Shown here: in pieces, positions 1 to 64,000 of the stretch
How the letters are laid out: the number at the start of each line of letters is the position of its first letter
Position numbering within the stretch: the stretch's first letter is position 1
IMG/VR virus record: IMGVR_UViG_3300025133_000066
Span: 1 to 64,000 of that record
Origin: a virus
Direction: 5' to 3' (one strand)
DNA: 64,000 nucleotides
Notes under the pieces: generated by a model
The model's input: only the letters and a program-made list of their open reading frames with translations
Told to the model about the DNA's origin: nothing
Databases searched by the model: none
Translations under genes and position numbers: made by a program

Positions 1-19
1 GACATTTTATTTTCCTTTA

Positions 20-784
20 TTAATCGCTGGGGGGAATGGGTGCGAAGTAGTCGACCCCGGAGTTGGCGGTCGCGGCCGCCGTTTTGGCTTCTTTTTTCTT
101 CGTTGCATTTGCGCTTGTATCGTTAGAGTCATCCGCTCCGCGAGTCGCGGCAATTGTGAGATACCTTCTATCGGGGTAAAGAATCGCACCACTAAAAGTA
201 ACAAGAACCTTAGAGGGAACTATGCCCTTGGCCCCGAGCTTCATCGATGCTTTACTTGCCGCAACATTAGTACTCTGTGCGCCACCTCCTTGAGTAAAAG
301 CACTAATGGTTCTGGCTCTATCTCCGAAGTCTATGCTTAAGCTAGTGGGAGCTACTATATATGGCGCGCCGCCAAACTGAGCGGTAGTTTCAACACCAGT
401 CGAGTTTAAATAAGTTTCGTTTGCACCGACGACAACCAAGACAAGCGGAGACTGTTTTATAGCTCCCCCTTGATATATTGGCCGACACAATTTAGATATT
501 CTCTCAAGCCAGATATTTAAAGAGTCCAAAGCAGTGACTTTCTTGGTTCCTTGGTAGTCTTTCCCCTCCACCAAGGGAAAAGTTAAAGACATCGTTTCAC
601 CACTTGATTTATAGCTCTGAATAGGATCCTGGCGTCCATAAACGGAGACTCCCTCCCACTCTATACTGTATGATATGGAAAAACTATCAAGGCCGCTCAG
701 CCCTACAAGGAATGCCTGATCTCGGTCGCTCTGTTTTTTTATTATGGGATATTTTGCGATGTATACTCCTACGGAATCGGGCAT
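20..784 (-). CDS. Baseplate hub/tube-initiator-like protein (gp48/CIS tube-like)
   Basis: Directly follows the tape measure; 'WEGVSVYGRQDPIQSYKSSGETMSLTF' resembles contractile-tail tube/hub proteins. Confidence 0.5.
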   Translation of the reverse strand: MPDSVGVYIAKYPIIKKQSDRDQAFLVGLSGLDSFSISYSIEWEGVSVYGRQDPIQSYKSSGETMSLTFPLVEGKDYQGTKKVTALDSLNIWLERISKLCRPIYQGGAIKQSPLVLVVVGANETYLNSTGVETTAQFGGAPYIVAPTSLSIDFGDRARTISAFTQGGGAQSTNVAASKASMKLGAKGIVPSKVLVTFSGAILYPDRRYLTIAATRGADDSNDTSANATKKKEAKTAAATANSGVDYFAPIPPSD

Positions 785-3442
785 TTATTTCTTACTCCTT
801 GTTTTCTGGCCACTATTTGAACTAGTGGAAAGTCCCGAACTTGCTGCATCTGCTGCTGATCCGAAATTAGAGCTTTTGCCCGCTAATCTTCGTTCCATAC
901 CTTTGGCAAAGAAATCAAACATATTTGATAAACTTGTTTTGCTCTCAATCATAAGTTCTATTTGTTGTACTCGATCTTTGTCTCGTGCATTTAAGGCCAG
1001 TGTAACTTGTCGGCCGACTTCCTTCCCAATCGTCTCGGCGTTTTCTCGTTGTTGGTCTCTTCGAGCTTTGTCAGCACCTTGGACGCCGCCGCCACCTATC
1101 GTTTTTGTGGTTGCAGTCGCGCTTATTCCCACATCGCCTCCGCCGAAGAAAGAAGATAAATACCCGAAAGCCTTTCCAGCTATACCGCCGACCGAGAGGA
1201 GTTTTCCAAGTTGTTTTAGTTTTGTTATAAGGCTCCCTATGGCTTTCACTGGGGCCTTAAATACGGTGCCCATGGTTTTCATTAAGTCTATGACCCATTG
1301 GAGAGCCTCTCCAAGAGACAGGCTGTGTTTTGCAGTGATCGAGTCTTTTAGTGCTGTGAACCCGTCACTAAACGAATACAGCCAACTTACCAACTTCATC
1401 ACCCAAATCCCCAGTTTGATTATGAGTACAATAACTACTCCTATGGCGATGGGAATGATGTTCAACATCACGATGGCGGTGGCCAGTCCCGCCGTGATCC
1501 CGTATATTAGCGCCCGGAAGGCCTTCGATGTATTCCAGAGATGGTTTATCCGAAGGACAACGAGCGTAATGCTCTCAGCAAGTTCAATAAGAAAAGTTCC
1601 AACAGTAAGAATTGCGTCGGCTAACTGATTCATAAAAAATGCTCCTATTGCCTTCCATACTCCTGCGCCCTCGCCGGCACTCCATGTCATTTCATTCCAA
1701 GCCTCAGTGAGTTCCTCAAACCGGGGTTGTAAAGGTTCGAGGATCTTTCCGATATAAGCCATTATGTCATTCCAATATACAAATACTTGAATAAGGGCGT
1801 ATATGATGCCGATTAATGGCATCGCGGCGGAGACTATAAGCAGTAACCCCAATTTAAGCGCTGACATTGTTAAGTTAGTGCTATCAAAAATATCTCCCAA
1901 ATTTCCCAGATAAGAATACAACATCGCCATGGCTATGATGAATGCGGAGATAGCAGCAGTGGCTGCCTGGAAAGCGGCGAAGGTGCCGCCGGAGGCAATT
2001 GCGATGGAAACGGCGATGGCCGTCATCGCAATGGAGATCGCTACGGCCAGCGCGGCGAAGGCCACTTTAACAACGGGGAAATAATTAACTAATTGAATGA
2101 AGCCACCTAGCATTTTCTTTATACCCATAATAACTGGGCCCATTTGAACCGCAAACATACGCATCACCTGTCTTCCAACATCAGCGACAGTATTGAATTC
2201 TTGAGTTTGTAATGCCAGAGCTTCAATTTCTGATGAGGTTTTCGCCACATTATCTCCAACAAGATTAAATTTGCCAGCCATAACCAAGGCCAGTTCGTTG
2301 ACATCTGAAAGACCCATTGCATCTGCGGTTGCTTTTCTTTCATAATAACCCATTGTGTCAAATGATTTTCCCGCCTGTCTGGTGGCGTCTGAAAGCATTT
2401 TCATTCTATCTGTAGGATCGGTTTTTCTTAACATTTCCAATGAACTAAGATAAGGACCACCAAGAACCGCGTTCAACTTTCCAACCGAATCAGCGGCGGA
2501 TCCGAATTCGTCGAATTTCTCTGTGATTCTCAACATCGCGTCAACGGACATTCCTGCTGCCTTGGCGTTCCTTGCCATTTTATTAAAAACATCTGCGCTT
2601 TTATTTCCGAAAGCTGCAAGTCTTGGCAATGCTGCATTAAATTCTTTCGACATTTCCGATGGAGGCTTTCCCATGGCCTGAGCTAAAACAAACATTTCTC
2701 TTTGGGTCTTGGTGGCCTGATCCATACTCATTCCAAGGCCCATGGTTAAAGAATTAATATTTGATGTAGTAGTATCGGCATCTACACCCAGTTCTTGTAA
2801 GGTAGCCGTTGTGAGGGCTAGGGATTTTTGAGATTTTCCGGACATTGTATGCAAGTTGCCCACATTTCTAACCATTGATCCATATGATTCTGCCACATCT
2901 TCTATGGTAATATTATTTCTAAATTGCTCCTTTTCAAGATTTACCATCTGGTGTTGATACATTCTTAGGGCGCCAGTTGATTTATTAAAGTTTACCATGG
3001 CGCGGTCTGTAGAAATGGCCAAGTCCGCAGATGATTGTATCATTTTCTGCATGACATTGTTTATTAAATTCGCGGGATGAAAAGTTTTCTTCAACTGTTC
3101 TTTGAACTTTCCTTGTGCAACGGTACTGCTCATCATGTTGGATAGTTGACCAGCGAGAGTATCATTGAAATCTTTATTTATTCCAATAAGTTTGCCGAGG
3201 CCCTTGGCTAATTCTGTGCCCGAGGCGGTGGCAGCCTTAAGCGCTGCGGCCTCAGCATCTATTGCGGAGATGGTTCTCCCAGAAGAATCTACAAAATTCT
3301 CTCTTTCTTCATTTAGTCTTATCAGGGCCGCTGTCTCGGCCTCGGTGGCTTCTCCTGAGGCCAGTTTTTCTGCAATTAGGGATTTTAACGCATCTCTTTC
3401 CGCGTCAATGTGTTCTATTGTTCTGGTATCGTCTTCTGCCAT
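785..3442 (-). CDS. Tail tape measure protein (885 aa)
   Basis: Long Ala/Met-rich helical protein with hydrophobic segments in the C-terminal half, downstream of tube and chaperone genes. Confidence 0.85.
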   Translation of the reverse strand: MAEDDTRTIEHIDAERDALKSLIAEKLASGEATEAETAALIRLNEERENFVDSSGRTISAIDAEAAALKAATASGTELAKGLGKLIGINKDFNDTLAGQLSNMMSSTVAQGKFKEQLKKTFHPANLINNVMQKMIQSSADLAISTDRAMVNFNKSTGALRMYQHQMVNLEKEQFRNNITIEDVAESYGSMVRNVGNLHTMSGKSQKSLALTTATLQELGVDADTTTSNINSLTMGLGMSMDQATKTQREMFVLAQAMGKPPSEMSKEFNAALPRLAAFGNKSADVFNKMARNAKAAGMSVDAMLRITEKFDEFGSAADSVGKLNAVLGGPYLSSLEMLRKTDPTDRMKMLSDATRQAGKSFDTMGYYERKATADAMGLSDVNELALVMAGKFNLVGDNVAKTSSEIEALALQTQEFNTVADVGRQVMRMFAVQMGPVIMGIKKMLGGFIQLVNYFPVVKVAFAALAVAISIAMTAIAVSIAIASGGTFAAFQAATAAISAFIIAMAMLYSYLGNLGDIFDSTNLTMSALKLGLLLIVSAAMPLIGIIYALIQVFVYWNDIMAYIGKILEPLQPRFEELTEAWNEMTWSAGEGAGVWKAIGAFFMNQLADAILTVGTFLIELAESITLVVLRINHLWNTSKAFRALIYGITAGLATAIVMLNIIPIAIGVVIVLIIKLGIWVMKLVSWLYSFSDGFTALKDSITAKHSLSLGEALQWVIDLMKTMGTVFKAPVKAIGSLITKLKQLGKLLSVGGIAGKAFGYLSSFFGGGDVGISATATTKTIGGGGVQGADKARRDQQRENAETIGKEVGRQVTLALNARDKDRVQQIELMIESKTSLSNMFDFFAKGMERRLAGKSSNFGSAADAASSGLSTSSNSGQKTRSKK

Positions 3443-3464
3443 TAATTAAAAATTCCTGTTCCCT

Positions 3465-3797
3465 CTATTTAAAGGGCCACTTAATCCCCGTTCTCTTCTC
3501 AAATCCTTGAATTGCCTTTTGTAACTTGCCTCTTTGCTTATAAGTTTTTGGATCATTTAATCCATATTCTTTTGCCATTTGGACATACTTCTTTTCATTT
3601 CCAACGGCTCTGGCAAAGTCACGAACATCTTGGGGTTTCCCCTTTATATAGCTTGAAGATCCAAAAATTGGCATCCCAAACATTTCTTTTAAGATCATTT
3701 CAATAACATTTCCATACATAGCCAACCAACTTTCATTAAGCTGGTTTTGGTTCTTTTTTAATTCTTCTAAATCTATTTCTAAAATTTGTTCTTCCAT
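3465..3797 (-). CDS. Hypothetical protein (110 aa)
   Basis: ORF with AGGAA SD in the tail operon. Confidence 0.7.
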   Translation of the reverse strand: MEEQILEIDLEELKKNQNQLNESWLAMYGNVIEMILKEMFGMPIFGSSSYIKGKPQDVRDFARAVGNEKKYVQMAKEYGLNDPKTYKQRGKLQKAIQGFEKRTGIKWPFK

Positions 3798-3813
3798 AAT
3801 TTATTTTCCTACT

Positions 3814-4683
3814 TTATGAGTTATCTGTGCCGGTGGGTTGGACTACTGGAATTATTTCGTCTTCTTCGTTTTCGTCAGTTGCGGGGGTGTCGGGCTTATT
3901 CGAATCGGCTGCTGGGTCTGCTAGGAGATTTGTTTTTTCGTCTGGGCCGATTCCCAAAGCCCCGATATTGAATACCATTTTTGCTTCTACAATTTCAGAA
4001 TCTCCATATGCCAACTCGCCTAAATCTAAACTTATGGGAGTTATATTATAATAAGTAATCTGAGTTTTTTCTGAAGTAACCCCAGGCCGGAAGAAAGGTT
4101 TTGGCAGTTCATCTAGTTCCTTGGCGACAAGGGGATCGTAATGTCTCGCTGTCGTTGTCGAACTAACCAACGTTACGACTATTCTAGATTTTTTTCTGAA
4201 ATATTCTTGGACGGCTAGTGTGCCCGTTCCTCCGGTTTGAAAGATAACTGGCGCCGATTTACCGATCGGCATTCCATTACTGTCCTTTGATGTGAAATCT
4301 GCATAATAAGTAAAATAAGCTTGTCTCAAAGATAATGCCAGAGCCCTTGTTAAATAAAAGGTAATAGTAAGATCATCGATCTTCGCGTCCTGAGCCTGGA
4401 GAGAAACTGAATCGTTTGTGTTCATGGCACCCATTTTATTCTCAAAGGAACCCAATTGTGTAGTGGGGAGATCGATGGACTTAATCAGATGTTGGGCTGG
4501 TCGCCAAGGCCTGGGATTTGAAATAGTACCATCCCTATTGATGCGGCCCTTGTAAAGATGTAAATCAACAACAAATTTAAATTTTTGAACCGGTTCTTGG
4601 ATCTCAGAATTATAGTTATACGGATCAATATCTGTCCACAGCGCGATGTGTTGCTTTGTTCCCGATATACTCCTCTTGGTCAT
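3814..4683 (-). CDS. Second tail-tube-fold protein (gp19/gp54-like); likely start MTKRS at 4683
   Basis: EPVQKFKF..IKSIDLP..ITFY..PISLDLGELAY parallels the tube protein's DPKRKYRF..KTVDKP..LGFGDLDY; AAGGA SD and ACTATTTA motif precede ATG 4683. Confidence 0.6.
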   Translation of the reverse strand: MTKRSISGTKQHIALWTDIDPYNYNSEIQEPVQKFKFVVDLHLYKGRINRDGTISNPRPWRPAQHLIKSIDLPTTQLGSFENKMGAMNTNDSVSLQAQDAKIDDLTITFYLTRALALSLRQAYFTYYADFTSKDSNGMPIGKSAPVIFQTGGTGTLAVQEYFRKKSRIVVTLVSSTTTARHYDPLVAKELDELPKPFFRPGVTSEKTQITYYNITPISLDLGELAYGDSEIVEAKMVFNIGALGIGPDEKTNLLADPAADSNKPDTPATDENEEDEIIPVVQPTGTDNS

Positions 4684-4732
4684 GATAAAATATTCCTTTA
4701 CTCTAAATAGTAAAAAATCCAAGAAATATAGT

Positions 4733-4912
4733 TTATCTCTGGGATTTTTTCATTTGGTCTGCTTCTTTTTGAATTTCTTCTGCAAGTCTCTTTAAAAACC
4801 ACCTGCGAATCAAGACGGGAAGGTTGTAGGCTTCCATAAAGCTCCACCCTCCGTAATATTTCATTGCAAAGAATTCTTCATAAACATTTTTTATGTATTC
4901 ATCACTTAGGCC
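4733..4912 (-). CDS. C-terminal extension of the tail assembly chaperone (gp51/GT-like), probably reached by frameshift
   Basis: EEFFAMKYYGGWSFMEAYNLPVLIRRWFLKRL is typical of chaperone downstream ORFs; no good start of its own; overlaps the upstream gene at a U7 run. Confidence 0.65.
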   Translation of the reverse strand, partial: GLSDEYIKNVYEEFFAMKYYGGWSFMEAYNLPVLIRRWFLKRLAEEIQKEADQMKKSQR

Positions 4913-5753
4913 AAAAAAAGTCCGTAGTAAACGGCACCTCCAGGACCGTTCGATAATTACAGTTATCACACTCAAAGTCGTGTGACATATCAATATTGGG
5001 AGTATTTCTTGCGTAAACCGCCCTCAGATAATGGAGATCTTTTGCTGGGACTCCGCCGATGAATTCATCCAATATACTTTTAGAAGAATCTTTATTAATA
5101 GAAACTATGATTGTCTTAAGTGTATCTGTTAAGATTGTTTCTAACAACTTCTTTTTTTGTTTAGACTGCTGAAGTCTGGCTAGGTGCATTTCTTCTTTAC
5201 CAGTTAATAGTTTTACTTCGACTTCTATTTTTGTCAAAGGCAAATTGATGAGCATTGTGTTTTCTTCTGTCCAGGTGACTTCTTCATCGTCCTGAATCGG
5301 CTCTGCCACCACTTCCGAAAGATCATACTCATAATCTCCAGTTTGCATGCACGAAGGACAGCTTATTTTTGTGTTATATTCTGGCCCGTAACCCGTTATT
5401 CGAGAAGCAATCAATATTGCATTTCTATCTCCGGTAAGCATATCGCCTGGCCTGATTCTCTTATCAACAATAATACTCTTAAGGAGTCTTTCTAGGGCGA
5501 CACCCTGCTTTATAAGTGTCTTAGAAGATAAAATGTCTTCTTCTTTTGCAGTCATATATTTAATTTCAATTGTTTCTTCACCACTCAAAGGATGATCGGG
5601 TGGATAAAACCTTCCTTGCGATGGTAATTCCACAAAATCCGTTGGTGTTGCAAAATTAAGTCCTCCCTCTGTCAGCGCTGCAACAGAGTCAGGAGTTGAA
5701 GGGGTTGAAGGCTCTAGGTCTTTGCCGAGCCTCCCCTTAGTATTTCTAGCCAA
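4902..5753 (-). CDS. Baseplate hub/tail assembly chaperone (T4 gp26-like), two CxxC pairs
   Basis: VELPSQGRFYP, MTAKEEDIL, GDRNAILIASR, CPSC and CDNC motifs; lies right after the tail tube gene. Confidence 0.75.
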   Translation of the reverse strand: MARNTKGRLGKDLEPSTPSTPDSVAALTEGGLNFATPTDFVELPSQGRFYPPDHPLSGEETIEIKYMTAKEEDILSSKTLIKQGVALERLLKSIIVDKRIRPGDMLTGDRNAILIASRITGYGPEYNTKISCPSCMQTGDYEYDLSEVVAEPIQDDEEVTWTEENTMLINLPLTKIEVEVKLLTGKEEMHLARLQQSKQKKKLLETILTDTLKTIIVSINKDSSKSILDEFIGGVPAKDLHYLRAVYARNTPNIDMSHDFECDNCNYRTVLEVPFTTDFFWPK

Positions 5754-5805
5754 TTTTCACCTCTATGTTTATATTGCTATATTTTAAAATTTTAAAACCC
5801 CGAAA

Positions 5806-6375
5806 TCACTCAGCTTGACTTCCGCCGAAGATACCCTTGCTTCCGCCGGCTTCCAATTCAGCCCAATCATATCTAAATGTCATAGAAATTTCCGTTAAGT
5901 CTTCAGAAGTATAATCCAAATCACCGAATCCCAATTTTGTCAAAAATGCGTTATTTAGTGTCCACTTTTCGATTTCACTTCCTACTGAATCAATTTGAGA
6001 AATTATAACTCGGAAAGCATGTATTTTGGAGGGAGAGGAGGGATTTACAGCGGCATTTTTAGGACCAAGATAGCCCATATTTTCAAGCAATTTGGTGGTT
6101 GCTCGTGCACCATCTGGCATAACGGGATCAACCAGTACTAGATTAACCTCATTCCACTCTACTGTACCAGGATAATAAAATTTATGGGCCATAAAGTTAA
6201 CTTCACCAGTATTAATGGTTATTTCAGGCTTATCGACAGTTTTCGCAAACCAAATTACACCAGCAGTCTCTAGGGCAGTTCCTGTTGCGGCCCCAGAAGC
6301 TAGCTCAACTTTAAATCTATATTTTCTTTTCGGATCGACTTCCGCGCTTGTCCAAAATTCTTTAGCACCTGCCAT
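5806..6375 (-). CDS. gp19: Tail tube protein
   Basis: DPKRKYRF, YYPGTVEW, EKWTLNNAF, GDLDY..FRYDWA; follows the sheath gene. Confidence 0.85.
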   Translation of the reverse strand: MAGAKEFWTSAEVDPKRKYRFKVELASGAATGTALETAGVIWFAKTVDKPEITINTGEVNFMAHKFYYPGTVEWNEVNLVLVDPVMPDGARATTKLLENMGYLGPKNAAVNPSSPSKIHAFRVIISQIDSVGSEIEKWTLNNAFLTKLGFGDLDYTSEDLTEISMTFRYDWAELEAGGSKGIFGGSQAE

Positions 6376-6419
6376 AATTAAAATCTCCCATTCTATTATA
6401 TATAGTTGTTTTTTCCATT

Positions 6420-9278
6420 TTAATCCTCAAAACCTGCACCCTGATTTGTAATTACAAAATCAAGTGCGATAAACTCGATTGCTTTGGCGGGCTTCAGGAA
6501 AATTTTGGCATACATAATATTACGATCAACCAAATCTGGTGTAGTTGTTGTATTATCCAAAACCAACCTGTAATCACTCAAGCCCAGTCTTGTTTCTACA
6601 CTTGCCAAGAACGGCTCTGCGATTGCCTTGAACCTATTCCAAGTAACTTCGACATTCTGGTCAAACAAGATAGTGTTGGCAAAAATGGATATTTGCTTCT
6701 TAACAAAAATCAACATTCTCCTAACATTAATTCTATCTAATGCAGACGGGGTTACTTGAAGAGTTTTCTGTCCGAAGATTACGATTCCCTCATTCGGGAA
6801 AGATGCAATCGGATTAATGTTCGCATCGTAAAGTGTGTCACGATTTTTTGAAGTCAATCTTTGACTAACATTCAAAACAGGCAAGCCTGACGAACCGCCA
6901 GATAGACCACCGCGATTAAACCCAGCCGGTGCAAACCAAACTTCTGAAACTGCATCAGAGGAAGCGAGTGTTCCCAGGACGACAACAGAAGGGGGTACCC
7001 ACAAACGATTGTTTGAGGTAACTGTATCTTGAATCTGAACCCATGGATAATAAGTACACCCGTAGGAACTATCAATCTGCCTTTGCTCTAAATTCAAAAC
7101 CGCCTGAGAAACGGTTCCCGCTCGACTAGCAGGATTGGAATATGCTGCGGCAGTTTCAGTAAATGGTGTATAAACTTCGGGAATGTCGATGAGTGCTAAT
7201 GCGTCGGCCCTGTCTTCGCAGGTTTCAATAAGATTTGTTGTAATGTTTGTATTAGTAATGCCTGGAATAGTTACCATATTACAATTAATTGTTTCGGGAT
7301 CCGCGATAACTTCTATAGCGGTCCTAAGTGTATTCATTGCGTAATTGGTATTTCTATTTGGGGTGTCATCTAACAATTTATTTCTAAACGGCTCGATTTC
7401 TACGATCTCCAATCCGTCAAACCCGCCGTATAGTGGCGCGGTGAAACGAGTCCATCCAGAGTCTATAACATCTCTCCAACTTCCTGTGGCGGAATACGAG
7501 GTACCCGCTGCTCTACTTGAAGCTGAGTAGTGAGCATAATTTTTACCAAGCGGCTGGACCACATCATCTAACGAAAATCTCCACATTGGCTCTACCATTG
7601 TGTCAGTAACGGCTGCTGGAAGAGGGTATACATAATCTGGATATCCGGTTCCAGGGACGGAACTGGCATACGCCAATGTTGAATTCTCTAAATAGGGTGT
7701 GGCTGTCATGCCGAAATAGGCATCCGTTTCGGCATATAAATTGCCGGCAGAAGATGAATTCCTGAGTATCATTTCTGGGAATTTTAATGATGCCGAATAG
7801 TCGGTAATAACCGATCCTGTGGCGATCATATATCCTGTGCCGGCTGCTAAATCATCTGGAGAGGTGGTGGTGTCTTCTACGATCGTCGCAGGATCGATAG
7901 ATGTGCTGACATCAACATCTACAAATTTGTCTGGGCCGTTTACTCCAAATGGTAGGAAATCCGCATTTGCGATACCATTTCTAACGGTATCGTTAACTTC
8001 TACTCTTACATATTTAGATGCATTCGGATATTCTCCATACTCTCTCATTAATTTTACTGATTGATCCCAGACACTATACCTATCACCAATTTTCTTTGCA
8101 ATGTAATTATCTGATAACGGATTTAAGTTAACATTTGAAAATCGCTCTACAATTTTAACAACCTTGTCAGTATCATCTACCTTACGAAGAACGACGGTAA
8201 ACGAACCATAATTGTTTGTGCCAGTTGTACTTCTTGAATAAGTGAGACCCTGAATGGAAACTTTTATATTATCTTGAACCCATTTTCCAGGTTCTGTTGC
8301 ATGAAGTCTAAATAGTTTCTGCATATTCTCTGGCTGATAGGATGCCGTTGCAGTTGATAGATCTTGTGAGAAGAACCAACCGGTTTTTGCCTTTGTAAAA
8401 TCTTGTGTGTAGTCTGCTTTAGCCGCCAAGTCGAATGGCATTATCAAACCATATGAACTATCATTAAGATTTCCTAAATCAAGTTGCTTTTGGATGAAGG
8501 ACTCATAAGTCTCTCCGAGCCAATAAACACTTTCCCCGAGGTTATAAGAGCCGGCCGGCAAAACACCGCCTAGTGTCTGGGGGTTTGTATTAAATACTTT
8601 TCTAATAAATGTTCTAGAAGAAGGATCAAAGTTGAAGGTTGTCTTATAAACTTCGGCGCCAGTGGTGTCTTTAATATAAGCCTGATAGTCGGGGCCCTTT
8701 GAAGAACCAATATCGCTAGATGGGTCGATTAGTCCACCGACACCACCAACCAGAGTGGCTCCTCCTGCAAGAGTTCCGGAAAGCCCTACGGCTCCCCCAT
8801 TATATATATACCAAATTGCAGCCAGATAGGCATTCTTGGTGCCCGAACCCGATTGGCACAGATACATCCCATATGCACCGGCATTTGATAATACCGAGCC
8901 GGATACATCACCTTGGACAGCCCAGCCGGCCTCCCCTCCTGTACCGACATCTTCACTAGCTAATCCAGCTAGTCTAACAATGCTCATAGAATCGGTACTA
9001 TTTCTTAAATAAGCCTGTGCGGCGTATGAGGCATAAGTTGGACCTTGATAGTTTCCGGTGCGCCACACATCTCCTGTTGCTTTTCCCGGAACAGGATTGC
9101 CAAACACTTCAACAAATTGAGAAAAAGAATCAATCTTTACTGGTTCCATTGCTGGGCCTTGTGGCAGTCTACCTATAACTATTGGGCCCGAGGGTGTCTC
9201 AACTGCTGGCAGTTGGGAATTGTCGATCTCTCGCGTAAATACGCCTGGGGACACAAATTTAAATTTTTTAACTGACAT
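6420..9278 (-). CDS. gp18: Tail sheath protein (952 aa)
   Basis: FVSPGVFTREID N-terminus; WFAPAGFNRG, INPIASFP, GQKTLQ, ALDRINVRR, KPAKAIEFI. Confidence 0.95.
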   Translation of the reverse strand: MSVKKFKFVSPGVFTREIDNSQLPAVETPSGPIVIGRLPQGPAMEPVKIDSFSQFVEVFGNPVPGKATGDVWRTGNYQGPTYASYAAQAYLRNSTDSMSIVRLAGLASEDVGTGGEAGWAVQGDVSGSVLSNAGAYGMYLCQSGSGTKNAYLAAIWYIYNGGAVGLSGTLAGGATLVGGVGGLIDPSSDIGSSKGPDYQAYIKDTTGAEVYKTTFNFDPSSRTFIRKVFNTNPQTLGGVLPAGSYNLGESVYWLGETYESFIQKQLDLGNLNDSSYGLIMPFDLAAKADYTQDFTKAKTGWFFSQDLSTATASYQPENMQKLFRLHATEPGKWVQDNIKVSIQGLTYSRSTTGTNNYGSFTVVLRKVDDTDKVVKIVERFSNVNLNPLSDNYIAKKIGDRYSVWDQSVKLMREYGEYPNASKYVRVEVNDTVRNGIANADFLPFGVNGPDKFVDVDVSTSIDPATIVEDTTTSPDDLAAGTGYMIATGSVITDYSASLKFPEMILRNSSSAGNLYAETDAYFGMTATPYLENSTLAYASSVPGTGYPDYVYPLPAAVTDTMVEPMWRFSLDDVVQPLGKNYAHYSASSRAAGTSYSATGSWRDVIDSGWTRFTAPLYGGFDGLEIVEIEPFRNKLLDDTPNRNTNYAMNTLRTAIEVIADPETINCNMVTIPGITNTNITTNLIETCEDRADALALIDIPEVYTPFTETAAAYSNPASRAGTVSQAVLNLEQRQIDSSYGCTYYPWVQIQDTVTSNNRLWVPPSVVVLGTLASSDAVSEVWFAPAGFNRGGLSGGSSGLPVLNVSQRLTSKNRDTLYDANINPIASFPNEGIVIFGQKTLQVTPSALDRINVRRMLIFVKKQISIFANTILFDQNVEVTWNRFKAIAEPFLASVETRLGLSDYRLVLDNTTTTPDLVDRNIMYAKIFLKPAKAIEFIALDFVITNQGAGFED

Positions 9279-9359
9279 CTAAGGGATTCTCCTCTAAATC
9301 TAGATTACTTTATCACATAATAAATAGTTCATTGAATTGCGAAAGCCTCAATTAATATT

Positions 9360-9857
9360 TTAAGAAACTACTTTGAAATTCATTAATCCTTTTCGAGATT
9401 TAATGCATTTGGCACTTAGTTGAAATCTCGCCTCAACTTGTCCAAATATTTCCCTCTCTTCTGTGAGTGTGACAATCTCAAAGAAAGAGGAGCCATACTG
9501 TATATAGTCTCCTTCTCTCACATAAAGGTCCTGATCTTCAAATAATCTTCTTTCATGAAACCTAACGGTTAGAGAGTAGGTTTTATCCAGACCATAATTT
9601 TCTGTGGCTGTCCCTATCCCGTCAAATTCAATCAGAACATATACCCTGACGGGTGCAAGGAAACATTTTTCTATTGCCTCGCCATACAGGGGGTGAAAAT
9701 TTGTTCTCTCAACGGAAAGCGGAAAATAGGTTATAGCTTGGCCAATGACTCGCTCCATAAGCTCGTCATTAACTTGCTTTACAAGGTTTCTCTCCTTTTC
9801 TCCAAGAAAAAGAGGCGGCGGTGGATTTGATGGTTTTTCCCACTTGTTCTCAGCCAT
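9360..9857 (-). CDS. Neck/head-closure protein (gp14-like)
   Basis: HPLYGEA, REGDYI, FFEI motifs; position between neck and sheath genes. Confidence 0.65.
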   Translation of the reverse strand: MAENKWEKPSNPPPPLFLGEKERNLVKQVNDELMERVIGQAITYFPLSVERTNFHPLYGEAIEKCFLAPVRVYVLIEFDGIGTATENYGLDKTYSLTVRFHERRLFEDQDLYVREGDYIQYGSSFFEIVTLTEEREIFGQVEARFQLSAKCIKSRKGLMNFKVVS

Positions 9858-9862
9858 AATTA

Positions 9863-10735
9863 TTAATATTCCTTCTTATCGCCCATTATTACTCTTTCTC
9901 TTACAAATTTAAATTCAGCGGCATTTTCTCTAATTGTGATTTTTGGTTGATCATCGTTCTTGTCGGCTCCCATTAAATATCCTAATATTTTTAAATCTAT
10001 CGTAGTTTGAAACTTTCTTTCTTCTTCTCCCAAATTGGAAATATTATTTTCTAAACCGAATTCGCCTTGTATAAAGCCCTCAAATCTATGACCGTCTTTA
10101 GTTATGAAAAAATTATTTATTTGCCCTGTACTAACGATAAAGGGTGTAAAAATTTCATTCATCTGTTGTTGATATTCCGTTGTTATCGTAACTTTATAAG
10201 TTGCCACAACATATGTGGGTAACGGGATGGTCATTATTTCATAAACGGTTTTTTCATTTTTGAAAGGATAGGTTTGCTGATTAAATTTTCTTCTTGCGTC
10301 TTTGTTGGCAAAATTTGCTGTCTTTTCCTGCTGGATTCTTCTTGCAACGGTAATTGTACCACCTTTCGCATCATTTCGGCGTGGAACATTGGCTTGGACA
10401 ACTCCCTTCATAGTTGGGTCTTTCGTTAATGAAGACCTTTCAACACTCATAACTGGGAATGTGAAAATATCATCCAGATTGCGCAACTCTTTATTTTCTT
10501 TTACCTGAAAGGCTCTTTCGGGCATTGACCATATAATAGGTACTTTCTTCCATCCATCATTTGTTGTGCAAAATATATTTAATTCTTCATTCAGCCACTC
10601 ATGAAGGGCATAATCAATTGTTTCGATGGTGGATGGCATAAAAGTAATTTCTTTTAGTGCAGGGACAGTGGCCTTTTTTTCCTCGGGAAAATAAGGTCTG
10701 AAATCGTCATCAAATTGGTCTTTTTTGCTGCTCAC
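9863..10735 (-). CDS. Tail terminator/sheath stabiliser (gp15-like)
   Basis: KVPIIWSMPERA and PTYVVATYKVTITTEYQQQMNEI match the gp15-type pattern. Confidence 0.65.
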   Translation of the reverse strand: MSSKKDQFDDDFRPYFPEEKKATVPALKEITFMPSTIETIDYALHEWLNEELNIFCTTNDGWKKVPIIWSMPERAFQVKENKELRNLDDIFTFPVMSVERSSLTKDPTMKGVVQANVPRRNDAKGGTITVARRIQQEKTANFANKDARRKFNQQTYPFKNEKTVYEIMTIPLPTYVVATYKVTITTEYQQQMNEIFTPFIVSTGQINNFFITKDGHRFEGFIQGEFGLENNISNLGEEERKFQTTIDLKILGYLMGADKNDDQPKITIRENAAEFKFVRERVIMGDKKEY

Positions 10736-10743
10736 TTATGTAT

Positions 10744-12009
10744 TTATCCTTGGAAAATCAACATTGGCACCTTTGTTTGTACCGTATTGACCGCCTCTGT
10801 TATTTCTGCGTCTCTCTTTGCTAGTTCTGCATAAGTTAATTCATCCAGAATTGTCTTTAATTCTTCTCGTAATTTTTCTTGTTCATTCTGGGCTTGACTT
10901 AAGAGATCGGATGCATTTAAGGTAATATCCGATCCTGGAATTGGAATGGGATTGAATTTTCCTCGAATTTGACCAAGAGTTTCTTTCGATAGGGCCAAAG
11001 CAAATCTTCGGATCCATTGTTTTCCTATCGCATTAATATTTTCATAGGGAAGATTATCGAAAGGAATAGTATTAATATTATTAACCCCACCTATTCCAGT
11101 ATCCACATCGGAAGCCTCATCCCAGCTATCAGGTATAACTGAAAATTCAACCCACATAAACCTATATATGCCTACCAGTTGTGGCTGAGGAAATATTCTT
11201 AATTTATTGTCCTTTAATTCATATGAATAGTGAGATAGGCGTGTGAACAAGTGGTCTTCGTAGGCCTTCGCCTGTAACTTATTCTGCCATACAGGGATTA
11301 CCTCGAAAGAGGAATCATCAGTATATTGTCCATAATATAGAAGGTTTCCGACAACATTCAATCCTCCGTAATATCCGAAGAACCTCCACATTGCAGCAGG
11401 TGTCTTAAAGAAGACTTTTTTGACTATAACCCTCTTATTTCCAACAATGCCTGCGAATGGGGCAGCTTCGCCGTTGGGCTGCAAGCCGCTAGCCGACGAT
11501 CCTGATATAATTGCTTGTAAATCATAATCTTGCTCTCCCTCTGTAATTTCGAAAGATGCCGAATAAATTGGAATTGTTCCTCCAACATCAGCATTGAAAG
11601 AAAAATTATCAGCCACCCTTCTTTCATATTCGAAAGTAACACGGGGGAATTTTAAATTAACATTAGTCGGTCCAGTTACAATATTTCCATCTTGATCAAA
11701 TGTTCCCGTTGTTTGTCCGAGAACATTGGAGAGAATATTCTTCGATTGATGCAAATTGACCAAATAACTATATTCTAAAACAGCCTCTTCATAGTTCGCA
11801 TATACATTTGATGCCAGCATTTCAATGTCTAAGACATCTCCACCCAATTTCTTATATGTATAAGCAACTTGATCAGCGGCACCAGAAAGAAAAGCATTAG
11901 ATGTATATATACCAAGCGGAAGTGTTGCAGCGACATCGGCGGCCGCCCCGGTTATGGGCAATATCGCCTTGCTCATTTGGCTGGCTGGTGTTAGTGTTGG
12001 CAATGCCAT
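10744..12009 (-). CDS. Neck protein/head-tail adaptor (gp13-like)
   Basis: KLGGDVLDIE; WIRRFALALSKETLGQIRGKF..IPG..ITLN; directly after the capsid gene. Confidence 0.8.
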   Translation of the reverse strand: MALPTLTPASQMSKAILPITGAAADVAATLPLGIYTSNAFLSGAADQVAYTYKKLGGDVLDIEMLASNVYANYEEAVLEYSYLVNLHQSKNILSNVLGQTTGTFDQDGNIVTGPTNVNLKFPRVTFEYERRVADNFSFNADVGGTIPIYSASFEITEGEQDYDLQAIISGSSASGLQPNGEAAPFAGIVGNKRVIVKKVFFKTPAAMWRFFGYYGGLNVVGNLLYYGQYTDDSSFEVIPVWQNKLQAKAYEDHLFTRLSHYSYELKDNKLRIFPQPQLVGIYRFMWVEFSVIPDSWDEASDVDTGIGGVNNINTIPFDNLPYENINAIGKQWIRRFALALSKETLGQIRGKFNPIPIPGSDITLNASDLLSQAQNEQEKLREELKTILDELTYAELAKRDAEITEAVNTVQTKVPMLIFQG

Positions 12010-12039
12010 TTATGATCCCTCCGCATTAATTAGTTTCCA

Positions 12040-12082
12040 AATAAACAAACCCCCCTCCGAAAACGGAGGGGGGGCATTTTTT
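12040..12082. terminator. Rho-independent terminator after the major capsid gene, possibly bidirectional
   Basis: Perfect 10-bp stem CCCCCCTCCG-AAAA-CGGAGGGGGG (12050-12073); followed by GTTTGTTTATTT on the minus strand and GCATTTTTT on the plus strand. Confidence 0.85.
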
Positions 12083-12105
12083 GTGTTAATGTGTCCTAGA
12101 TTATA

Positions 12106-13821
12106 CTATGACAAATCTTGAACGACGACCAAGCCGTACATATCCGGGCGGACCATCTTCTTGGCATATCGAGTCATGACGCCTTTGCGCGGCACGAAGT
12201 CCTCGGTACCGAAGATTGTTGGAGTCATCTGGAGAGGTACATACGGTGCGTACACATATCCGCTTTCGAGGAAAGAAGAACCTTTACGTCCTGCGAGAAC
12301 AACGTTCCGTGGGAAGTAAGGATCGACGTAAACGTCAAACTTCTTGCTCAAAGAGCCGACTTTAACAGCACCAACTTGACCACGATCATCATCGTGAGTC
12401 ACGGCACCACGGAATCCAGCGGTAAACTCAAGGAGGTTAGCAACTTCAGGTGAACACACGATGAAGTTAGCGCCGCCTCGAAGGGTCTTACGGTGAATTT
12501 GGGCCGAGACATCATTAATGGTCTCAATCAAGGTTTCATACCACTCGGATACATTACCCGTGAAGTCAGGAAACCCACTAGTTGGAATTAGTGGTGCACC
12601 AGTTGTCCGATTTACAAACTTACCAGGAAGTCGTGACCAGAACAAGGTTTCAGCAGTAGCACCCTTCACGAGATCTTCCAAGATTTCTTGGTCGATTTCA
12701 AGAGCGATGTGCTCGGACAGAATTGAGGTCAATTCGACTTCGGCATCCAAGTTATGGTATGCGTTCAAGTCTTGAGCCAATTCTGGTGTCCATTTCGCTT
12801 TGAGTTTCTTGGTCTTCGCAGTGACAGCCACAGAATCAACCTTGATGTCAATTTCTGGAATTGCCGCATTGTTTTCCAATCCCCATGTATCTAGACCAGA
12901 TACAGAACCAACCGCGCCAATGGCGGCGAAGTTGTCATCAATAACAAATGATGCTGAATTCTGTAAAACAAGGTCGGCTGCGCAGGCGTTGGCAGATGCG
13001 AGCCCTGCGTTAACCAGTAAGACAGAACCAGCAGTATCGGGGTCATCACGAGTCAGGCGTCTGACTTGATTAACATCGACAACACCGGCTGCATCGTTAA
13101 GAGTCACAGTGACGAGATCTTTAACGTTAAACTGACCGGCGGTGAGGGTTGCCAGAGGCAAAGTTGAAACACAAGCAAAAGAGCCTGATTCCAAGTCTGG
13201 ATCAAAGCGGACTAGGCGATCACCGTGCAATGCGAGAGCGATGCCGGCGGCTGTGTTGCCCGACCAGTCGCCTGGAACTCCAGAGCCGACTGTACCTGAT
13301 GCAAAATCGGCCAATGTGAAGTTGGCGGATCCTGTTGGACTTGAATACCCATTGTTCAAAGAATAATAGCTTTGTTCAGCGAGATCGCCAGCAAGTGAAA
13401 CACCGCCAGTGATTTGTGAAGCGACGACACCACCACCGTATATCGAAGTATTGGCAAGAGTATCAAGGCGTGCACGATCGTAGGTGAAATCCAGGAAGAA
13501 AATGAGTCCAGAAGGAAGGCTCATTGGTTGAACACTAACAAGATCGTTAGCGATTAGGCCGCCGAATACTCGACGGACAATAGGAAAGGCGACGGAAGCA
13601 AAACCTTCAACATCTCCAGAGGGTGAACCAGCCATAGTAGAAGCCTCACGAAGTAGTTCCTTCGCTTGGTTTTCTAGCAATGCTGCCATCCCATATTTAG
13701 CACGTTCGTTCCCGAGTCCCTCTAAAAGTCCAGTCTTTTCCCACTTGGAGAGAAGAGCAGATCCTTCTTTAGATAGATCGCGACGAACAATACCTTCAGT
13801 TAATTTTTTAAGTATAGACAT
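12106..13821 (-). CDS. gp23: Major capsid protein
   Basis: VSVQPMSLPSGLIFFLD, KLKAKWTPELAQDLNAYH, DAEVELTSILSE, GYVYAPYVPL, PRKGVMTRY. Confidence 0.97.
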   Translation of the reverse strand: MSILKKLTEGIVRRDLSKEGSALLSKWEKTGLLEGLGNERAKYGMAALLENQAKELLREASTMAGSPSGDVEGFASVAFPIVRRVFGGLIANDLVSVQPMSLPSGLIFFLDFTYDRARLDTLANTSIYGGGVVASQITGGVSLAGDLAEQSYYSLNNGYSSPTGSANFTLADFASGTVGSGVPGDWSGNTAAGIALALHGDRLVRFDPDLESGSFACVSTLPLATLTAGQFNVKDLVTVTLNDAAGVVDVNQVRRLTRDDPDTAGSVLLVNAGLASANACAADLVLQNSASFVIDDNFAAIGAVGSVSGLDTWGLENNAAIPEIDIKVDSVAVTAKTKKLKAKWTPELAQDLNAYHNLDAEVELTSILSEHIALEIDQEILEDLVKGATAETLFWSRLPGKFVNRTTGAPLIPTSGFPDFTGNVSEWYETLIETINDVSAQIHRKTLRGGANFIVCSPEVANLLEFTAGFRGAVTHDDDRGQVGAVKVGSLSKKFDVYVDPYFPRNVVLAGRKGSSFLESGYVYAPYVPLQMTPTIFGTEDFVPRKGVMTRYAKKMVRPDMYGLVVVQDLS

Positions 13822-13838
13822 GATTTTAAAAATCTCCT

Positions 13839-14837
13839 TTATTTGTTTGTCTTTATTCCAGCCAGTATTTGCATCCTGTCCGCTTCCGGAGATTCAACAG
13901 TTCTGGCTGCTCTTCTAGGTAAAGTGGCAGAGGGTCTTTCGATGGTCTCGCGTAGTGATTGTGGACGTGCTTTACCTGATACACTTCCCACCGCGCTTTT
14001 TAGAGTTTCGAATATTACCTTTGCTTCTTCAATAGAATCTGATTTTGACAGAGCCTCGACAATTTTCTTTTTTTGCCGCTCATTCAAGGAGTTGTCTGTT
14101 AATACCTGATTCGTGTAAACTAATCTCGCATTTGAGAGATTAACTTTATTAAAACTTTCTTTTAAGATCTGGAGTGCTTTTATCATTTTTGTATTTTTTG
14201 ATTTGAGGTCTCTATTTGCCTCTCTAAGTCTTTCTCCAGCCTGTGTCAATGCTTTTGCCTGTGCTAGTGCCTCTGTTCCAGAGCGATGGGCCAAGGCCAA
14301 TTCTTCTTTGTAATCCATAATAGTTCCGGGGGTGCCAGCCCATCCGCTTTTTTCAGGAACGATATCGACGATGAGTTCTTCCAAGATCTCATCAAGATCT
14401 TCTAAATTTATTTCCTCTTCCAAGGTTACATCAACAGGGACAGATGAAGTCTCCGCTTCTTGGGACGAGGGTGGCTCGGCGCCCGGCACATCATCAACAA
14501 GATTTTCGTGTGGTGATGGTTCACCAATCAAATCTCCTTCTGCATCAGCAAGAGCTTCGGCCATATCTTTAAGCTCTTCCATACTTAATACAATTTCTTG
14601 CTCATCGATTGATTCTGGTGGTGCACCAGCAAGAGGAATACTATCTTCCAAGGAAGTAGATAATCCCATTCCATCCTCAACACCAAGGGCAAGCTCATCG
14701 TCTTGCTCTAACAAGTTTTCCACCGCCTCTTTAATGTCGGTTGAATATTTATTCAAAATTGCAGATTCAGCATTTTTAATGGCTGCCTCTTTTAAAGCTG
14801 CTGCATCAATTATCGCTTGTTCTAGTAATGAAGACAT
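13839..14837 (-). CDS. Prohead core/scaffolding protein (gp22-like)
   Basis: Acidic coiled coil with many (L/I)xE sites; C-terminal RMQILAGI; directly upstream of the capsid gene. Confidence 0.75.
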   Translation of the reverse strand: MSSLLEQAIIDAAALKEAAIKNAESAILNKYSTDIKEAVENLLEQDDELALGVEDGMGLSTSLEDSIPLAGAPPESIDEQEIVLSMEELKDMAEALADAEGDLIGEPSPHENLVDDVPGAEPPSSQEAETSSVPVDVTLEEEINLEDLDEILEELIVDIVPEKSGWAGTPGTIMDYKEELALAHRSGTEALAQAKALTQAGERLREANRDLKSKNTKMIKALQILKESFNKVNLSNARLVYTNQVLTDNSLNERQKKKIVEALSKSDSIEEAKVIFETLKSAVGSVSGKARPQSLRETIERPSATLPRRAARTVESPEADRMQILAGIKTNK

Positions 14838-14914
14838 AGATATATTCCCTTATAGATTTACTCACAAATAAATAGTCTTTCGAAATACAAAATGACCGTT
14901 TTTATTATAAGGAA

Positions 14915-15322
14915 TTAATCTGTAAGTCCGGACCCAGTTAAGGCGAACATCTCATTGTCTTTAATTCCAGTTAAGTCAGCAACCAATTCGAAGGATCCCG
15001 TTGAGGTGGTTGTTTCCAGTGAAATATAAATTTCTTTACACTTTTGATTAAAAGTTATACTGTCTTTTTTATCTTCCAACGTAAAATAGTGATGCCCCCC
15101 AATAACATTTCCATCTACAGCAGAATTAAAATGAACTCGGATTGGAACACTGGCACTCGTGTTTGTTACTAAAATATTTTTTGTTACATTCGGAAAAGAA
15201 ATTTTAACTTCACCCAAATTTGGGTTTGCAGGATCGACTAAAGTTCCAGTTAAATATGGTGTCCCGCCGACTTGATAGGATCCGACATTTTGTAATCCTG
15301 CTCTGTACTCATAAATTGGCAT
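14915..15322 (-). CDS. Hypothetical beta-rich virion protein (possible capsid decoration)
   Basis: AGGAG SD, upstream motif, head-module location. Confidence 0.5.
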   Translation of the reverse strand: MPIYEYRAGLQNVGSYQVGGTPYLTGTLVDPANPNLGEVKISFPNVTKNILVTNTSASVPIRVHFNSAVDGNVIGGHHYFTLEDKKDSITFNQKCKEIYISLETTTSTGSFELVADLTGIKDNEMFALTGSGLTD

Positions 15323-15372
15323 TTATTAAACTCCTAACATTCTATAATTAGTTTTGAAAACTTAATTATCTT

Positions 15373-15594
15373 TTATTTTATTTTATTTTCCTCAGCAAGT
15401 TTTTTAAGAACTTGCTTTCTTCTTTTCTTTTTTTCCCTTCTTTTCTCAGAAGGCTTTTCATATCGCAAAGTTTCACGATAAGTTTCTAAGATTTTTTCTT
15501 TTTTGACCTTCTTTATAAATCTTTTTATCATTCTCTGCGGAGTGTCATTCCGGCCTCTGGGCTTGACTGATATATTCACTGGTTTTTTTGACAT
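15373..15594 (-). CDS. rpsU: Ribosomal protein bS21 (phage-encoded)
   Basis: 73 aa, very basic; MIKRFIKKVKKEKIL..RYEKPSEKRREKKKR matches the S21 signature. Confidence 0.88.
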   Translation of the reverse strand: MSKKPVNISVKPRGRNDTPQRMIKRFIKKVKKEKILETYRETLRYEKPSEKRREKKKRRKQVLKKLAEENKIK

Positions 15595-15608
15595 TTTATC
15601 TCCATAAT

Positions 15609-16259
15609 TTATCCAACTTTTTTAATTATCGGAATAACAACCTTGTTGTTTCCTTTAAAATAATTACAATTTTTTGGGATTTCTATATCTATTATCTTTT
15701 CTTTATATAAAATTCTCGGGTTCTCTATAATTAGGTCCTTCCAGCGCGAATGATTGAATTTGCTTTCAGAAGAATTTAAATAACACGATAAGATCGATTC
15801 AGGCTTCATATGCCAATCTAAACAAATATCAATAAACAGATAGAGCCTTTCCTGATCTACTCTGAATTGTAATAAATTTTCTTTTGTAACCTCTTCAAAT
15901 GTTTCGAGAGGATAGTCATCAAAAAATATAAAATCAAACTCTCCCACAGAAGATAAAGCTTTTTGCCAAGTATTATGAATAATGTTAATATTCTTATATT
16001 TTTCTGACCAGTTTTTGCACCTCTGGATTACTGTAGTGTCACATTCAATTATTGTATGACTTTTGGGATTATAGTGCTGAATTTGTGTTGCCGAATACCC
16101 ACACCCAAATCCGATTTCAAGAACATCACCAGTAGGCTTTATTTCATCAATAATCGCCTCCATATAGGGCTTTTCCCATTCCATCATCACTTGGTATTTT
16201 GAACCTTTAAGTAAAAGCTCTTTTTGATTTTCATCTAAAATAAATTCTTGTTCTAACAT
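15609..16259 (-). CDS. Class I SAM-dependent methyltransferase, GAMT/Rmt2-like
   Basis: VMMEWEKPYM, VLEIGFGCG, HTIIEC, FDFIFFDDYPL are collinear with GAMT/Rmt2 motifs. Confidence 0.85.
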   Translation of the reverse strand: MLEQEFILDENQKELLLKGSKYQVMMEWEKPYMEAIIDEIKPTGDVLEIGFGCGYSATQIQHYNPKSHTIIECDTTVIQRCKNWSEKYKNINIIHNTWQKALSSVGEFDFIFFDDYPLETFEEVTKENLLQFRVDQERLYLFIDICLDWHMKPESILSCYLNSSESKFNHSRWKDLIIENPRILYKEKIIDIEIPKNCNYFKGNNKVVIPIIKKVG

Positions 16260-16268
16260 TCGCGCCCC

Positions 16269-16781
16269 TTATGTCTTCTTTCTTATAAAGATTTTACCAC
16301 CAAACACCTCATCGCTGGAATTCGTCGGCTGGAAACTTATAATAACATAATTTGATCCGTCTCCGGGAACTACACTAGTAAAAGTATGTATTACATTTTG
16401 AGCGCCGAAGAAAAGCTGAAGATCCGTCACGGCCGTGCTATCAAGTGCGGAACTAAAAGCCCTGAGGCTATAAAGAGGGGTTACGGTCCCACGGATGATG
16501 AAGGCGTATGCCTCATAGGCTCTGGGAATAATCTTCATAGCATACGAAGCACCAGCGGAAGTGCCAGCAGGAATTCGGATAGCACCCGCGCCGACTGTAG
16601 CTGTATATTGACCTTCGATAGCTGTTGATTGAGGGCGACTAGTTGATGCATACTCGCGAACATTAAAATCAGTCCCCAATAACGGGATATACTCACTATT
16701 TCCCAAGTAACCAGCAGACCAGCCATCATCGACTGTGATGGGATCAGAAATATAATTTGGGCTTGGTCTAAATCTTGACAT
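16269..16781 (-). CDS. Tandem paralog C (170 aa, beta-rich; probable virion protein)
   Basis: Shares MSRFR, GYLGN.EYIP, DFNVREY, AMKIIP, GGKIFIRK with two neighbours. Confidence 0.75.
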   Translation of the reverse strand: MSRFRPSPNYISDPITVDDGWSAGYLGNSEYIPLLGTDFNVREYASTSRPQSTAIEGQYTATVGAGAIRIPAGTSAGASYAMKIIPRAYEAYAFIIRGTVTPLYSLRAFSSALDSTAVTDLQLFFGAQNVIHTFTSVVPGDGSNYVIISFQPTNSSDEVFGGKIFIRKKT

Positions 16782-16794
16782 TAATTAATCCCCC

Positions 16795-17301
16795 TCATGT
16801 TTTCTTTCTTATAAAAATTTTACCACCATACACCTCAGACTTGATATTTGCTGGCTCGAAATATATAGCAACATAATTGGAACCATCTCCGGGAACTACA
16901 CTAGTAAAAGTATGTGTTGTATTTTGCGCGCCGGGGGCAGCTTGAAGATTCGTCACGGTGTTGCTATCGAGTGTAGAACTAAAAGCTCTGACATTGTAAG
17001 TAGGAAATATAGTACCATGCACAATAAAAGCAAAGGCTTCGTAAGCCTTAGGAATAATCTTCATAGCATATGAGGGCCCCATGGCGGCGCCAGCAGGAAT
17101 TCGGATAGCACCTCCTGTCCCATTTGTATATTGACCTTCGATAGCTGTTGATTGAGGGCGACCAGTTGTTGCATACTCGCGAACATTAAAATCAGAACCA
17201 AACACTGGAATATATTCATCATTTCCCAAGTAGCCGGCAGACCAAGAGCCATCGACCGTGAGGCCACCAAAAATCTTATTATTAGCTCTGAATCTTGACA
17301 T
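16795..17301 (-). CDS. Tandem paralog B (168 aa)
   Basis: Same shared motifs; long identical DNA tracts with paralog C. Confidence 0.75.
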   Translation of the reverse strand: MSRFRANNKIFGGLTVDGSWSAGYLGNDEYIPVFGSDFNVREYATTGRPQSTAIEGQYTNGTGGAIRIPAGAAMGPSYAMKIIPKAYEAFAFIVHGTIFPTYNVRAFSSTLDSNTVTNLQAAPGAQNTTHTFTSVVPGDGSNYVAIYFEPANIKSEVYGGKIFIRKKT

Positions 17302-17365
17302 TAATTAATCCCCCCCTATATTTATATAGTTCTCATTTTTGAAGAAGAGAACCAAAAAACACCTC

Positions 17366-17869
17366 TCAAGGTATTTTTCTTATGAAAATTTTACCACCAA
17401 ACATCTCATCGGTGGCGTTTACCGGATCGAATTCTATAATAACATAAGTTTGTCCGTCTCCGGAGCCAGCAGTAGTAAAAGTGTGTATTATATTTTGATT
17501 ACCCGAAGCAACAGACGGATTGGCACCGGTAGTGAGGCGCGATCCATATGCCGCAACATCAAAAAGAGGAGCAATTTGCCCGTGAATAATGAAAGCGAAT
17601 GCTTCATATCCAGGGGGAATGATTTTCATAGCAAATGATCCACCATCAGTGCACGGAAGAACAACAGAGCCCCCCGGTGGGGTCGTTGTAGTCTGTAAGC
17701 CTTCTATAACATTATTCTGTGTAGTAGTAGTGCGACTATACTCCCGCACATTAAAATCTGTTGGGAGCAATGGAATATATTCGTCATTCCCCAAGTAACC
17801 ATCATTCCACTCACCATTAACTGTGATACCACCATAAATATAATTTGGGCTTGGTCTAAATCTGGACAC
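17366..17869 (-). CDS. Tandem paralog A (167 aa)
   Basis: Same shared motifs; N-terminus MSRFRPSPNYI identical to paralog C. Confidence 0.75.
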   Translation of the reverse strand: MSRFRPSPNYIYGGITVNGEWNDGYLGNDEYIPLLPTDFNVREYSRTTTTQNNVIEGLQTTTTPPGGSVVLPCTDGGSFAMKIIPPGYEAFAFIIHGQIAPLFDVAAYGSRLTTGANPSVASGNQNIIHTFTTAGSGDGQTYVIIEFDPVNATDEMFGGKIFIRKIP

Positions 17870-17882
17870 TTATAACCTCCGC

Positions 17883-17892
17883 TATAAATAGT
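17883..17892 (-). promoter_or_regulatory. Candidate late-promoter motif ACTATTTATA (representative copy)
   Basis: Same ACTAWTTA motif or a one-base variant just upstream of starts at about 4704, 6399, 9320, 12027, 14868, 15344, 17323, 28199, 33776, 34448, 36123 and 38162. Confidence 0.65.
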
Positions 17893-17904
17893 CAGAAAGA
17901 CAAT

Positions 17905-18327
17905 CTAAATCATGTTTTTCCAGTTCTTTCCGCCACCAATTGCCATGATTCCACTTATATCGACACCCGGATCGTTTGCTGCATAAGTTGCTAAAGGGCC
18001 CTGGGCCGGAGATCCGCCAGGAGACCCCCCTTTGTGGAGGGGTTCAACATCTTCAAAAATTCCTTTAAATCCGCTGCCGAGGGATTCTTCAAGCTTTCTC
18101 TTTTTTTCCGTCATTGCAGCATGTGCTTCTTCTTGGAGTTCCACACGCTGTCTTGAGAAGTCGTGTTCTGGCTCTGATGCCTTGGATTCAACGATTGTTT
18201 GCTGAGAGCCAATACCCAGTGCGACTTCTTTAATTAAATTTGACAAAATACCCTCTTCAAAGATTACTTCCTTGATGCATTCTTTGATAAGAGGTTTTAA
18301 TATTTTCTTAAATTCATTCTTTTTCAT
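17905..18327 (-). CDS. Hypothetical head-module protein; likely start MKKNEF at 18327
   Basis: ATGA overlap with the upstream stop; N-terminal LKPLIKECIKE resembles the leader family. Confidence 0.65.
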   Translation of the reverse strand: MKKNEFKKILKPLIKECIKEVIFEEGILSNLIKEVALGIGSQQTIVESKASEPEHDFSRQRVELQEEAHAAMTEKKRKLEESLGSGFKGIFEDVEPLHKGGSPGGSPAQGPLATYAANDPGVDISGIMAIGGGKNWKNMI

Positions 18328-18683
18328 TTTCTTCTCTTTTTTTCTATAAAATGGCGCCAATTTTCTGTTAGGGATTTTGTTTGTTTATGATCTGACCAGC
18401 CTTCATTGGCGGCGGCGGCCTTAGGAACGGCCGGGGGGGACGGGGATCTTTTGATATTCATTGGTGTTGGTGCCATCCTACCATATGTATTTTGCCCTAT
18501 TTGGAGACTAAGGGCATCTGTTCCGGCCACCAAAGCAGTAAGCTGATCGATGCTTATATCCATACCTTCTAGGGTATCTAATATTTTTTGTAAGATCTCA
18601 ACTTGTTTCGCACCTAATTTTTCCGCGCCCCTAGAGTCCAGAAACTCTTTTAAAAGAACCAAAGAAGATAGTTTAATTTCCAT
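18324..18683 (-). CDS. Hypothetical protein (119 aa)
   Basis: Tightly packed ORF after the protease; C-terminal LTENWRHF. Confidence 0.65.
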   Translation of the reverse strand: MEIKLSSLVLLKEFLDSRGAEKLGAKQVEILQKILDTLEGMDISIDQLTALVAGTDALSLQIGQNTYGRMAPTPMNIKRSPSPPAVPKAAAANEGWSDHKQTKSLTENWRHFIEKKRRK

Positions 18684-18686
18684 TTT

Positions 18687-19298
18687 TTAATTTCCCAGTA
18701 TATTGTTTAAAGCTCTATTAATTCTATCTGCTTTTGTAAAAATATTTGGCTCTTTATATTGCTTGCCTTCCTGCAAATTCATGAAGGCGTTTGGTGTACT
18801 TGGCTCCGAAACAAAATCAAAACAAATAAGTTGAAAATCATCCTCGACCATTGTTCCTTGAGTGCTTTCACGAACAGAACCAAGGCCTCGTGACGAAATA
18901 CCAAGTTGGACTCCCGATTCAACGAGGGATCTTAGGATTCCGCCGGCTGGGGTGTTAAGAACCTTAACGGTTCCCATAACTTTTGGGCCGTCTGCCCAAA
19001 TATTGGTAACCATGTGGCTAGCATTTCTTAAATTAATGACAGAATCATCTGGATGATCAAGTTCGCCAAGGGCTCGCTTTTCTTTGACAAGCTTTTGGTA
19101 TGTCTTAACCTCCCTCATAAGGGTCTTTTGAGGATAAACCCTCCCATTGCCATTCTGGACATCGCAGTGCTGCATAAGGCCAGTTAAATACATGGCATTG
19201 TTTTCTCTTATATCTCTCTTCTCGGCCTCTGTCAGCAGATCTTGACAAACGCCCCCCTCACAAAGAGCATAATATTCTCTCAATAAAACTTTACTCAT
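18687..19298 (-). CDS. gp21: Prohead core protease
   Basis: NGNGRVYP, ALGELDHP, ASH, LNTPAG, LGISSRGLGS, DFVSEPS. Confidence 0.95.
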   Translation of the reverse strand: MSKVLLREYYALCEGGVCQDLLTEAEKRDIRENNAMYLTGLMQHCDVQNGNGRVYPQKTLMREVKTYQKLVKEKRALGELDHPDDSVINLRNASHMVTNIWADGPKVMGTVKVLNTPAGGILRSLVESGVQLGISSRGLGSVRESTQGTMVEDDFQLICFDFVSEPSTPNAFMNLQEGKQYKEPNIFTKADRINRALNNILGN

Positions 19299-19319
19299 TT
19301 TTTTCCCTCTTTAAAGTAG

Positions 19320-19373
19320 TCAACAACCGTTTTTACAACGACGGACTCCTCGAAGCATATATCTTATAAACAT
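19320..19373 (-). CDS. Unannotated 17-aa peptide MFIRYMLRGVRRCKNGC
   Basis: Strong SD GAGGAGGTGA a few nt before ATG 19373; fills the intergenic gap. Confidence 0.55.
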   Translation of the reverse strand: MFIRYMLRGVRRCKNGC

Positions 19374-19374
19374 G

Positions 19375-19662
19375 TTAATCACCTCCTCGTAGATTTATGC
19401 CGTTATCTCCAAATACCGTGCTTAAGATATAAGAAGTTCCAGAACTTAGGCAGCCACAAATAAAGAAATTCATAACATTAAGTTCGTATGTAAATAGTTC
19501 CGTAAAAGGGCTTATTCCACATAAAAAAATACCAACCCAAAAGCCAGTGCACATTGGACATCTCCAAAAGTAGCCACTTGGTCGGATTTTATTAAAAATT
19601 TTGGCATAACAGATTAATTGAGTTAATCCGTAGGCAGTTAGGATGAAATAGAGGAGGGACAA
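19375..19662 (-). CDS. Small membrane protein with CxxC (DUF1360-like)
   Basis: Hydrophobic helices and WRCPMCTGFWVG. Confidence 0.55.
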   Translation of the reverse strand: MSLLYFILTAYGLTQLICYAKIFNKIRPSGYFWRCPMCTGFWVGIFLCGISPFTELFTYELNVMNFFICGCLSSGTSYILSTVFGDNGINLRGGD

Positions 19663-19666
19663 CTGG

Positions 19667-20053
19667 TTACCGCAGAGCTTCTAAAAACTGCTCTTCGCCG
19701 TATTTGGTGAGAAATGCTTTTATGGCTTTTAAATAGTCTTCGATCGTGTAATCTCCACTGACCATCAAGTCGGACTCAAGATCGTCATATCCCGGAGCCT
19801 CACCATCTGCGGGCATGTCCTTAAGCCAATGATCTTCATCTTCTTCTTCAATCGCGGCCTCCAACTTGTCGAACAATTGTTGTTTTAAATTAAATAATTT
19901 ACTAGAATCAGCAGTAGATCTAGTATCCTGTGGTTCTGAGCCTCTTCCGATGCCCATCTCCCGGTTCATTCCGCCCATCATTTTAGTTTCTGACAGGACG
20001 TTTCTAACCTCTTCTTTAATAATCTTTCTCAATTGTTTTGATGTAAGTTTCAT
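19667..20053 (-). CDS. Leader-bearing acidic protein (putative internal head protein)
   Basis: N-terminus MKLTSKQLRKIIKEEVRNVLSE. Confidence 0.65.
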   Translation of the reverse strand: MKLTSKQLRKIIKEEVRNVLSETKMMGGMNREMGIGRGSEPQDTRSTADSSKLFNLKQQLFDKLEAAIEEEDEDHWLKDMPADGEAPGYDDLESDLMVSGDYTIEDYLKAIKAFLTKYGEEQFLEALR

Positions 20054-20598
20054 TTTTCTTTTCCTTCAAGCATGTAGCTCATCCAATATGGCTGATAAGT
20101 ATATCCGGGCTTGATTGAACCCTTTTCAGAGGCTTGCGGCACTTCACCAAGTTCTGTAGAGTCTTGATCTGTCGGATGTGTATAATAATTGTCAAGCATT
20201 TGTTCATAATCATCGATGTAATCATAATATGGTTTTTCTTCTTTTAAGAACTTATAAATACCATAAATTGTATAATCTACTGGATTTATTTCTTTATTTT
20301 TAGAAGTCGGAATTAAACCCTCCAATGATCCATAAACGCTGCCTCCTCTGATTGACTCATATTCGACAACACCATTTCGTTTTAAAAATTCAAATAGTCT
20401 ATTTTGAGCCTCGTAAACGGTTTCAGAATAATCATTCTTGGCAAAAGTTACAACCTTGCTCTTAGTCGGCATAATTACGATATCCATCTCTTCGTGATCA
20501 AAGATCATAATATTTCCATCAAGAGATTTTCTAGCTTTTAATTCTAAAGTAATTTTCTCTTGGCGCGCTGCTTTTCCAATCTGGATTGTAATTGCCAT
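20050..20598 (-). CDS. Hypothetical protein (182 aa)
   Basis: Translationally coupled ORF in the head operon. Confidence 0.7.
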   Translation of the reverse strand: MAITIQIGKAARQEKITLELKARKSLDGNIMIFDHEEMDIVIMPTKSKVVTFAKNDYSETVYEAQNRLFEFLKRNGVVEYESIRGGSVYGSLEGLIPTSKNKEINPVDYTIYGIYKFLKEEKPYYDYIDDYEQMLDNYYTHPTDQDSTELGEVPQASEKGSIKPGYTYQPYWMSYMLEGKEK

Positions 20599-21417
20599 TT
20601 AAGCCAGTTCCTTAACGAGACCTTGAATTTTTAAAATATCATGAACAAATTTATTATCCAAGACTCTCTTTGATGTCGTTTCCAAAATTTTAATAACTTT
20701 TTTTGTCTTTTCCACCATATCTTGATCATTTTTGATTTCTTTCAAATTAAGAGAATTTTTGACGATATTTGTAAGTCTGGGGATTTCCTCATTCAAAAAC
20801 ATCTTCAATTCGATACCGTGATCAGCAAAGGAACCGATATATTTACTCAATAATTCTTTTTGTTCTTTTATTAGCTTATTAGAATACTTCTCATTAAACT
20901 TTTGAACAAATGTTTTATAAGTTAGGTTGTCAATTGGTTTTAAAAATTCTTTTTCGCGCTCTTCTTCGGTAATCATAATGTTGATCATATGATTTTCCAA
21001 CAATACTCTTTGTTTTGTTTTTACTTTTGGATTAAAAATTTGAAAAACTGTTGCCAAATCTCTATAATTTGGAATAAAATTGGAAAATGCCTCTGGAGAT
21101 ATAAATTTATTTATTTTGTCGATTATCGCCGTCTGTTCTTTGAAAAGCTCTCGATGATTGATAGTCTTTTTCTGCATTCTTGATTCGAAAATTAATCTTT
21201 CCGCTGTATGTCTCTCGACGTTTTTGGTGTCCAGAATTGATTTATAAATATCCATATCCTTAGCCAAAACAGTATTTCCCCTAAAGTGTTCCTTAATGAG
21301 CTTCATAATAATTTTTTTCTTATTATCATTTTTTTCCATAATGGTTTTGGCCAGTTCCCTGATTAGCACCTCGAAAATAAAAGCGCTATTGCGCTTCTTA
21401 TTGTGTTTCATTTTCAT
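20599..21417 (-). CDS. Hypothetical helical protein next to the portal (272 aa)
   Basis: Overlaps the portal stop; long ORF. Confidence 0.7.
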   Translation of the reverse strand: MKMKHNKKRNSAFIFEVLIRELAKTIMEKNDNKKKIIMKLIKEHFRGNTVLAKDMDIYKSILDTKNVERHTAERLIFESRMQKKTINHRELFKEQTAIIDKINKFISPEAFSNFIPNYRDLATVFQIFNPKVKTKQRVLLENHMINIMITEEEREKEFLKPIDNLTYKTFVQKFNEKYSNKLIKEQKELLSKYIGSFADHGIELKMFLNEEIPRLTNIVKNSLNLKEIKNDQDMVEKTKKVIKILETTSKRVLDNKFVHDILKIQGLVKELA

Positions 21418-23380
21418 CTATTTGAATCTCCAAGTTTTCTAATTCTGCGACTAAATCTTTAACTCTTGAGCTTGCTTCAAACAAAAGAGCTTCTTCTTTA
21501 TTATAATTAGGTTGTTTAGTTTCGTAAATACCCCGAGAAAGACCCATTAAATTTTCCATTCCCGGTACTATCTCTTTTGACTTTGGGAATGCTATGGCTG
21601 TATAGTTTTGTTCTCTCCCATTTCGGCCGTCGTGTCCCCTTAATTCTTTGGGAACATATCTCTTTCCTTTGGCCTTTTTTCCTAAAGAATTTTTAGTATA
21701 TCGGCGGTTTCTATCGTCACGATCATCATTTCGCTTCGCTGGGGCTGCCAAAAGGGGGCCTCCCCCCTCTTCACCGCCAAGGTCTTCACCGCCGCCGAGA
21801 TCGCCAAGATCCCCGCCGCCAAGATCCCCAAGGTCTTCACCGCCGCCAAGATCCCCAAGATCACCGCCGCCAAGATCCCCAAGATCACCGCCGCCGAGAT
21901 CCCCAATCCCTCCAGCAGCGGCTTCGCCGGCAGATTCTGCTGCGGCATTAAGTTCTGCTTCATATTTTCTATCGTGGAACATTTCTCTTTGGTTTCTAAC
22001 AAACTCCTCTTCGGAAAGACTAAAAATGTTTTGAGCAATCCAACGACGGCTAAAAAAGTTTTCGGTGGCGCCGCTGGCAATATCAAATTTTGATTTCCAG
22101 TGCTCCAATTCTTGAAGTTCGGCAATTTTGGATGGATTATTTAACTTTAATCGGAAACTTACTAAATCATCGCCTCTAAATCCCAAAGTATATAAATGAA
22201 CGATTCCAATCTTTTCCAACTCGGCAATAACAGAGCGCTGTAGTCTTTGGATGGTTCTTGCGAAGCGAACATCTTTTTGTGCAAGTGTTGTCCTATCCTC
22301 CACACTTTCTGTATCACTTGACAAATATGCGGACGGTATCTTTATCGCAGAGAACATTTTGTCTCGAAGATATTTCACATCATCAATATCACCAGTAAAT
22401 TGACCGCCAGGAAGTGACTCAATTTTAGATGATTCTCCTCCTCTAATTGGAACAAAATAGTCTTCTTCAACCGAAAGAGGGTTATATCTCAAATCGACTC
22501 TTCCCGTATTCGCATCAACAACCTGATTTCGTTTCATAGATGTAATTGTCTTTTGAATGAAGGTTTCTACATCTTGCGGGGCAATATTTCCGACATCGAT
22601 ATAAAAAACTCTTCGTTCTGCTGAACGGACAATCCGATAAGCCATCATTGCATCTTCCATAAGAACCAACTGACGCCAAATACGTCGAGCAGATTCCATC
22701 ACGGAGGTACCATATGGGGAATATTTGTCATTTCCAAGTATTCGGAAATGAGCAATTTGCCAATTTTCAAAAGTCATACCAGCAGAGTTCCACTGGTATT
22801 GGACGTAGTTTGGATTAGTAGGATCTTCGCCTTCCATCCTTTCAATCTCTTTCAGTGGGATTGGGATGACAGATTTTACACCGATACGGTCATCAATATC
22901 CATATAAAGAATAAAATCTCCGAATTTGCACATTGAGCGACACCATCCAAACAAATTATGATTAATATTTAAAACATTTTCATAAAGAGAGCGAAGAACC
23001 GCTTTGATTTCTTCGTTTGGGCACTCAATATCCATCATAGGAGAAAGAGCAGAGTGTGTTGTCATTTCATCAGCATAAATATCCATTGCGGAGGCCAATT
23101 CTGGCATATATTCCATTTGTTCATAATCAATATATCTCTCGGCTCTATTTTGTTGAGCCATGATCTTCGAATGCATGACATCAAAGGGGCTATATTCTGA
23201 TTTTTTAAATTGTTGACCACTTGCTGATCTGAAATCTGTTGAATATTTGTCAAGCGCCGTTCTTCGAATCTTTCGATTCATCTGGGTACGCCAGTTTACG
23301 ATTGGACCCGAAAATAATCTCGTTAATCTCCTAAAAAGTTCTGATTGTGAGTTATTGGGGTTTTTCTTTTGGTCGGCCAT
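21398..23380 (-). CDS. gp20: Portal protein
   Basis: ARRIWRQLVLMEDAMMAYRIVRSAERRVFYIDVGN, EDYFVP, IESLPGG, DIDDVKY. Confidence 0.96.
   Translation of the reverse strand: MADQKKNPNNSQSELFRRLTRLFSGPIVNWRTQMNRKIRRTALDKYSTDFRSASGQQFKKSEYSPFDVMHSKIMAQQNRAERYIDYEQMEYMPELASAMDIYADEMTTHSALSPMMDIECPNEEIKAVLRSLYENVLNINHNLFGWCRSMCKFGDFILYMDIDDRIGVKSVIPIPLKEIERMEGEDPTNPNYVQYQWNSAGMTFENWQIAHFRILGNDKYSPYGTSVMESARRIWRQLVLMEDAMMAYRIVRSAERRVFYIDVGNIAPQDVETFIQKTITSMKRNQVVDANTGRVDLRYNPLSVEEDYFVPIRGGESSKIESLPGGQFTGDIDDVKYLRDKMFSAIKIPSAYLSSDTESVEDRTTLAQKDVRFARTIQRLQRSVIAELEKIGIVHLYTLGFRGDDLVSFRLKLNNPSKIAELQELEHWKSKFDIASGATENFFSRRWIAQNIFSLSEEEFVRNQREMFHDRKYEAELNAAAESAGEAAAGGIGDLGGGDLGDLGGGDLGDLGGGEDLGDLGGGDLGDLGGGEDLGGEEGGGPLLAAPAKRNDDRDDRNRRYTKNSLGKKAKGKRYVPKELRGHDGRNGREQNYTAIAFPKSKEIVPGMENLMGLSRGIYETKQPNYNKEEALLFEASSRVKDLVAELENLEIQIDENETQ
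21771..21913 (-). repeat. Coding tandem repeat, 24/27-bp units encoding GGG(E)DLGDL, in the portal C-terminal tail
   Basis: Repeated ccgccgccaagatccccaagatca-like units, about 5-6 copies. Confidence 0.9.
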
Positions 23381-23383
23381 TCT

Positions 23384-24973
23384 TTATCCTTTTATTAACC
23401 AAGAATATTGTTCATAATCTTCTTTTGCTTTAAACATCTTCTCATCTAATGCTTCTTTTCTATTATATCCCTGCATTCCTGGGATTGTTGTATTAATTTT
23501 TGTATTAACTCTAATCATGGAATCCAAACACGCCTTTTTATATTCTAATTCTCTCTTATTAACACTCAATGCTGTATCCCTCACCCAACAACCAATTGCT
23601 AATGCCATAATAAGGTCATCATTATATCCCCTCATCGCCTGAGGTTTGCCATTGTGCCAAATAAAAGTTCGCAATTCGTTAGAAAAGCGAACCGAATATA
23701 CTTTAATTAGTTTGTTTCTAATGAATTCTTCTAATTTTGCAACGATAAGAGGTCGGGTTTTTAAAGATGTTGTAAATCCTGGGACAGCAGAGTTGTTCGT
23801 TGCTCCCTGGTGGCTATCTACATATTCATGGGTACCCTTTATCGAATAATATAAATTCGGATATTGCAACTCAATTAATTTTTCCAAAACGGAAATGCCA
23901 ATGCCAACATTTTCAACAACCAACAAACAATTACCATATTCTTTGCCAGCCTGCATTAAAATGCTGGAATACATATCTAAACTGGGTTTTCCTTGATACT
24001 CTGCTATAACTTCCATTGTATCTAATTTGATGATGTGAAAAACAGAATAATCTGCCCCATCTCCTCTTGCGACATCGGCAACAAGGAGGTAAGTGCATTC
24101 GGGATTATATTCTTCCCAAATCCACATATTTCTGTCAAAACTTGTTCTGTATTTAGGATCTTTAACGTTCGTTTCTACCCACGCGATATCATCCGGATGA
24201 ATAATTGTCTCGCCCGATGTATTGAAGTTACATTCAAGCTCCTGAGCGATCTCTCGTCTGGACATATTTCTTGTTTCTTTCTCAAACCATTCCTGATCTC
24301 GGTCAGGGTGAACGTCCCAATTCAGCACAACGGGGTGAAAGTCGTTTGACCCCTCCGCTGCCTCGCTATATGTCTTGTGAAACCAGTTTCCAACACCATT
24401 TGGAGTAGAAAGAGCGATCACTCGACCACCAGTTGAAATTGTAGGATACAGGCCGGCCCAAAGCTCGCTTAGGTTTTCAACGTGTGCGGCCTCATCAATC
24501 ACCAAAAGAGAAAGTGCTTCGGAACGACCAGCATCGCCGGAAGTTGAGGCTGCTTGAATTTGTGAACCGTTGGAAAGCTCGAAAGATGCCCTATTATCAA
24601 TTGATATATTGGCGATAAGAAGAAAGTCTGGGACATTTTTCATAATTGCCTTAACTTTTTTGACAAGATTGGCCGCTGTTTTGAATTTTGTGGCCATAAC
24701 AAGAATGTTCTTGTCTCTATGAAACAGCATCATCCAAACAATATAGCCAGCAGCAATAGTTGAGATGCCCAACTGGCGTGCTTTGAGGATTACATTAAAG
24801 CGGTAATCATTAAAATCTGTTAAAAGGTCAGCCTGATAGTCATAAGTCTTAAATGGAATAAGACCTTTGATCGGGTGTGAGATTCTTGCGTAATTATTTA
24901 CGAAGTAGATCGGATCTTTTCCACACTTTAGTATTTCAGCTACTATTTCCTTTTTGGAGAGTGTGTATGACAT
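23384..24973 (-). CDS. gp17: Terminase large subunit
   Basis: LKARQLGIST Walker A, LLVIDEAA Walker B, LSTPNG, ADVARGDGADYS, NDDLIMA. Confidence 0.96.
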   Translation of the reverse strand: MSYTLSKKEIVAEILKCGKDPIYFVNNYARISHPIKGLIPFKTYDYQADLLTDFNDYRFNVILKARQLGISTIAAGYIVWMMLFHRDKNILVMATKFKTAANLVKKVKAIMKNVPDFLLIANISIDNRASFELSNGSQIQAASTSGDAGRSEALSLLVIDEAAHVENLSELWAGLYPTISTGGRVIALSTPNGVGNWFHKTYSEAAEGSNDFHPVVLNWDVHPDRDQEWFEKETRNMSRREIAQELECNFNTSGETIIHPDDIAWVETNVKDPKYRTSFDRNMWIWEEYNPECTYLLVADVARGDGADYSVFHIIKLDTMEVIAEYQGKPSLDMYSSILMQAGKEYGNCLLVVENVGIGISVLEKLIELQYPNLYYSIKGTHEYVDSHQGATNNSAVPGFTTSLKTRPLIVAKLEEFIRNKLIKVYSVRFSNELRTFIWHNGKPQAMRGYNDDLIMALAIGCWVRDTALSVNKRELEYKKACLDSMIRVNTKINTTIPGMQGYNRKEALDEKMFKAKEDYEQYSWLIKG

Positions 24974-24976
24974 TGT

Positions 24977-25492
24977 TTATTCTTTGGCGAATCCGCCTTC
25001 TTTTAAGAATTTGTGGTAATTGACAGCCATCGTGTCGGTCACTGCCTCACCAAGGGTGGTAACCTGCTTCATTCCGCCAATCTTGTACATCTTGTGTGCT
25101 GTCACAAATGTTCTCACTCTTGATGTATTCTGGACAAGGCACTTTGCTTCGCCTTGTGGAGTGATTGAGAGTGATTTTCCAGTGATAGCCTTATATTCCT
25201 TCTTCAAAAAGTCTGCGATCTGTTGAATTTTGCGTTCGCATTCTTCCTCAAAGCCAACTGCATAAACAGAAGACAGGGCAACATTTGATTCATAGTTAAT
25301 TTGGAGCATGTCTCCGACAATTTTCACGCCGAAACCATCAGAAACCCGACTATCAATGATTGGGCAGCCCTCTTCCCGATTTAGACCAATCTTTTTGACA
25401 TCTCCGGTTACGAAGCGCTCGTCGTGGGATCCATCGTAGGCATTTGCTGCTGCCTGATTAATCCCTGTAATAATTTCTAATGTTGTAGCCAT
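24977..25492 (-). CDS. Hypothetical protein (171 aa)
   Basis: Coupled ORF directly upstream of the terminase. Confidence 0.7.
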   Translation of the reverse strand: MATTLEIITGINQAAANAYDGSHDERFVTGDVKKIGLNREEGCPIIDSRVSDGFGVKIVGDMLQINYESNVALSSVYAVGFEEECERKIQQIADFLKKEYKAITGKSLSITPQGEAKCLVQNTSRVRTFVTAHKMYKIGGMKQVTTLGEAVTDTMAVNYHKFLKEGGFAKE

Positions 25493-26179
25493 TTATTTAA
25501 TTCCTTTTTCTTTTTTATAAGAATTGTACTGAGCCAGGTGGGCGCCGGTAAGGCCCGGGTCCTCCGGGTTTACATATTTGTTTTTGATCATATCCTCGAT
25601 ATCACTCCTTTCGGAGCCGGGAGGCCTTAGGAGAATGTTCCTGATGTATTCTTCCACACTCTGACTGAACCACGCAACTTCATCTTCTTCGCGGTAGATC
25701 TGATTCAGGACTGGCAACGTTTTTGCCAGCCATGGCTCTTCTGTATATTGAGCGTCTCCTGCAAAAATCGCACGAAGGTGATTTACCATTTGTTTGGCCA
25801 ATTCTTCCCCGTGGGACTCCAGATATTTCTGGACACTACCCTTGCTGTCTTCCTCTTGCACATGTACAAAAGCGTGCTCCAACTCGGAATTGGGATCAAA
25901 AAGAGCCGGGAGTTCATCGATGATCTGGTCTTGGAAGTGTTTTTTGTCGTCGGCGAGCTTTGTGGCCACTTCGGCGTCAGCGTCGGCCTTCAATGTGCTA
26001 GCCGCAGACAAATAATCTCCCCACCCTTCTTTCATCAAATTATTAATTTCTTCTTTAACGATATTAGCTAATTGTGATTTTGTAAGCTTAATTTTACCAC
26101 GAAGGTGAGGGCGCCGAACGGAGACATTTTTGATTTCTTCCTTGATGAGTTTTCTCAACTGTGATTTCGTAAGTTTCAT
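25493..26179 (-). CDS. Acidic protein with a duplicated leader (putative internal head protein)
   Basis: MKLTKSQLRKLIKEEI...KIKLTKSQLANIVKEEINNLMKE. Confidence 0.7.
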   Translation of the reverse strand: MKLTKSQLRKLIKEEIKNVSVRRPHLRGKIKLTKSQLANIVKEEINNLMKEGWGDYLSAASTLKADADAEVATKLADDKKHFQDQIIDELPALFDPNSELEHAFVHVQEEDSKGSVQKYLESHGEELAKQMVNHLRAIFAGDAQYTEEPWLAKTLPVLNQIYREEDEVAWFSQSVEEYIRNILLRPPGSERSDIEDMIKNKYVNPEDPGLTGAHLAQYNSYKKEKGIK

Positions 26180-26193
26180 AATTTTTTTCCTTT

Positions 26194-26463
26194 TTATAGA
26201 CTCTGAGTTAGGGCCTCTAGGACCTCTTCTTTTGTCATTCCAGATTGCAGTGCCAGAGCACCGATGGCAAGAAGAGCATCTCTAGCACTAGTCTTTGATG
26301 TCCCGAGATCTGGAAGCTCTCCAGATTCACCACCCAATTCAGCAGCCTTTCCCCAATATTTTTCTCCTTCCGTATCTCCGAAAGCGTCAGAGGGCGCGCC
26401 TTCGATAACCTTTCCAATCTCTTCTTTGATAATTTTTCTCAATTGAAATTTTGTAAGTTTCAT
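26194..26463 (-). CDS. Leader-bearing small protein; real start likely 26463
   Basis: AAGGAA SD then MKLTKFQLRKIIKEEIGKVIE. Confidence 0.65.
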   Translation of the reverse strand: MKLTKFQLRKIIKEEIGKVIEGAPSDAFGDTEGEKYWGKAAELGGESGELPDLGTSKTSARDALLAIGALALQSGMTKEEVLEALTQSL

Positions 26464-26467
26464 TATT

Positions 26468-26848
26468 TTATTCCTTTTCGGGGCGCCATCCAGACTTCCA
26501 CCTTTCCTCGCGACCTTCGACCCACTGAATGTAGCACTTAAAACAACAATCAAATTTTGTCATATAAACATCATCACGCGAATCAAAAGAATAAGAACGA
26601 CATGTTTGACAAATCCTATTATTGTCTTTATTAATTAGTTTTTTAGATATTAAAACTCCATCAACTTCTACTTTTTCATTATTTTCTCGATGTTTTATTT
26701 CTTTTTTGTGTAATTCGCGGATTTGCTGCTGATAATCTTTTTCTTTTTCATCATCCCAGTCGGCTTTTGGGTGCTGTATTGCTTCTTTCCCATATTTCTT
26801 AGAAATAGCATTTTCATATTTGGCAACTTCATTTAAGTCTTTTTTCAT
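26468..26848 (-). CDS. Hypothetical Zn-finger protein (126 aa)
   Basis: CQTC...CCFKC. Confidence 0.65.
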   Translation of the reverse strand: MKKDLNEVAKYENAISKKYGKEAIQHPKADWDDEKEKDYQQQIRELHKKEIKHRENNEKVEVDGVLISKKLINKDNNRICQTCRSYSFDSRDDVYMTKFDCCFKCYIQWVEGREERWKSGWRPEKE

Positions 26849-27276
26849 TTATTCACCGCATATGTTATTCCAATAGTTGCCCCGACACCAATTGCAAAGC
26901 CTCCGATAACACCCCAAATAAGGGCGTTCTTTCCAGGCTTCTTTCGGATGATCTTGTTTAATTGCTCGATTTCTGTGTTTTTTAAAACTAATGTTGAATT
27001 GAATCTTTCTCTTTCTGTGTCAATTGTAATATTTAGTTGATCAATTTTAAGTTGGCATTGTGCTTTTTGCTTTTGCAGTTCGAATCCGAGTTTTAAATCA
27101 TATTCTTCTTTTAGAAACTTGTGATTTGCCAATAATCTGGCTGTTGCCTCGGGATCAAATAATGTTCCAGTAAAGGGTGCTGCCTTTCCTTCTTGAATAA
27201 AGGTAAATTTGCCATCGGCAGCTTGTGCTGAATTTAAAAAACCAAAAAGAAACAATAATGTGATTTTACTCCACAT
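26845..27276 (-). CDS. Secreted coiled-coil protein with C-terminal TM helix (spanin-like?)
   Basis: Signal peptide ending AQA/AD, coiled coil, C-terminal ALIWGVIGGFAIGVGATIG; overlaps the upstream gene. Confidence 0.45.
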   Translation of the reverse strand: MWSKITLLFLFGFLNSAQAADGKFTFIQEGKAAPFTGTLFDPEATARLLANHKFLKEEYDLKLGFELQKQKAQCQLKIDQLNITIDTERERFNSTLVLKNTEIEQLNKIIRKKPGKNALIWGVIGGFAIGVGATIGITYAVNK

Positions 27277-27667
27277 ATTCAAATCCAAAAGCCTCCTCAA
27301 TTTCTCTGGCCAACTCCTCTGGCTGCTCGTCGAAATCTCTGATGAACTTTTTTATGTCTTTTTCTTTATTTTTGCTTAAATCGGCTACCGACTCATTATA
27401 TTTTTCTGTCAGATTTATCAGATCACGCTCAAATTTGGCTATAGCCTCTTCTCGGGCGGCCAACTCTTTTTGGTGGAGAGCTTCCAATGTTGCAATCTGC
27501 TCTTCATAGCTTGTACTCATTACATCCATCGACTTTTTGAGTGATGAATAATCATTTTTTGTTATAAAAAAGAGGATAATCATAATAACCAAGCCGACAC
27601 CTTGCCAGTTTTTAATTAAGAACATGCCGACCGACTTAAATAAATCTCCAATGTTGATATTAATCAA
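27266..27667 (-). CDS. Inner-membrane-anchored coiled-coil protein (i-spanin-like)
   Basis: N-terminal TM GVGLVIMIILFFI followed by a long coiled coil. Confidence 0.5.
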   Translation of the reverse strand: MININIGDLFKSVGMFLIKNWQGVGLVIMIILFFITKNDYSSLKKSMDVMSTSYEEQIATLEALHQKELAAREEAIAKFERDLINLTEKYNESVADLSKNKEKDIKKFIRDFDEQPEELAREIEEAFGFEYVE

Positions 27668-27671
27668 TTTT

Positions 27672-27974
27672 TTATTTTATCCTTGGGTGCCATTGACGAA
27701 ATATATTTTCTACTTCGTCTTCTGTAGCAGAAGGGGAAGCCCAATCAAAATTAATATCTTGAAGGTGTGTCAAAAATATATTTTTGGTGGCTATATGACC
27801 AACACTATCAGATAGTGGATTTTCACGAGAGAGTTCTATAGCTCTTTTCATAATTCCATCAACCTTGAATTTGTGTTCAAGACTGTCTCTTTCCTCTTCC
27901 TTTTCTTGATCGCTGATCATTTCATTAAGCCCCTCTTTGATGAGCCTTCTTAACTGGGATTCTGTTAACTTCAC
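27672..27974 (-). CDS. Leader-bearing protein (GTG start)
   Basis: MKLTESQLRRLIKEGLNE. Confidence 0.65.
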   Translation of the reverse strand: MKLTESQLRRLIKEGLNEMISDQEKEEERDSLEHKFKVDGIMKRAIELSRENPLSDSVGHIATKNIFLTHLQDINFDWASPSATEDEVENIFRQWHPRIK

Positions 27975-27977
27975 CTT

Positions 27978-28178
27978 TTAAACTCCCTTTAATTTAACAA
28001 TCGCATCAATTACAGACTGGCCACCGATATATAGTGCACTCAGAATGAGCCAATCGCCACTATCGATATGAGAAGTAAACATAAGTCCAGTGGCGGCCGC
28101 CCAAACAAGCAATTTTCGGGAAACCATCTTTTCAAGTGCGATATCAATTACACCTTTTGCTGTTTCTACCATGATCAT
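27978..28178 (-). CDS. Holin-like two-TM protein
   Basis: 66 aa; SRKLLVW..; DWLILSALYIGGQ; AGGAGG SD. Confidence 0.5.
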   Translation of the reverse strand: MIMVETAKGVIDIALEKMVSRKLLVWAAATGLMFTSHIDSGDWLILSALYIGGQSVIDAIVKLKGV

Positions 28179-28208
28179 AAACCCTCCTTTTATACTCTAT
28201 AATTAGTC

Positions 28209-31200
28209 TCACTGTTCAATAAAGGCATAACCATTTTTCTTGTCAATTACAATTTGCATATCAACACAATCTTTAAGACTGTCCAGATGGGAGATAAGAA
28301 GGACTGTTTTGAAATAAGATCTAATCAAATCCAGGATATCAACAAATCCTTGCATATTTTCTTCATCTAGGGCAGTTCCTGGCTCATCAAGGATGAAGAA
28401 ATCCGACTTTGGAAGAGAAGAAACACTCAACAGAGCCAAGCGAATTGCCATGGCGGCAATTGTTTTCTCGGCTCCAGACCCCATTTCTAGCGGACGAGGT
28501 TCGTGGCGTGGATGTTTGATGAAAATATCAAGTCTTTTACCGTCATCCTCGAAGAAAACCTCAAAATCAACGATATTTGCCAGGATTTTGGCAACCTCAT
28601 CATTGATTACGGGTAATTTGCGCTTAATAACATCATAGGCTATCCCATTTGGGTGCATGCAGCGCAGGTAAAGATCATAAGAAGAGAATTCTTCCTGTAA
28701 ATCAAGGTATTCGTTTCTCTGAGTTATCAGATTATTAACTTTTTGTTCTAAAGATCCGACAGACTTATATATATCCAGAATAGATGATGTACACTTTTCA
28801 TGATTGCTTTGAAAATTTTGTGATTTGATTTTTAAGCCTCTTAACTTTTGTGACAAATTCCCCAGATTTTCAATAATTTCCTTATTTAGTTCATATTCTG
28901 AGACCTTTTCTTCTGATATTTCTATTTCAGACATCAAGTTTTTAATGATACTAACATTTTTCTCTATTTTAAGGTCATAATTTGTTATTTTATTGGACAG
29001 TGCATTCTTTTTATTAACAATTTCATTGTATTTTCCTATATGATCTTCAACTTCATCGGGGTTAATCTCCTCAATATCGTCGTTCAGGTCATCAATTTGC
29101 CCCGAGAGGTTCTCGGCCTCTTTTTCGTTGAGCGGAATGGTTGCTTTAGAAACATATGCATCCTTAATAAATTTACATTTGGGATGTGCGGTACCACAGG
29201 GAATTCCCTGAAGCAACTGAAGCTTGTTTTTATTTCTTTTAAGCTCTTCCTCTTCTACACTCAATGAATTTTCTAAGATTACTAGTTGATTTAATAATTC
29301 ATGAACCCTTTCCTGTTTCTCAAAGAGGGCTTTCTTATCAAATTCTCCCAAAAAAAGAAGAATCTTTCGATATTTCTCCTTATCTGCATCTCTTTCTATA
29401 TAAAACTCACTATTTTGGTCTGAAACGGAGATTAATTGGTTCTTTTTGTCATTTAATTCTTGTTGAACTTTCATAACATCTATAATTTCGGCAGGAATTG
29501 ACTTTATCTTTTCATTTATTTCTCCTATTTCTTTATTACATTGAGAAATGTTGAATTTGATAGTCTCGCAGTGGTGTTTTTTCCTTTCAAGATCGTTGTT
29601 GGCATTCTCAAGCTCTTCTTGTGCAAATAAAATATCGTTATTAAAGTCTCTTCCCTCTGATTTTTTTAGAGCGCCCCTAGTATCGGATGCATCTTCTTTG
29701 GCTAATCGAAATTTATGTTCAAAAAATTCCAAATCAAGAAACTTGGCAAGAATCTCCTTTCTCTTTGTTGAACCTTCTTTAATAAAGGTAAGAGAATCGA
29801 GTTGAGAGGCCATTGATGAATAAAGAAAGTCCTCCAATGTTCCAAAAACCTTTCTAATGTTCTTGTCAGTTTGATTTCTCGTCAAACCATTGAGGCTCTC
29901 CATATCTCCAAGTGCAGGATCATAAACTGTGAATTCTACATTTGTTTTTGCTTCCTGAGTTACAGATCCTTTTAATTTTCTAGTATATTTTTCTGAATTT
30001 CTCTCAATATAATAATCCTTATCTCCGATAGAGATCTTAACTTTACCGGATCCGACTTTTTTATTTTGATTTATAATATTTAGGTTTTTTCTGTCGTTTT
30101 TTGATGTTGAATTGAACACTGTATACAAGATTGAATCAATAATACTCGACTTTCCAGAAAAGTTCTTTCCGAAAATGCCGACGATACCCTCTAGGCTATC
30201 AAAATTAATGCTATTCCCCTCTGCATAATTAAATAAATTGCTCCATTCAATAGATCGAAGCCTCCAATTGATGTTTCGAGAGACCTCTTCGTTCTCCTCG
30301 GCAATCTTATTGTATTTTAAATTTAAATTAATGACCCTTTGCATCAATTCATCGTCAACCTCAAAATCTTTCAAGTATTCTTTAATGAGTTCCTCTTGAA
30401 TTTGAATATTTCTAAGGTCTTCAGTCTCTAAACCATCTGTAATATTCTGGATATCTCCTTTTTCTCCGGTTGCTCGGTTCAAAAAGGTAATGCTCTCTGG
30501 TTTAAACCTTCGTTTTGCCACCTCTGTTGCCTTCCTCATTACATCGAGGGGTAAATTGTTGTTTGAGACCAATCGAAGTCTAGCAGATTGCGGAATATTT
30601 TTGGCTGCACTTCTCGGCATCTTACCTTTTGGTGTCAATTCGATGGTCATGAAGGGTCTTGGGTTCTTAATATTAAAATGTTGGCAAGTAAAGTCTTCCT
30701 TACTTTGAATATCCCATAGTAAAAATCCCTTGTCGTTTGTTTCGCCGTGATTTTGTTGGATTGTGGATCCAGGATAGCGAATTTTACCTTCGGCATCAAG
30801 TCTTTGGTCAGTTTTGTGAATATCTCCCAATAAGCCGTAATCATGTCCTTCAAAAATCTCAATAGGGTGCTCTCCATGAGTCATAACCCAGCCTGTATCA
30901 GTGACAACACCGGAAACGGATCCGTGATAAAGAGCAATATTAATTTTGCTCGGATCCGAAGGTTTAACCCACCCCTCCTCATCAAAAACAGACAAAATAT
31001 TTAGTGTTACATTCGCCGATAGAGGTGTTTCGCCCGATTTCTTAAGCAAATATAGGTTTGGGTGAGCTAAGGCCTCCACGATAGGTGTGAGGGCATCCTG
31101 ACGGCTACTATTGCGCAGATTTCCGTCGTGATTTCCCAGAATGACGTAAGTTGGTGCGATATGAGCGAGATTACTCAAAAAATCAGAGCACATTTCGACA

Positions 31201-31367
31201 AATTCTGGACTAATTTGTGTTTTTGTGTGAGCAATATCACCACAATGAACGATATAATCTGGCTTTTCCCTTCTTAAAATATCATATAGCTCGTTGAAAA
31301 TAATTCTGTATTCATAATGATACTTTAAATTCTTAATATGTGTGTCTGCAATGTGGGCAATTCTCAA
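28209..31367 (-). CDS. Fused Mre11/SbcD nuclease-Rad50/SbcC ATPase (gp47-gp46 fusion)
   Basis: ADTH, GDIAH, GNHD, LGDIH phosphoesterase motifs; then GKNFSGKSS Walker A, coiled coil, GSGAEK signature, FILDEP Walker B, LISH. Confidence 0.92.
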   Translation of the reverse strand: MRIAHIADTHIKNLKYHYEYRIIFNELYDILRREKPDYIVHCGDIAHTKTQISPEFVEMCSDFLSNLAHIAPTYVILGNHDGNLRNSSRQDALTPIVEALAHPNLYLLKKSGETPLSANVTLNILSVFDEEGWVKPSDPSKINIALYHGSVSGVVTDTGWVMTHGEHPIEIFEGHDYGLLGDIHKTDQRLDAEGKIRYPGSTIQQNHGETNDKGFLLWDIQSKEDFTCQHFNIKNPRPFMTIELTPKGKMPRSAAKNIPQSARLRLVSNNNLPLDVMRKATEVAKRRFKPESITFLNRATGEKGDIQNITDGLETEDLRNIQIQEELIKEYLKDFEVDDELMQRVINLNLKYNKIAEENEEVSRNINWRLRSIEWSNLFNYAEGNSINFDSLEGIVGIFGKNFSGKSSIIDSILYTVFNSTSKNDRKNLNIINQNKKVGSGKVKISIGDKDYYIERNSEKYTRKLKGSVTQEAKTNVEFTVYDPALGDMESLNGLTRNQTDKNIRKVFGTLEDFLYSSMASQLDSLTFIKEGSTKRKEILAKFLDLEFFEHKFRLAKEDASDTRGALKKSEGRDFNNDILFAQEELENANNDLERKKHHCETIKFNISQCNKEIGEINEKIKSIPAEIIDVMKVQQELNDKKNQLISVSDQNSEFYIERDADKEKYRKILLFLGEFDKKALFEKQERVHELLNQLVILENSLSVEEEELKRNKNKLQLLQGIPCGTAHPKCKFIKDAYVSKATIPLNEKEAENLSGQIDDLNDDIEEINPDEVEDHIGKYNEIVNKKNALSNKITNYDLKIEKNVSIIKNLMSEIEISEEKVSEYELNKEIIENLGNLSQKLRGLKIKSQNFQSNHEKCTSSILDIYKSVGSLEQKVNNLITQRNEYLDLQEEFSSYDLYLRCMHPNGIAYDVIKRKLPVINDEVAKILANIVDFEVFFEDDGKRLDIFIKHPRHEPRPLEMGSGAEKTIAAMAIRLALLSVSSLPKSDFFILDEPGTALDEENMQGFVDILDLIRSYFKTVLLISHLDSLKDCVDMQIVIDKKNGYAFIEQ

Positions 31368-31376
31368 ACTTCTCTC

Positions 31377-32300
31377 CTATAAATTAGAAATTGCCGAAAC
31401 CAAGGAATCCTCTTCCTTAATAAGCGGTGCATTCTGACTTAAATTCTTAACTTCTTCTTTGGACATATCACCTATGTCCCTCTCGTCATCATATTGTATT
31501 TCACGGATCTCAATTCCGTATTTCAAAAACAATCTTTTGATGTTTTCGGCTTTGTATTTTGCATCTGGGTCTAGTGCCAACAAAATTGGTGTGTCGTTTT
31601 GAACTATTCTTCTGAATATTCTCGATGTTTCTCTAATCGTTGATCCCAAAATAGGAATCGCGTTCTCGGCTTTAATGGCATCGAATGCACCTTCAACAAT
31701 TGTTACCTCCTTATCAAAATCAACGTATAATTCATTGAATATGATATCTCGACTAACTGGGGGATTTAAATATCTTTTGTAGTTGTCGGTAAATGTTCTC
31801 GCAATAAAATAGTTAAGGTCACCGTTTTCGTTAAAAGACGGGATAATAATTCTTCCCCTATACGGACCATCGGAACAAAAGCCCATCTTCCACTTTAAGA
31901 TGTCTTTTTTATCAATTCCGCGATCTTTAAGATATTTTAGGGGTGTCTGGAACCTCTTATTGCCGCACAAACTCTTAAAACTTGGTGGCATTTGTAATAT
32001 CTGTTCAAAATTTTCTTTCTCGTCTTCTTCGAAGAGGTTATCAAACCCATTTAAGTCTGTTTTTTCTCCCGAAAGAGCTTTCCAAGTTTCTCGTTGCTTA
32101 AAAGATCCAAATCGACGTATTAATCGATAGAGACTTCGACCTTTTGCATCACAAATCCAACATTTATAAACTCCGCGCTTAATGTTGACAGAAAATTTTC
32201 TTTTATGATGTTTACAGTAGGGGCATTGAAAAAGATGTTCATCATTTGACTCATAATAAGATCCAAGAATGTCTGATAATAGAGAGATTTTTTCTTTCAT
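31377..32300 (-). CDS. DNA primase (Zn finger + TOPRIM, gp61/DnaG-like)
   Basis: CPYC..CWIC, RIIIP, IVEGAFD, LALDPD, DIGD. Confidence 0.88.
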   Translation of the reverse strand: MKEKISLLSDILGSYYESNDEHLFQCPYCKHHKRKFSVNIKRGVYKCWICDAKGRSLYRLIRRFGSFKQRETWKALSGEKTDLNGFDNLFEEDEKENFEQILQMPPSFKSLCGNKRFQTPLKYLKDRGIDKKDILKWKMGFCSDGPYRGRIIIPSFNENGDLNYFIARTFTDNYKRYLNPPVSRDIIFNELYVDFDKEVTIVEGAFDAIKAENAIPILGSTIRETSRIFRRIVQNDTPILLALDPDAKYKAENIKRLFLKYGIEIREIQYDDERDIGDMSKEEVKNLSQNAPLIKEEDSLVSAISNL

Positions 32301-32437
32301 TCAATTTCAACATTACAGAATGGTAATATACGGCTATATTGGTACATGGTATATTTTTGACCAAGATAAAATCCCCAAACCAAACCGTTTAAGAGTATTA
32401 AACCTATCCAAAAAGCTAAATAACATTTTTTTTTCAT
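32297..32437 (-). CDS. Unannotated 46-aa single-TM protein
   Basis: GGAGA SD; MKKKCYLAFWIGLILLNGLVWGFYLGQKY...; its TGA overlaps the primase ATG. Confidence 0.6.
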   Translation of the reverse strand: MKKKCYLAFWIGLILLNGLVWGFYLGQKYTMYQYSRILPFCNVEIE

Positions 32438-32457
32438 AAGATTTCTCCATTACTTAT

Positions 32458-32486
32458 ATTATAATAGATTTAGCATCAAAAGTCAA
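32458..32486 (-). promoter_or_regulatory. Sigma70-type early/middle promoter driving the primase and Mre11-Rad50 genes
   Basis: TTGACT-17 nt-TATAAT on the minus strand. Confidence 0.8.
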
Positions 32487-32491
32487 GCTTT

Positions 32492-33757
32492 TTATTTATT
32501 TATTTTTGCATCGCGGTTGTCGTCTGCGGCGCCCATGGCGTCAATCATCATGTCTACCACTTCACTTTGGCTTTCTCCGGTAGCATCCTGATATTTTTTG
32601 GCCAGCGCTATCTGGAACTCTTCAAGATTATCAAATCCATTTTCGCTTGTTATGGCTAGGCGCTCTTCAGGGGTGCCGTTTATCATTCCAGTCATTACTC
32701 TTTTTATTGTAGTTTCATAAATATCATGGGCTATTGACCATTCAAGAGGCAACATTTGTGCTCTTAGGTCGGGGTGTGATGCCAAGCCAGAGCCATATCG
32801 TCCTTGCGTCTTATATCCATGTTGGCCAATATCGCCGTGAATATATGCTTCAAGTTGTTCAAGTTCTCTTAAATTGTAAGATGGCCCTGTACACACTCTT
32901 GTTTCCTCCCCTGTTTCCGGGTCTTTCTCTTCCCTACAACCAGTAGGAGCCATTCCCCCTCGGAGCCTCTTTGTGGTGTCCATAAAATAGCCCGGACCTG
33001 CCCCTTCGCGGGATTCGGAATAAAATTGCTCTCGTGGCATCGGATCGGTTCCGCTAATTTTCGCCCTAAAGTCGGCCACAGTCATTTGTGATCCAGGAAG
33101 CAGGAAATCATCAGATAGGGATTTCGCTGGTATATAAGCATATTGGCCGCTTTGTCCTGCGGGTGCCATTTCCCACCCTTCGGCTGGGAGGTCCTCAGGG
33201 GATTTTATGGATTTCTCATTATTATAAAAGCTTTTATAGCGCTGCAATTCGGCTTTTCTTTCTTTTTCGTAAACTTCATTTGCGATGCGGATTTGGTGCA
33301 TCTCATTCATAGCTTTAATCACATATCCGCCGCCTACAGTCGCTGAGGCGACCAGAGCTAGGCCGGCCAGTATTGGCATAATTTTCATTAATTTTCGTTT
33401 TCGCGCCATGGATTTCTCATAGTCTAATATATCTGTGCCCTCTTGTCCAAAAAGCTCTTCAACATCACCATGACGGTCAAAAGGATTCCAACGACCTTCT
33501 TGCATTGAGGCCGATGTTGATCCTTGTGCCAACTTCTTCAATGTAGATATGGCAGATTCAGCGATCTCTTCTGGAGATTTTCCTTCTCCTTGAAGTTTAG
33601 CAAGCATCTCGTGGGCGCGTTCGAGGTCTTCTTTGGTCACTCCAAATTTGTTCACTAGATCTTTTATTTTTTGCGGAGATGGTGGCTCTTCTTCTTCTTC
33701 TTCTTCTTCTTTCATATATTTCTGCCACTTTTCCATCAAAAGGCGCATTTCGGACAT
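32492..33757 (-). CDS. Leader-bearing protein with a TM helix (421 aa), putative ejected protein
   Basis: MSEMRLLMEKWQKYMKE, poly-E, hydrophobic ILAGLALVASATVGGGYV. Confidence 0.65.
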   Translation of the reverse strand: MSEMRLLMEKWQKYMKEEEEEEEEPPSPQKIKDLVNKFGVTKEDLERAHEMLAKLQGEGKSPEEIAESAISTLKKLAQGSTSASMQEGRWNPFDRHGDVEELFGQEGTDILDYEKSMARKRKLMKIMPILAGLALVASATVGGGYVIKAMNEMHQIRIANEVYEKERKAELQRYKSFYNNEKSIKSPEDLPAEGWEMAPAGQSGQYAYIPAKSLSDDFLLPGSQMTVADFRAKISGTDPMPREQFYSESREGAGPGYFMDTTKRLRGGMAPTGCREEKDPETGEETRVCTGPSYNLRELEQLEAYIHGDIGQHGYKTQGRYGSGLASHPDLRAQMLPLEWSIAHDIYETTIKRVMTGMINGTPEERLAITSENGFDNLEEFQIALAKKYQDATGESQSEVVDMMIDAMGAADDNRDAKINK

Positions 33758-33839
33758 TTTTTAGATTCTCCTGTAATAAGTAGTGCCATGCGCGAGGAAC
33801 GACGATCGTGCTTTTTTGTCAAGAACTATTTTAGTTTTT

Positions 33840-34427
33840 TTACTCTGGCTCTTCGACAGCATATCCGGTTTTTCCAAATAAGTTTTTATTATTGACAAAC
33901 TTCTTTATCATAATATCAATATCTGGTATGGGGGCATCAGGATTGGTTTTTATTTGTGTTTCGACATCTTTGAACATTTTTTCCATAAATTCTTTTTCTA
34001 AACCATCATCAACTAATTTTTGAAGACCGTCATCGAGATTGAATGCGTCTAAAACTGGATTTGCTTTTGTAACCTCGTCTTCCTCCTGCCCATAAGTTTT
34101 ATAAATCCCCCTTACTCTATTTACGATGTTTTTTGCGGCGACGAGGCCGCCGATGACTGGCACAAATGAGGCCACGATGTCCATTACATCGCTGCCCAAA
34201 TCTTTTGCCAACTGCTTTTGTCTTTCTCGACTAAGTTCGCCAGCTTTTACTGCTTGTGCGATTTTCAGCGCCTGATCCAACTGTCTCCAAGTTAATTTTC
34301 CGGACTTCATTTGTTCTCTTGACTGGCTGGCCTTTTCTTCTTTATCTTGGCTTGCTGCTTCCTCTCTCCATCCTTCATTTATTTCAAAATTTCTCCAATT
34401 TTCCATAATAAGCTTCATTTTAGACAT
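33840..34427 (-). CDS. Leader-bearing protein (195 aa)
   Basis: MSKMKLIMENWRNFEINEG; hydrophobic IVASFVPVIGGLVAA. Confidence 0.65.
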   Translation of the reverse strand: MSKMKLIMENWRNFEINEGWREEAASQDKEEKASQSREQMKSGKLTWRQLDQALKIAQAVKAGELSRERQKQLAKDLGSDVMDIVASFVPVIGGLVAAKNIVNRVRGIYKTYGQEEDEVTKANPVLDAFNLDDGLQKLVDDGLEKEFMEKMFKDVETQIKTNPDAPIPDIDIMIKKFVNNKNLFGKTGYAVEEPE

Positions 34428-34433
34428 TTTAGA

Positions 34434-34946
34434 CTATTTCCCTTGTAATAAATAGTGTCCAGCGCGGGCAACAACAATTGCATCTGCAATATCATAGCAA
34501 TATTTTTGAACATTCCCAAATCTGGTATAAATAATCTCAAATTCTTTACTTTCAATGAAGTGTTCCATAACAACTTCTTTTGCCTTCTTGCCTCGGGCTA
34601 TTTTTATGCCACATTTAGAGCGAGCACTGATCGGACTTATATAGTTCGGTTCCATATCATATATATTATAACACATCCAAGATATAATGCCATTAAATCG
34701 TTGAAGAATTGACATAGTTTTGGCAGTCGAGCCGCCTCTTCGGAAAAACATGAGAGCTTGTTCTATAAAAATGTGTTTTACATCGTACTTTTCTTTAACC
34801 TCTTTTAAAGTTGTTTCTACTTTTCTGGCTTTTTCAAAGAATGAACCAGTCTTGCGTAAATCAACATAGTCTGTATAAATTATTTTGTCATTTTCGAGGA
34901 TACAGACGCCTATAATACTTGTACTTATATCAAGTCCTAAAATCAT
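34434..34946 (-). CDS. ruvC: RuvC-like Holliday junction resolvase
   Basis: ILGLDIST, IFIEQ, DIADAIVVA catalytic acidic residues. Confidence 0.85.
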   Translation of the reverse strand: MILGLDISTSIIGVCILENDKIIYTDYVDLRKTGSFFEKARKVETTLKEVKEKYDVKHIFIEQALMFFRRGGSTAKTMSILQRFNGIISWMCYNIYDMEPNYISPISARSKCGIKIARGKKAKEVVMEHFIESKEFEIIYTRFGNVQKYCYDIADAIVVARAGHYLLQGK

Positions 34947-36115
34947 TAAATATCCAATTTGAGTTTAAAGGTAAGATCCCTGTCTTGTGTTTTTTTGACA
35001 GGATTTGCAACCGTTGCGATTCCAATCAAATTTTTATCCTCGTCATATATGCCTACTTTTGATATATAAGTTACTTTTTCAAAAGATCCTGCTGGATCTG
35101 TATAAGAAGAGCTAACTATGTTTTTAATAGAAAGATTAGTGTTTTCTTTATAAATGTCGGATGCAGTTAAAGGTGCCTCAACCTGTCCATATTCAATATA
35201 TGTTGGATTATTGGAGTGATTCATCTCTATTTTATTTGCATGAGCAAACATAGTTAATGTAGGGATACTATTAACACCCTTCATATTAAATGAATAACTA
35301 GAAGATGGAATAATTCCCGATGGAATTCCATCGTTCGCGCCAACTCCAAAGAAAAGCCACGAAGATGTCATAAGATTGGTTCCATCATTCAAATAATTTC
35401 TGGCAATTCCTGTTTCAAGATACCAAGATCCAGTTAAGAGAACAAACCCCTCATTATACAGGGCTACACCAGCTACGGATCCCGATCCGGTGCTTCCTGC
35501 GGGACCAGTTTGAACCATTTCTCCATTTTGCCTCTCATCTTTTAGAGTTCCGATGAGGGTTCCTGAAATATAAAAACTTAATTCTAATCCTCCTTTCTTT
35601 ACTGAGCTTCCATAAAGAATTGATGGAATAGAAATTAGATTAAGCGGCTGTGTTCCCTTGTTCCCAAAAGAAGAGCTATATTGATATTGTCGGCTTAGGC
35701 TTGTATAAAAATTTAAAGTATTTTTAAGGGCGTCCACTTCTGGGCGCGACTGGCCTAGCTGATAAAAATTCCTTTTAATGCTCGATGAAAGAGGATAGCT
35801 ACCGGTTATTGTATCTCCATATAAAAAATCACTATTAAAAGTGGTAGTGGAAATTGTTTTTGTTCCAATGCGACTTCCACCCTTTGTGACAAACGGATAA
35901 ATTAATCCTGTATCGGTCTCGTTTCTGTCGACATTGATCTCGAATAAAGAAACAAACCCTGTTTCCACACACGGAACAGGGGCAGTAAATTGCCCACTTA
36001 TTTGTTTTTGATTATTCCAGTATACATTTGAATCATATATTTCAAATGTTTGCTCTGGATTTGTTTCCAGAACATTATAAAGTATATCTTTGTCCTCAAA
36101 CTTTTTAAATGTCAT
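34946..36115 (-). CDS. Virion protein with tail-collar-like C-terminal motif (389 aa)
   Basis: YISKVGIYDEDKNLIGIATVANPVKK; paralogous to its neighbour. Confidence 0.6.
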   Translation of the reverse strand: MTFKKFEDKDILYNVLETNPEQTFEIYDSNVYWNNQKQISGQFTAPVPCVETGFVSLFEINVDRNETDTGLIYPFVTKGGSRIGTKTISTTTFNSDFLYGDTITGSYPLSSSIKRNFYQLGQSRPEVDALKNTLNFYTSLSRQYQYSSSFGNKGTQPLNLISIPSILYGSSVKKGGLELSFYISGTLIGTLKDERQNGEMVQTGPAGSTGSGSVAGVALYNEGFVLLTGSWYLETGIARNYLNDGTNLMTSSWLFFGVGANDGIPSGIIPSSSYSFNMKGVNSIPTLTMFAHANKIEMNHSNNPTYIEYGQVEAPLTASDIYKENTNLSIKNIVSSSYTDPAGSFEKVTYISKVGIYDEDKNLIGIATVANPVKKTQDRDLTFKLKLDI

Positions 36116-36141
36116 ATCATTAATAAATAGTCAACTGACTA

Positions 36142-37182
36142 TTAATAATCTAATCTTACACGAAGAGTTAATTCATTCGTGGGATCTTTTTTCAGAGGTT
36201 CTGAAACTTTTGCAACAGCAAGAAGTTCATTATCATCAGAATAAAGCCCAATTGTGGTAATATAAGCCGCAGGATTGTCTGTGGAAATATTTTTTACTCT
36301 TATTTTGCTTCCATTAAGATATGTTGGGTTTGCGCTGTAATTAAATTCATTTGTACTTGCACGACAGAAGTAAATGGTACTGTTCAATTCCGTGGTGTTA
36401 TTAAAATCAAGATCATCCCATCTGTTTCTAACACCATCGCATGCAGAAGAAATTTCTGTTCCGGTCAAAACTGCATCAATTGAAGCGGTATCATAAGTTG
36501 CACCTGGAGCACCAAACTCGCCATCAAATATAGATGCGGTCAAAACGGCGATTCCAGCCTGATAATAAAGCAAGCCGACGCCAGAACCGGAATTTGGGGG
36601 GGCTGAACTTGTATATAGAATTCCATAATCTCCTGCTGGAGAATTTGTTCTATAATCGCTACCTGCTCCATAATCAGAAATTGTCTTTAGGGAAGAAAAA
36701 TCGGGTGCGCTCGGGGCCCCGCCTGTGGCAAAAGAAAGAAAGAACGATTGTTTTTTGATTTCGTCCTTTGTCAAAAGGCGTGAAAAATTAATAAACACGC
36801 ATTCATTCAAATTATCACCAGCAGTAGAATAGCTTCCATCTCTATCAAATCTACGAATGTCACCATTAGTATCATATCCAGCCAAAACTTGCGCCATTTG
36901 ATTATAAATATTGATCTTTTTGGCATTTTGAACGGAAAGTGAACTGGATAATCCAGACTCCGATGAATAGCCGACTGTCAAATCAAAAATGTGATTTGCA
37001 GATGAGCTTAAATAAGGATAATCATAAACACTCTGGAACATCCCGTGTGCATAATTCTTAATGTTTTCGTCTTCATATGTACCAGAAATTATTGTTCCCG
37101 TAATCGGAATTGCTTCGTGAAGTAATGTCCGAGTATTTGCAATGTCTTTATCTAATACTAATGTTTTAAAGGTGGTAGCCAT
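36142..37182 (-). CDS. Virion protein with tail-collar-like C-terminal motif (346 aa)
   Basis: YITTIGLYSDDNELLAVAKVSEPLKK. Confidence 0.6.
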   Translation of the reverse strand: MATTFKTLVLDKDIANTRTLLHEAIPITGTIISGTYEDENIKNYAHGMFQSVYDYPYLSSSANHIFDLTVGYSSESGLSSSLSVQNAKKINIYNQMAQVLAGYDTNGDIRRFDRDGSYSTAGDNLNECVFINFSRLLTKDEIKKQSFFLSFATGGAPSAPDFSSLKTISDYGAGSDYRTNSPAGDYGILYTSSAPPNSGSGVGLLYYQAGIAVLTASIFDGEFGAPGATYDTASIDAVLTGTEISSACDGVRNRWDDLDFNNTTELNSTIYFCRASTNEFNYSANPTYLNGSKIRVKNISTDNPAAYITTIGLYSDDNELLAVAKVSEPLKKDPTNELTLRVRLDY

Positions 37183-37192
37183 ATTTTAGTCC

Positions 37193-38122
37193 TTATAATT
37201 TCAATAATCTTATCGGAATATCTATTCTATATCCCGTTGTGAGTCCAATAATTCTGAGATTTGTATCAATATAATTAAAAGTAGTATTTAGTCCCCCTCC
37301 CTCTGGCTGTACAAGCGTGGTACTGCCCAGTGTTGTAAACAAATATGTACTATCTCGCAAATCTATACTAGATTGAAGTCCTATTTTTAATCTTGTTCCT
37401 CTTGGGCCCTCTATCGAGCTTTGTTCCGCGCCGCCGGTAAAAGTACTAATATCTTGGATAGGATCAGTTGCGGAGGTTGTATAAGCCACCGAATATGTAG
37501 CAATAGAATCATCATCTATAAAAGAAACAGCAATGGGCGTTCCGGTGCCATCTGTTAGGCTAATTAAGCGATTATCCATTTGAATAGAATATTGCGTCTC
37601 AAACAAATCTGTTGGAAGTCCCGATTCAGTAGGGGGAATTCTGTCGGTGTCTAATCCCTGATCGGTTATGACTGCTGGCTTAACGGGCTGTTCTGCATTG
37701 TAAAAAAGAAACTTTGACGTAGTAGTACCATTGAGTGAGTCATTGGTTGTTGTATCAACTGACACGGGAATTGTTCCGGCCAAACCGGTAACAGTACTTA
37801 AACCCAATCCCGCGCCTTGGGTGAAAAGCTTTAAAACGGGCAAATATAAAACATTTGTTCTGGTAATTGTGATTAACTTTGACTTCATAGAGGAAGTATT
37901 GTTCGTAAATGCCTCCAAGACTGGGGTTTGTAAAATCTCCAAATCATAAAATGCAGATCCCCTTAGATCATTGGGATCGTAAAGTTCATAGTTGATTTCA
38001 TCATCGCCCAAGGCAAATTTAGTAATCTTGAAGCTTCCATCACCTCTTGCCAATCTTTCTCTACCAGCATCTGTCAAAACGGCATCTAATATGATGTCTC
38101 CGCTATTATCTAAAAATGACAT
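37193..38122 (-). CDS. Virion protein with tail-collar-like N-terminal motif (309 aa)
   Basis: DAVLTDAGRERLARG..FKITKFALGDDEINY. Confidence 0.6.
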   Translation of the reverse strand: MSFLDNSGDIILDAVLTDAGRERLARGDGSFKITKFALGDDEINYELYDPNDLRGSAFYDLEILQTPVLEAFTNNTSSMKSKLITITRTNVLYLPVLKLFTQGAGLGLSTVTGLAGTIPVSVDTTTNDSLNGTTTSKFLFYNAEQPVKPAVITDQGLDTDRIPPTESGLPTDLFETQYSIQMDNRLISLTDGTGTPIAVSFIDDDSIATYSVAYTTSATDPIQDISTFTGGAEQSSIEGPRGTRLKIGLQSSIDLRDSTYLFTTLGSTTLVQPEGGGLNTTFNYIDTNLRIIGLTTGYRIDIPIRLLKL

Positions 38123-38206
38123 TAATAAATCCTCTTTTTCATTTAAAATGTTTTTCCTATAATAAATAGTTTAATTTTATCAATTTTTCCAAAACATTTT
38201 CTTTTA

Positions 38207-41167
38207 TTATTCGCGCTCAACAGTTGAATCAAAACTTACATTCAAATCTACTGCTTTTCCTGTTTTTTTAGAAGTTAATCTAATCTTAAATGTCTTACCA
38301 AAAAGGGGCTCCTCTTTAAGCCCAAGTTTGATATCTCCCCCTTCGGTAAAACTACCTGCTGAAACATCCGGTAAAACTTGTGTAAGTCTGGGAAGTATAT
38401 TAAATAGTCTCTTGAAACTTTTTAATGTTTGTTTCGAATCCTTCACGACTTCATAAGATTCTATAAGTGGATATATGGCTCCGCTATTTTCAACTAATTC
38501 AACCTGATAAATCGCTGTTGGGTTTGAAGCGGTTCCCCTTCTGTCAACGGCTCTGAACATATAATAATATTTCTTATTTGGCTCTATATTATCCAAAAAG
38601 GCGGCGGCAGAAGCGAAATGATTTATACCATATGGCGTCGTTATTATAGAAGTATTCGCATCTTTAAAATCTTCATAACTTTTTGGGGGAGTTGATAACC
38701 TTCTTACTTCAAAAATGGCAGCAAGATTTTCAAACTCATCAGATTTAAATAATATTTTTTGAAAATCGTTCATTTTTCTTGCTTCTCGGAATAATGTATA
38801 ATATTTTTCCTCTTTTTCACTAAAAGTAATCGGTTCTTCTTCGAGACTTCCTTGGCTAGAATTTAAAAATAAAGATAGTTTGCTATCTCTCCCCTTATAA
38901 GTAATAAAATTAATATTCGGAAATAAGGGGGGATTGTCTAATATTGTTCCACGGCTTTCATAATAAGGAATTTGTACAAACTTGAGAGAAGGCTTGGTTA
39001 AAACATTTAATTTATATTCTTTGGGATCTTCCGGATCTATTTTGAGGACGGCCTGGAGGCCTTGAAGCGCCACGAGTGCGTCGTGAAATTCTTTTATGAT
39101 TTCCAAAAAAGCTGTTCCGGCTTCACCGAGTATGGACATATTTTGTTCTGTCCAGTCACTCTTCTCCCCCGATACGTCTACTCTTGCAATTTCATCCATA
39201 GCATCTGCATAACTGTCAAATTTTGTCATAAACCTCGTTTTGTCGGCACCATCGAGGCTTTGATATATCTCGGTGCCGGCGAGGGCCAGGATGCCCCCGT
39301 ATTCAGATGTAGATGCCGGATTAAACAAAGTCCTCAAATTATAATAAGCTTGAAAATAAAGATCCCAACCTGGAGTCACGTCGTGTGAAACAGTTGTGAC
39401 ACCTCCCGTTGCTGTTGATCCACCAGCAACCTCTGTTGCTTTAGTTCGGACGAACTCTGGATCTAAATCATAAACATATCCCGGAGATTCAAATGCATCC
39501 TCAGAGCTAATTCCTCGCAGGCTTCTTAATACTCGCTCAAATTTAAATACCTCAGCAATCAGCGGGCCGACTTGATCTCCAAAAGTGTCTAAAATAGACG
39601 GCGGAATGGGTTTTTGTAATCGATATTGGTATTCGGATCCGATCGTCATTTTGTAGGCATAAATTTTGTATTCGTATTTCTTTCCATATTTTACTTGTGT
39701 ATCAACATAGTCCAGCCCAAGATAAATGCTTTCTGCTGGAATCCAGAAATTTTGGATTGGTGTTGTAGACCCAAATTCAAATTTAGCTATTCTGTAGAAC
39801 ATAACATTTGAAAGATATGGTTTTTTACCGGAGAGGATCTGTGTAAAAGATCGTGTTTCGCTATCTAAAAGATCTTGAATCTCTTTTTTGATGTCCGAAA
39901 GTCCCACCCTATAAGCTAAGGCGACCGATGTTCCTCTTTTATGAATTTGGCTGACTCTATATTTAAGCTCCGTTGAGCGTCCTCCAGTCATATCTAGATA
40001 TCCCGATTTATCTTCTAAAATATATTTATTTGCATCTTCCTCGGAAATGTCAGGCGCTGCGGATAGGGCTAGAAGCAATATATCTACATCTATCAGTTTG
40101 ATATTTTCATCTTTTAGTGCGTAAACTTCCTTGAATTCCTGTTGAGTTTCGTCTAAATATGATGATGCAAGATAAGAATTGGTAAAGGATCTTTCCAGAG
40201 CCGCATAAGATAACTGAGTTATTGGTGCGTCTTCTGAGAGGCCGATATTTATTGCATCGCAGAAAGCCGTGGTAAAATCATTTTCAAATATTGCATCCCG
40301 TGCGCGATCAGACTCCGAAGTTCCCGGTGGATTTGAAAACGATATCATATTATAAAATGGAAATACATCCTGATACTGAAATAGGGCTGTACTTTCTTTG
40401 TAGGATTTTTGAGTTATGAAAAAATCTTTATAATCAGTGGTTCTAGCCTTGGATGGATCTGAAACACTTTTTATTAGGTAATCTCCTATGGAATATTCAG
40501 ATTTTAAGGGAGCCGCCTCGGAAGGTCTTTTATAATATTTTGTAACGTCAGTTTCTTGACTTACAACTTGAAAAAAGTTATAAAAATTATCAATCTCGGT
40601 TTCTTTAACCTCGGCTGAATTTATTGCTCTTTCATATTTTTCTAATCCGTAGTTATAGCGATAATCAACGGTTCCCTCTATGAGACTTATATTATCAACA
40701 TCTGAAACATATTCTATGGGAGCCGCTATATCGAAATAATAATCATAAAAGACTGTCTTCTCTGCGGGAATTATACTATTTTCTATGAAATTTTTAAAAA
40801 GAATATCTGGGTTTGGATCATCGGCTGTGGTCTCACTATCGTCTGCGTGATCGCCCGGTAATTTAGCTCTTATTTCGATCGTCTCGATATAGGTGGTAAG
40901 AAATAATCTGGAAAGACCACCAGGGCCGTGTATATTTTGGCGCGATGGAAGAATTGATTTATATTCGTAATTAACTTGACTCGTAGGTAATCCGAACTTG
41001 TCACCTATATCCAGACTATATTTTTGTAAAATCCGGAAGGTCTCTTCGCCACTAAATTGAGTGCTCCAATAGTTTTTTAAATCATTTCGAATAGGTTCCG
41101 TTGAGGAATTGAAATTATCAGTTAAAACAAATGTTTTATTATTAGCAATTGCACCTTCGTCAGCCAT
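38207..41167 (-). CDS. Large hypothetical virion protein (986 aa), possible Fn3/Ig-like segments
   Basis: YVDTQVKYGKKYEYKIYAY and DNIEPNKKYYYMFRAVD are Fn3-like strands. Confidence 0.55.
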   Translation of the reverse strand: MADEGAIANNKTFVLTDNFNSSTEPIRNDLKNYWSTQFSGEETFRILQKYSLDIGDKFGLPTSQVNYEYKSILPSRQNIHGPGGLSRLFLTTYIETIEIRAKLPGDHADDSETTADDPNPDILFKNFIENSIIPAEKTVFYDYYFDIAAPIEYVSDVDNISLIEGTVDYRYNYGLEKYERAINSAEVKETEIDNFYNFFQVVSQETDVTKYYKRPSEAAPLKSEYSIGDYLIKSVSDPSKARTTDYKDFFITQKSYKESTALFQYQDVFPFYNMISFSNPPGTSESDRARDAIFENDFTTAFCDAINIGLSEDAPITQLSYAALERSFTNSYLASSYLDETQQEFKEVYALKDENIKLIDVDILLLALSAAPDISEEDANKYILEDKSGYLDMTGGRSTELKYRVSQIHKRGTSVALAYRVGLSDIKKEIQDLLDSETRSFTQILSGKKPYLSNVMFYRIAKFEFGSTTPIQNFWIPAESIYLGLDYVDTQVKYGKKYEYKIYAYKMTIGSEYQYRLQKPIPPSILDTFGDQVGPLIAEVFKFERVLRSLRGISSEDAFESPGYVYDLDPEFVRTKATEVAGGSTATGGVTTVSHDVTPGWDLYFQAYYNLRTLFNPASTSEYGGILALAGTEIYQSLDGADKTRFMTKFDSYADAMDEIARVDVSGEKSDWTEQNMSILGEAGTAFLEIIKEFHDALVALQGLQAVLKIDPEDPKEYKLNVLTKPSLKFVQIPYYESRGTILDNPPLFPNINFITYKGRDSKLSLFLNSSQGSLEEEPITFSEKEEKYYTLFREARKMNDFQKILFKSDEFENLAAIFEVRRLSTPPKSYEDFKDANTSIITTPYGINHFASAAAFLDNIEPNKKYYYMFRAVDRRGTASNPTAIYQVELVENSGAIYPLIESYEVVKDSKQTLKSFKRLFNILPRLTQVLPDVSAGSFTEGGDIKLGLKEEPLFGKTFKIRLTSKKTGKAVDLNVSFDSTVERE

Positions 41168-43963
41168 TTAATTTCCTCCCCTTCGATTGGTAAATCCATC
41201 AATTATAAACTGTGGTACATCTATGATACTAAATTCTTCTTCTGGGGTTATATCTCCGGTGGGGTCGGAAATTCCAAGATCGAGACCAGAGATCTCTGCG
41301 GCGCCTGCGAGATTTAAGAGAAAATATCTATCGGGATAATTTCTCTCTTCAAATCCAATGCCAACTTTGAAAGCCTGATCATCGTACAGCGATAGTTTGC
41401 AGAGAAACTTTCCTGCCTGATTTATGTCATTCGTCTTAAACCTTCTAAATAGTGGCATTTTTAAACTTGGTATTCCATTTACATCGTTTCCAAAGCTATG
41501 TAAAATTTCTATTTTAACTAAATTCATATAATTTTCTTTCATCATATAGTAAGTATCTGGATTATCAAAATAATCACCTTCTGTTGCCAACCATTTGTTG
41601 GTACACTTGTCGGATTTACCGGCAAATAAAGCGCGGATTTGATTTGGCATATTTTTTACTTTTTTTAGTTCTTGAGAGCCGACAGATAAGGATGTGGCCA
41701 ATTTGATGTTGAATAAGTTTGCTATAGTAGATTCTATATTATTAAAAAATTCCTTGCTCAAATTCCAATCTTCTTCTTGCTTTAAGATGGCGTTTATAAA
41801 TAATCTATATCTATCTCTCGTATCTGTTGGTCCTTCGAATTCACCTTTTATCAACTCCACAGGTTCTGATTCGTAGGAAGTCATTTCAACCCCATCTAGA
41901 CTTGTTGCGTTAGTATAGGTTTCTTCTTTTTTTGGATCCGCTTTAGATTCTAGTTCATAAAAAGATCTTGCTTGAAGTGATATTCCAAGTTGTTGCATAA
42001 AATAAGAAACAGACAAGTCGGGGTCCATAAGCGTACTATGTTTATTTTGATAATGTATATTGTTTAATACTTCATTATTAAATATATTAAACTTTGTAAG
42101 CTCGACACCACTTATTATTTTGGGAGCCAAATAGGAATAGCGAGTTTGATCAAAATTAAAATATGAATTTCCCAACTCATTGGATGGACCCGGTGAGGAG
42201 AAGAATGTATCCCCATATATTTCAATTGATAAGTCGCGAAATGATTCTGGGCGGTTTTTTATTAATTTTCCAAACTCAAAACCACACCTATCGACAAAAT
42301 CTATCTCGGACATTGAAGAAATTCCAAGGTCATCGTTCGCCGTAATATTAATATAATCATAATTTAAATTTCTTAATTCATCAAAGTTCACAATTGTATT
42401 AAACTTTGTTTGAAATTCCAAAAAGAATAAATGTGCATTATCTTTTGCATAACCAGTAGATAATGAAAAATTTATTTGAGAAGTTAGAGCCGATGAACCA
42501 ATGAAGACAGAGATTTTATTTACAAAATTATCCACATATCTCATTAGTTCTAGGGTGGTTTTTTCATAAACTAAAAGATTTAGGAACTCATATCGTAATT
42601 CAGGTGTTACATCAATATTAGAATTTAGTGTACTTAAGATATCCACCAGAGTATTGATGGCGGCGATGTTTTGGCTGATCAGGGCAACTTCGGCGGCGGG
42701 TGTGTCAATAAAGGTGAAGTCGGTGGAACCACTCTTTGCACTTAAATTTATATATTTTACTAGATAATAATTTTTAAAGGTATTTTGTGCATCGACAAGT
42801 TTTTCTAATGAGTTCAATAACCACAATAAAATACCATCTTCCATCTTTAACCCGACAAAATATGCATATTTACCATCGTTGGCTGTATCATAATCATTAA
42901 AAGCGATCACCTTGTAATATTTTTCAGGAAATCCCAGACTTATTTCTCCAATTCTTGACATTGGAAGATTTGAAGTGCTAAAGGTCCTCGTGGCATCTTG
43001 TATTTTGTTGTTATTCTCGAACGTTTCAATGAGAAGCTCTTTTATCTCGTTTTTAGAGGCTGCTATCGTGTTGTTTTTAAAATCTCTTGTGTTCTTTTGT
43101 TTTTGCCTATAGATTCGAATACTATTTAAGCATGAACTTGACATAATTTCATCTTTGATTTTTGGCTTTATTTTAGGATTACTTAATATCTTGCCAAATG
43201 TGCTGTTATCTCTCAAAAAATTTAATTTATCAAAAACAAACATCGACTTAATTTCATTTTTCTTGCCATAAGAGGGCATAAGGTCAGAAATATTAGCCTT
43301 TTTAATAGGCTTTTCACGAAACAAGTTGAAATTGAACAAATTATTGTAATAATTTTGCCTCAAATCTTCAATGCTTGATTTTTTTGGCGCCAGAGATCCC
43401 TTTTCTATGACTGTCTGGGAGATCGCAATATCATATTCTCTGCTTGAGAATGTTGCTGCCGATGCTTGGTCAAATCCACGCCTCTCTACCTCTCCCTGCT
43501 CTCCTAAAATTGATTCCAAATACGGCAAAACAATAATTTGTAAATTTTCACTCTTATTTAATGTTGTTTTAAATAAGAAAGGATATTTTATTACTGTACC
43601 CGACCTTAAGTCTTCTTTTTTAATGGTATATAGGCTTGGATTTAGTTTATTAGCACCTATAAATGTTTGATATTCTAATTTTCTTGTCTGAATTATAAAA
43701 TGGTCTGGTGGTTTTTCGACCGACGAGATAAAATCGGCGGCGCTCGTGGATATTGGGTCTCCATAATTATATATCACCTTAACATACAGCGGGAGGCCCA
43801 AAGATAGATCCAAATCTGGTATCAATTTATTTTCCTCTGCTATGAGTCTGGTGTTGATGGAAATATTCACGCCTATGGCATATTCTTCTTCGGTAGAATC
43901 AGAAGATGTTACATTGGTAATGGATGTTTTATCAATTTTTAATGCACCGTTAAGAAACCCCAT
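41168..43963 (-). CDS. Large hypothetical protein (931 aa)
   Basis: Coupled long ORF in the baseplate operon. Confidence 0.7.
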   Translation of the reverse strand: MGFLNGALKIDKTSITNVTSSDSTEEEYAIGVNISINTRLIAEENKLIPDLDLSLGLPLYVKVIYNYGDPISTSAADFISSVEKPPDHFIIQTRKLEYQTFIGANKLNPSLYTIKKEDLRSGTVIKYPFLFKTTLNKSENLQIIVLPYLESILGEQGEVERRGFDQASAATFSSREYDIAISQTVIEKGSLAPKKSSIEDLRQNYYNNLFNFNLFREKPIKKANISDLMPSYGKKNEIKSMFVFDKLNFLRDNSTFGKILSNPKIKPKIKDEIMSSSCLNSIRIYRQKQKNTRDFKNNTIAASKNEIKELLIETFENNNKIQDATRTFSTSNLPMSRIGEISLGFPEKYYKVIAFNDYDTANDGKYAYFVGLKMEDGILLWLLNSLEKLVDAQNTFKNYYLVKYINLSAKSGSTDFTFIDTPAAEVALISQNIAAINTLVDILSTLNSNIDVTPELRYEFLNLLVYEKTTLELMRYVDNFVNKISVFIGSSALTSQINFSLSTGYAKDNAHLFFLEFQTKFNTIVNFDELRNLNYDYINITANDDLGISSMSEIDFVDRCGFEFGKLIKNRPESFRDLSIEIYGDTFFSSPGPSNELGNSYFNFDQTRYSYLAPKIISGVELTKFNIFNNEVLNNIHYQNKHSTLMDPDLSVSYFMQQLGISLQARSFYELESKADPKKEETYTNATSLDGVEMTSYESEPVELIKGEFEGPTDTRDRYRLFINAILKQEEDWNLSKEFFNNIESTIANLFNIKLATSLSVGSQELKKVKNMPNQIRALFAGKSDKCTNKWLATEGDYFDNPDTYYMMKENYMNLVKIEILHSFGNDVNGIPSLKMPLFRRFKTNDINQAGKFLCKLSLYDDQAFKVGIGFEERNYPDRYFLLNLAGAAEISGLDLGISDPTGDITPEEEFSIIDVPQFIIDGFTNRRGGN

Positions 43964-45000
43964 CAGCTACAGTCCTCCACATCAGCAGAAGTTACATTTG
44001 TGCCGTAAATATCTGCAACTGCCTTTATTACATTAGGTGCGCGATCAGATGAGTAGCCGTTATCAGTATAAAATCCTTTTGATTTGATTTCGCTGATAGA
44101 ATTTGCTATTATTTCTTTATCGATGTTAGAGTCGCAATATATATCGAAGTAATATTCAACATTTGTCGTCTCTAAGATAATTTCTTCGTCATCCTCCGCG
44201 TCATCCTCGTCAAGCAAAATATTATTGACAATTTTCTGCTTTTTCTGTTTTTTAGCAAAAGTCAAAGGAATCAACTCTTCTTCTCCGCTGTCGCTAGAAT
44301 CTATTTTAAAAACTTCAATATCAAAGTTCTCCATTTTAAAATTAGTATTTTCTTCTAAAATATCAGCTAAAATATAATCATTTTTTATGAATAAAAAACT
44401 ACCATCATCTGCAAGTTGTGATGTGATATAGGAATCGGCTAATTCAGCTACCTGATTCTCATCGGTGGGGCTCAAATTATCATCAAAATCCATAGGCAAA
44501 CCATCTCCAGACGTAAAAAGAGATTCTTGAACATATATTTTATAATTTACCGATGCACTCAATTGAGGAATTATTTTTTTACCAAATTTAGTCTCATAAG
44601 TCAAATCATAAGAATCTACGCCCCCCTTCAAGAACTTCATCACAATTGCTGGATATTTATCATTGGATATCTGAGATGTTCCCAAGTCTCGACTTAAAGA
44701 ATCCCTCTTAGATGGAGCGGTGGGAACTATTTTATCTCCTCCTCCAAAATCAACTTCAATTCCTTCTTGAAATTTTCCTGTAAACTTGTATTGAGTTTGT
44801 AATTGGGGAGTTGTGCTCCTTATTCTATTGTCAATTTCATTTTGATTTTCGGTTGTGCCGCCATATTGAGAGTCATAAAGCATATTATCATCAAAAAATG
44901 CATAGTAAGCTGGTCTAAATTTACCCTTCGAAAGTAAATATTTACCATATGGAGTTAATTCGATGTCCAAGACTTCTTCTTTTTTATTCATAAAAAGCAT
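43963..45000 (-). CDS. Virion protein; N-terminus related to 37193..38122 (345 aa)
   Basis: DIELTPYGKYLLSKG..YYAFFDDNMLY parallels DAVLTDAGRERLARG..KFALGDDEINY. Confidence 0.55.
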   Translation of the reverse strand: MLFMNKKEEVLDIELTPYGKYLLSKGKFRPAYYAFFDDNMLYDSQYGGTTENQNEIDNRIRSTTPQLQTQYKFTGKFQEGIEVDFGGGDKIVPTAPSKRDSLSRDLGTSQISNDKYPAIVMKFLKGGVDSYDLTYETKFGKKIIPQLSASVNYKIYVQESLFTSGDGLPMDFDDNLSPTDENQVAELADSYITSQLADDGSFLFIKNDYILADILEENTNFKMENFDIEVFKIDSSDSGEEELIPLTFAKKQKKQKIVNNILLDEDDAEDDEEIILETTNVEYYFDIYCDSNIDKEIIANSISEIKSKGFYTDNGYSSDRAPNVIKAVADIYGTNVTSADVEDCS

Positions 45001-45005
45001 TTATT

Positions 45006-48000
45006 TTAATCCTCCTCCGATGGTGGTATTGTCGGAGTGAAGCCCGAACTAGGACCAATGTCTCTTTTCTGTATATCTATATTTGCTACCACTCCCGCTT
45101 GTACGGCAGCGGCGGAGTTCTTATTCTGCGCGGCGGATGAGGCATTTGCTTGGCCAACATCTGTGTTTAAGTCTGGTGGGAGGCCAGTGGTGGAAACCGG
45201 TGCTGTTTTTGCGAGTGCTGCCAAACCATCATCTCCATAAGAAACAGTTGCATCTATTTTGGCAAATTCAACCATTGAGAAATAATCATAAGGCCAGTTG
45301 TAGCCGAATACCAATTGATCTTCCGCAGATAACGCCGATGTTTTTTTGGTAGATTCGGCAAGATTATCATAATAATTAGTTTCCGCTCTCTGTTTTACTT
45401 TGAATACCATCCACCGTACTTCATCTTGTAAATCCTTCAACATTTGTTTATTTTTTAAAAGAGGATGAGATATTGTTGCAGTTGATTCTTTAAATTGAGT
45501 TCCAAATTTCGGAGCAATGTTTTGCCATATATAAGATAGATCATTTTTATCGAATGTGTGTTCAAATTCAAAAATATACATTGCGACAGGCTTTGCGCTT
45601 AAGTTTCTAATAAAATCAAATTCAGGCGGGAAAACATATTTATTTTTAATTTTATCTGCCATTTGAAGAACATCTTCATCCACCAGCATTTTATCAGAAA
45701 GATCTTGAGAAATCCCCGAAACATATTCTGCCCAACTTATATTTGCAAAAGGAAGAGAGGGAAAACGATCTTCGATGGGCGCTGACGACCATGCTATTGA
45801 ATAAACATCATTTGTTGGAAGTTCGAAAAACGACCTCCTAGCAAGATTTCCAATTTTAATTTTTTTAGCTGTCTTTTTGATGTTTACCACAAAAGGAACA
45901 GCCACAATAGCTTCGTAAACCGTTCTTGAATCTGAGAGTTGCCCAAGTTTCTTGGTGTTTTTTGCCTGTCTTACCGGACGTCCTGGATTTTGTTTTGGAA
46001 TAAATCCGAGGTTCTGCGCCAAAGACTTTACATCGCCGCCATTATAAAAGGCCGTTATATCGGAATCGTCGGCGCGAGTCTCTAACCAACTTCGGTCGAT
46101 ATCGGCAACTTCAAGAAAAATTCCCTTATTTTCTTCCGGAATTAATCCAAATTGATGCCACATACCAATGGGAGTTGTAGTAATTCCTCCATATCCTTCC
46201 CACGGCTCTTCTGCACCTGTACCCGTTGTCGGAGTTGCAATAACATCAAAGTTTAATGGTCTCTCTGTGGTGTCTCCGAAATTCATTATTGGTGTTTCAA
46301 ATTTAGTTTGAATTGTCCACCTGAGAACATTTGTTGACGGATCCGCATCTGATGGGACATACTCTTTTTGAAATATGTTTAAAGAGGAGCTTAATTGCAT
46401 CGCAAAGCCGTTGACATTATCTTTGTACATTGGATATCCAGTTCCCGAGCCCGTGCTTGGCCAAGATTCAATGCTTGGGATGACCATCGAATCGAGATTC
46501 TTTTTATCGATTCTCCAATATTTTAAAGCGGCATCATTAAATATTTGATCTAGAGTGGGGGTGCCATCGGCAGACGCTTCATATATAATATCTAGCCAAG
46601 CTTCTCCATTATAATAGGGGGGAGTGTGAGAGGGGTAATATCCTTGTGTTGCATCAGCAAGAGAATAATTATTGGGGCCCGTATTTACAGTGGCTCCTGT
46701 ATTCCTGTCTACATTTGGGGCGCCGGCTACCGGTGGCCCAAAAGCAGATGGTCTGGAATACATAGTCATAGTCTCAAAGTTATCGTTGTTAAAAAATAAG
46801 TCCTGAGGATATGGATGTTGATTCCCGGCACCGCCACCGAAACCGCGATTACCTACCGTCGATCTATACATTTTAATTCTCATCCCGTAAAACGAGCCAG
46901 ATTTCAATGGAATAAAATTATCTTCTGATACAGATGAGATAGAACTTAGGGATTCATTTTTTAAGAAGAATTTAGGTACCTCACCCAAGAAATTGTTTAT
47001 CATTAGTTTGTAAGGGTTTCTTGGATCTGTTGGGGCGTTCCTTATTTCTGTCCAAAACTTGCCAGTATTGGCGGAGGAACTAGCACTCGCAGATGGGTGG
47101 GGCTCCATATCATATATCTTAATATCAAAATCATCAAACGATTCTGGCTCCAACAGTGCCTCAAACGGCACCCTATAATCCCACGCATCGCCTCCTCCGG
47201 GCCCAGAGCCGACACCAACTAAATAATAGTCACTATCATCAGTTGTGGAGCCGACTCCTCCCGAGTTTGCAATTCTGACCGGCGTCCAATCATCTGTATA
47301 AATTGGATAATCAACTGCCACCCCGGATTTGATGGTATTAAACATCACTCCTGGTGCAAACATTGTTGCCAGAATGGGCCTATATTTTAAAATATCCACA
47401 TCTGCGGGTAGGCCATACTTGTCATCGGGAACAATTGCGGACTCGTCTAAAAATGAAGTTTTAAATTCTTTAGCGATTTCCAAAGTTCTTTCGACAGGAT
47501 AAAAGCCGTCATAAGGAATAAATTTCATTAATGCTTTGCAAGAAAGAGTTAGATTCTTTGGCAAGCCCGTAAATTGATCGTGCTCATCGGAAATAACTTC
47601 AAAATATTCCATAAAATCTGAGAAAGAATAAATTTTGTAAAAATCGGGTTCGGAGCTATTCTGTGGGGTGTTATCTGATGTTTGGATAGCATATGAGGCG
47701 CCATTTCCATCTATGGTGGTATATAAGACTGTTTGAATATTGTCCTCATTGACTCCAAAAATTGAAAATGACGCGGAGTTATTTGAATTAAAACCGTCTG
47801 ATATATATTTTTGAATATGATCGCTTATTCTAAATTCTGGGATTAAGGACATATCTTTGTTTTTTAATCTCATATTAAGATTGTATAATTCATATTTATC
47901 ATAAAATGGTGTTGATGGAGAAGAAACAAAAGATCCGTCTTCAACATAACCAGCCAATGTGTGGGCTTCAAATTTAGCATTTCCCCCAAAGATAGAAAGA

Positions 48001-51000
48001 TGACCCAAGGAATTAAATAATGAAACACTTGGCCAGTTATTTCCCGTTATTTCATTAGCCATCAAATAATTAGAAGATGTTGCAACAGCCCTCAAAGATG
48101 CTGGGCCCGAGCGATTCAACGAGGAGTGTATGCTTCCCAGCGTATGTTTTCTAGCATAAGTCGGAGAAGGCTTTAGATCTGCTTGAAGCCCGGTAACGGC
48201 CTGATTGAATAACCTAAAAGCAAATGTATAGTCATTTTGAAGCTCTCCTGCGGCGCCAATAGATGCACTTTCGGCTATATATGTCGAAAGGCCTGTTCCA
48301 AATTGCTCGGCAGTGTCAATGGACCAAGCGCTTTGGGAAACCACAAATCCTTGTGAATTTTCTCCTCCTCCGAATTTAGATTCGCCAAGAGTTGTTCTAT
48401 CTAATCTGGAATCTCTCCAAAAAGTATTTTGATATCCAACCCTTGCTCTATTTCTGGTGCTGTAACAATTAATGGCTGCTGGGTATATTTGTTCTCCATA
48501 GGCAAAATAATCAATTCCCTGTATAGGATTATTTATATTAAGCAGGGCGCCATTTGTATACAAAGATAGAATGCGTTCATAGGAGGTCGTAACATTGTCA
48601 TTTGTTATGTTTAGATCTGTCGAAATCGCGCGATTAGCAAAAAATGTTTTTTCACTTCCGTAGGAACTATTGATTTTTATGGTTGCTAAAGAAGGGGTAT
48701 AGGGCCCCGAGGTTAAGTTTGGAGTTGCCGTTGTTAATATATGTCTTAGTGGCTTGTATTTGGAAATAATAGGAGGATCTTCTCTCAATTTAAAGCTGTC
48801 ATTTTCCAAATTATATGCAGTTATATTCGAGCTATTCCACTTTTTAACCAACGGATTTTCGTTTCCTCGAATTTGTTTCCACGAAGGATGTTGATAGGGG
48901 CCATTGCGCTTTAATAATATAGCATTTAATAGTGCAGCAGGGCCGGCATCATAATCAAATGCATCTTGATTAGTAAACCCATCTGGAATTAGAGCGGAAT
49001 TCACATAATCTGAAATATTTGCAGCCGAGGGCCCATATCCTATGAAAGAATTTGAATATTCCAAAGGCTCGTAAACATTATAATTAAGCCAATTATAAAC
49101 CGTTGGAATATAGTAGCTCGAAGTAAAAGAATAAGAGCCGCCTGTACCCAATACGGGCAACGAATTTTTATCAAAGCCAAAGACATAAAAATTCTGTGCT
49201 GGTGGACCTGCAAAGGGGTTTTTTTGATAATGTATTGATACATAATCACTCGCAGAAGAGAATGTCACCAAATCCCCCTCTCCGCTATAAGGAAGATACC
49301 CAAATGTATCATAGGAAATAGCCGAAGCTGTTATCCAAGCATACTGTAAATCTGTTCTTGGGATTGGATGTTGGACATAAAAGTTGTCATAGACCGATGC
49401 TGTAACCGTTGTTGCTCCAGAATCCTTCATTTGTTTGATCGGGTTGCGATTAACCTGATATATACTGCCGGTTCCGTCATAATTTAATGAATTAACTGAA
49501 GAAGAGCCAACACCGATGTTAAATGTATCGGCATAATACCCAAATTGGTTTACATGCGATGCCAGCAAAAGCCTATAAGGATCTCTTACGGCGAAATTTC
49601 TGTAATTAATATCATTATACACCGAAAATTCAGCAGCCTCTGGGTCCAAACCAGGACCGCCATCAGAATCGCCTGCTGTGGACGCGTCTCCCGGACAAGA
49701 AAACCGATTCACAAAGACCCATGCTGATCTTCCTCTTTGTAGTTTTACATAATCATCCAATCCGGCGACAAAAGGAGATGGAATTTCTGAAGCTTCGAAG
49801 CCTCCCGCTTTTACAAAGGCAGAATTGTTCTCGGTTCTTCCACAAGTTTGGACAATTTGATAATCTTGACTATAGTTTCCAAGCTCTCCTGTGGTCATGT
49901 TATCTTTGATATTCTTAATATTGAGAGATCTTTTTGCTACCAAATCTCGATAAAACACGGCTCGGGGCGAATTCACAGGCTGATGTACAAATTTCATCGC
50001 TGTTGGGCCGGTCTGAAATTCTAATGCCCATGCTTCTGGTCGGTCTGTGACAGTATCCGTACCCTGATTAAGAGGAATATGTCTGTGTTGGTTTCCGCCA
50101 ACCCACTTCTCAGTAAATGGGCCCTGTAACGGCACCTCATAATCTTCATATGAATCAATATGCAGGTTATTTACTCCAAATCCTGGTTTGAAGTCTGTAT
50201 TTATCTTGCTATTGTACCCCGTCGTAACGGATGAACTAACTGGGACGAATGGGGCTAGGAAATCACCTTCACCAGTCGCATAGCCAGATTCATCAGCCGT
50301 ATTTGTAGCCTCAAAAGAAAATTTCTTCTTTAAATGAGGATCTAAAACATCGTTACAGTCTTTAAGTCCCTTTACCTGAGATTCTCGGATGATGACTCCG
50401 GAAGAATTTCCAAATTGGATAGCACTTTTTACATTCGTTCTGATATTATTATTATTCGAAGTTAGGCCGCCGTGGATATCATTAGATCTTATAATATTTA
50501 ATTTAAGGGGTGTAGAAAGTTTTCTATTCAAAGCTGAAAGTGTGACTGATAGGATTTGTTCTTTATCGGCATCAACTCCTGCATCGCCAGTAGCTAATGG
50601 TGCTTTATTTCTCTCTGCTTTTTCTTTCCACCAAAAACATGACTCATTTTGAGCATCAGAAACTGGGTGGTGTCCATATTCCCAGTTATATAACATCTCG
50701 TTGATTCCGCGCGCGGCGGCTTCAGGATCATCTTGCTTTAAATCAACAGTTGGATATTTATTCCAATATTTATTTCGCTCTAAAATGTGACTTTCGACAA
50801 CGGTTCTTATTCCATCCTGCTTAACAACACTGGCAGGGAACAAATCCATTATCATTTGGCCCAAAGAGCTATCAATCCACTTATAATACTCGATATATCT
50901 CTCTATATCGGGCTCATTTTGAACTTTTTCAAAAAATAAATGTCTTAATTTTTGGAGATCTTTATATTCTTGACGATATCTGTTAACCGGGTTGCCGATT

Positions 51001-54000
51001 AAATTATTAAAATCTAAAATTGTTGCGAAATAATTGATAATTTGTTGAGTTATCGCGCGATACATGCTTTTTTCTACCATAAAGTAGAAACTAGATGGCC
51101 TTGTCTGCTTTGTAAAAAGTTGATCATCCTCAATATTAAAAACTTTGACCGTATCGTAAGAATTAACAATTTCCGGAGTTGTTTGCTGGGCAACTGGAAC
51201 AAATTCCATGTTTATAATACTCGTATCATTGGGATAAAAGAGATCTCCTCGCCCAGTATGTTGAGATCCTAAAACATTTCCCAACCAATCATATCTTTGG
51301 CGTGTAATCGCAGATCCAGAGGAGAAATCAACTATATTAAAGCCAGCATCTGGCACAGTTGACACTCCTCCGCCGGCATCAGTAGTTGTTATTTGATCGA
51401 AGCTCCAGTGGAGAGCCAACGTCTCCATTTGTGGTATTTCTACATTTCCAATTGATGTAACAAAATTATATGTATTTTGATAAGGAGAATATACTCCAAA
51501 ATTATCATTGTCGCGGGCATGCGACTTAATGACAGAATTATTAAGGTAACTCATCCAATATCTCGTGGATGAAAACTTAAGATCTGAACTCTGGATAAGA
51601 GAGCCCGTGAAATTTTGCCTATGTGCCCCCATATACACCCTTTTGGGTGTCGTCAACAGCTTGTCACCGTCGACTGCGATTGAAGAAGTTAATATTCTTT
51701 CTTCTTGGACAACATCAACTATGGTATTAAGTGCATATAACTCTACAAGATAGTTTGTTATTGTAGAACCAGACACAAGATCCGCGTCTGTTTTCTCTGG
51801 AGATACTCTTAGGGCCAGATTCCACTTCTTATTATCATAAAGATCCTTTATGATCGAGCTTCTTTCTTCAATTCCGAAAAAAGAACTCGTAATCATAAGG
51901 TGGCCGTCCTTAATATTGCTATTTGTGGCGGGCCTTATGGCATATACTTGCAAATCATAATCGGTTGCTGGCCAAGTAAAGTCAGTTGGGGCTGTAGAGT
52001 CTGCCGAATGGAATCCAAAGATTGAAGATGTGATAAACGGAGTGGGATAATATACATTATTGCTAATAATCTTCTTTTTGGGAAATATAACTTCTGTTTC
52101 ATAGGTAAAAGAAGTATAAGTTTCTAAAGTTCCTCCAGATGCTGATATAAAAGATACCGAATCTGGGTTTCCAGAAGCAGTCTGTTGATAAATCGTGCCT
52201 GCGAAGTTGTCAGGCTTATAAAAGTCTATGAATTTTTTCTTTGTCGACGAAAAATCATAATTTTCATTTAGATTATAAACAAGATTGTTGGCATATGCGT
52301 TAATTTTTATTAAATTTTCATCTACGCCATAACAACGGATTAGTTGCTTAAAAGATCTTGAAGTGCCCTTCGATTTATAAATATCAACTATATTATTATA
52401 GATATTTTTATAAATCATATTCTTTGTATCAAACAAGCTGTCCGCGAACTCTTTTTTCTCATCTCTATTGAAGATCTGATTTATCACAGATGAATCTACG
52501 AATATTTCTGGTGCGACGAGACCAACGCCTTCCAACAACTCTCCAGCGAAAGGTATTGGCTTATCACCGGAACTTACATAAGAAATGTTCTTAATTTTAT
52601 TTATTTGTTCTATCTGCAAATGAAGAGTGTCAAAATAGCTGGACATAATTTGAGTTAGGCGCTTTAATTCTCCATCGCTGTCGTTGTCACCATCTATAAT
52701 CCAATTTGGGAAACCATTATATAGAGATGTTGTATTATTATAATCATGATATGAGCCAGATGCCAACATTTCTGTCAAAACGGTTTGAACTGCTGGATTT
52801 TCGGGATAGATAATCGGATCTTTGAATTCGGATGCTGCCGCGTTTGCCTCTACCATCGCTGAATCTGTTGTTCTGGAATTTGTGGTATAACCTGTCCATG
52901 ATCCATTTGAAACGCGGCCAGAATAATCGAGGACGCTAGAATCGATTGAATTAATTCCGGAGATTCCTTCATTAAATTTGTAATAAACACCAAGAGTTGT
53001 ATTTGCTATATCTGTATTGGTTCCTCCGTAAACTTGTGTGAACCAATATCGACTAATGTCTTCCGAAGTTCTCTGGGTTTTCCAATAGCGGAATTCATCA
53101 AGGGAGCCGGTTAATTTACCATCGCCAAGAATTGTGTCCGAGCCAGGATAATTAGCAACCAATGCCCCAATGTTGGCTTGCAGGGATCCCGTTATCTCAA
53201 CGGGCTGGGATCCAACAATAAGATCTGTTTCTACTAAATTTCCGTTTAAATATAGCCTCCACAGGGCATCAGAGCCAGTATTTGCATAAGATACTGCAAA
53301 ATGATTCCACGATCCACTTGTCGTGGCAAAATAAGAAGTTATGTCTTCAAAGAAGATGTTATCAACGCCGTCTCCCCTAAATAGGCAGTCAAGATAAGTT
53401 GTTGTGCCATCCCGGTCGCGGGCCAACGATATATTAAATCTTCCGTCATTTGAGCCGCTTAAATCAAAAATCGTCTCATAAGTGTGATATGTTGGAAGTG
53501 CAGACGCAGGAGGGGCCCATGTCGGCTTCTTTAACCAAAATTCTACTGTTACACCATTGTCCGGATCACATTTGAGATTACTCTCTCTCGTTCCTTTCCC
53601 CGTAAATCCAACATTATCATAAATATCTGTGTCGTAAATGTTTGAATCATCGAAGGTTTCATGAATCGGCTTTCCAATCATTCCTTGGGAAGCAGTGTGG
53701 GGGCCCGCGTATAAATGAATGTATTCTAGGGGTACTGATGTTGGCCAGAATTTGATGCCGCCGTCGTCGTTGTAGTCAATTCCTGCATAACCACCCTCTC
53801 CGTGGTTTATATATCCATTTCTTCTTGGATATTTATTATCCAATAACCATAGGTCGATATATGTTGACTCATTTAGGAATTCTTGTTTTTCTTTTGAGGA
53901 TCCGTCATAAGGATATTCTTCATAAATTCTTGTTATGGCATCTTGATAATATTGTTCAGCAGATCCATATCTGGCGAAGTTTTCTGGATTTGAAAAGTCT

Positions 54001-54140
54001 ACTTGGGGAATAAATCGATTTTTATTTTTCCAAGTCTCTGTAATATTTTCTAGAGATTCTCCATCCTTTCGTATATTTTCGGGTGTTTCTGAAAATATTT
54101 GGGATGGGTTGTCGCCATCAAAAAGGTTTCTTATACTCAT
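45006..54140 (-). CDS. Giant baseplate wedge/receptor-binding protein (~3,044 aa) with a LamG domain; likely start MSIRN at 54140
   Basis: TVEFW..WNHFAVSY..LYLNG..GSLDEFRYW LamG motif; YKSKGTSRSFKQLIRCYG gp7/gpI-like motif; ATGA coupling. Confidence 0.7.
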   Translation of the reverse strand: MSIRNLFDGDNPSQIFSETPENIRKDGESLENITETWKNKNRFIPQVDFSNPENFARYGSAEQYYQDAITRIYEEYPYDGSSKEKQEFLNESTYIDLWLLDNKYPRRNGYINHGEGGYAGIDYNDDGGIKFWPTSVPLEYIHLYAGPHTASQGMIGKPIHETFDDSNIYDTDIYDNVGFTGKGTRESNLKCDPDNGVTVEFWLKKPTWAPPASALPTYHTYETIFDLSGSNDGRFNISLARDRDGTTTYLDCLFRGDGVDNIFFEDITSYFATTSGSWNHFAVSYANTGSDALWRLYLNGNLVETDLIVGSQPVEITGSLQANIGALVANYPGSDTILGDGKLTGSLDEFRYWKTQRTSEDISRYWFTQVYGGTNTDIANTTLGVYYKFNEGISGINSIDSSVLDYSGRVSNGSWTGYTTNSRTTDSAMVEANAAASEFKDPIIYPENPAVQTVLTEMLASGSYHDYNNTTSLYNGFPNWIIDGDNDSDGELKRLTQIMSSYFDTLHLQIEQINKIKNISYVSSGDKPIPFAGELLEGVGLVAPEIFVDSSVINQIFNRDEKKEFADSLFDTKNMIYKNIYNNIVDIYKSKGTSRSFKQLIRCYGVDENLIKINAYANNLVYNLNENYDFSSTKKKFIDFYKPDNFAGTIYQQTASGNPDSVSFISASGGTLETYTSFTYETEVIFPKKKIISNNVYYPTPFITSSIFGFHSADSTAPTDFTWPATDYDLQVYAIRPATNSNIKDGHLMITSSFFGIEERSSIIKDLYDNKKWNLALRVSPEKTDADLVSGSTITNYLVELYALNTIVDVVQEERILTSSIAVDGDKLLTTPKRVYMGAHRQNFTGSLIQSSDLKFSSTRYWMSYLNNSVIKSHARDNDNFGVYSPYQNTYNFVTSIGNVEIPQMETLALHWSFDQITTTDAGGGVSTVPDAGFNIVDFSSGSAITRQRYDWLGNVLGSQHTGRGDLFYPNDTSIINMEFVPVAQQTTPEIVNSYDTVKVFNIEDDQLFTKQTRPSSFYFMVEKSMYRAITQQIINYFATILDFNNLIGNPVNRYRQEYKDLQKLRHLFFEKVQNEPDIERYIEYYKWIDSSLGQMIMDLFPASVVKQDGIRTVVESHILERNKYWNKYPTVDLKQDDPEAAARGINEMLYNWEYGHHPVSDAQNESCFWWKEKAERNKAPLATGDAGVDADKEQILSVTLSALNRKLSTPLKLNIIRSNDIHGGLTSNNNNIRTNVKSAIQFGNSSGVIIRESQVKGLKDCNDVLDPHLKKKFSFEATNTADESGYATGEGDFLAPFVPVSSSVTTGYNSKINTDFKPGFGVNNLHIDSYEDYEVPLQGPFTEKWVGGNQHRHIPLNQGTDTVTDRPEAWALEFQTGPTAMKFVHQPVNSPRAVFYRDLVAKRSLNIKNIKDNMTTGELGNYSQDYQIVQTCGRTENNSAFVKAGGFEASEIPSPFVAGLDDYVKLQRGRSAWVFVNRFSCPGDASTAGDSDGGPGLDPEAAEFSVYNDINYRNFAVRDPYRLLLASHVNQFGYYADTFNIGVGSSSVNSLNYDGTGSIYQVNRNPIKQMKDSGATTVTASVYDNFYVQHPIPRTDLQYAWITASAISYDTFGYLPYSGEGDLVTFSSASDYVSIHYQKNPFAGPPAQNFYVFGFDKNSLPVLGTGGSYSFTSSYYIPTVYNWLNYNVYEPLEYSNSFIGYGPSAANISDYVNSALIPDGFTNQDAFDYDAGPAALLNAILLKRNGPYQHPSWKQIRGNENPLVKKWNSSNITAYNLENDSFKLREDPPIISKYKPLRHILTTATPNLTSGPYTPSLATIKINSSYGSEKTFFANRAISTDLNITNDNVTTSYERILSLYTNGALLNINNPIQGIDYFAYGEQIYPAAINCYSTRNRARVGYQNTFWRDSRLDRTTLGESKFGGGENSQGFVVSQSAWSIDTAEQFGTGLSTYIAESASIGAAGELQNDYTFAFRLFNQAVTGLQADLKPSPTYARKHTLGSIHSSLNRSGPASLRAVATSSNYLMANEITGNNWPSVSLFNSLGHLSIFGGNAKFEAHTLAGYVEDGSFVSSPSTPFYDKYELYNLNMRLKNKDMSLIPEFRISDHIQKYISDGFNSNNSASFSIFGVNEDNIQTVLYTTIDGNGASYAIQTSDNTPQNSSEPDFYKIYSFSDFMEYFEVISDEHDQFTGLPKNLTLSCKALMKFIPYDGFYPVERTLEIAKEFKTSFLDESAIVPDDKYGLPADVDILKYRPILATMFAPGVMFNTIKSGVAVDYPIYTDDWTPVRIANSGGVGSTTDDSDYYLVGVGSGPGGGDAWDYRVPFEALLEPESFDDFDIKIYDMEPHPSASASSSANTGKFWTEIRNAPTDPRNPYKLMINNFLGEVPKFFLKNESLSSISSVSEDNFIPLKSGSFYGMRIKMYRSTVGNRGFGGGAGNQHPYPQDLFFNNDNFETMTMYSRPSAFGPPVAGAPNVDRNTGATVNTGPNNYSLADATQGYYPSHTPPYYNGEAWLDIIYEASADGTPTLDQIFNDAALKYWRIDKKNLDSMVIPSIESWPSTGSGTGYPMYKDNVNGFAMQLSSSLNIFQKEYVPSDADPSTNVLRWTIQTKFETPIMNFGDTTERPLNFDVIATPTTGTGAEEPWEGYGGITTTPIGMWHQFGLIPEENKGIFLEVADIDRSWLETRADDSDITAFYNGGDVKSLAQNLGFIPKQNPGRPVRQAKNTKKLGQLSDSRTVYEAIVAVPFVVNIKKTAKKIKIGNLARRSFFELPTNDVYSIAWSSAPIEDRFPSLPFANISWAEYVSGISQDLSDKMLVDEDVLQMADKIKNKYVFPPEFDFIRNLSAKPVAMYIFEFEHTFDKNDLSYIWQNIAPKFGTQFKESTATISHPLLKNKQMLKDLQDEVRWMVFKVKQRAETNYYDNLAESTKKTSALSAEDQLVFGYNWPYDYFSMVEFAKIDATVSYGDDGLAALAKTAPVSTTGLPPDLNTDVGQANASSAAQNKNSAAAVQAGVVANIDIQKRDIGPSSGFTPTIPPSEED

Positions 54141-56338
54141 ACTTCTTCTACCCTGAATTTCCACTCATAAGGCTGCCCAACATAACTATCAACTGTTTCG
54201 TTGTAATAAGCTATCTTAATCCCATAAGAATACCCAGGTTCTAGAAGATCCATTTCCAAATCAAAATAATTTCCACTCATATCAAAAGACATTTGCGTCC
54301 CTCTATCACTTCCCGTATTATATGGAATTACGATTAAATCATCGATTACCCTATGAACTTGATAAGATGCACTTTCATTAACAAGTGTGTCTGTTATTGT
54401 AGTAGCTACTGTATAAATAGTCGGGCTCCAATCTTTTTGTCGTTCATAAAATCTGAATCTTGCCGTTTCAGAAGTGGTGTAAACCGACCTGAGATTTGTA
54501 AGTGTTGTCACTAAATTTCCATAGGGATTGTGTGTGCTTGCTGCATATTGTTTTACATCAAAAGTTCCGGTGTGATAAACATCTGACAATCCAGAGCTAT
54601 ACCACCTATCATATACTGTGCTGACGGTCGTGTCTAGAGCAAAAGATGCCGAATAAATACCAAGTGAAACATAGCCCCCTGTTATGGGAGTCGGGGTTAA
54701 ATCTGTTCCTGCCGATACTGATGTATACACTTTAACATAAATTTCACCGGTTCCAACTGCTGGAATGTTTCTTAATCTTCCCCCTATCACATTATAAAGA
54801 TAGAGTGTTCTCATATTATCCGCTGCGGGGACTAGAGAGCTACTTGCATAGAAGTTTCCCCTGTCGTCTTTTATTGAGGAATCCCACCGGGCCTGAATTG
54901 CTGGTCTTGAGAAGAAGAACTCTGTTCCTCTTCCAAAAAATTTCTTTGTGTAATATGTTTCCTTTGCTCCGCCGGCATTAATTAATTGGCCATCTGACTC
55001 TCGGCCCACGGTTCCGTTTTGGCCGGAGCATGAGCCAGTTACGATAGCCATGCCTCCCGAACCGGTGGCATAAAGATTCGCGGTACCAACCCTGTCATAA
55101 ATACTTATTTCTGTTGGGGGAGTTCCAAGATTAATTTCATCTCTAGGATCATCGCCGTGAACCCACCAATTTGAGAGATTTTCATAAATAGAAAGCTCTT
55201 TAATTGGGGCCGGACATGCGCCGTTATAAAGCTCAGTTATTTCTCCGGGACTTAAAATTTTGTTAAAAGATGCTACATCGTCTATAAATCCATTAAAATT
55301 ATAGGAAACTCCCGATCTTGAGCCTCCAATAGCAAACATATCGACATCAGTTAATGCAGAACCTGCGCCCTGTATGACCGTTGCAGAAGCGGAGATTGAG
55401 TTTATATAAATTGAGGGAATATCTGCTGAGTCTTGAGTGTCAGTCACTACTATGTGGGTCCAGGTGTTCGGGGGGAGGGAATCATCAGTTGTTATTGTGG
55501 TGGTACCTCCGGAGTACATCTTTCTATAAGTAATTGCGGTGCCGGCAGGGTCTATTTGCAAAACCCTCCGGAGGTGGTGATCGACCTCTCTCTCCCAAAA
55601 AAGTACATATCTCGTGCCCGTGTTGTTAGATTGCTTAATCCAGGCGGATATTGTAGAATCGTTTTCCTGATCGGTATCTGATGTTCCTGAAAGGAACGCT
55701 AAACCGTCAAAATGTACGGCTTCTCTTGGGTAATATTCTGCGAAATAAGCTTCCTGGCTCGATGTTAGATGAACACCGATGCCATAATTTGTAATTGTCC
55801 CAGCAATCCAGTCCTCAACAAGTGGAGTTATATCAATTTCTAAATCTTCGTTTCCAATTGGAAAGGTTTGAGAATAAACCGGAGAAGTTAAATAATCTCC
55901 ACCTTCCCTTGTCCAAGGATCGCCTTGTCCTGCATTAATCCAGTTGGATCCGACATTTCCTTTTGTTACATCTTTATATTCTTCCATATCCAGACCAGTA
56001 CCCTCTTGCCAAGATTGGGATATGGGAAGAACTACCAATTTAAGCTCTCGCGGCAATGTTTGATTGCTGCACGCATTGTACATATTGAGATAGAAACTAA
56101 CACTGCCAGAAGCAGGAATAATATTGCTCGCCCTGTCTGCTGTTATTTGATTAATTGGAAACTCAATTAATATTCTCTCAAGCTCGGTTGATCCCGATGA
56201 TTGTTGTGCATAAATAGAAAATGTTTCAAGGACATCCGAAAGTCCCATATTTGCACCAGTGCCACGAGTTCGCAAATTGGCCCTAAATGCATTGGTTATG
56301 GTGTTGTCTTTATCAGCATAATATTTTTTTATAGCCAT
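54137..56338 (-). CDS. Virion protein with a LamG domain (733 aa)
   Basis: TISAWIK..WTHIVVT..FNGFIDDVASFNKILS. Confidence 0.7.
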   Translation of the reverse strand: MAIKKYYADKDNTITNAFRANLRTRGTGANMGLSDVLETFSIYAQQSSGSTELERILIEFPINQITADRASNIIPASGSVSFYLNMYNACSNQTLPRELKLVVLPISQSWQEGTGLDMEEYKDVTKGNVGSNWINAGQGDPWTREGGDYLTSPVYSQTFPIGNEDLEIDITPLVEDWIAGTITNYGIGVHLTSSQEAYFAEYYPREAVHFDGLAFLSGTSDTDQENDSTISAWIKQSNNTGTRYVLFWEREVDHHLRRVLQIDPAGTAITYRKMYSGGTTTITTDDSLPPNTWTHIVVTDTQDSADIPSIYINSISASATVIQGAGSALTDVDMFAIGGSRSGVSYNFNGFIDDVASFNKILSPGEITELYNGACPAPIKELSIYENLSNWWVHGDDPRDEINLGTPPTEISIYDRVGTANLYATGSGGMAIVTGSCSGQNGTVGRESDGQLINAGGAKETYYTKKFFGRGTEFFFSRPAIQARWDSSIKDDRGNFYASSSLVPAADNMRTLYLYNVIGGRLRNIPAVGTGEIYVKVYTSVSAGTDLTPTPITGGYVSLGIYSASFALDTTVSTVYDRWYSSGLSDVYHTGTFDVKQYAASTHNPYGNLVTTLTNLRSVYTTSETARFRFYERQKDWSPTIYTVATTITDTLVNESASYQVHRVIDDLIVIPYNTGSDRGTQMSFDMSGNYFDLEMDLLEPGYSYGIKIAYYNETVDSYVGQPYEWKFRVEEV

Positions 56339-58131
56339 TACCTAACGACTCCTCGGATATCTACCGTTGGAAATTTGATTTCGAAACAAACATTAGATGG
56401 GCACGACAAGTATCTACCATCTGCTGACATATTTTCTTCTATGGAAAAAGACAAATCAGAGTATCTCATGCCATTTTTATTTACCAGAAAAACATTTTGT
56501 GTATCAACGACGCCTCGAACACGATTAAGTTCATAATAAATATCTGTTAAATAAAGCGGTTCTCCCATTTGTAGTGCTCTATTGTATCTTTCTGCTAAAA
56601 TATTTATACATTTAGCATATACGTCAGATGCATTATAATCTGGATCTCCAATGATCTCAAAATTAATTTCAATATTAACAATTTTTCCGTTTATAATATC
56701 AACTGTATCATTGATCATTTTATAATCAGATATCCAAAACCTAAGATTTTCTTTTTGTGTATTATTGGATGAGATAAGTTTTCCATTTTGATCAGAAGAT
56801 AGGACGTATAAATTTAAATTTCTTTTAAAAGAATCCTGATCTAAAATAACATTGCATCGCGCGATGGCGCCATACTGTGCAGGCATCGAGTATACCATTG
56901 ATTCATAATCATTACTTGTAACTGCTCTTTTTTGTGTTGCAAAATGTGATAAAGCTCGTTGTTTTATTTCTTCACCAGATGGCGAAACAGAGCTTCCTAC
57001 AATAGGGTTCTCGTTAGTACACTCCAAAGATCTTCTTACTGATAGAATTTTTGAAGAATTTAGAGTTGTTATGTCATCAAAGGCGGATATTATATTTGTT
57101 ATGTTTCTAACTGTTCCTGTTTTTGCATTTGAATTAGCATTTGAGTTTTTTCTATAAGTTATTGTCAGCGTTGTATTTGAGGGAGAAACTCCTAATTTAT
57201 CACTGGTCAACAATTTAGATGGATCCAAATTTACATCTGAAACATAGTCACGACCATATAATTGTATAGCAACCGAAGAAGGGTCTGCAATCGGATTTAT
57301 TTTTATTTCATCCTCGGAGCCATAACCAAATTGCAAGAAATAATTATCACCATCATAATCAAAAGTGAATCTCCTGGGAACAATTACTGGTCTTAAATAT
57401 TCTTTTACTGTATCTGTATTTTGACCCAAATTTGAAAAAGATTTATATATTATATTTTGTGTTAAATTGTCTACTTGAAAATATTCATTTCCGTCTGAAT
57501 CTTCTACTGACATAATTTCGACAACATCTGTATCATCTAAGTCAATTTTTCTAAATCTAATATAATCCCCAACTGTGTATAAGCGTTGCTTGATCTCTCC
57601 AGATATTACCGCCCCCTTTGCTTTTACTGCGTAAGAGGTTGGAAGACCTGTTGTACCGTCTACTCGACCTACAACAATTTCATTAGCGGGATTATCAAAT
57701 CTAATATCTTCTACAGTTGTGAAGCTATTACCATTTGTTGTAGAAAATGTGGATCCTTGTTTTATTATAAGATAATAATTAGAATCAGGGCCAACGCCTA
57801 GTTCATTGGTTGGGATTAGTGCATACAGGGATATTTCTCCTAGCGACGAGGCCACGTTCTGATATTTATATCCAAGCTGCCTAGATAGCTTAATTATGTT
57901 AGATGTTTCAAACGCCGTATCCAAGAAAGATTCATTGACCTGATAATCAATAAAGTAAGACATTATATCGCCAACATATGAAACTGTATCTATCATCAAG
58001 GAACCAAACGAAGCGTCATTAAAATCTTGATAAACTTGGGGATAATATCTTTGTGCATAATCAACTAAAGATCTTTTAATAGAATTAAAATCCCTAGCAG
58101 TATAATCTATTGAAACTTTTTTCTTGGCCAT
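56338..58131 (-). CDS. gp6: Baseplate wedge subunit (gp6/baseplate J-like)
   Basis: DYTARDFNSIK, ESFLDTA, QLGYK, QKRAVTSNDY. Confidence 0.88.
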   Translation of the reverse strand: MAKKKVSIDYTARDFNSIKRSLVDYAQRYYPQVYQDFNDASFGSLMIDTVSYVGDIMSYFIDYQVNESFLDTAFETSNIIKLSRQLGYKYQNVASSLGEISLYALIPTNELGVGPDSNYYLIIKQGSTFSTTNGNSFTTVEDIRFDNPANEIVVGRVDGTTGLPTSYAVKAKGAVISGEIKQRLYTVGDYIRFRKIDLDDTDVVEIMSVEDSDGNEYFQVDNLTQNIIYKSFSNLGQNTDTVKEYLRPVIVPRRFTFDYDGDNYFLQFGYGSEDEIKINPIADPSSVAIQLYGRDYVSDVNLDPSKLLTSDKLGVSPSNTTLTITYRKNSNANSNAKTGTVRNITNIISAFDDITTLNSSKILSVRRSLECTNENPIVGSSVSPSGEEIKQRALSHFATQKRAVTSNDYESMVYSMPAQYGAIARCNVILDQDSFKRNLNLYVLSSDQNGKLISSNNTQKENLRFWISDYKMINDTVDIINGKIVNIEINFEIIGDPDYNASDVYAKCINILAERYNRALQMGEPLYLTDIYYELNRVRGVVDTQNVFLVNKNGMRYSDLSFSIEENMSADGRYLSCPSNVCFEIKFPTVDIRGVVR

Positions 58132-58144
58132 TTAATGTTTTTCC

Positions 58145-58546
58145 TTAAATAAAATCTGTATCGTTTGAGTCAATATCTAAATAAAGTACCTCTTTCAATG
58201 CGAATGATGGAATAAAATATGATATTTTTAGGCGCTTAGTATTATTATTAAGCTCGTCAGACTCAATTTGTATATTTGTTATGTTCACATATGGAATATA
58301 TTTAGCTACTTGAGATAAGATATTTTGTTCAATAATCCCCGCATCAAAAAATCCCTCCTGATTAAAGAGATATCTGCTTATACCAACTCCAAAAGTCGGA
58401 TCCATTACTCTTTCTCCAGGATTGGTTAATATTATCATTTTTAAATTCTGCTTTCCCACATCCTTAATAGTTTTTAACGACAAATACGGCCCATCTGTAT
58501 CATCGTATTTTAATGGTAGCTTTGGAGAAAATCCATAAGACGACAT
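58145..58546 (-). CDS. gp25: Baseplate wedge/sheath initiator
   Basis: QNLKMIILTNPGERVMDPTFGVGI..YLF. Confidence 0.9.
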   Translation of the reverse strand: MSSYGFSPKLPLKYDDTDGPYLSLKTIKDVGKQNLKMIILTNPGERVMDPTFGVGISRYLFNQEGFFDAGIIEQNILSQVAKYIPYVNITNIQIESDELNNNTKRLKISYFIPSFALKEVLYLDIDSNDTDFI

Positions 58547-58547
58547 A

Positions 58548-61500
58548 TTAGCTTTCCTTTATCAATTGCATTGCAAAATTTTGTGAGTCTTCGAACAATT
58601 TTTTACTCCAATTCGGAGGCGGTGCGATATTTCCCAACGATTCATAGTTATAAATAGTTACCAAAGTCAATAAATTTTCTATATTCATGCCGGCATAATA
58701 AAAATCAACAAATTTTTCTGAATTTATTAAATTGTTTATCATCTCATTATCATCATATGAACCTATTATTAATTTATCAATTGTTTGATCGGGGATCTCC
58801 TCTTCAAAAGATATAATTGGCAATAAAAAAGAGGACCCCATTGTGCCACCCTTTAATAAAAAGGCTTTATTTTTATATCTTTCTGAATTTAAATCAGGAT
58901 GATCTGTGGGATCAAAATCAGACTCTTCCACTCCTGATATATCAAGTGGGTACACCGAAGATATTCTAATTCCATATTTCCAACCATCTGGCCACGAGTC
59001 TGATATTTTATTGTGAACGGCTGTTGTCGAACTAATATAGGATTCCAAATCCGCAAGTCGTTGAATCCCACTTGGAATGCTCTCGGCGGTTGAAGGGCCT
59101 ACATTAATATATTTCTCCACTCTTAGATAAGGGATCTCTGTAGTACGATCAAAAGAATCAACATTTCCCCACACATTCTTGACCTCTCCATTGTTGAGAG
59201 TAGCGCCAAGTGATAGTGTTTTGATATTATATAGACCTCCAATCTGAATTAAACCTTTGATTATCGTGTAGCTGGTACTATTAAAATATTCCGATATTCT
59301 TTCGGTCACAAACAATGAAACTATATAATCGATGTCATCTTTATTGTCGTTCAAAACATCGCTCCTATTAGATATTTCTCCCCTTATCCAACTTCTTATG
59401 ACTTCATTAAAATTTTCCGTTATCTCTTCCAGATTATCATCTGTATTTTCAACAATTCCAGTCTCGACCAATTTTAAATAAATTTGACAAATTGTTTCAT
59501 AAAAATTCAGTTTTTCACTGCCAAATATTTGTGATAAATTATTTTTCACCAATTCGGATAACATTTTTTTAGTTTCAAGTGTTTCGGGATTAAAACCAGC
59601 AAAAATTGAAGTACCCCTTAAAATAATCTCAGAAATTATTATATTGGTCAATAAAATCAAACCGGCATAGTTGGTGGTCAATTCTTCGGACGATGTTGCC
59701 ATATTAAATGGCACATATAAAGAGCCTTCTAAATTTAAATTTGCTTTTTTATATAAATCTCCCACTTGTTTCTCTATATCAGGGCTTCCCACCAAAACAC
59801 TAGAATTATCCTCAAGTTTATCATATAAATTTGTCCAATAAGACTTATCATATGCTGTTTTGCCCGAAGTGGGCAATATTTTATCTTTTATTACATTCTG
59901 GTATCGAAATACATGAGTTTGCAAGGGAGAAGGCCGCTCTCCGAACGGAGTTGAAACTAAAAATCCAGTTTTTATTTTATTTCTCAGGCTTGCGACTGGA
60001 GAGAGAGAACCTTCTAACAATTCAGAAATTTTATGGGCCCCAGATTCCAAATTAGTTGTCGGAGGCACTTTATAACTTAAAATATTTTCCTTGTTAAAAG
60101 AGACACTCATATTTCCACTTGATTTCTGTGAAGATGCTATCTTAGGCTGATATAATGACATTTGAAAATTATCACCGTTAATTTCTGAGTCATATCCCAC
60201 ATCTTTTAAGCGGTTGGCGCGGGTTTTGAAAGCTTCCAATACAGTCAATGACGGCGCCGGTGACAAAAGTGCGGTTGGATCGAAAGGCAGGAGGGCCAAA
60301 AACTTTTGATTATTATAGCCCACAAAGGGAACACCATTGTTTCCCAGTATAACATCAAAAAATCCCTTGTTTTTATATAAATCATTATGATAACTTTTAT
60401 AAAATATTTCCAACTGCTTATTTATTCCTTCTACAAAATATTCAGCTTGTTTTTCTTTGATTTTTCCGTATACTGGTCCGTCTGGATCCAATATACTTTC
60501 CATAGCTTGACCAAAAATGGGCGCCTGAGCATTCCCCATAGTGCTTGCTGAAAAACATAGTTTATCTTTCTGGATATTCTTTAAGACATCCTCCATTCTG
60601 GAAATTTGTTCTTCTGTTATGCCAGGTTTATTTTGAAGATATGCCCTGTCCAGCATATCTGTTTCTATTATACAAAATTCTACGGGAAGAGACGCATTAT
60701 ATAGATTATTAAAATAGTCTGCTTCCATCTTTGAAACATCCAGAAGTTTTCCAATTTCCAAGAATATTTGCTCTATATCAGAATAATTTTTTAAATAAAC
60801 TTCGAGGGGGGTATCAGCAACCAACTGTCTTACTTTTTCGTAGGTTGTTCCTCCGGCTTCACCTTTAAATAATTTTATCTTTTCATATTCACCCAAAGAC
60901 ACTGAAATTATTTTTAAAAAAGAATCAACTTCTTCAAGACTCAATTCCTGTGTTATATTTGCGGGTTCTCTAGCATCATATATTATTTGTCTGACACACT
61001 CATTAACTTCGGAACTCTCTTCTTTCTTATTATTTGCAACTTTATAAAAGGCATCGTGCATAAAATTTTCATTTTGAAATAAATCTGGAATGTATCCGCC
61101 TCTCTTAAAATAATCGGTATCTCCCGAAACGCCGGCCGATATAATTTGAAATAATTGAGACATAGTAGATGTTATCAATCGGACAATGAGTCCAATAATT
61201 ATATTTTTTATTTCTTCCACTACAATTGTTGCAAGAGAGGAAAATACTGAAGAACCACCACCAGAGGCCTCTGGTAATTTTGGCATATTTATTCTTTTGC
61301 ACGGATTTAAAGCTATTTTAGTTTTAATAATGCCTGAATGGCCGGTGGTGCACTTGCTTAAAACCCCAGTAGTTAAATCTGTAAAAAAACCAATCCATCC
61401 CATCTCATCTGGGAATATATCTAACAGTGTGCTCAATAAGTCGTTAGGATTAATATATAAATTTACCGATTCTTTATATGCTCGGAACCTAACATCAATA

Positions 61501-63050
61501 TCAGCAGCTTCCTCATCTGATGTTGGAACTTTTAATGTGTATTTTTCATACAGTGCATCGTCTGTTTTTAAATTTTTATTATAATCAGGAGGATTATAAC
61601 CTTTTGCTTTCCACGGAAGGATAGTGTCGCCCACTAGTTGTCTGTATTTTTCCACTATTTCTGTAGATTTACCAAATTTCCCTATATTTTTAGATAAGGC
61701 ATATAGCTTATCATTATCTAAATTTTCTAAAGCACATTTAGAAATTTCCTCAGAATATTCATCTGCGTTTAGGTAGGACATGGCAGTATTTGCCACCAAC
61801 GATATTAAATCTCCCAAACCACAAAAACCAAGTCGGTTTAAAACATCTTTTCCTAGTGATTGGAGAGCTTCTTTGCCTTGTTTTTTGGATACCTTTTGTA
61901 AAATATCAGGAAGACTATTTAAAAAGGCATCTCCAATTTGATTTTTAACATCCTCGGCAAATGTTAGCTTTTCTTCTTCGGATTCTTCTAATTCTTTATC
62001 TTTTTTTGCTTTTAATTCTGGAGTCAAGCATGGTTTATCGTAAATGGAATCCAAAACTGCATTTTGAAACAATTTTACTGATCTTTTAGAGATTTCTTTA
62101 AAAGCCGCAGTTCCTTTATCTATATCTTTATTCGAAATTCCATAAGAAGTGCTATTTTTGTCTGTTCTTTTTATTATATTGCTATTTGAGGCACTATTTT
62201 TAGACGGAGTATTGAGAAACCTTGTTTCAATAATATTTTGATATGTTATAGATGCAGATTTGCACAACGCATATAGCTCGTCCAAAGAATAAATGAAATA
62301 ATTTGTTTGTGGTCTATTTTGAGGATTTGTATTTATGAAATCACTAAAAGAAACCGCCAAGGTCGTTCTTGTTAAGAAGCCAAATAAAGAAATATATACT
62401 ATTTCGTATGAATTGTTGAAATGAATTTCTACGTTTTCATAAATTGAAGAATCTATATCGTTTGAGGTTATTAAATTATTTAAATTTGAAGAAAAAGAAT
62501 AAAGATTGTCAGCTTCCAAGATAAAATCCAGACCTTTATAGCCAGAATTTTTCATTTTAGAAATATCTTCAATATAATCTGCCTGAAACTGTTGAAATTT
62601 CTCTGCGACCAGATCAATCTTGTCATAAAATGAATCTAAACTATAAGAAGACTTTAAAGAATCTTCTAAATCAGGTGGAGGAGCATCAGATAATCTATCT
62701 ATTTGATCTTTTGGGATTCCCAATAAGATTTTTTGTTTTATATTGGGAAATGGACTAATAAAATCCTGAATTACTTCAATCTTTTTAATTAAATCTGCTC
62801 TATATTTTCCATATGTAATGGCTGATGCTTCTGTGCCGTCTGCGGTCTCTTTTGCTAGGGCGGCCAATATATTATCTAAAAATAAAGAATAATAACTTGA
62901 AAATACACCACTTTTTGCGTCTTCTGCGACAACTTCTTGGTTCAATAAAATTGTAGAAACATATTGATCAGTTGAGCTATCGTAATATGTTTTATTGGCA
63001 GGTATTATTGTCCAATCTTTGGGTATCTCTGATAATGCAGAAGTTGTCAT
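58548..63050 (-). CDS. Large hypothetical protein (1500 aa)
   Basis: Coupled long ORF between the spike-like gene and gp25; largely helical. Confidence 0.7.
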   Translation of the reverse strand: MTTSALSEIPKDWTIIPANKTYYDSSTDQYVSTILLNQEVVAEDAKSGVFSSYYSLFLDNILAALAKETADGTEASAITYGKYRADLIKKIEVIQDFISPFPNIKQKILLGIPKDQIDRLSDAPPPDLEDSLKSSYSLDSFYDKIDLVAEKFQQFQADYIEDISKMKNSGYKGLDFILEADNLYSFSSNLNNLITSNDIDSSIYENVEIHFNNSYEIVYISLFGFLTRTTLAVSFSDFINTNPQNRPQTNYFIYSLDELYALCKSASITYQNIIETRFLNTPSKNSASNSNIIKRTDKNSTSYGISNKDIDKGTAAFKEISKRSVKLFQNAVLDSIYDKPCLTPELKAKKDKELEESEEEKLTFAEDVKNQIGDAFLNSLPDILQKVSKKQGKEALQSLGKDVLNRLGFCGLGDLISLVANTAMSYLNADEYSEEISKCALENLDNDKLYALSKNIGKFGKSTEIVEKYRQLVGDTILPWKAKGYNPPDYNKNLKTDDALYEKYTLKVPTSDEEAADIDVRFRAYKESVNLYINPNDLLSTLLDIFPDEMGWIGFFTDLTTGVLSKCTTGHSGIIKTKIALNPCKRINMPKLPEASGGGSSVFSSLATIVVEEIKNIIIGLIVRLITSTMSQLFQIISAGVSGDTDYFKRGGYIPDLFQNENFMHDAFYKVANNKKEESSEVNECVRQIIYDAREPANITQELSLEEVDSFLKIISVSLGEYEKIKLFKGEAGGTTYEKVRQLVADTPLEVYLKNYSDIEQIFLEIGKLLDVSKMEADYFNNLYNASLPVEFCIIETDMLDRAYLQNKPGITEEQISRMEDVLKNIQKDKLCFSASTMGNAQAPIFGQAMESILDPDGPVYGKIKEKQAEYFVEGINKQLEIFYKSYHNDLYKNKGFFDVILGNNGVPFVGYNNQKFLALLPFDPTALLSPAPSLTVLEAFKTRANRLKDVGYDSEINGDNFQMSLYQPKIASSQKSSGNMSVSFNKENILSYKVPPTTNLESGAHKISELLEGSLSPVASLRNKIKTGFLVSTPFGERPSPLQTHVFRYQNVIKDKILPTSGKTAYDKSYWTNLYDKLEDNSSVLVGSPDIEKQVGDLYKKANLNLEGSLYVPFNMATSSEELTTNYAGLILLTNIIISEIILRGTSIFAGFNPETLETKKMLSELVKNNLSQIFGSEKLNFYETICQIYLKLVETGIVENTDDNLEEITENFNEVIRSWIRGEISNRSDVLNDNKDDIDYIVSLFVTERISEYFNSTSYTIIKGLIQIGGLYNIKTLSLGATLNNGEVKNVWGNVDSFDRTTEIPYLRVEKYINVGPSTAESIPSGIQRLADLESYISSTTAVHNKISDSWPDGWKYGIRISSVYPLDISGVEESDFDPTDHPDLNSERYKNKAFLLKGGTMGSSFLLPIISFEEEIPDQTIDKLIIGSYDDNEMINNLINSEKFVDFYYAGMNIENLLTLVTIYNYESLGNIAPPPNWSKKLFEDSQNFAMQLIKES

Positions 63051-64000
63051 TAATTTGTCCTATTAAAATCACTATTGATATAGGAATTACCAAGCGAATA
63101 GGTATAATTAAACTCATCGAAAAATAAATTTGTTTTGATGCCCAGTCCTCCAACTAAACCAATATTTATATTTGTAGCAACAAATTTTCCAGCACTCGGG
63201 GCTAAATCTGGAGAGGGGGCTGCGGTCATGATGGGTAGAGCCACAGGATGAGTGTGAAGACCCAGAGCTTGACCAAGCATTGCATTTTCTCCAGCTATAT
63301 CCATTACCATATCTGCCAGCTTATCTATTCTTTTATATAGTGTATATATACAATCTATAAGATTATCACCTTTTACTAGTGGTTGTAAGTCACTGTCATT
63401 ATTGTTGGCTATAAGTTCAACTCCTGTTCCAGAACTTATCTTACCACTCTTTGAATTATGATCTCCACTTGGGGAAGTCACAATCTTGACGCCCAGCCTT
63501 CCTTTGATGGCAACATTATCAGCTATAATAGCAACACCTGAACGATTTTCAAATTTTGGATTATCACCTTCTGCTAATTTACAAGCTTTATCTAAATCAG
63601 TAGTTTGAGATATATATACTCTAGCAGCATCGTGATCAAAATCATCATTGACGAATAAATTAGAGTTTTTTGCAGCTTCGGCTACGGCTGATACTCTTCC
63701 ACAAACGAGGTCTATGGATGCGGCTGGTGCTCCAGTGGCGCTGTAACCGGTTCCTGGACCTCTGGGTGCGTCCTGTGCCATCGTGATATAACTTCCGTTG
63801 TGTTCGTTGGTTTTTGCAGCGTCGATGGCATTATAAGTCGGTAAGGATACAATTCTGTTTTTTCCATTGATACCTCGACCTGAAACATTCTTCTTGGGGC
63901 TAAGTGAATTATTTAAAGAAAGAAAATTTTGTTGTGTTTGGTTGAACTGATTATCGGCTAAATTAGTATAGTATGGAGAATTTAACCATGGTGGTAATAA
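63050..64000 (-). CDS. Baseplate central spike/gp5-like protein, 5'-truncated by the window edge
   Basis: Frame stays open from 63781 to 64000; beta-strand repeats and an HTH (HxH) spike-tip motif; upstream of gp25. Confidence 0.55.
   Translation of the reverse strand, partial: LLPPWLNSPYYTNLADNQFNQTQQNFLSLNNSLSPKKNVSGRGINGKNRIVSLPTYNAIDAAKTNEHNGSYITMAQDAPRGPGTGYSATGAPAASIDLVCGRVSAVAEAAKNSNLFVNDDFDHDAARVYISQTTDLDKACKLAEGDNPKFENRSGVAIIADNVAIKGRLGVKIVTSPSGDHNSKSGKISSGTGVELIANNNDSDLQPLVKGDNLIDCIYTLYKRIDKLADMVMDIAGENAMLGQALGLHTHPVALPIMTAAPSPDLAPSAGKFVATNINIGLVGGLGIKTNLFFDEFNYTYSLGNSYINSDFNRTN

Follow-up and report, generated by a model that had tools for sequence, protein, structure and literature searches.

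An uncultured marine phage of the T4-like kind has four minus-strand genes that open with nearly the same leader, MKLTxxQLRxxIKE, and continue into acidic proteins that are otherwise unrelated; by analogy with bacteriophage T4, this leader is probably a capsid-loading tag. The window in which the genes lie is a stretch of 64,000 nucleotides, taken from a viral record of 78,290 bases. An initial annotation of the window had proposed that the leader is a portable module, that (I/L)-x-E, the motif recognized by prohead proteases of the T4 type, occurs in it, that a gp21-type protease is encoded nearby, and that the swappable cargo consists of anti-defence or host-takeover effectors. The first three of these proposals are borne out by the analysis presented here. 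The last is not, as no recognizable anti-defence or host-takeover domain was found in any cargo examined, and the cargo is acidic, not basic like the internal proteins of T4.

The leader genes

All four starts (20053, 26179, 26463 and 27974) are real. The first gene, encoding 128 aa (19667..20053; this and every other feature described below is on the minus strand), lies immediately upstream of the protease gene and is flanked by a conserved 182-aa gene and the gene for a 95-aa membrane protein; its leader (19988-20053) ends in V-L-S-E, its cargo has a pI of 4.3, and in an alignment of its homologues (A4) both the leader and the C-terminus of the cargo are conserved. The second, of 228 aa (25493..26179), has two leader copies (26114-26179 and 26027-26092) ahead of a helical acidic cargo of 176 aa, the latter copy being internal (residues 30-51) and bringing the number of copies to five. 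The third encodes 89 aa (26194..26463; leader 26398-26463; cargo pI 4.2); its program-made reading frame begins further upstream, with a TTG at 26553, whereas the ATG at 26463 is preceded by an AGGA ribosome-binding site and is used as the start in relatives. The fourth, of 100 aa (27672..27974; leader 27909-27974), starts with GTG here and with ATG in the relatives L002 and L003, and is situated between a 66-aa membrane protein gene and a 133-aa gene. The holin-like and spanin-like labels that had been given to its surroundings fared poorly: there is a match to an Rz-like spanin PHROG for 27266-27667 (E 5.7e-4), and none for the 66-aa gene.

Past the leader, the four cargos form four separate BLAST clusters with pI values of 4.2-5.3. 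A profile built from the five leader copies recovers them at E values of 1e-13 to 1e-24, and detects no further copy in the 78,290-base record. Nucleotide identity among the copies is 62-82%, and codons 2-16 contain 2-7 synonymous differences; because synonymous differences are this numerous, the leader is conserved as protein and not as DNA, and a recent DNA duplication or repeat is ruled out as the origin of the shared start.

In metagenome data, the leader profile matched 1,399 protein clusters. The conserved stretch comprises residues 1-22 and ends there abruptly. Residues 12-14 are [ILV]-x-E (Ile/Val-Lys-Glu) in 98% of 313 copies, which is the protease motif expected of a T4-type tag, and residues 20-22 are [LIVM]-x-E in 50%, the next residue being mostly G, A or S. 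Each site has a property that counts against our preferred explanation: Glu14 is followed by another Glu, unlike the Ala that is usual in T4, and the Glu22 site is present in only half of the copies. AlphaFold predicts the leader to be a helix (residues 5-21/26) with low confidence overall, followed in the 128-aa protein by a low-confidence linker; mean pLDDT values for the 228-aa and 128-aa proteins were 49-50, which is too low for fold searches. A homologous-protein search of the leader region against longer proteins gave nothing significant, and motif-string and concept searches of the literature returned no relevant paper.

The head-gene neighbourhood

In this lineage, the slots that hold leader genes lie within the terminase-portal-protease module, where a portal gene of the T4 gp20 type (21398-23380) and a large terminase gene of the T4 gp17 type (23384-24973) form the backbone between slots. 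The prohead maturation protease (18687..19298) is a member of the T4 gp21 family (Peptidase_S77, Pfam E 7.7e-31) with 31% identity to T4 gp21 itself, and its GELDHP and GISSRG align with GELNHP and GVSSRG of T4. The T4 enzyme cuts after L/I-x-E (PMC9026906). The major capsid protein, of the T4 gp23 family (12106..13821), has L-R-E/A (the slash marking the cut) at about residues 57-60, in alignment with the gp23 cleavage site L-T-E/A, and since the motif is kept at this position, a T4-like specificity of the protease is plausible. Of the large leader-bearing records, 12 were tested, and all of them also encode an S77 protease (completeness is 57-100% in the 11 for which it has been estimated). 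Counted in leader-bearing records alone, this co-occurrence amounts to a necessary condition only, because large marine phages may commonly encode such proteases.

Several neighbouring genes are candidates for the prohead core. A conserved 140-aa protein (17905..18327), encoded downstream of the protease and probably a prohead-core protein, has the highest [LI]-x-E density of the record and is undetectable in the other leader-bearing lineages. The initial annotation had described a looser form of the leader at its start (18327); the resemblance is real and weak (hhalign probability 41%, pairwise E 2.8e-4). A very acidic 332-aa protein (pI 4.5; 13839..14837), directly upstream of the major capsid gene and probably a gp22-like scaffold, has 17 [LI]-x-E sites vs 7.9 expected, and a conserved, basic and helical 272-aa protein (20599..21417), encoded after the portal gene and possibly a core protein, ranks third in the density of such sites. 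The leader proteins have 2-3 sites each, near expectation, and the 140-aa, 332-aa and 272-aa proteins fit a core role better than they do.

Upstream of the 66-aa gene is a promoter-like motif, ACTAATTAT (28199..28207), that occurs in 11 copies vs 2.1 expected, all on the minus strand, and that we infer to be a promoter. In the direction of transcription, the copy that follows is at 17884-17892; the two copies enclose all four leader genes, which possibly form one transcription unit with the head genes.

Cassette turnover and cargo

Variation of the cargo at syntenic sites, which the initial annotation had put forward as a check, is found both as whole-gene gain or loss and as a swap with its breakpoint in the leader. 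Between relatives that are 90-100% identical, leader genes are gained, lost or swapped as cassettes. In L002, the slot of the 128-aa gene holds a different cargo, with the breakpoint at about leader codon 15, and the entire 228-aa gene is missing from between flanks of about 100% identity; L018 is without the 89-aa gene, and the entire 100-aa gene is missing from L018, L013 and L020. Dispensable and cassette-like, the leader proteins lack the conservation in all relatives that would be expected of core proteins.

Across the family, the cargo is small and mostly acidic (pI < 6 in 71%), and 301 cargo segments from 218 family proteins resolve into 240 BLAST clusters, as befits a tag borne by unrelated proteins. 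None of the four leader proteins of the window has a match in Pfam, PHROGs or NCBIfam above threshold, and among 150 family representatives five have a Pfam match, none of them recurrent. The ESM Atlas provided no usable lead for two cargos. Conserved motifs are retained within cargo families.

Comparison with T4 and a proposed mechanism

The capsid-targeting sequence (CTS) that gp21 removes from IPI, IPII, IPIII and Alt of T4 is, like the leader, short, N-terminal and shared by proteins that have nothing else in common. The T4 tag ends in (I/L)-x-E, as does the leader, and a gp21-family protease is encoded in both cases. In both, the cargo varies greatly between related phages and the tag persists (PMC3012670, PMC9026906); in the T-even internal proteins, which are diverse, the targeting sequence alone is conserved (PMC3012670). 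Furthermore, there is a resemblance between the T4 tag (MKTYQEFIAE) and the start of T4 gp22 (MLKEQLIAE), much as the leader bears a loose resemblance to the start of the 140-aa protein. The two tags nevertheless differ in length, the leader having about 22 residues vs 10 (IPII, IPIII) or 19 (IPI) in T4, and the leader has no significant similarity to MKTYQEFIAE (T4 tag sequences were taken from NC_000866), sharing with it the M-K start and the I-x-E end only. The leader is an analogue of the T4 CTS and not a homologue. Up to about 25 leader genes are present per genome, often in tandem arrays, vs three internal proteins in T4; mature IPI-III are basic (pI 9.0-9.7), unlike the mostly acidic leader cargo; and the leader is found solely in uncultured marine phages that are known from sequence alone. 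The giant phages phiKZ, 201phi2-1 and SPN3US, whose ejection and inner-body proteins bear propeptides, offer a second parallel: their genomes are large, their packaged proteins many, and a diverged homolog of gp21 trims many of their head proteins by a cut after Glu (PMC9026906). These phages cut at S/A-x-E, unlike what is proposed here, and the same review reports no single conserved 22-residue leader (PMC9026906).

It is reasonable to postulate that the leader would form a single amphipathic helix, and that this helix would attach the protein, once synthesized, to the scaffolding core of a prohead under assembly, probably through mimicry of the helix with which a core protein begins. Next, the gp21-type protease would cut after Glu14 (I-K-E) and/or the [LIVM]-x-E at residues 20-22, releasing the cargo inside the head; the small, mostly acidic proteins would thereby be encapsidated, and at least some would exit with the DNA at infection. 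The conserved leader DNA may double as a homology arm for the exchange, gain and loss of cargo genes. Prohead targeting of one kind or another seems to us fairly likely. That the targeted proteins are also delivered as effectors is a tentative proposal, to which we give somewhat less than even weight, and much the same applies to the full explanation, in which the leader would be a T4-like capsid-targeting propeptide, longer than that of T4 and non-homologous to it, with delivery of some of the cargo included.

Alternative explanations

The leader could take proteins into the prohead core simply as dispensable, fast-evolving acidic scaffold or filler, comparable to gp67, gp68 and gp22 of T4, that is degraded or expelled at packaging and never acts as an effector; we think this rather unlikely. 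The T4 core proteins are acidic and helical, have L/I-x-E sites and are encoded adjacent to the protease, and the leader genes too adjoin the protease and scaffold genes. T4 gp67 has a helical head with LIKEE, followed by an acidic tail. The acidity of the cargo, which is shared with T4 gp22 (pI 4.6) and the 332-aa candidate and not with the basic IPI-III, fits a filler of the core as well as it does injected effectors, and many cargos are short, without a Pfam domain and of low AlphaFold confidence. On the other hand, internal [LI]-x-E sites are not enriched in the leader proteins, unlike in the 140-aa, 332-aa and 272-aa candidates, and gain and loss between near-identical phages is unusual for assembly parts. 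The conserved motifs of the cargo families suggest folded, selected functions, and a complement of 10-25 distinct fillers per genome is hard to account for.

Comparably unlikely, in our estimation, is an explanation unrelated to the capsid, in which the leader would be the shared interaction helix of a large cytoplasmic multigene family for host takeover (e.g. for oligomerisation, for binding one host or phage factor, or as a degradation signal), and I-x-E a by-product of an amphipathic helix rich in Lys and Glu; I-K-E-E is, after all, frequent in charged helices. Jumbo relatives (200-290 kb) carry arrays of 10-25 leader genes at 50-100 kb from the protease, and in the L009 fragment leader genes lie among replication genes. 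Leader copies are often internal (142 of 331 in the sampled set), 2-4 leaders often being fused in one protein. Both the distant arrays and the internal copies count against the capsid-targeting propeptide that we prefer. Leader identity is higher within genomes than between them (56% vs 47%, permutation p about 5e-4), as would fit a genome-specific partner or recent duplication; these being inseparable, we set aside the similarity as a sign of co-adaptation to a partner. What argues for the propeptide and against a cytoplasmic helix is that conservation ends at a Glu with a small residue after it, in the manner of a processing site, that the core-like protein beside the protease has a leader-like N-terminus, and that an S77 protease is present in every large genome tested. 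Furthermore, leader genes lie within the head module here, and in LR756508.1, a distant phage of 484 kb, about 12-13 leader-like genes (several of which score weakly) are found on both sides of the protease.

Last, the leader might be what a modifying enzyme recognizes, as happens in RiPP-like systems. That many cargos have one leader in common fits such systems in a general way only. This explanation is very improbable, as no enzyme gene recurs beside leader genes across lineages and radical-SAM genes occur in just one of the five leader-bearing records examined (completeness 98-100% in four), by which a radical-SAM recognition tag is ruled out.

Significance and distribution

If the leader is a capsid address, well over a thousand unannotated protein families of abundant ocean phages become candidate virion cargo, and a simple sequence rule would be at hand for proteins acting in the first seconds of infection. 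The targeting principle of T4 would then be widespread, having evolved a tag that differs from that of T4 and exceeds it in length, and would go hand in hand with the exchange of cassettes. For the engineering of T4-like capsids, the 22 residues might be tested as a signal for packaging. If it is not a capsid address, the leader is still among the most conserved short motifs of marine phage proteins. A bolder proposal, which we consider doubtful, is that one tag serves an entire clade, composed of uncultured marine phages of the T4-like and jumbo kinds (1,399 protein clusters or more), loading up to about 25 small, rapidly exchanged acidic proteins per virion that would be delivered with the DNA, maybe as DNA mimics or anti-defence factors of another kind, with the tag DNA as a recombination handle. 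Were tag-loading of some 25 delivered cargos true, it would constitute a natural plug-in system for virion-delivered effectors that far exceeds the three internal proteins of T4.

The leader is restricted to viral DNA. Among 185,579 prokaryote species, with one genome each, the narrow KLT pattern has one match, which carries the same genes as a viral contig. A tblastn search of 50,697 phage records for the leader, the 228-aa protein or the 140-aa protein found no cultured phage, the sole match being the uncultured LR756508.1. The metagenome matches include an RLTESQL subfamily (e.g. P0165 and P0179), members of which are on contigs of up to 254 kb.

The leader peptide and its cargo

Four genes of the window, all on the minus strand, open with a nearly identical 22-residue leader, as the initial annotation had described, namely those starting at 20053 (128 aa), 26179 (228 aa), 26463 (89 aa) and 27974 (100 aa, GTG start), and a fifth copy lies within the 228-aa protein at residues 30-51 (26027-26092). 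A profile of these five copies, which scored its own members at E values of 1e-13 to 1e-24, detected no further leader in a scan of the full 78,290-base viral record, whose first 64 kb make up the window and whose other 14,290 bases lie beyond it. At 98% and 100% completeness, relatives carrying the same head module measure 178,630 and 190,479 bases, respectively, and because complete relatives span 178-190 kb the record is probably a fragment, about 40% of a genome; the lack of further copies is therefore valid for this fragment only. At the nucleotide level the leader copies are just 62-82% identical, and codons 2-16 differ by 2-7 synonymous codons, which argues that selection acts upon the leader peptide. 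From residue 23 onward the four sequences are unrelated to one another and acidic (cargo pI 4.2-5.3), again as originally described, and their cargos gave zero matches to Pfam, PHROG or NCBIfam.

When the leader profile was run against 1.84 billion representative proteins with an E-value cutoff of 0.001, 1,399 metagenome protein clusters matched. The consensus drawn from 313 distinct copies reads M-K-[LI]-T-K-S-Q-L-[RK]-x-I-I-K-E-E-[LIV]-x-x-[VLI]-[LM]-x-E, and conservation stops past residue 22. The motif [ILV]-x-E occupies residues 12-14 in 98% of copies, and [LIVM]-x-E residues 20-22 in 50%, the next residue being mostly G, A or S. The hydrophobic positions are compatible with one amphipathic helix, and AlphaFold, in models that are poor overall, places a helix at residues 5-21/26, with a low-confidence linker after it in the 128-aa protein. 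The cargo (median 95 aa) fell into 240 BLAST clusters from 301 segments, and its pI is below 6 in 71% of cases versus 41% of neighbouring small genes; just 5 of 150 family representatives have a Pfam match of any kind. Proteins bearing two to four leaders, spaced by about 128 residues, are numerous. Their internal copies usually keep the Met, with E-N-K or similar before it (metagenome family proteins P0002-P0150, and the internal copy of the window), and since E-N-K-M is what a ribosome-binding site and start (GGAGAAnAAA-ATG) encode when read in frame, the proteins resemble tandem genes that have become fused; alternatively, the internal starts may be retained.

Cassette turnover

Relatives share a backbone (the SbcCD-like, 66-aa, 133-aa, 151-aa, 126-aa, 171-aa, terminase, portal, 272-aa, 182-aa, 95-aa, protease and 140-aa genes), and the leader genes fill variable slots within it. 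The suggestion that cargo might vary at syntenic sites held upon comparison with the relatives L002 and L018. Against L002, the 20053 gene has flanks that are 97-100% identical and is itself 100% identical up to about leader codon 15, after which identity drops to about 40% over the cargo before recovering to 100% by the gene end; the 26179, 26463 and 27974 genes are each a whole-gene insertion or deletion relative to L002 or L018. Because identity breaks near codon 15 and whole genes come or go, we take the leader to be the kept module and the cargo to be exchangeable, with leader DNA plausibly serving as one homology arm for exchange.

Head module and prohead protease

Almost all long ORFs of the window lie on the minus strand, among them a T4-type head module, which houses the four leader genes, comprising the large terminase (23384-24973; best cultured relative Flavobacterium phage immuto, 46% identity), portal (21398-23380), protease (18687-19298) and gp23-type capsid protein (12106-13821). 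The gp21 protease originally assigned at 18687 is indeed a Peptidase_S77 protein, with 31% identity to T4 gp21 and with GELDHP and GISSRG aligned with gp21 motifs. In translation, the C-terminal part of the portal gene (~21700-21870, minus strand) holds a run of G-D-L-G / G-G-G-E-D-L repeats and then a basic tail. The promoter-like motif ACTAWTTAT occurs 11 times versus 2.1 expected, on the minus strand every time, and the copies at 28199 and 17884 enclose all four leader genes plus head genes, which may form a single transcription unit. The record was found again in many marine metagenomes.

T4 gp21 cleaves after L/I-x-E (PMC9026906), and a 10-residue tag carries T4 internal proteins into the core (PMC9026906, PMC3012670). 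The capsid protein here aligns L-R-E|A with the L-T-E|A of T4 gp23, a site kept in relatives, and the top three proteins in [LI]-x-E richness all belong to the head module: the 140-aa protein after the protease (17905..18327, minus strand), a 332-aa protein directly upstream of the capsid gene (13839-14837, minus strand) and a 272-aa protein after the portal (20599..21417, minus strand). The 332-aa protein, which is acidic (pI 4.5), has 17 such sites versus 7.9 expected and matches T4 gp22 weakly (pairwise E 0.035), is probably the main scaffold. The looser leader first noted on the 140-aa protein stands as a leader-like N-terminus, though a weak one (hhalign probability 41%). This likeness parallels T4, in which the tag MKTYQEFIAE|A is similar to the N-terminus of scaffold gp22, MLKEQLIAE|A; T4 gp67 has LIKEE ahead of an acidic tail. 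Among large leader-bearing records, 12 of the 12 tested encode an S77 protease, and the leader-bearing records lacking one are fragments estimated to be 8-42% complete. In the phage record LR756508.1 the protease is flanked on either side by leader-like genes, about 12-13 in all, of which several match only weakly. Within 140000-172000 of this phage, the S77 domain lies in a 574-aa protein and the portal homolog has 1,386 aa, both far longer than those of the window.

Function of the leader

The leader would represent a new version of the way T4 targets proteins to its capsid, and its most likely function, judged from sequence, would be prohead targeting followed by trimming, a reading that we favour with some reservation. 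That the cargo is delivered as effectors is less certain, and we advance it only tentatively. Some observations weaken the targeting reading. The cargo is acidic, as is T4 gp22 (pI 4.6), whereas mature T4 IPI-III have pI values of 9.0-9.7. Furthermore, leader-gene arrays lie 50-100 kb away from the protease in jumbo relatives, and among replication genes in the contig L009, although T4 internal-protein genes are likewise scattered. A role as a radical-SAM tag was rejected, radical-SAM genes being present in just one of five leader-bearing genomes.

Distribution

Among 50,697 phage records, the leader occurs only in LR756508.1, which is uncultured and 484 kb in length. A narrow KLT pattern, searched in one genome per species across 185,579 prokaryote species, gave one match, in the 26,622-base contig JBAYGC010000019.1 of a Patescibacteria MAG. 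This contig equals the IMG/VR viral contig L005 in size and gene order (two tail-sheath paralogs, annotated in the syntenic contig L022, then leader genes), and probably represents phage sequence that ended up in the MAG through binning. Leader-bearing contigs are many in IMG/VR, several of 180-293 kb having 10-25 copies apiece, often as tandem arrays. In L022 and L005, which belong to a different lineage, the two sheath paralogs, adjacent to each other and ~1,000 aa each, stand directly upstream of leader genes, with a 553-aa HNH/homing-endonuclease-like gene next in order.
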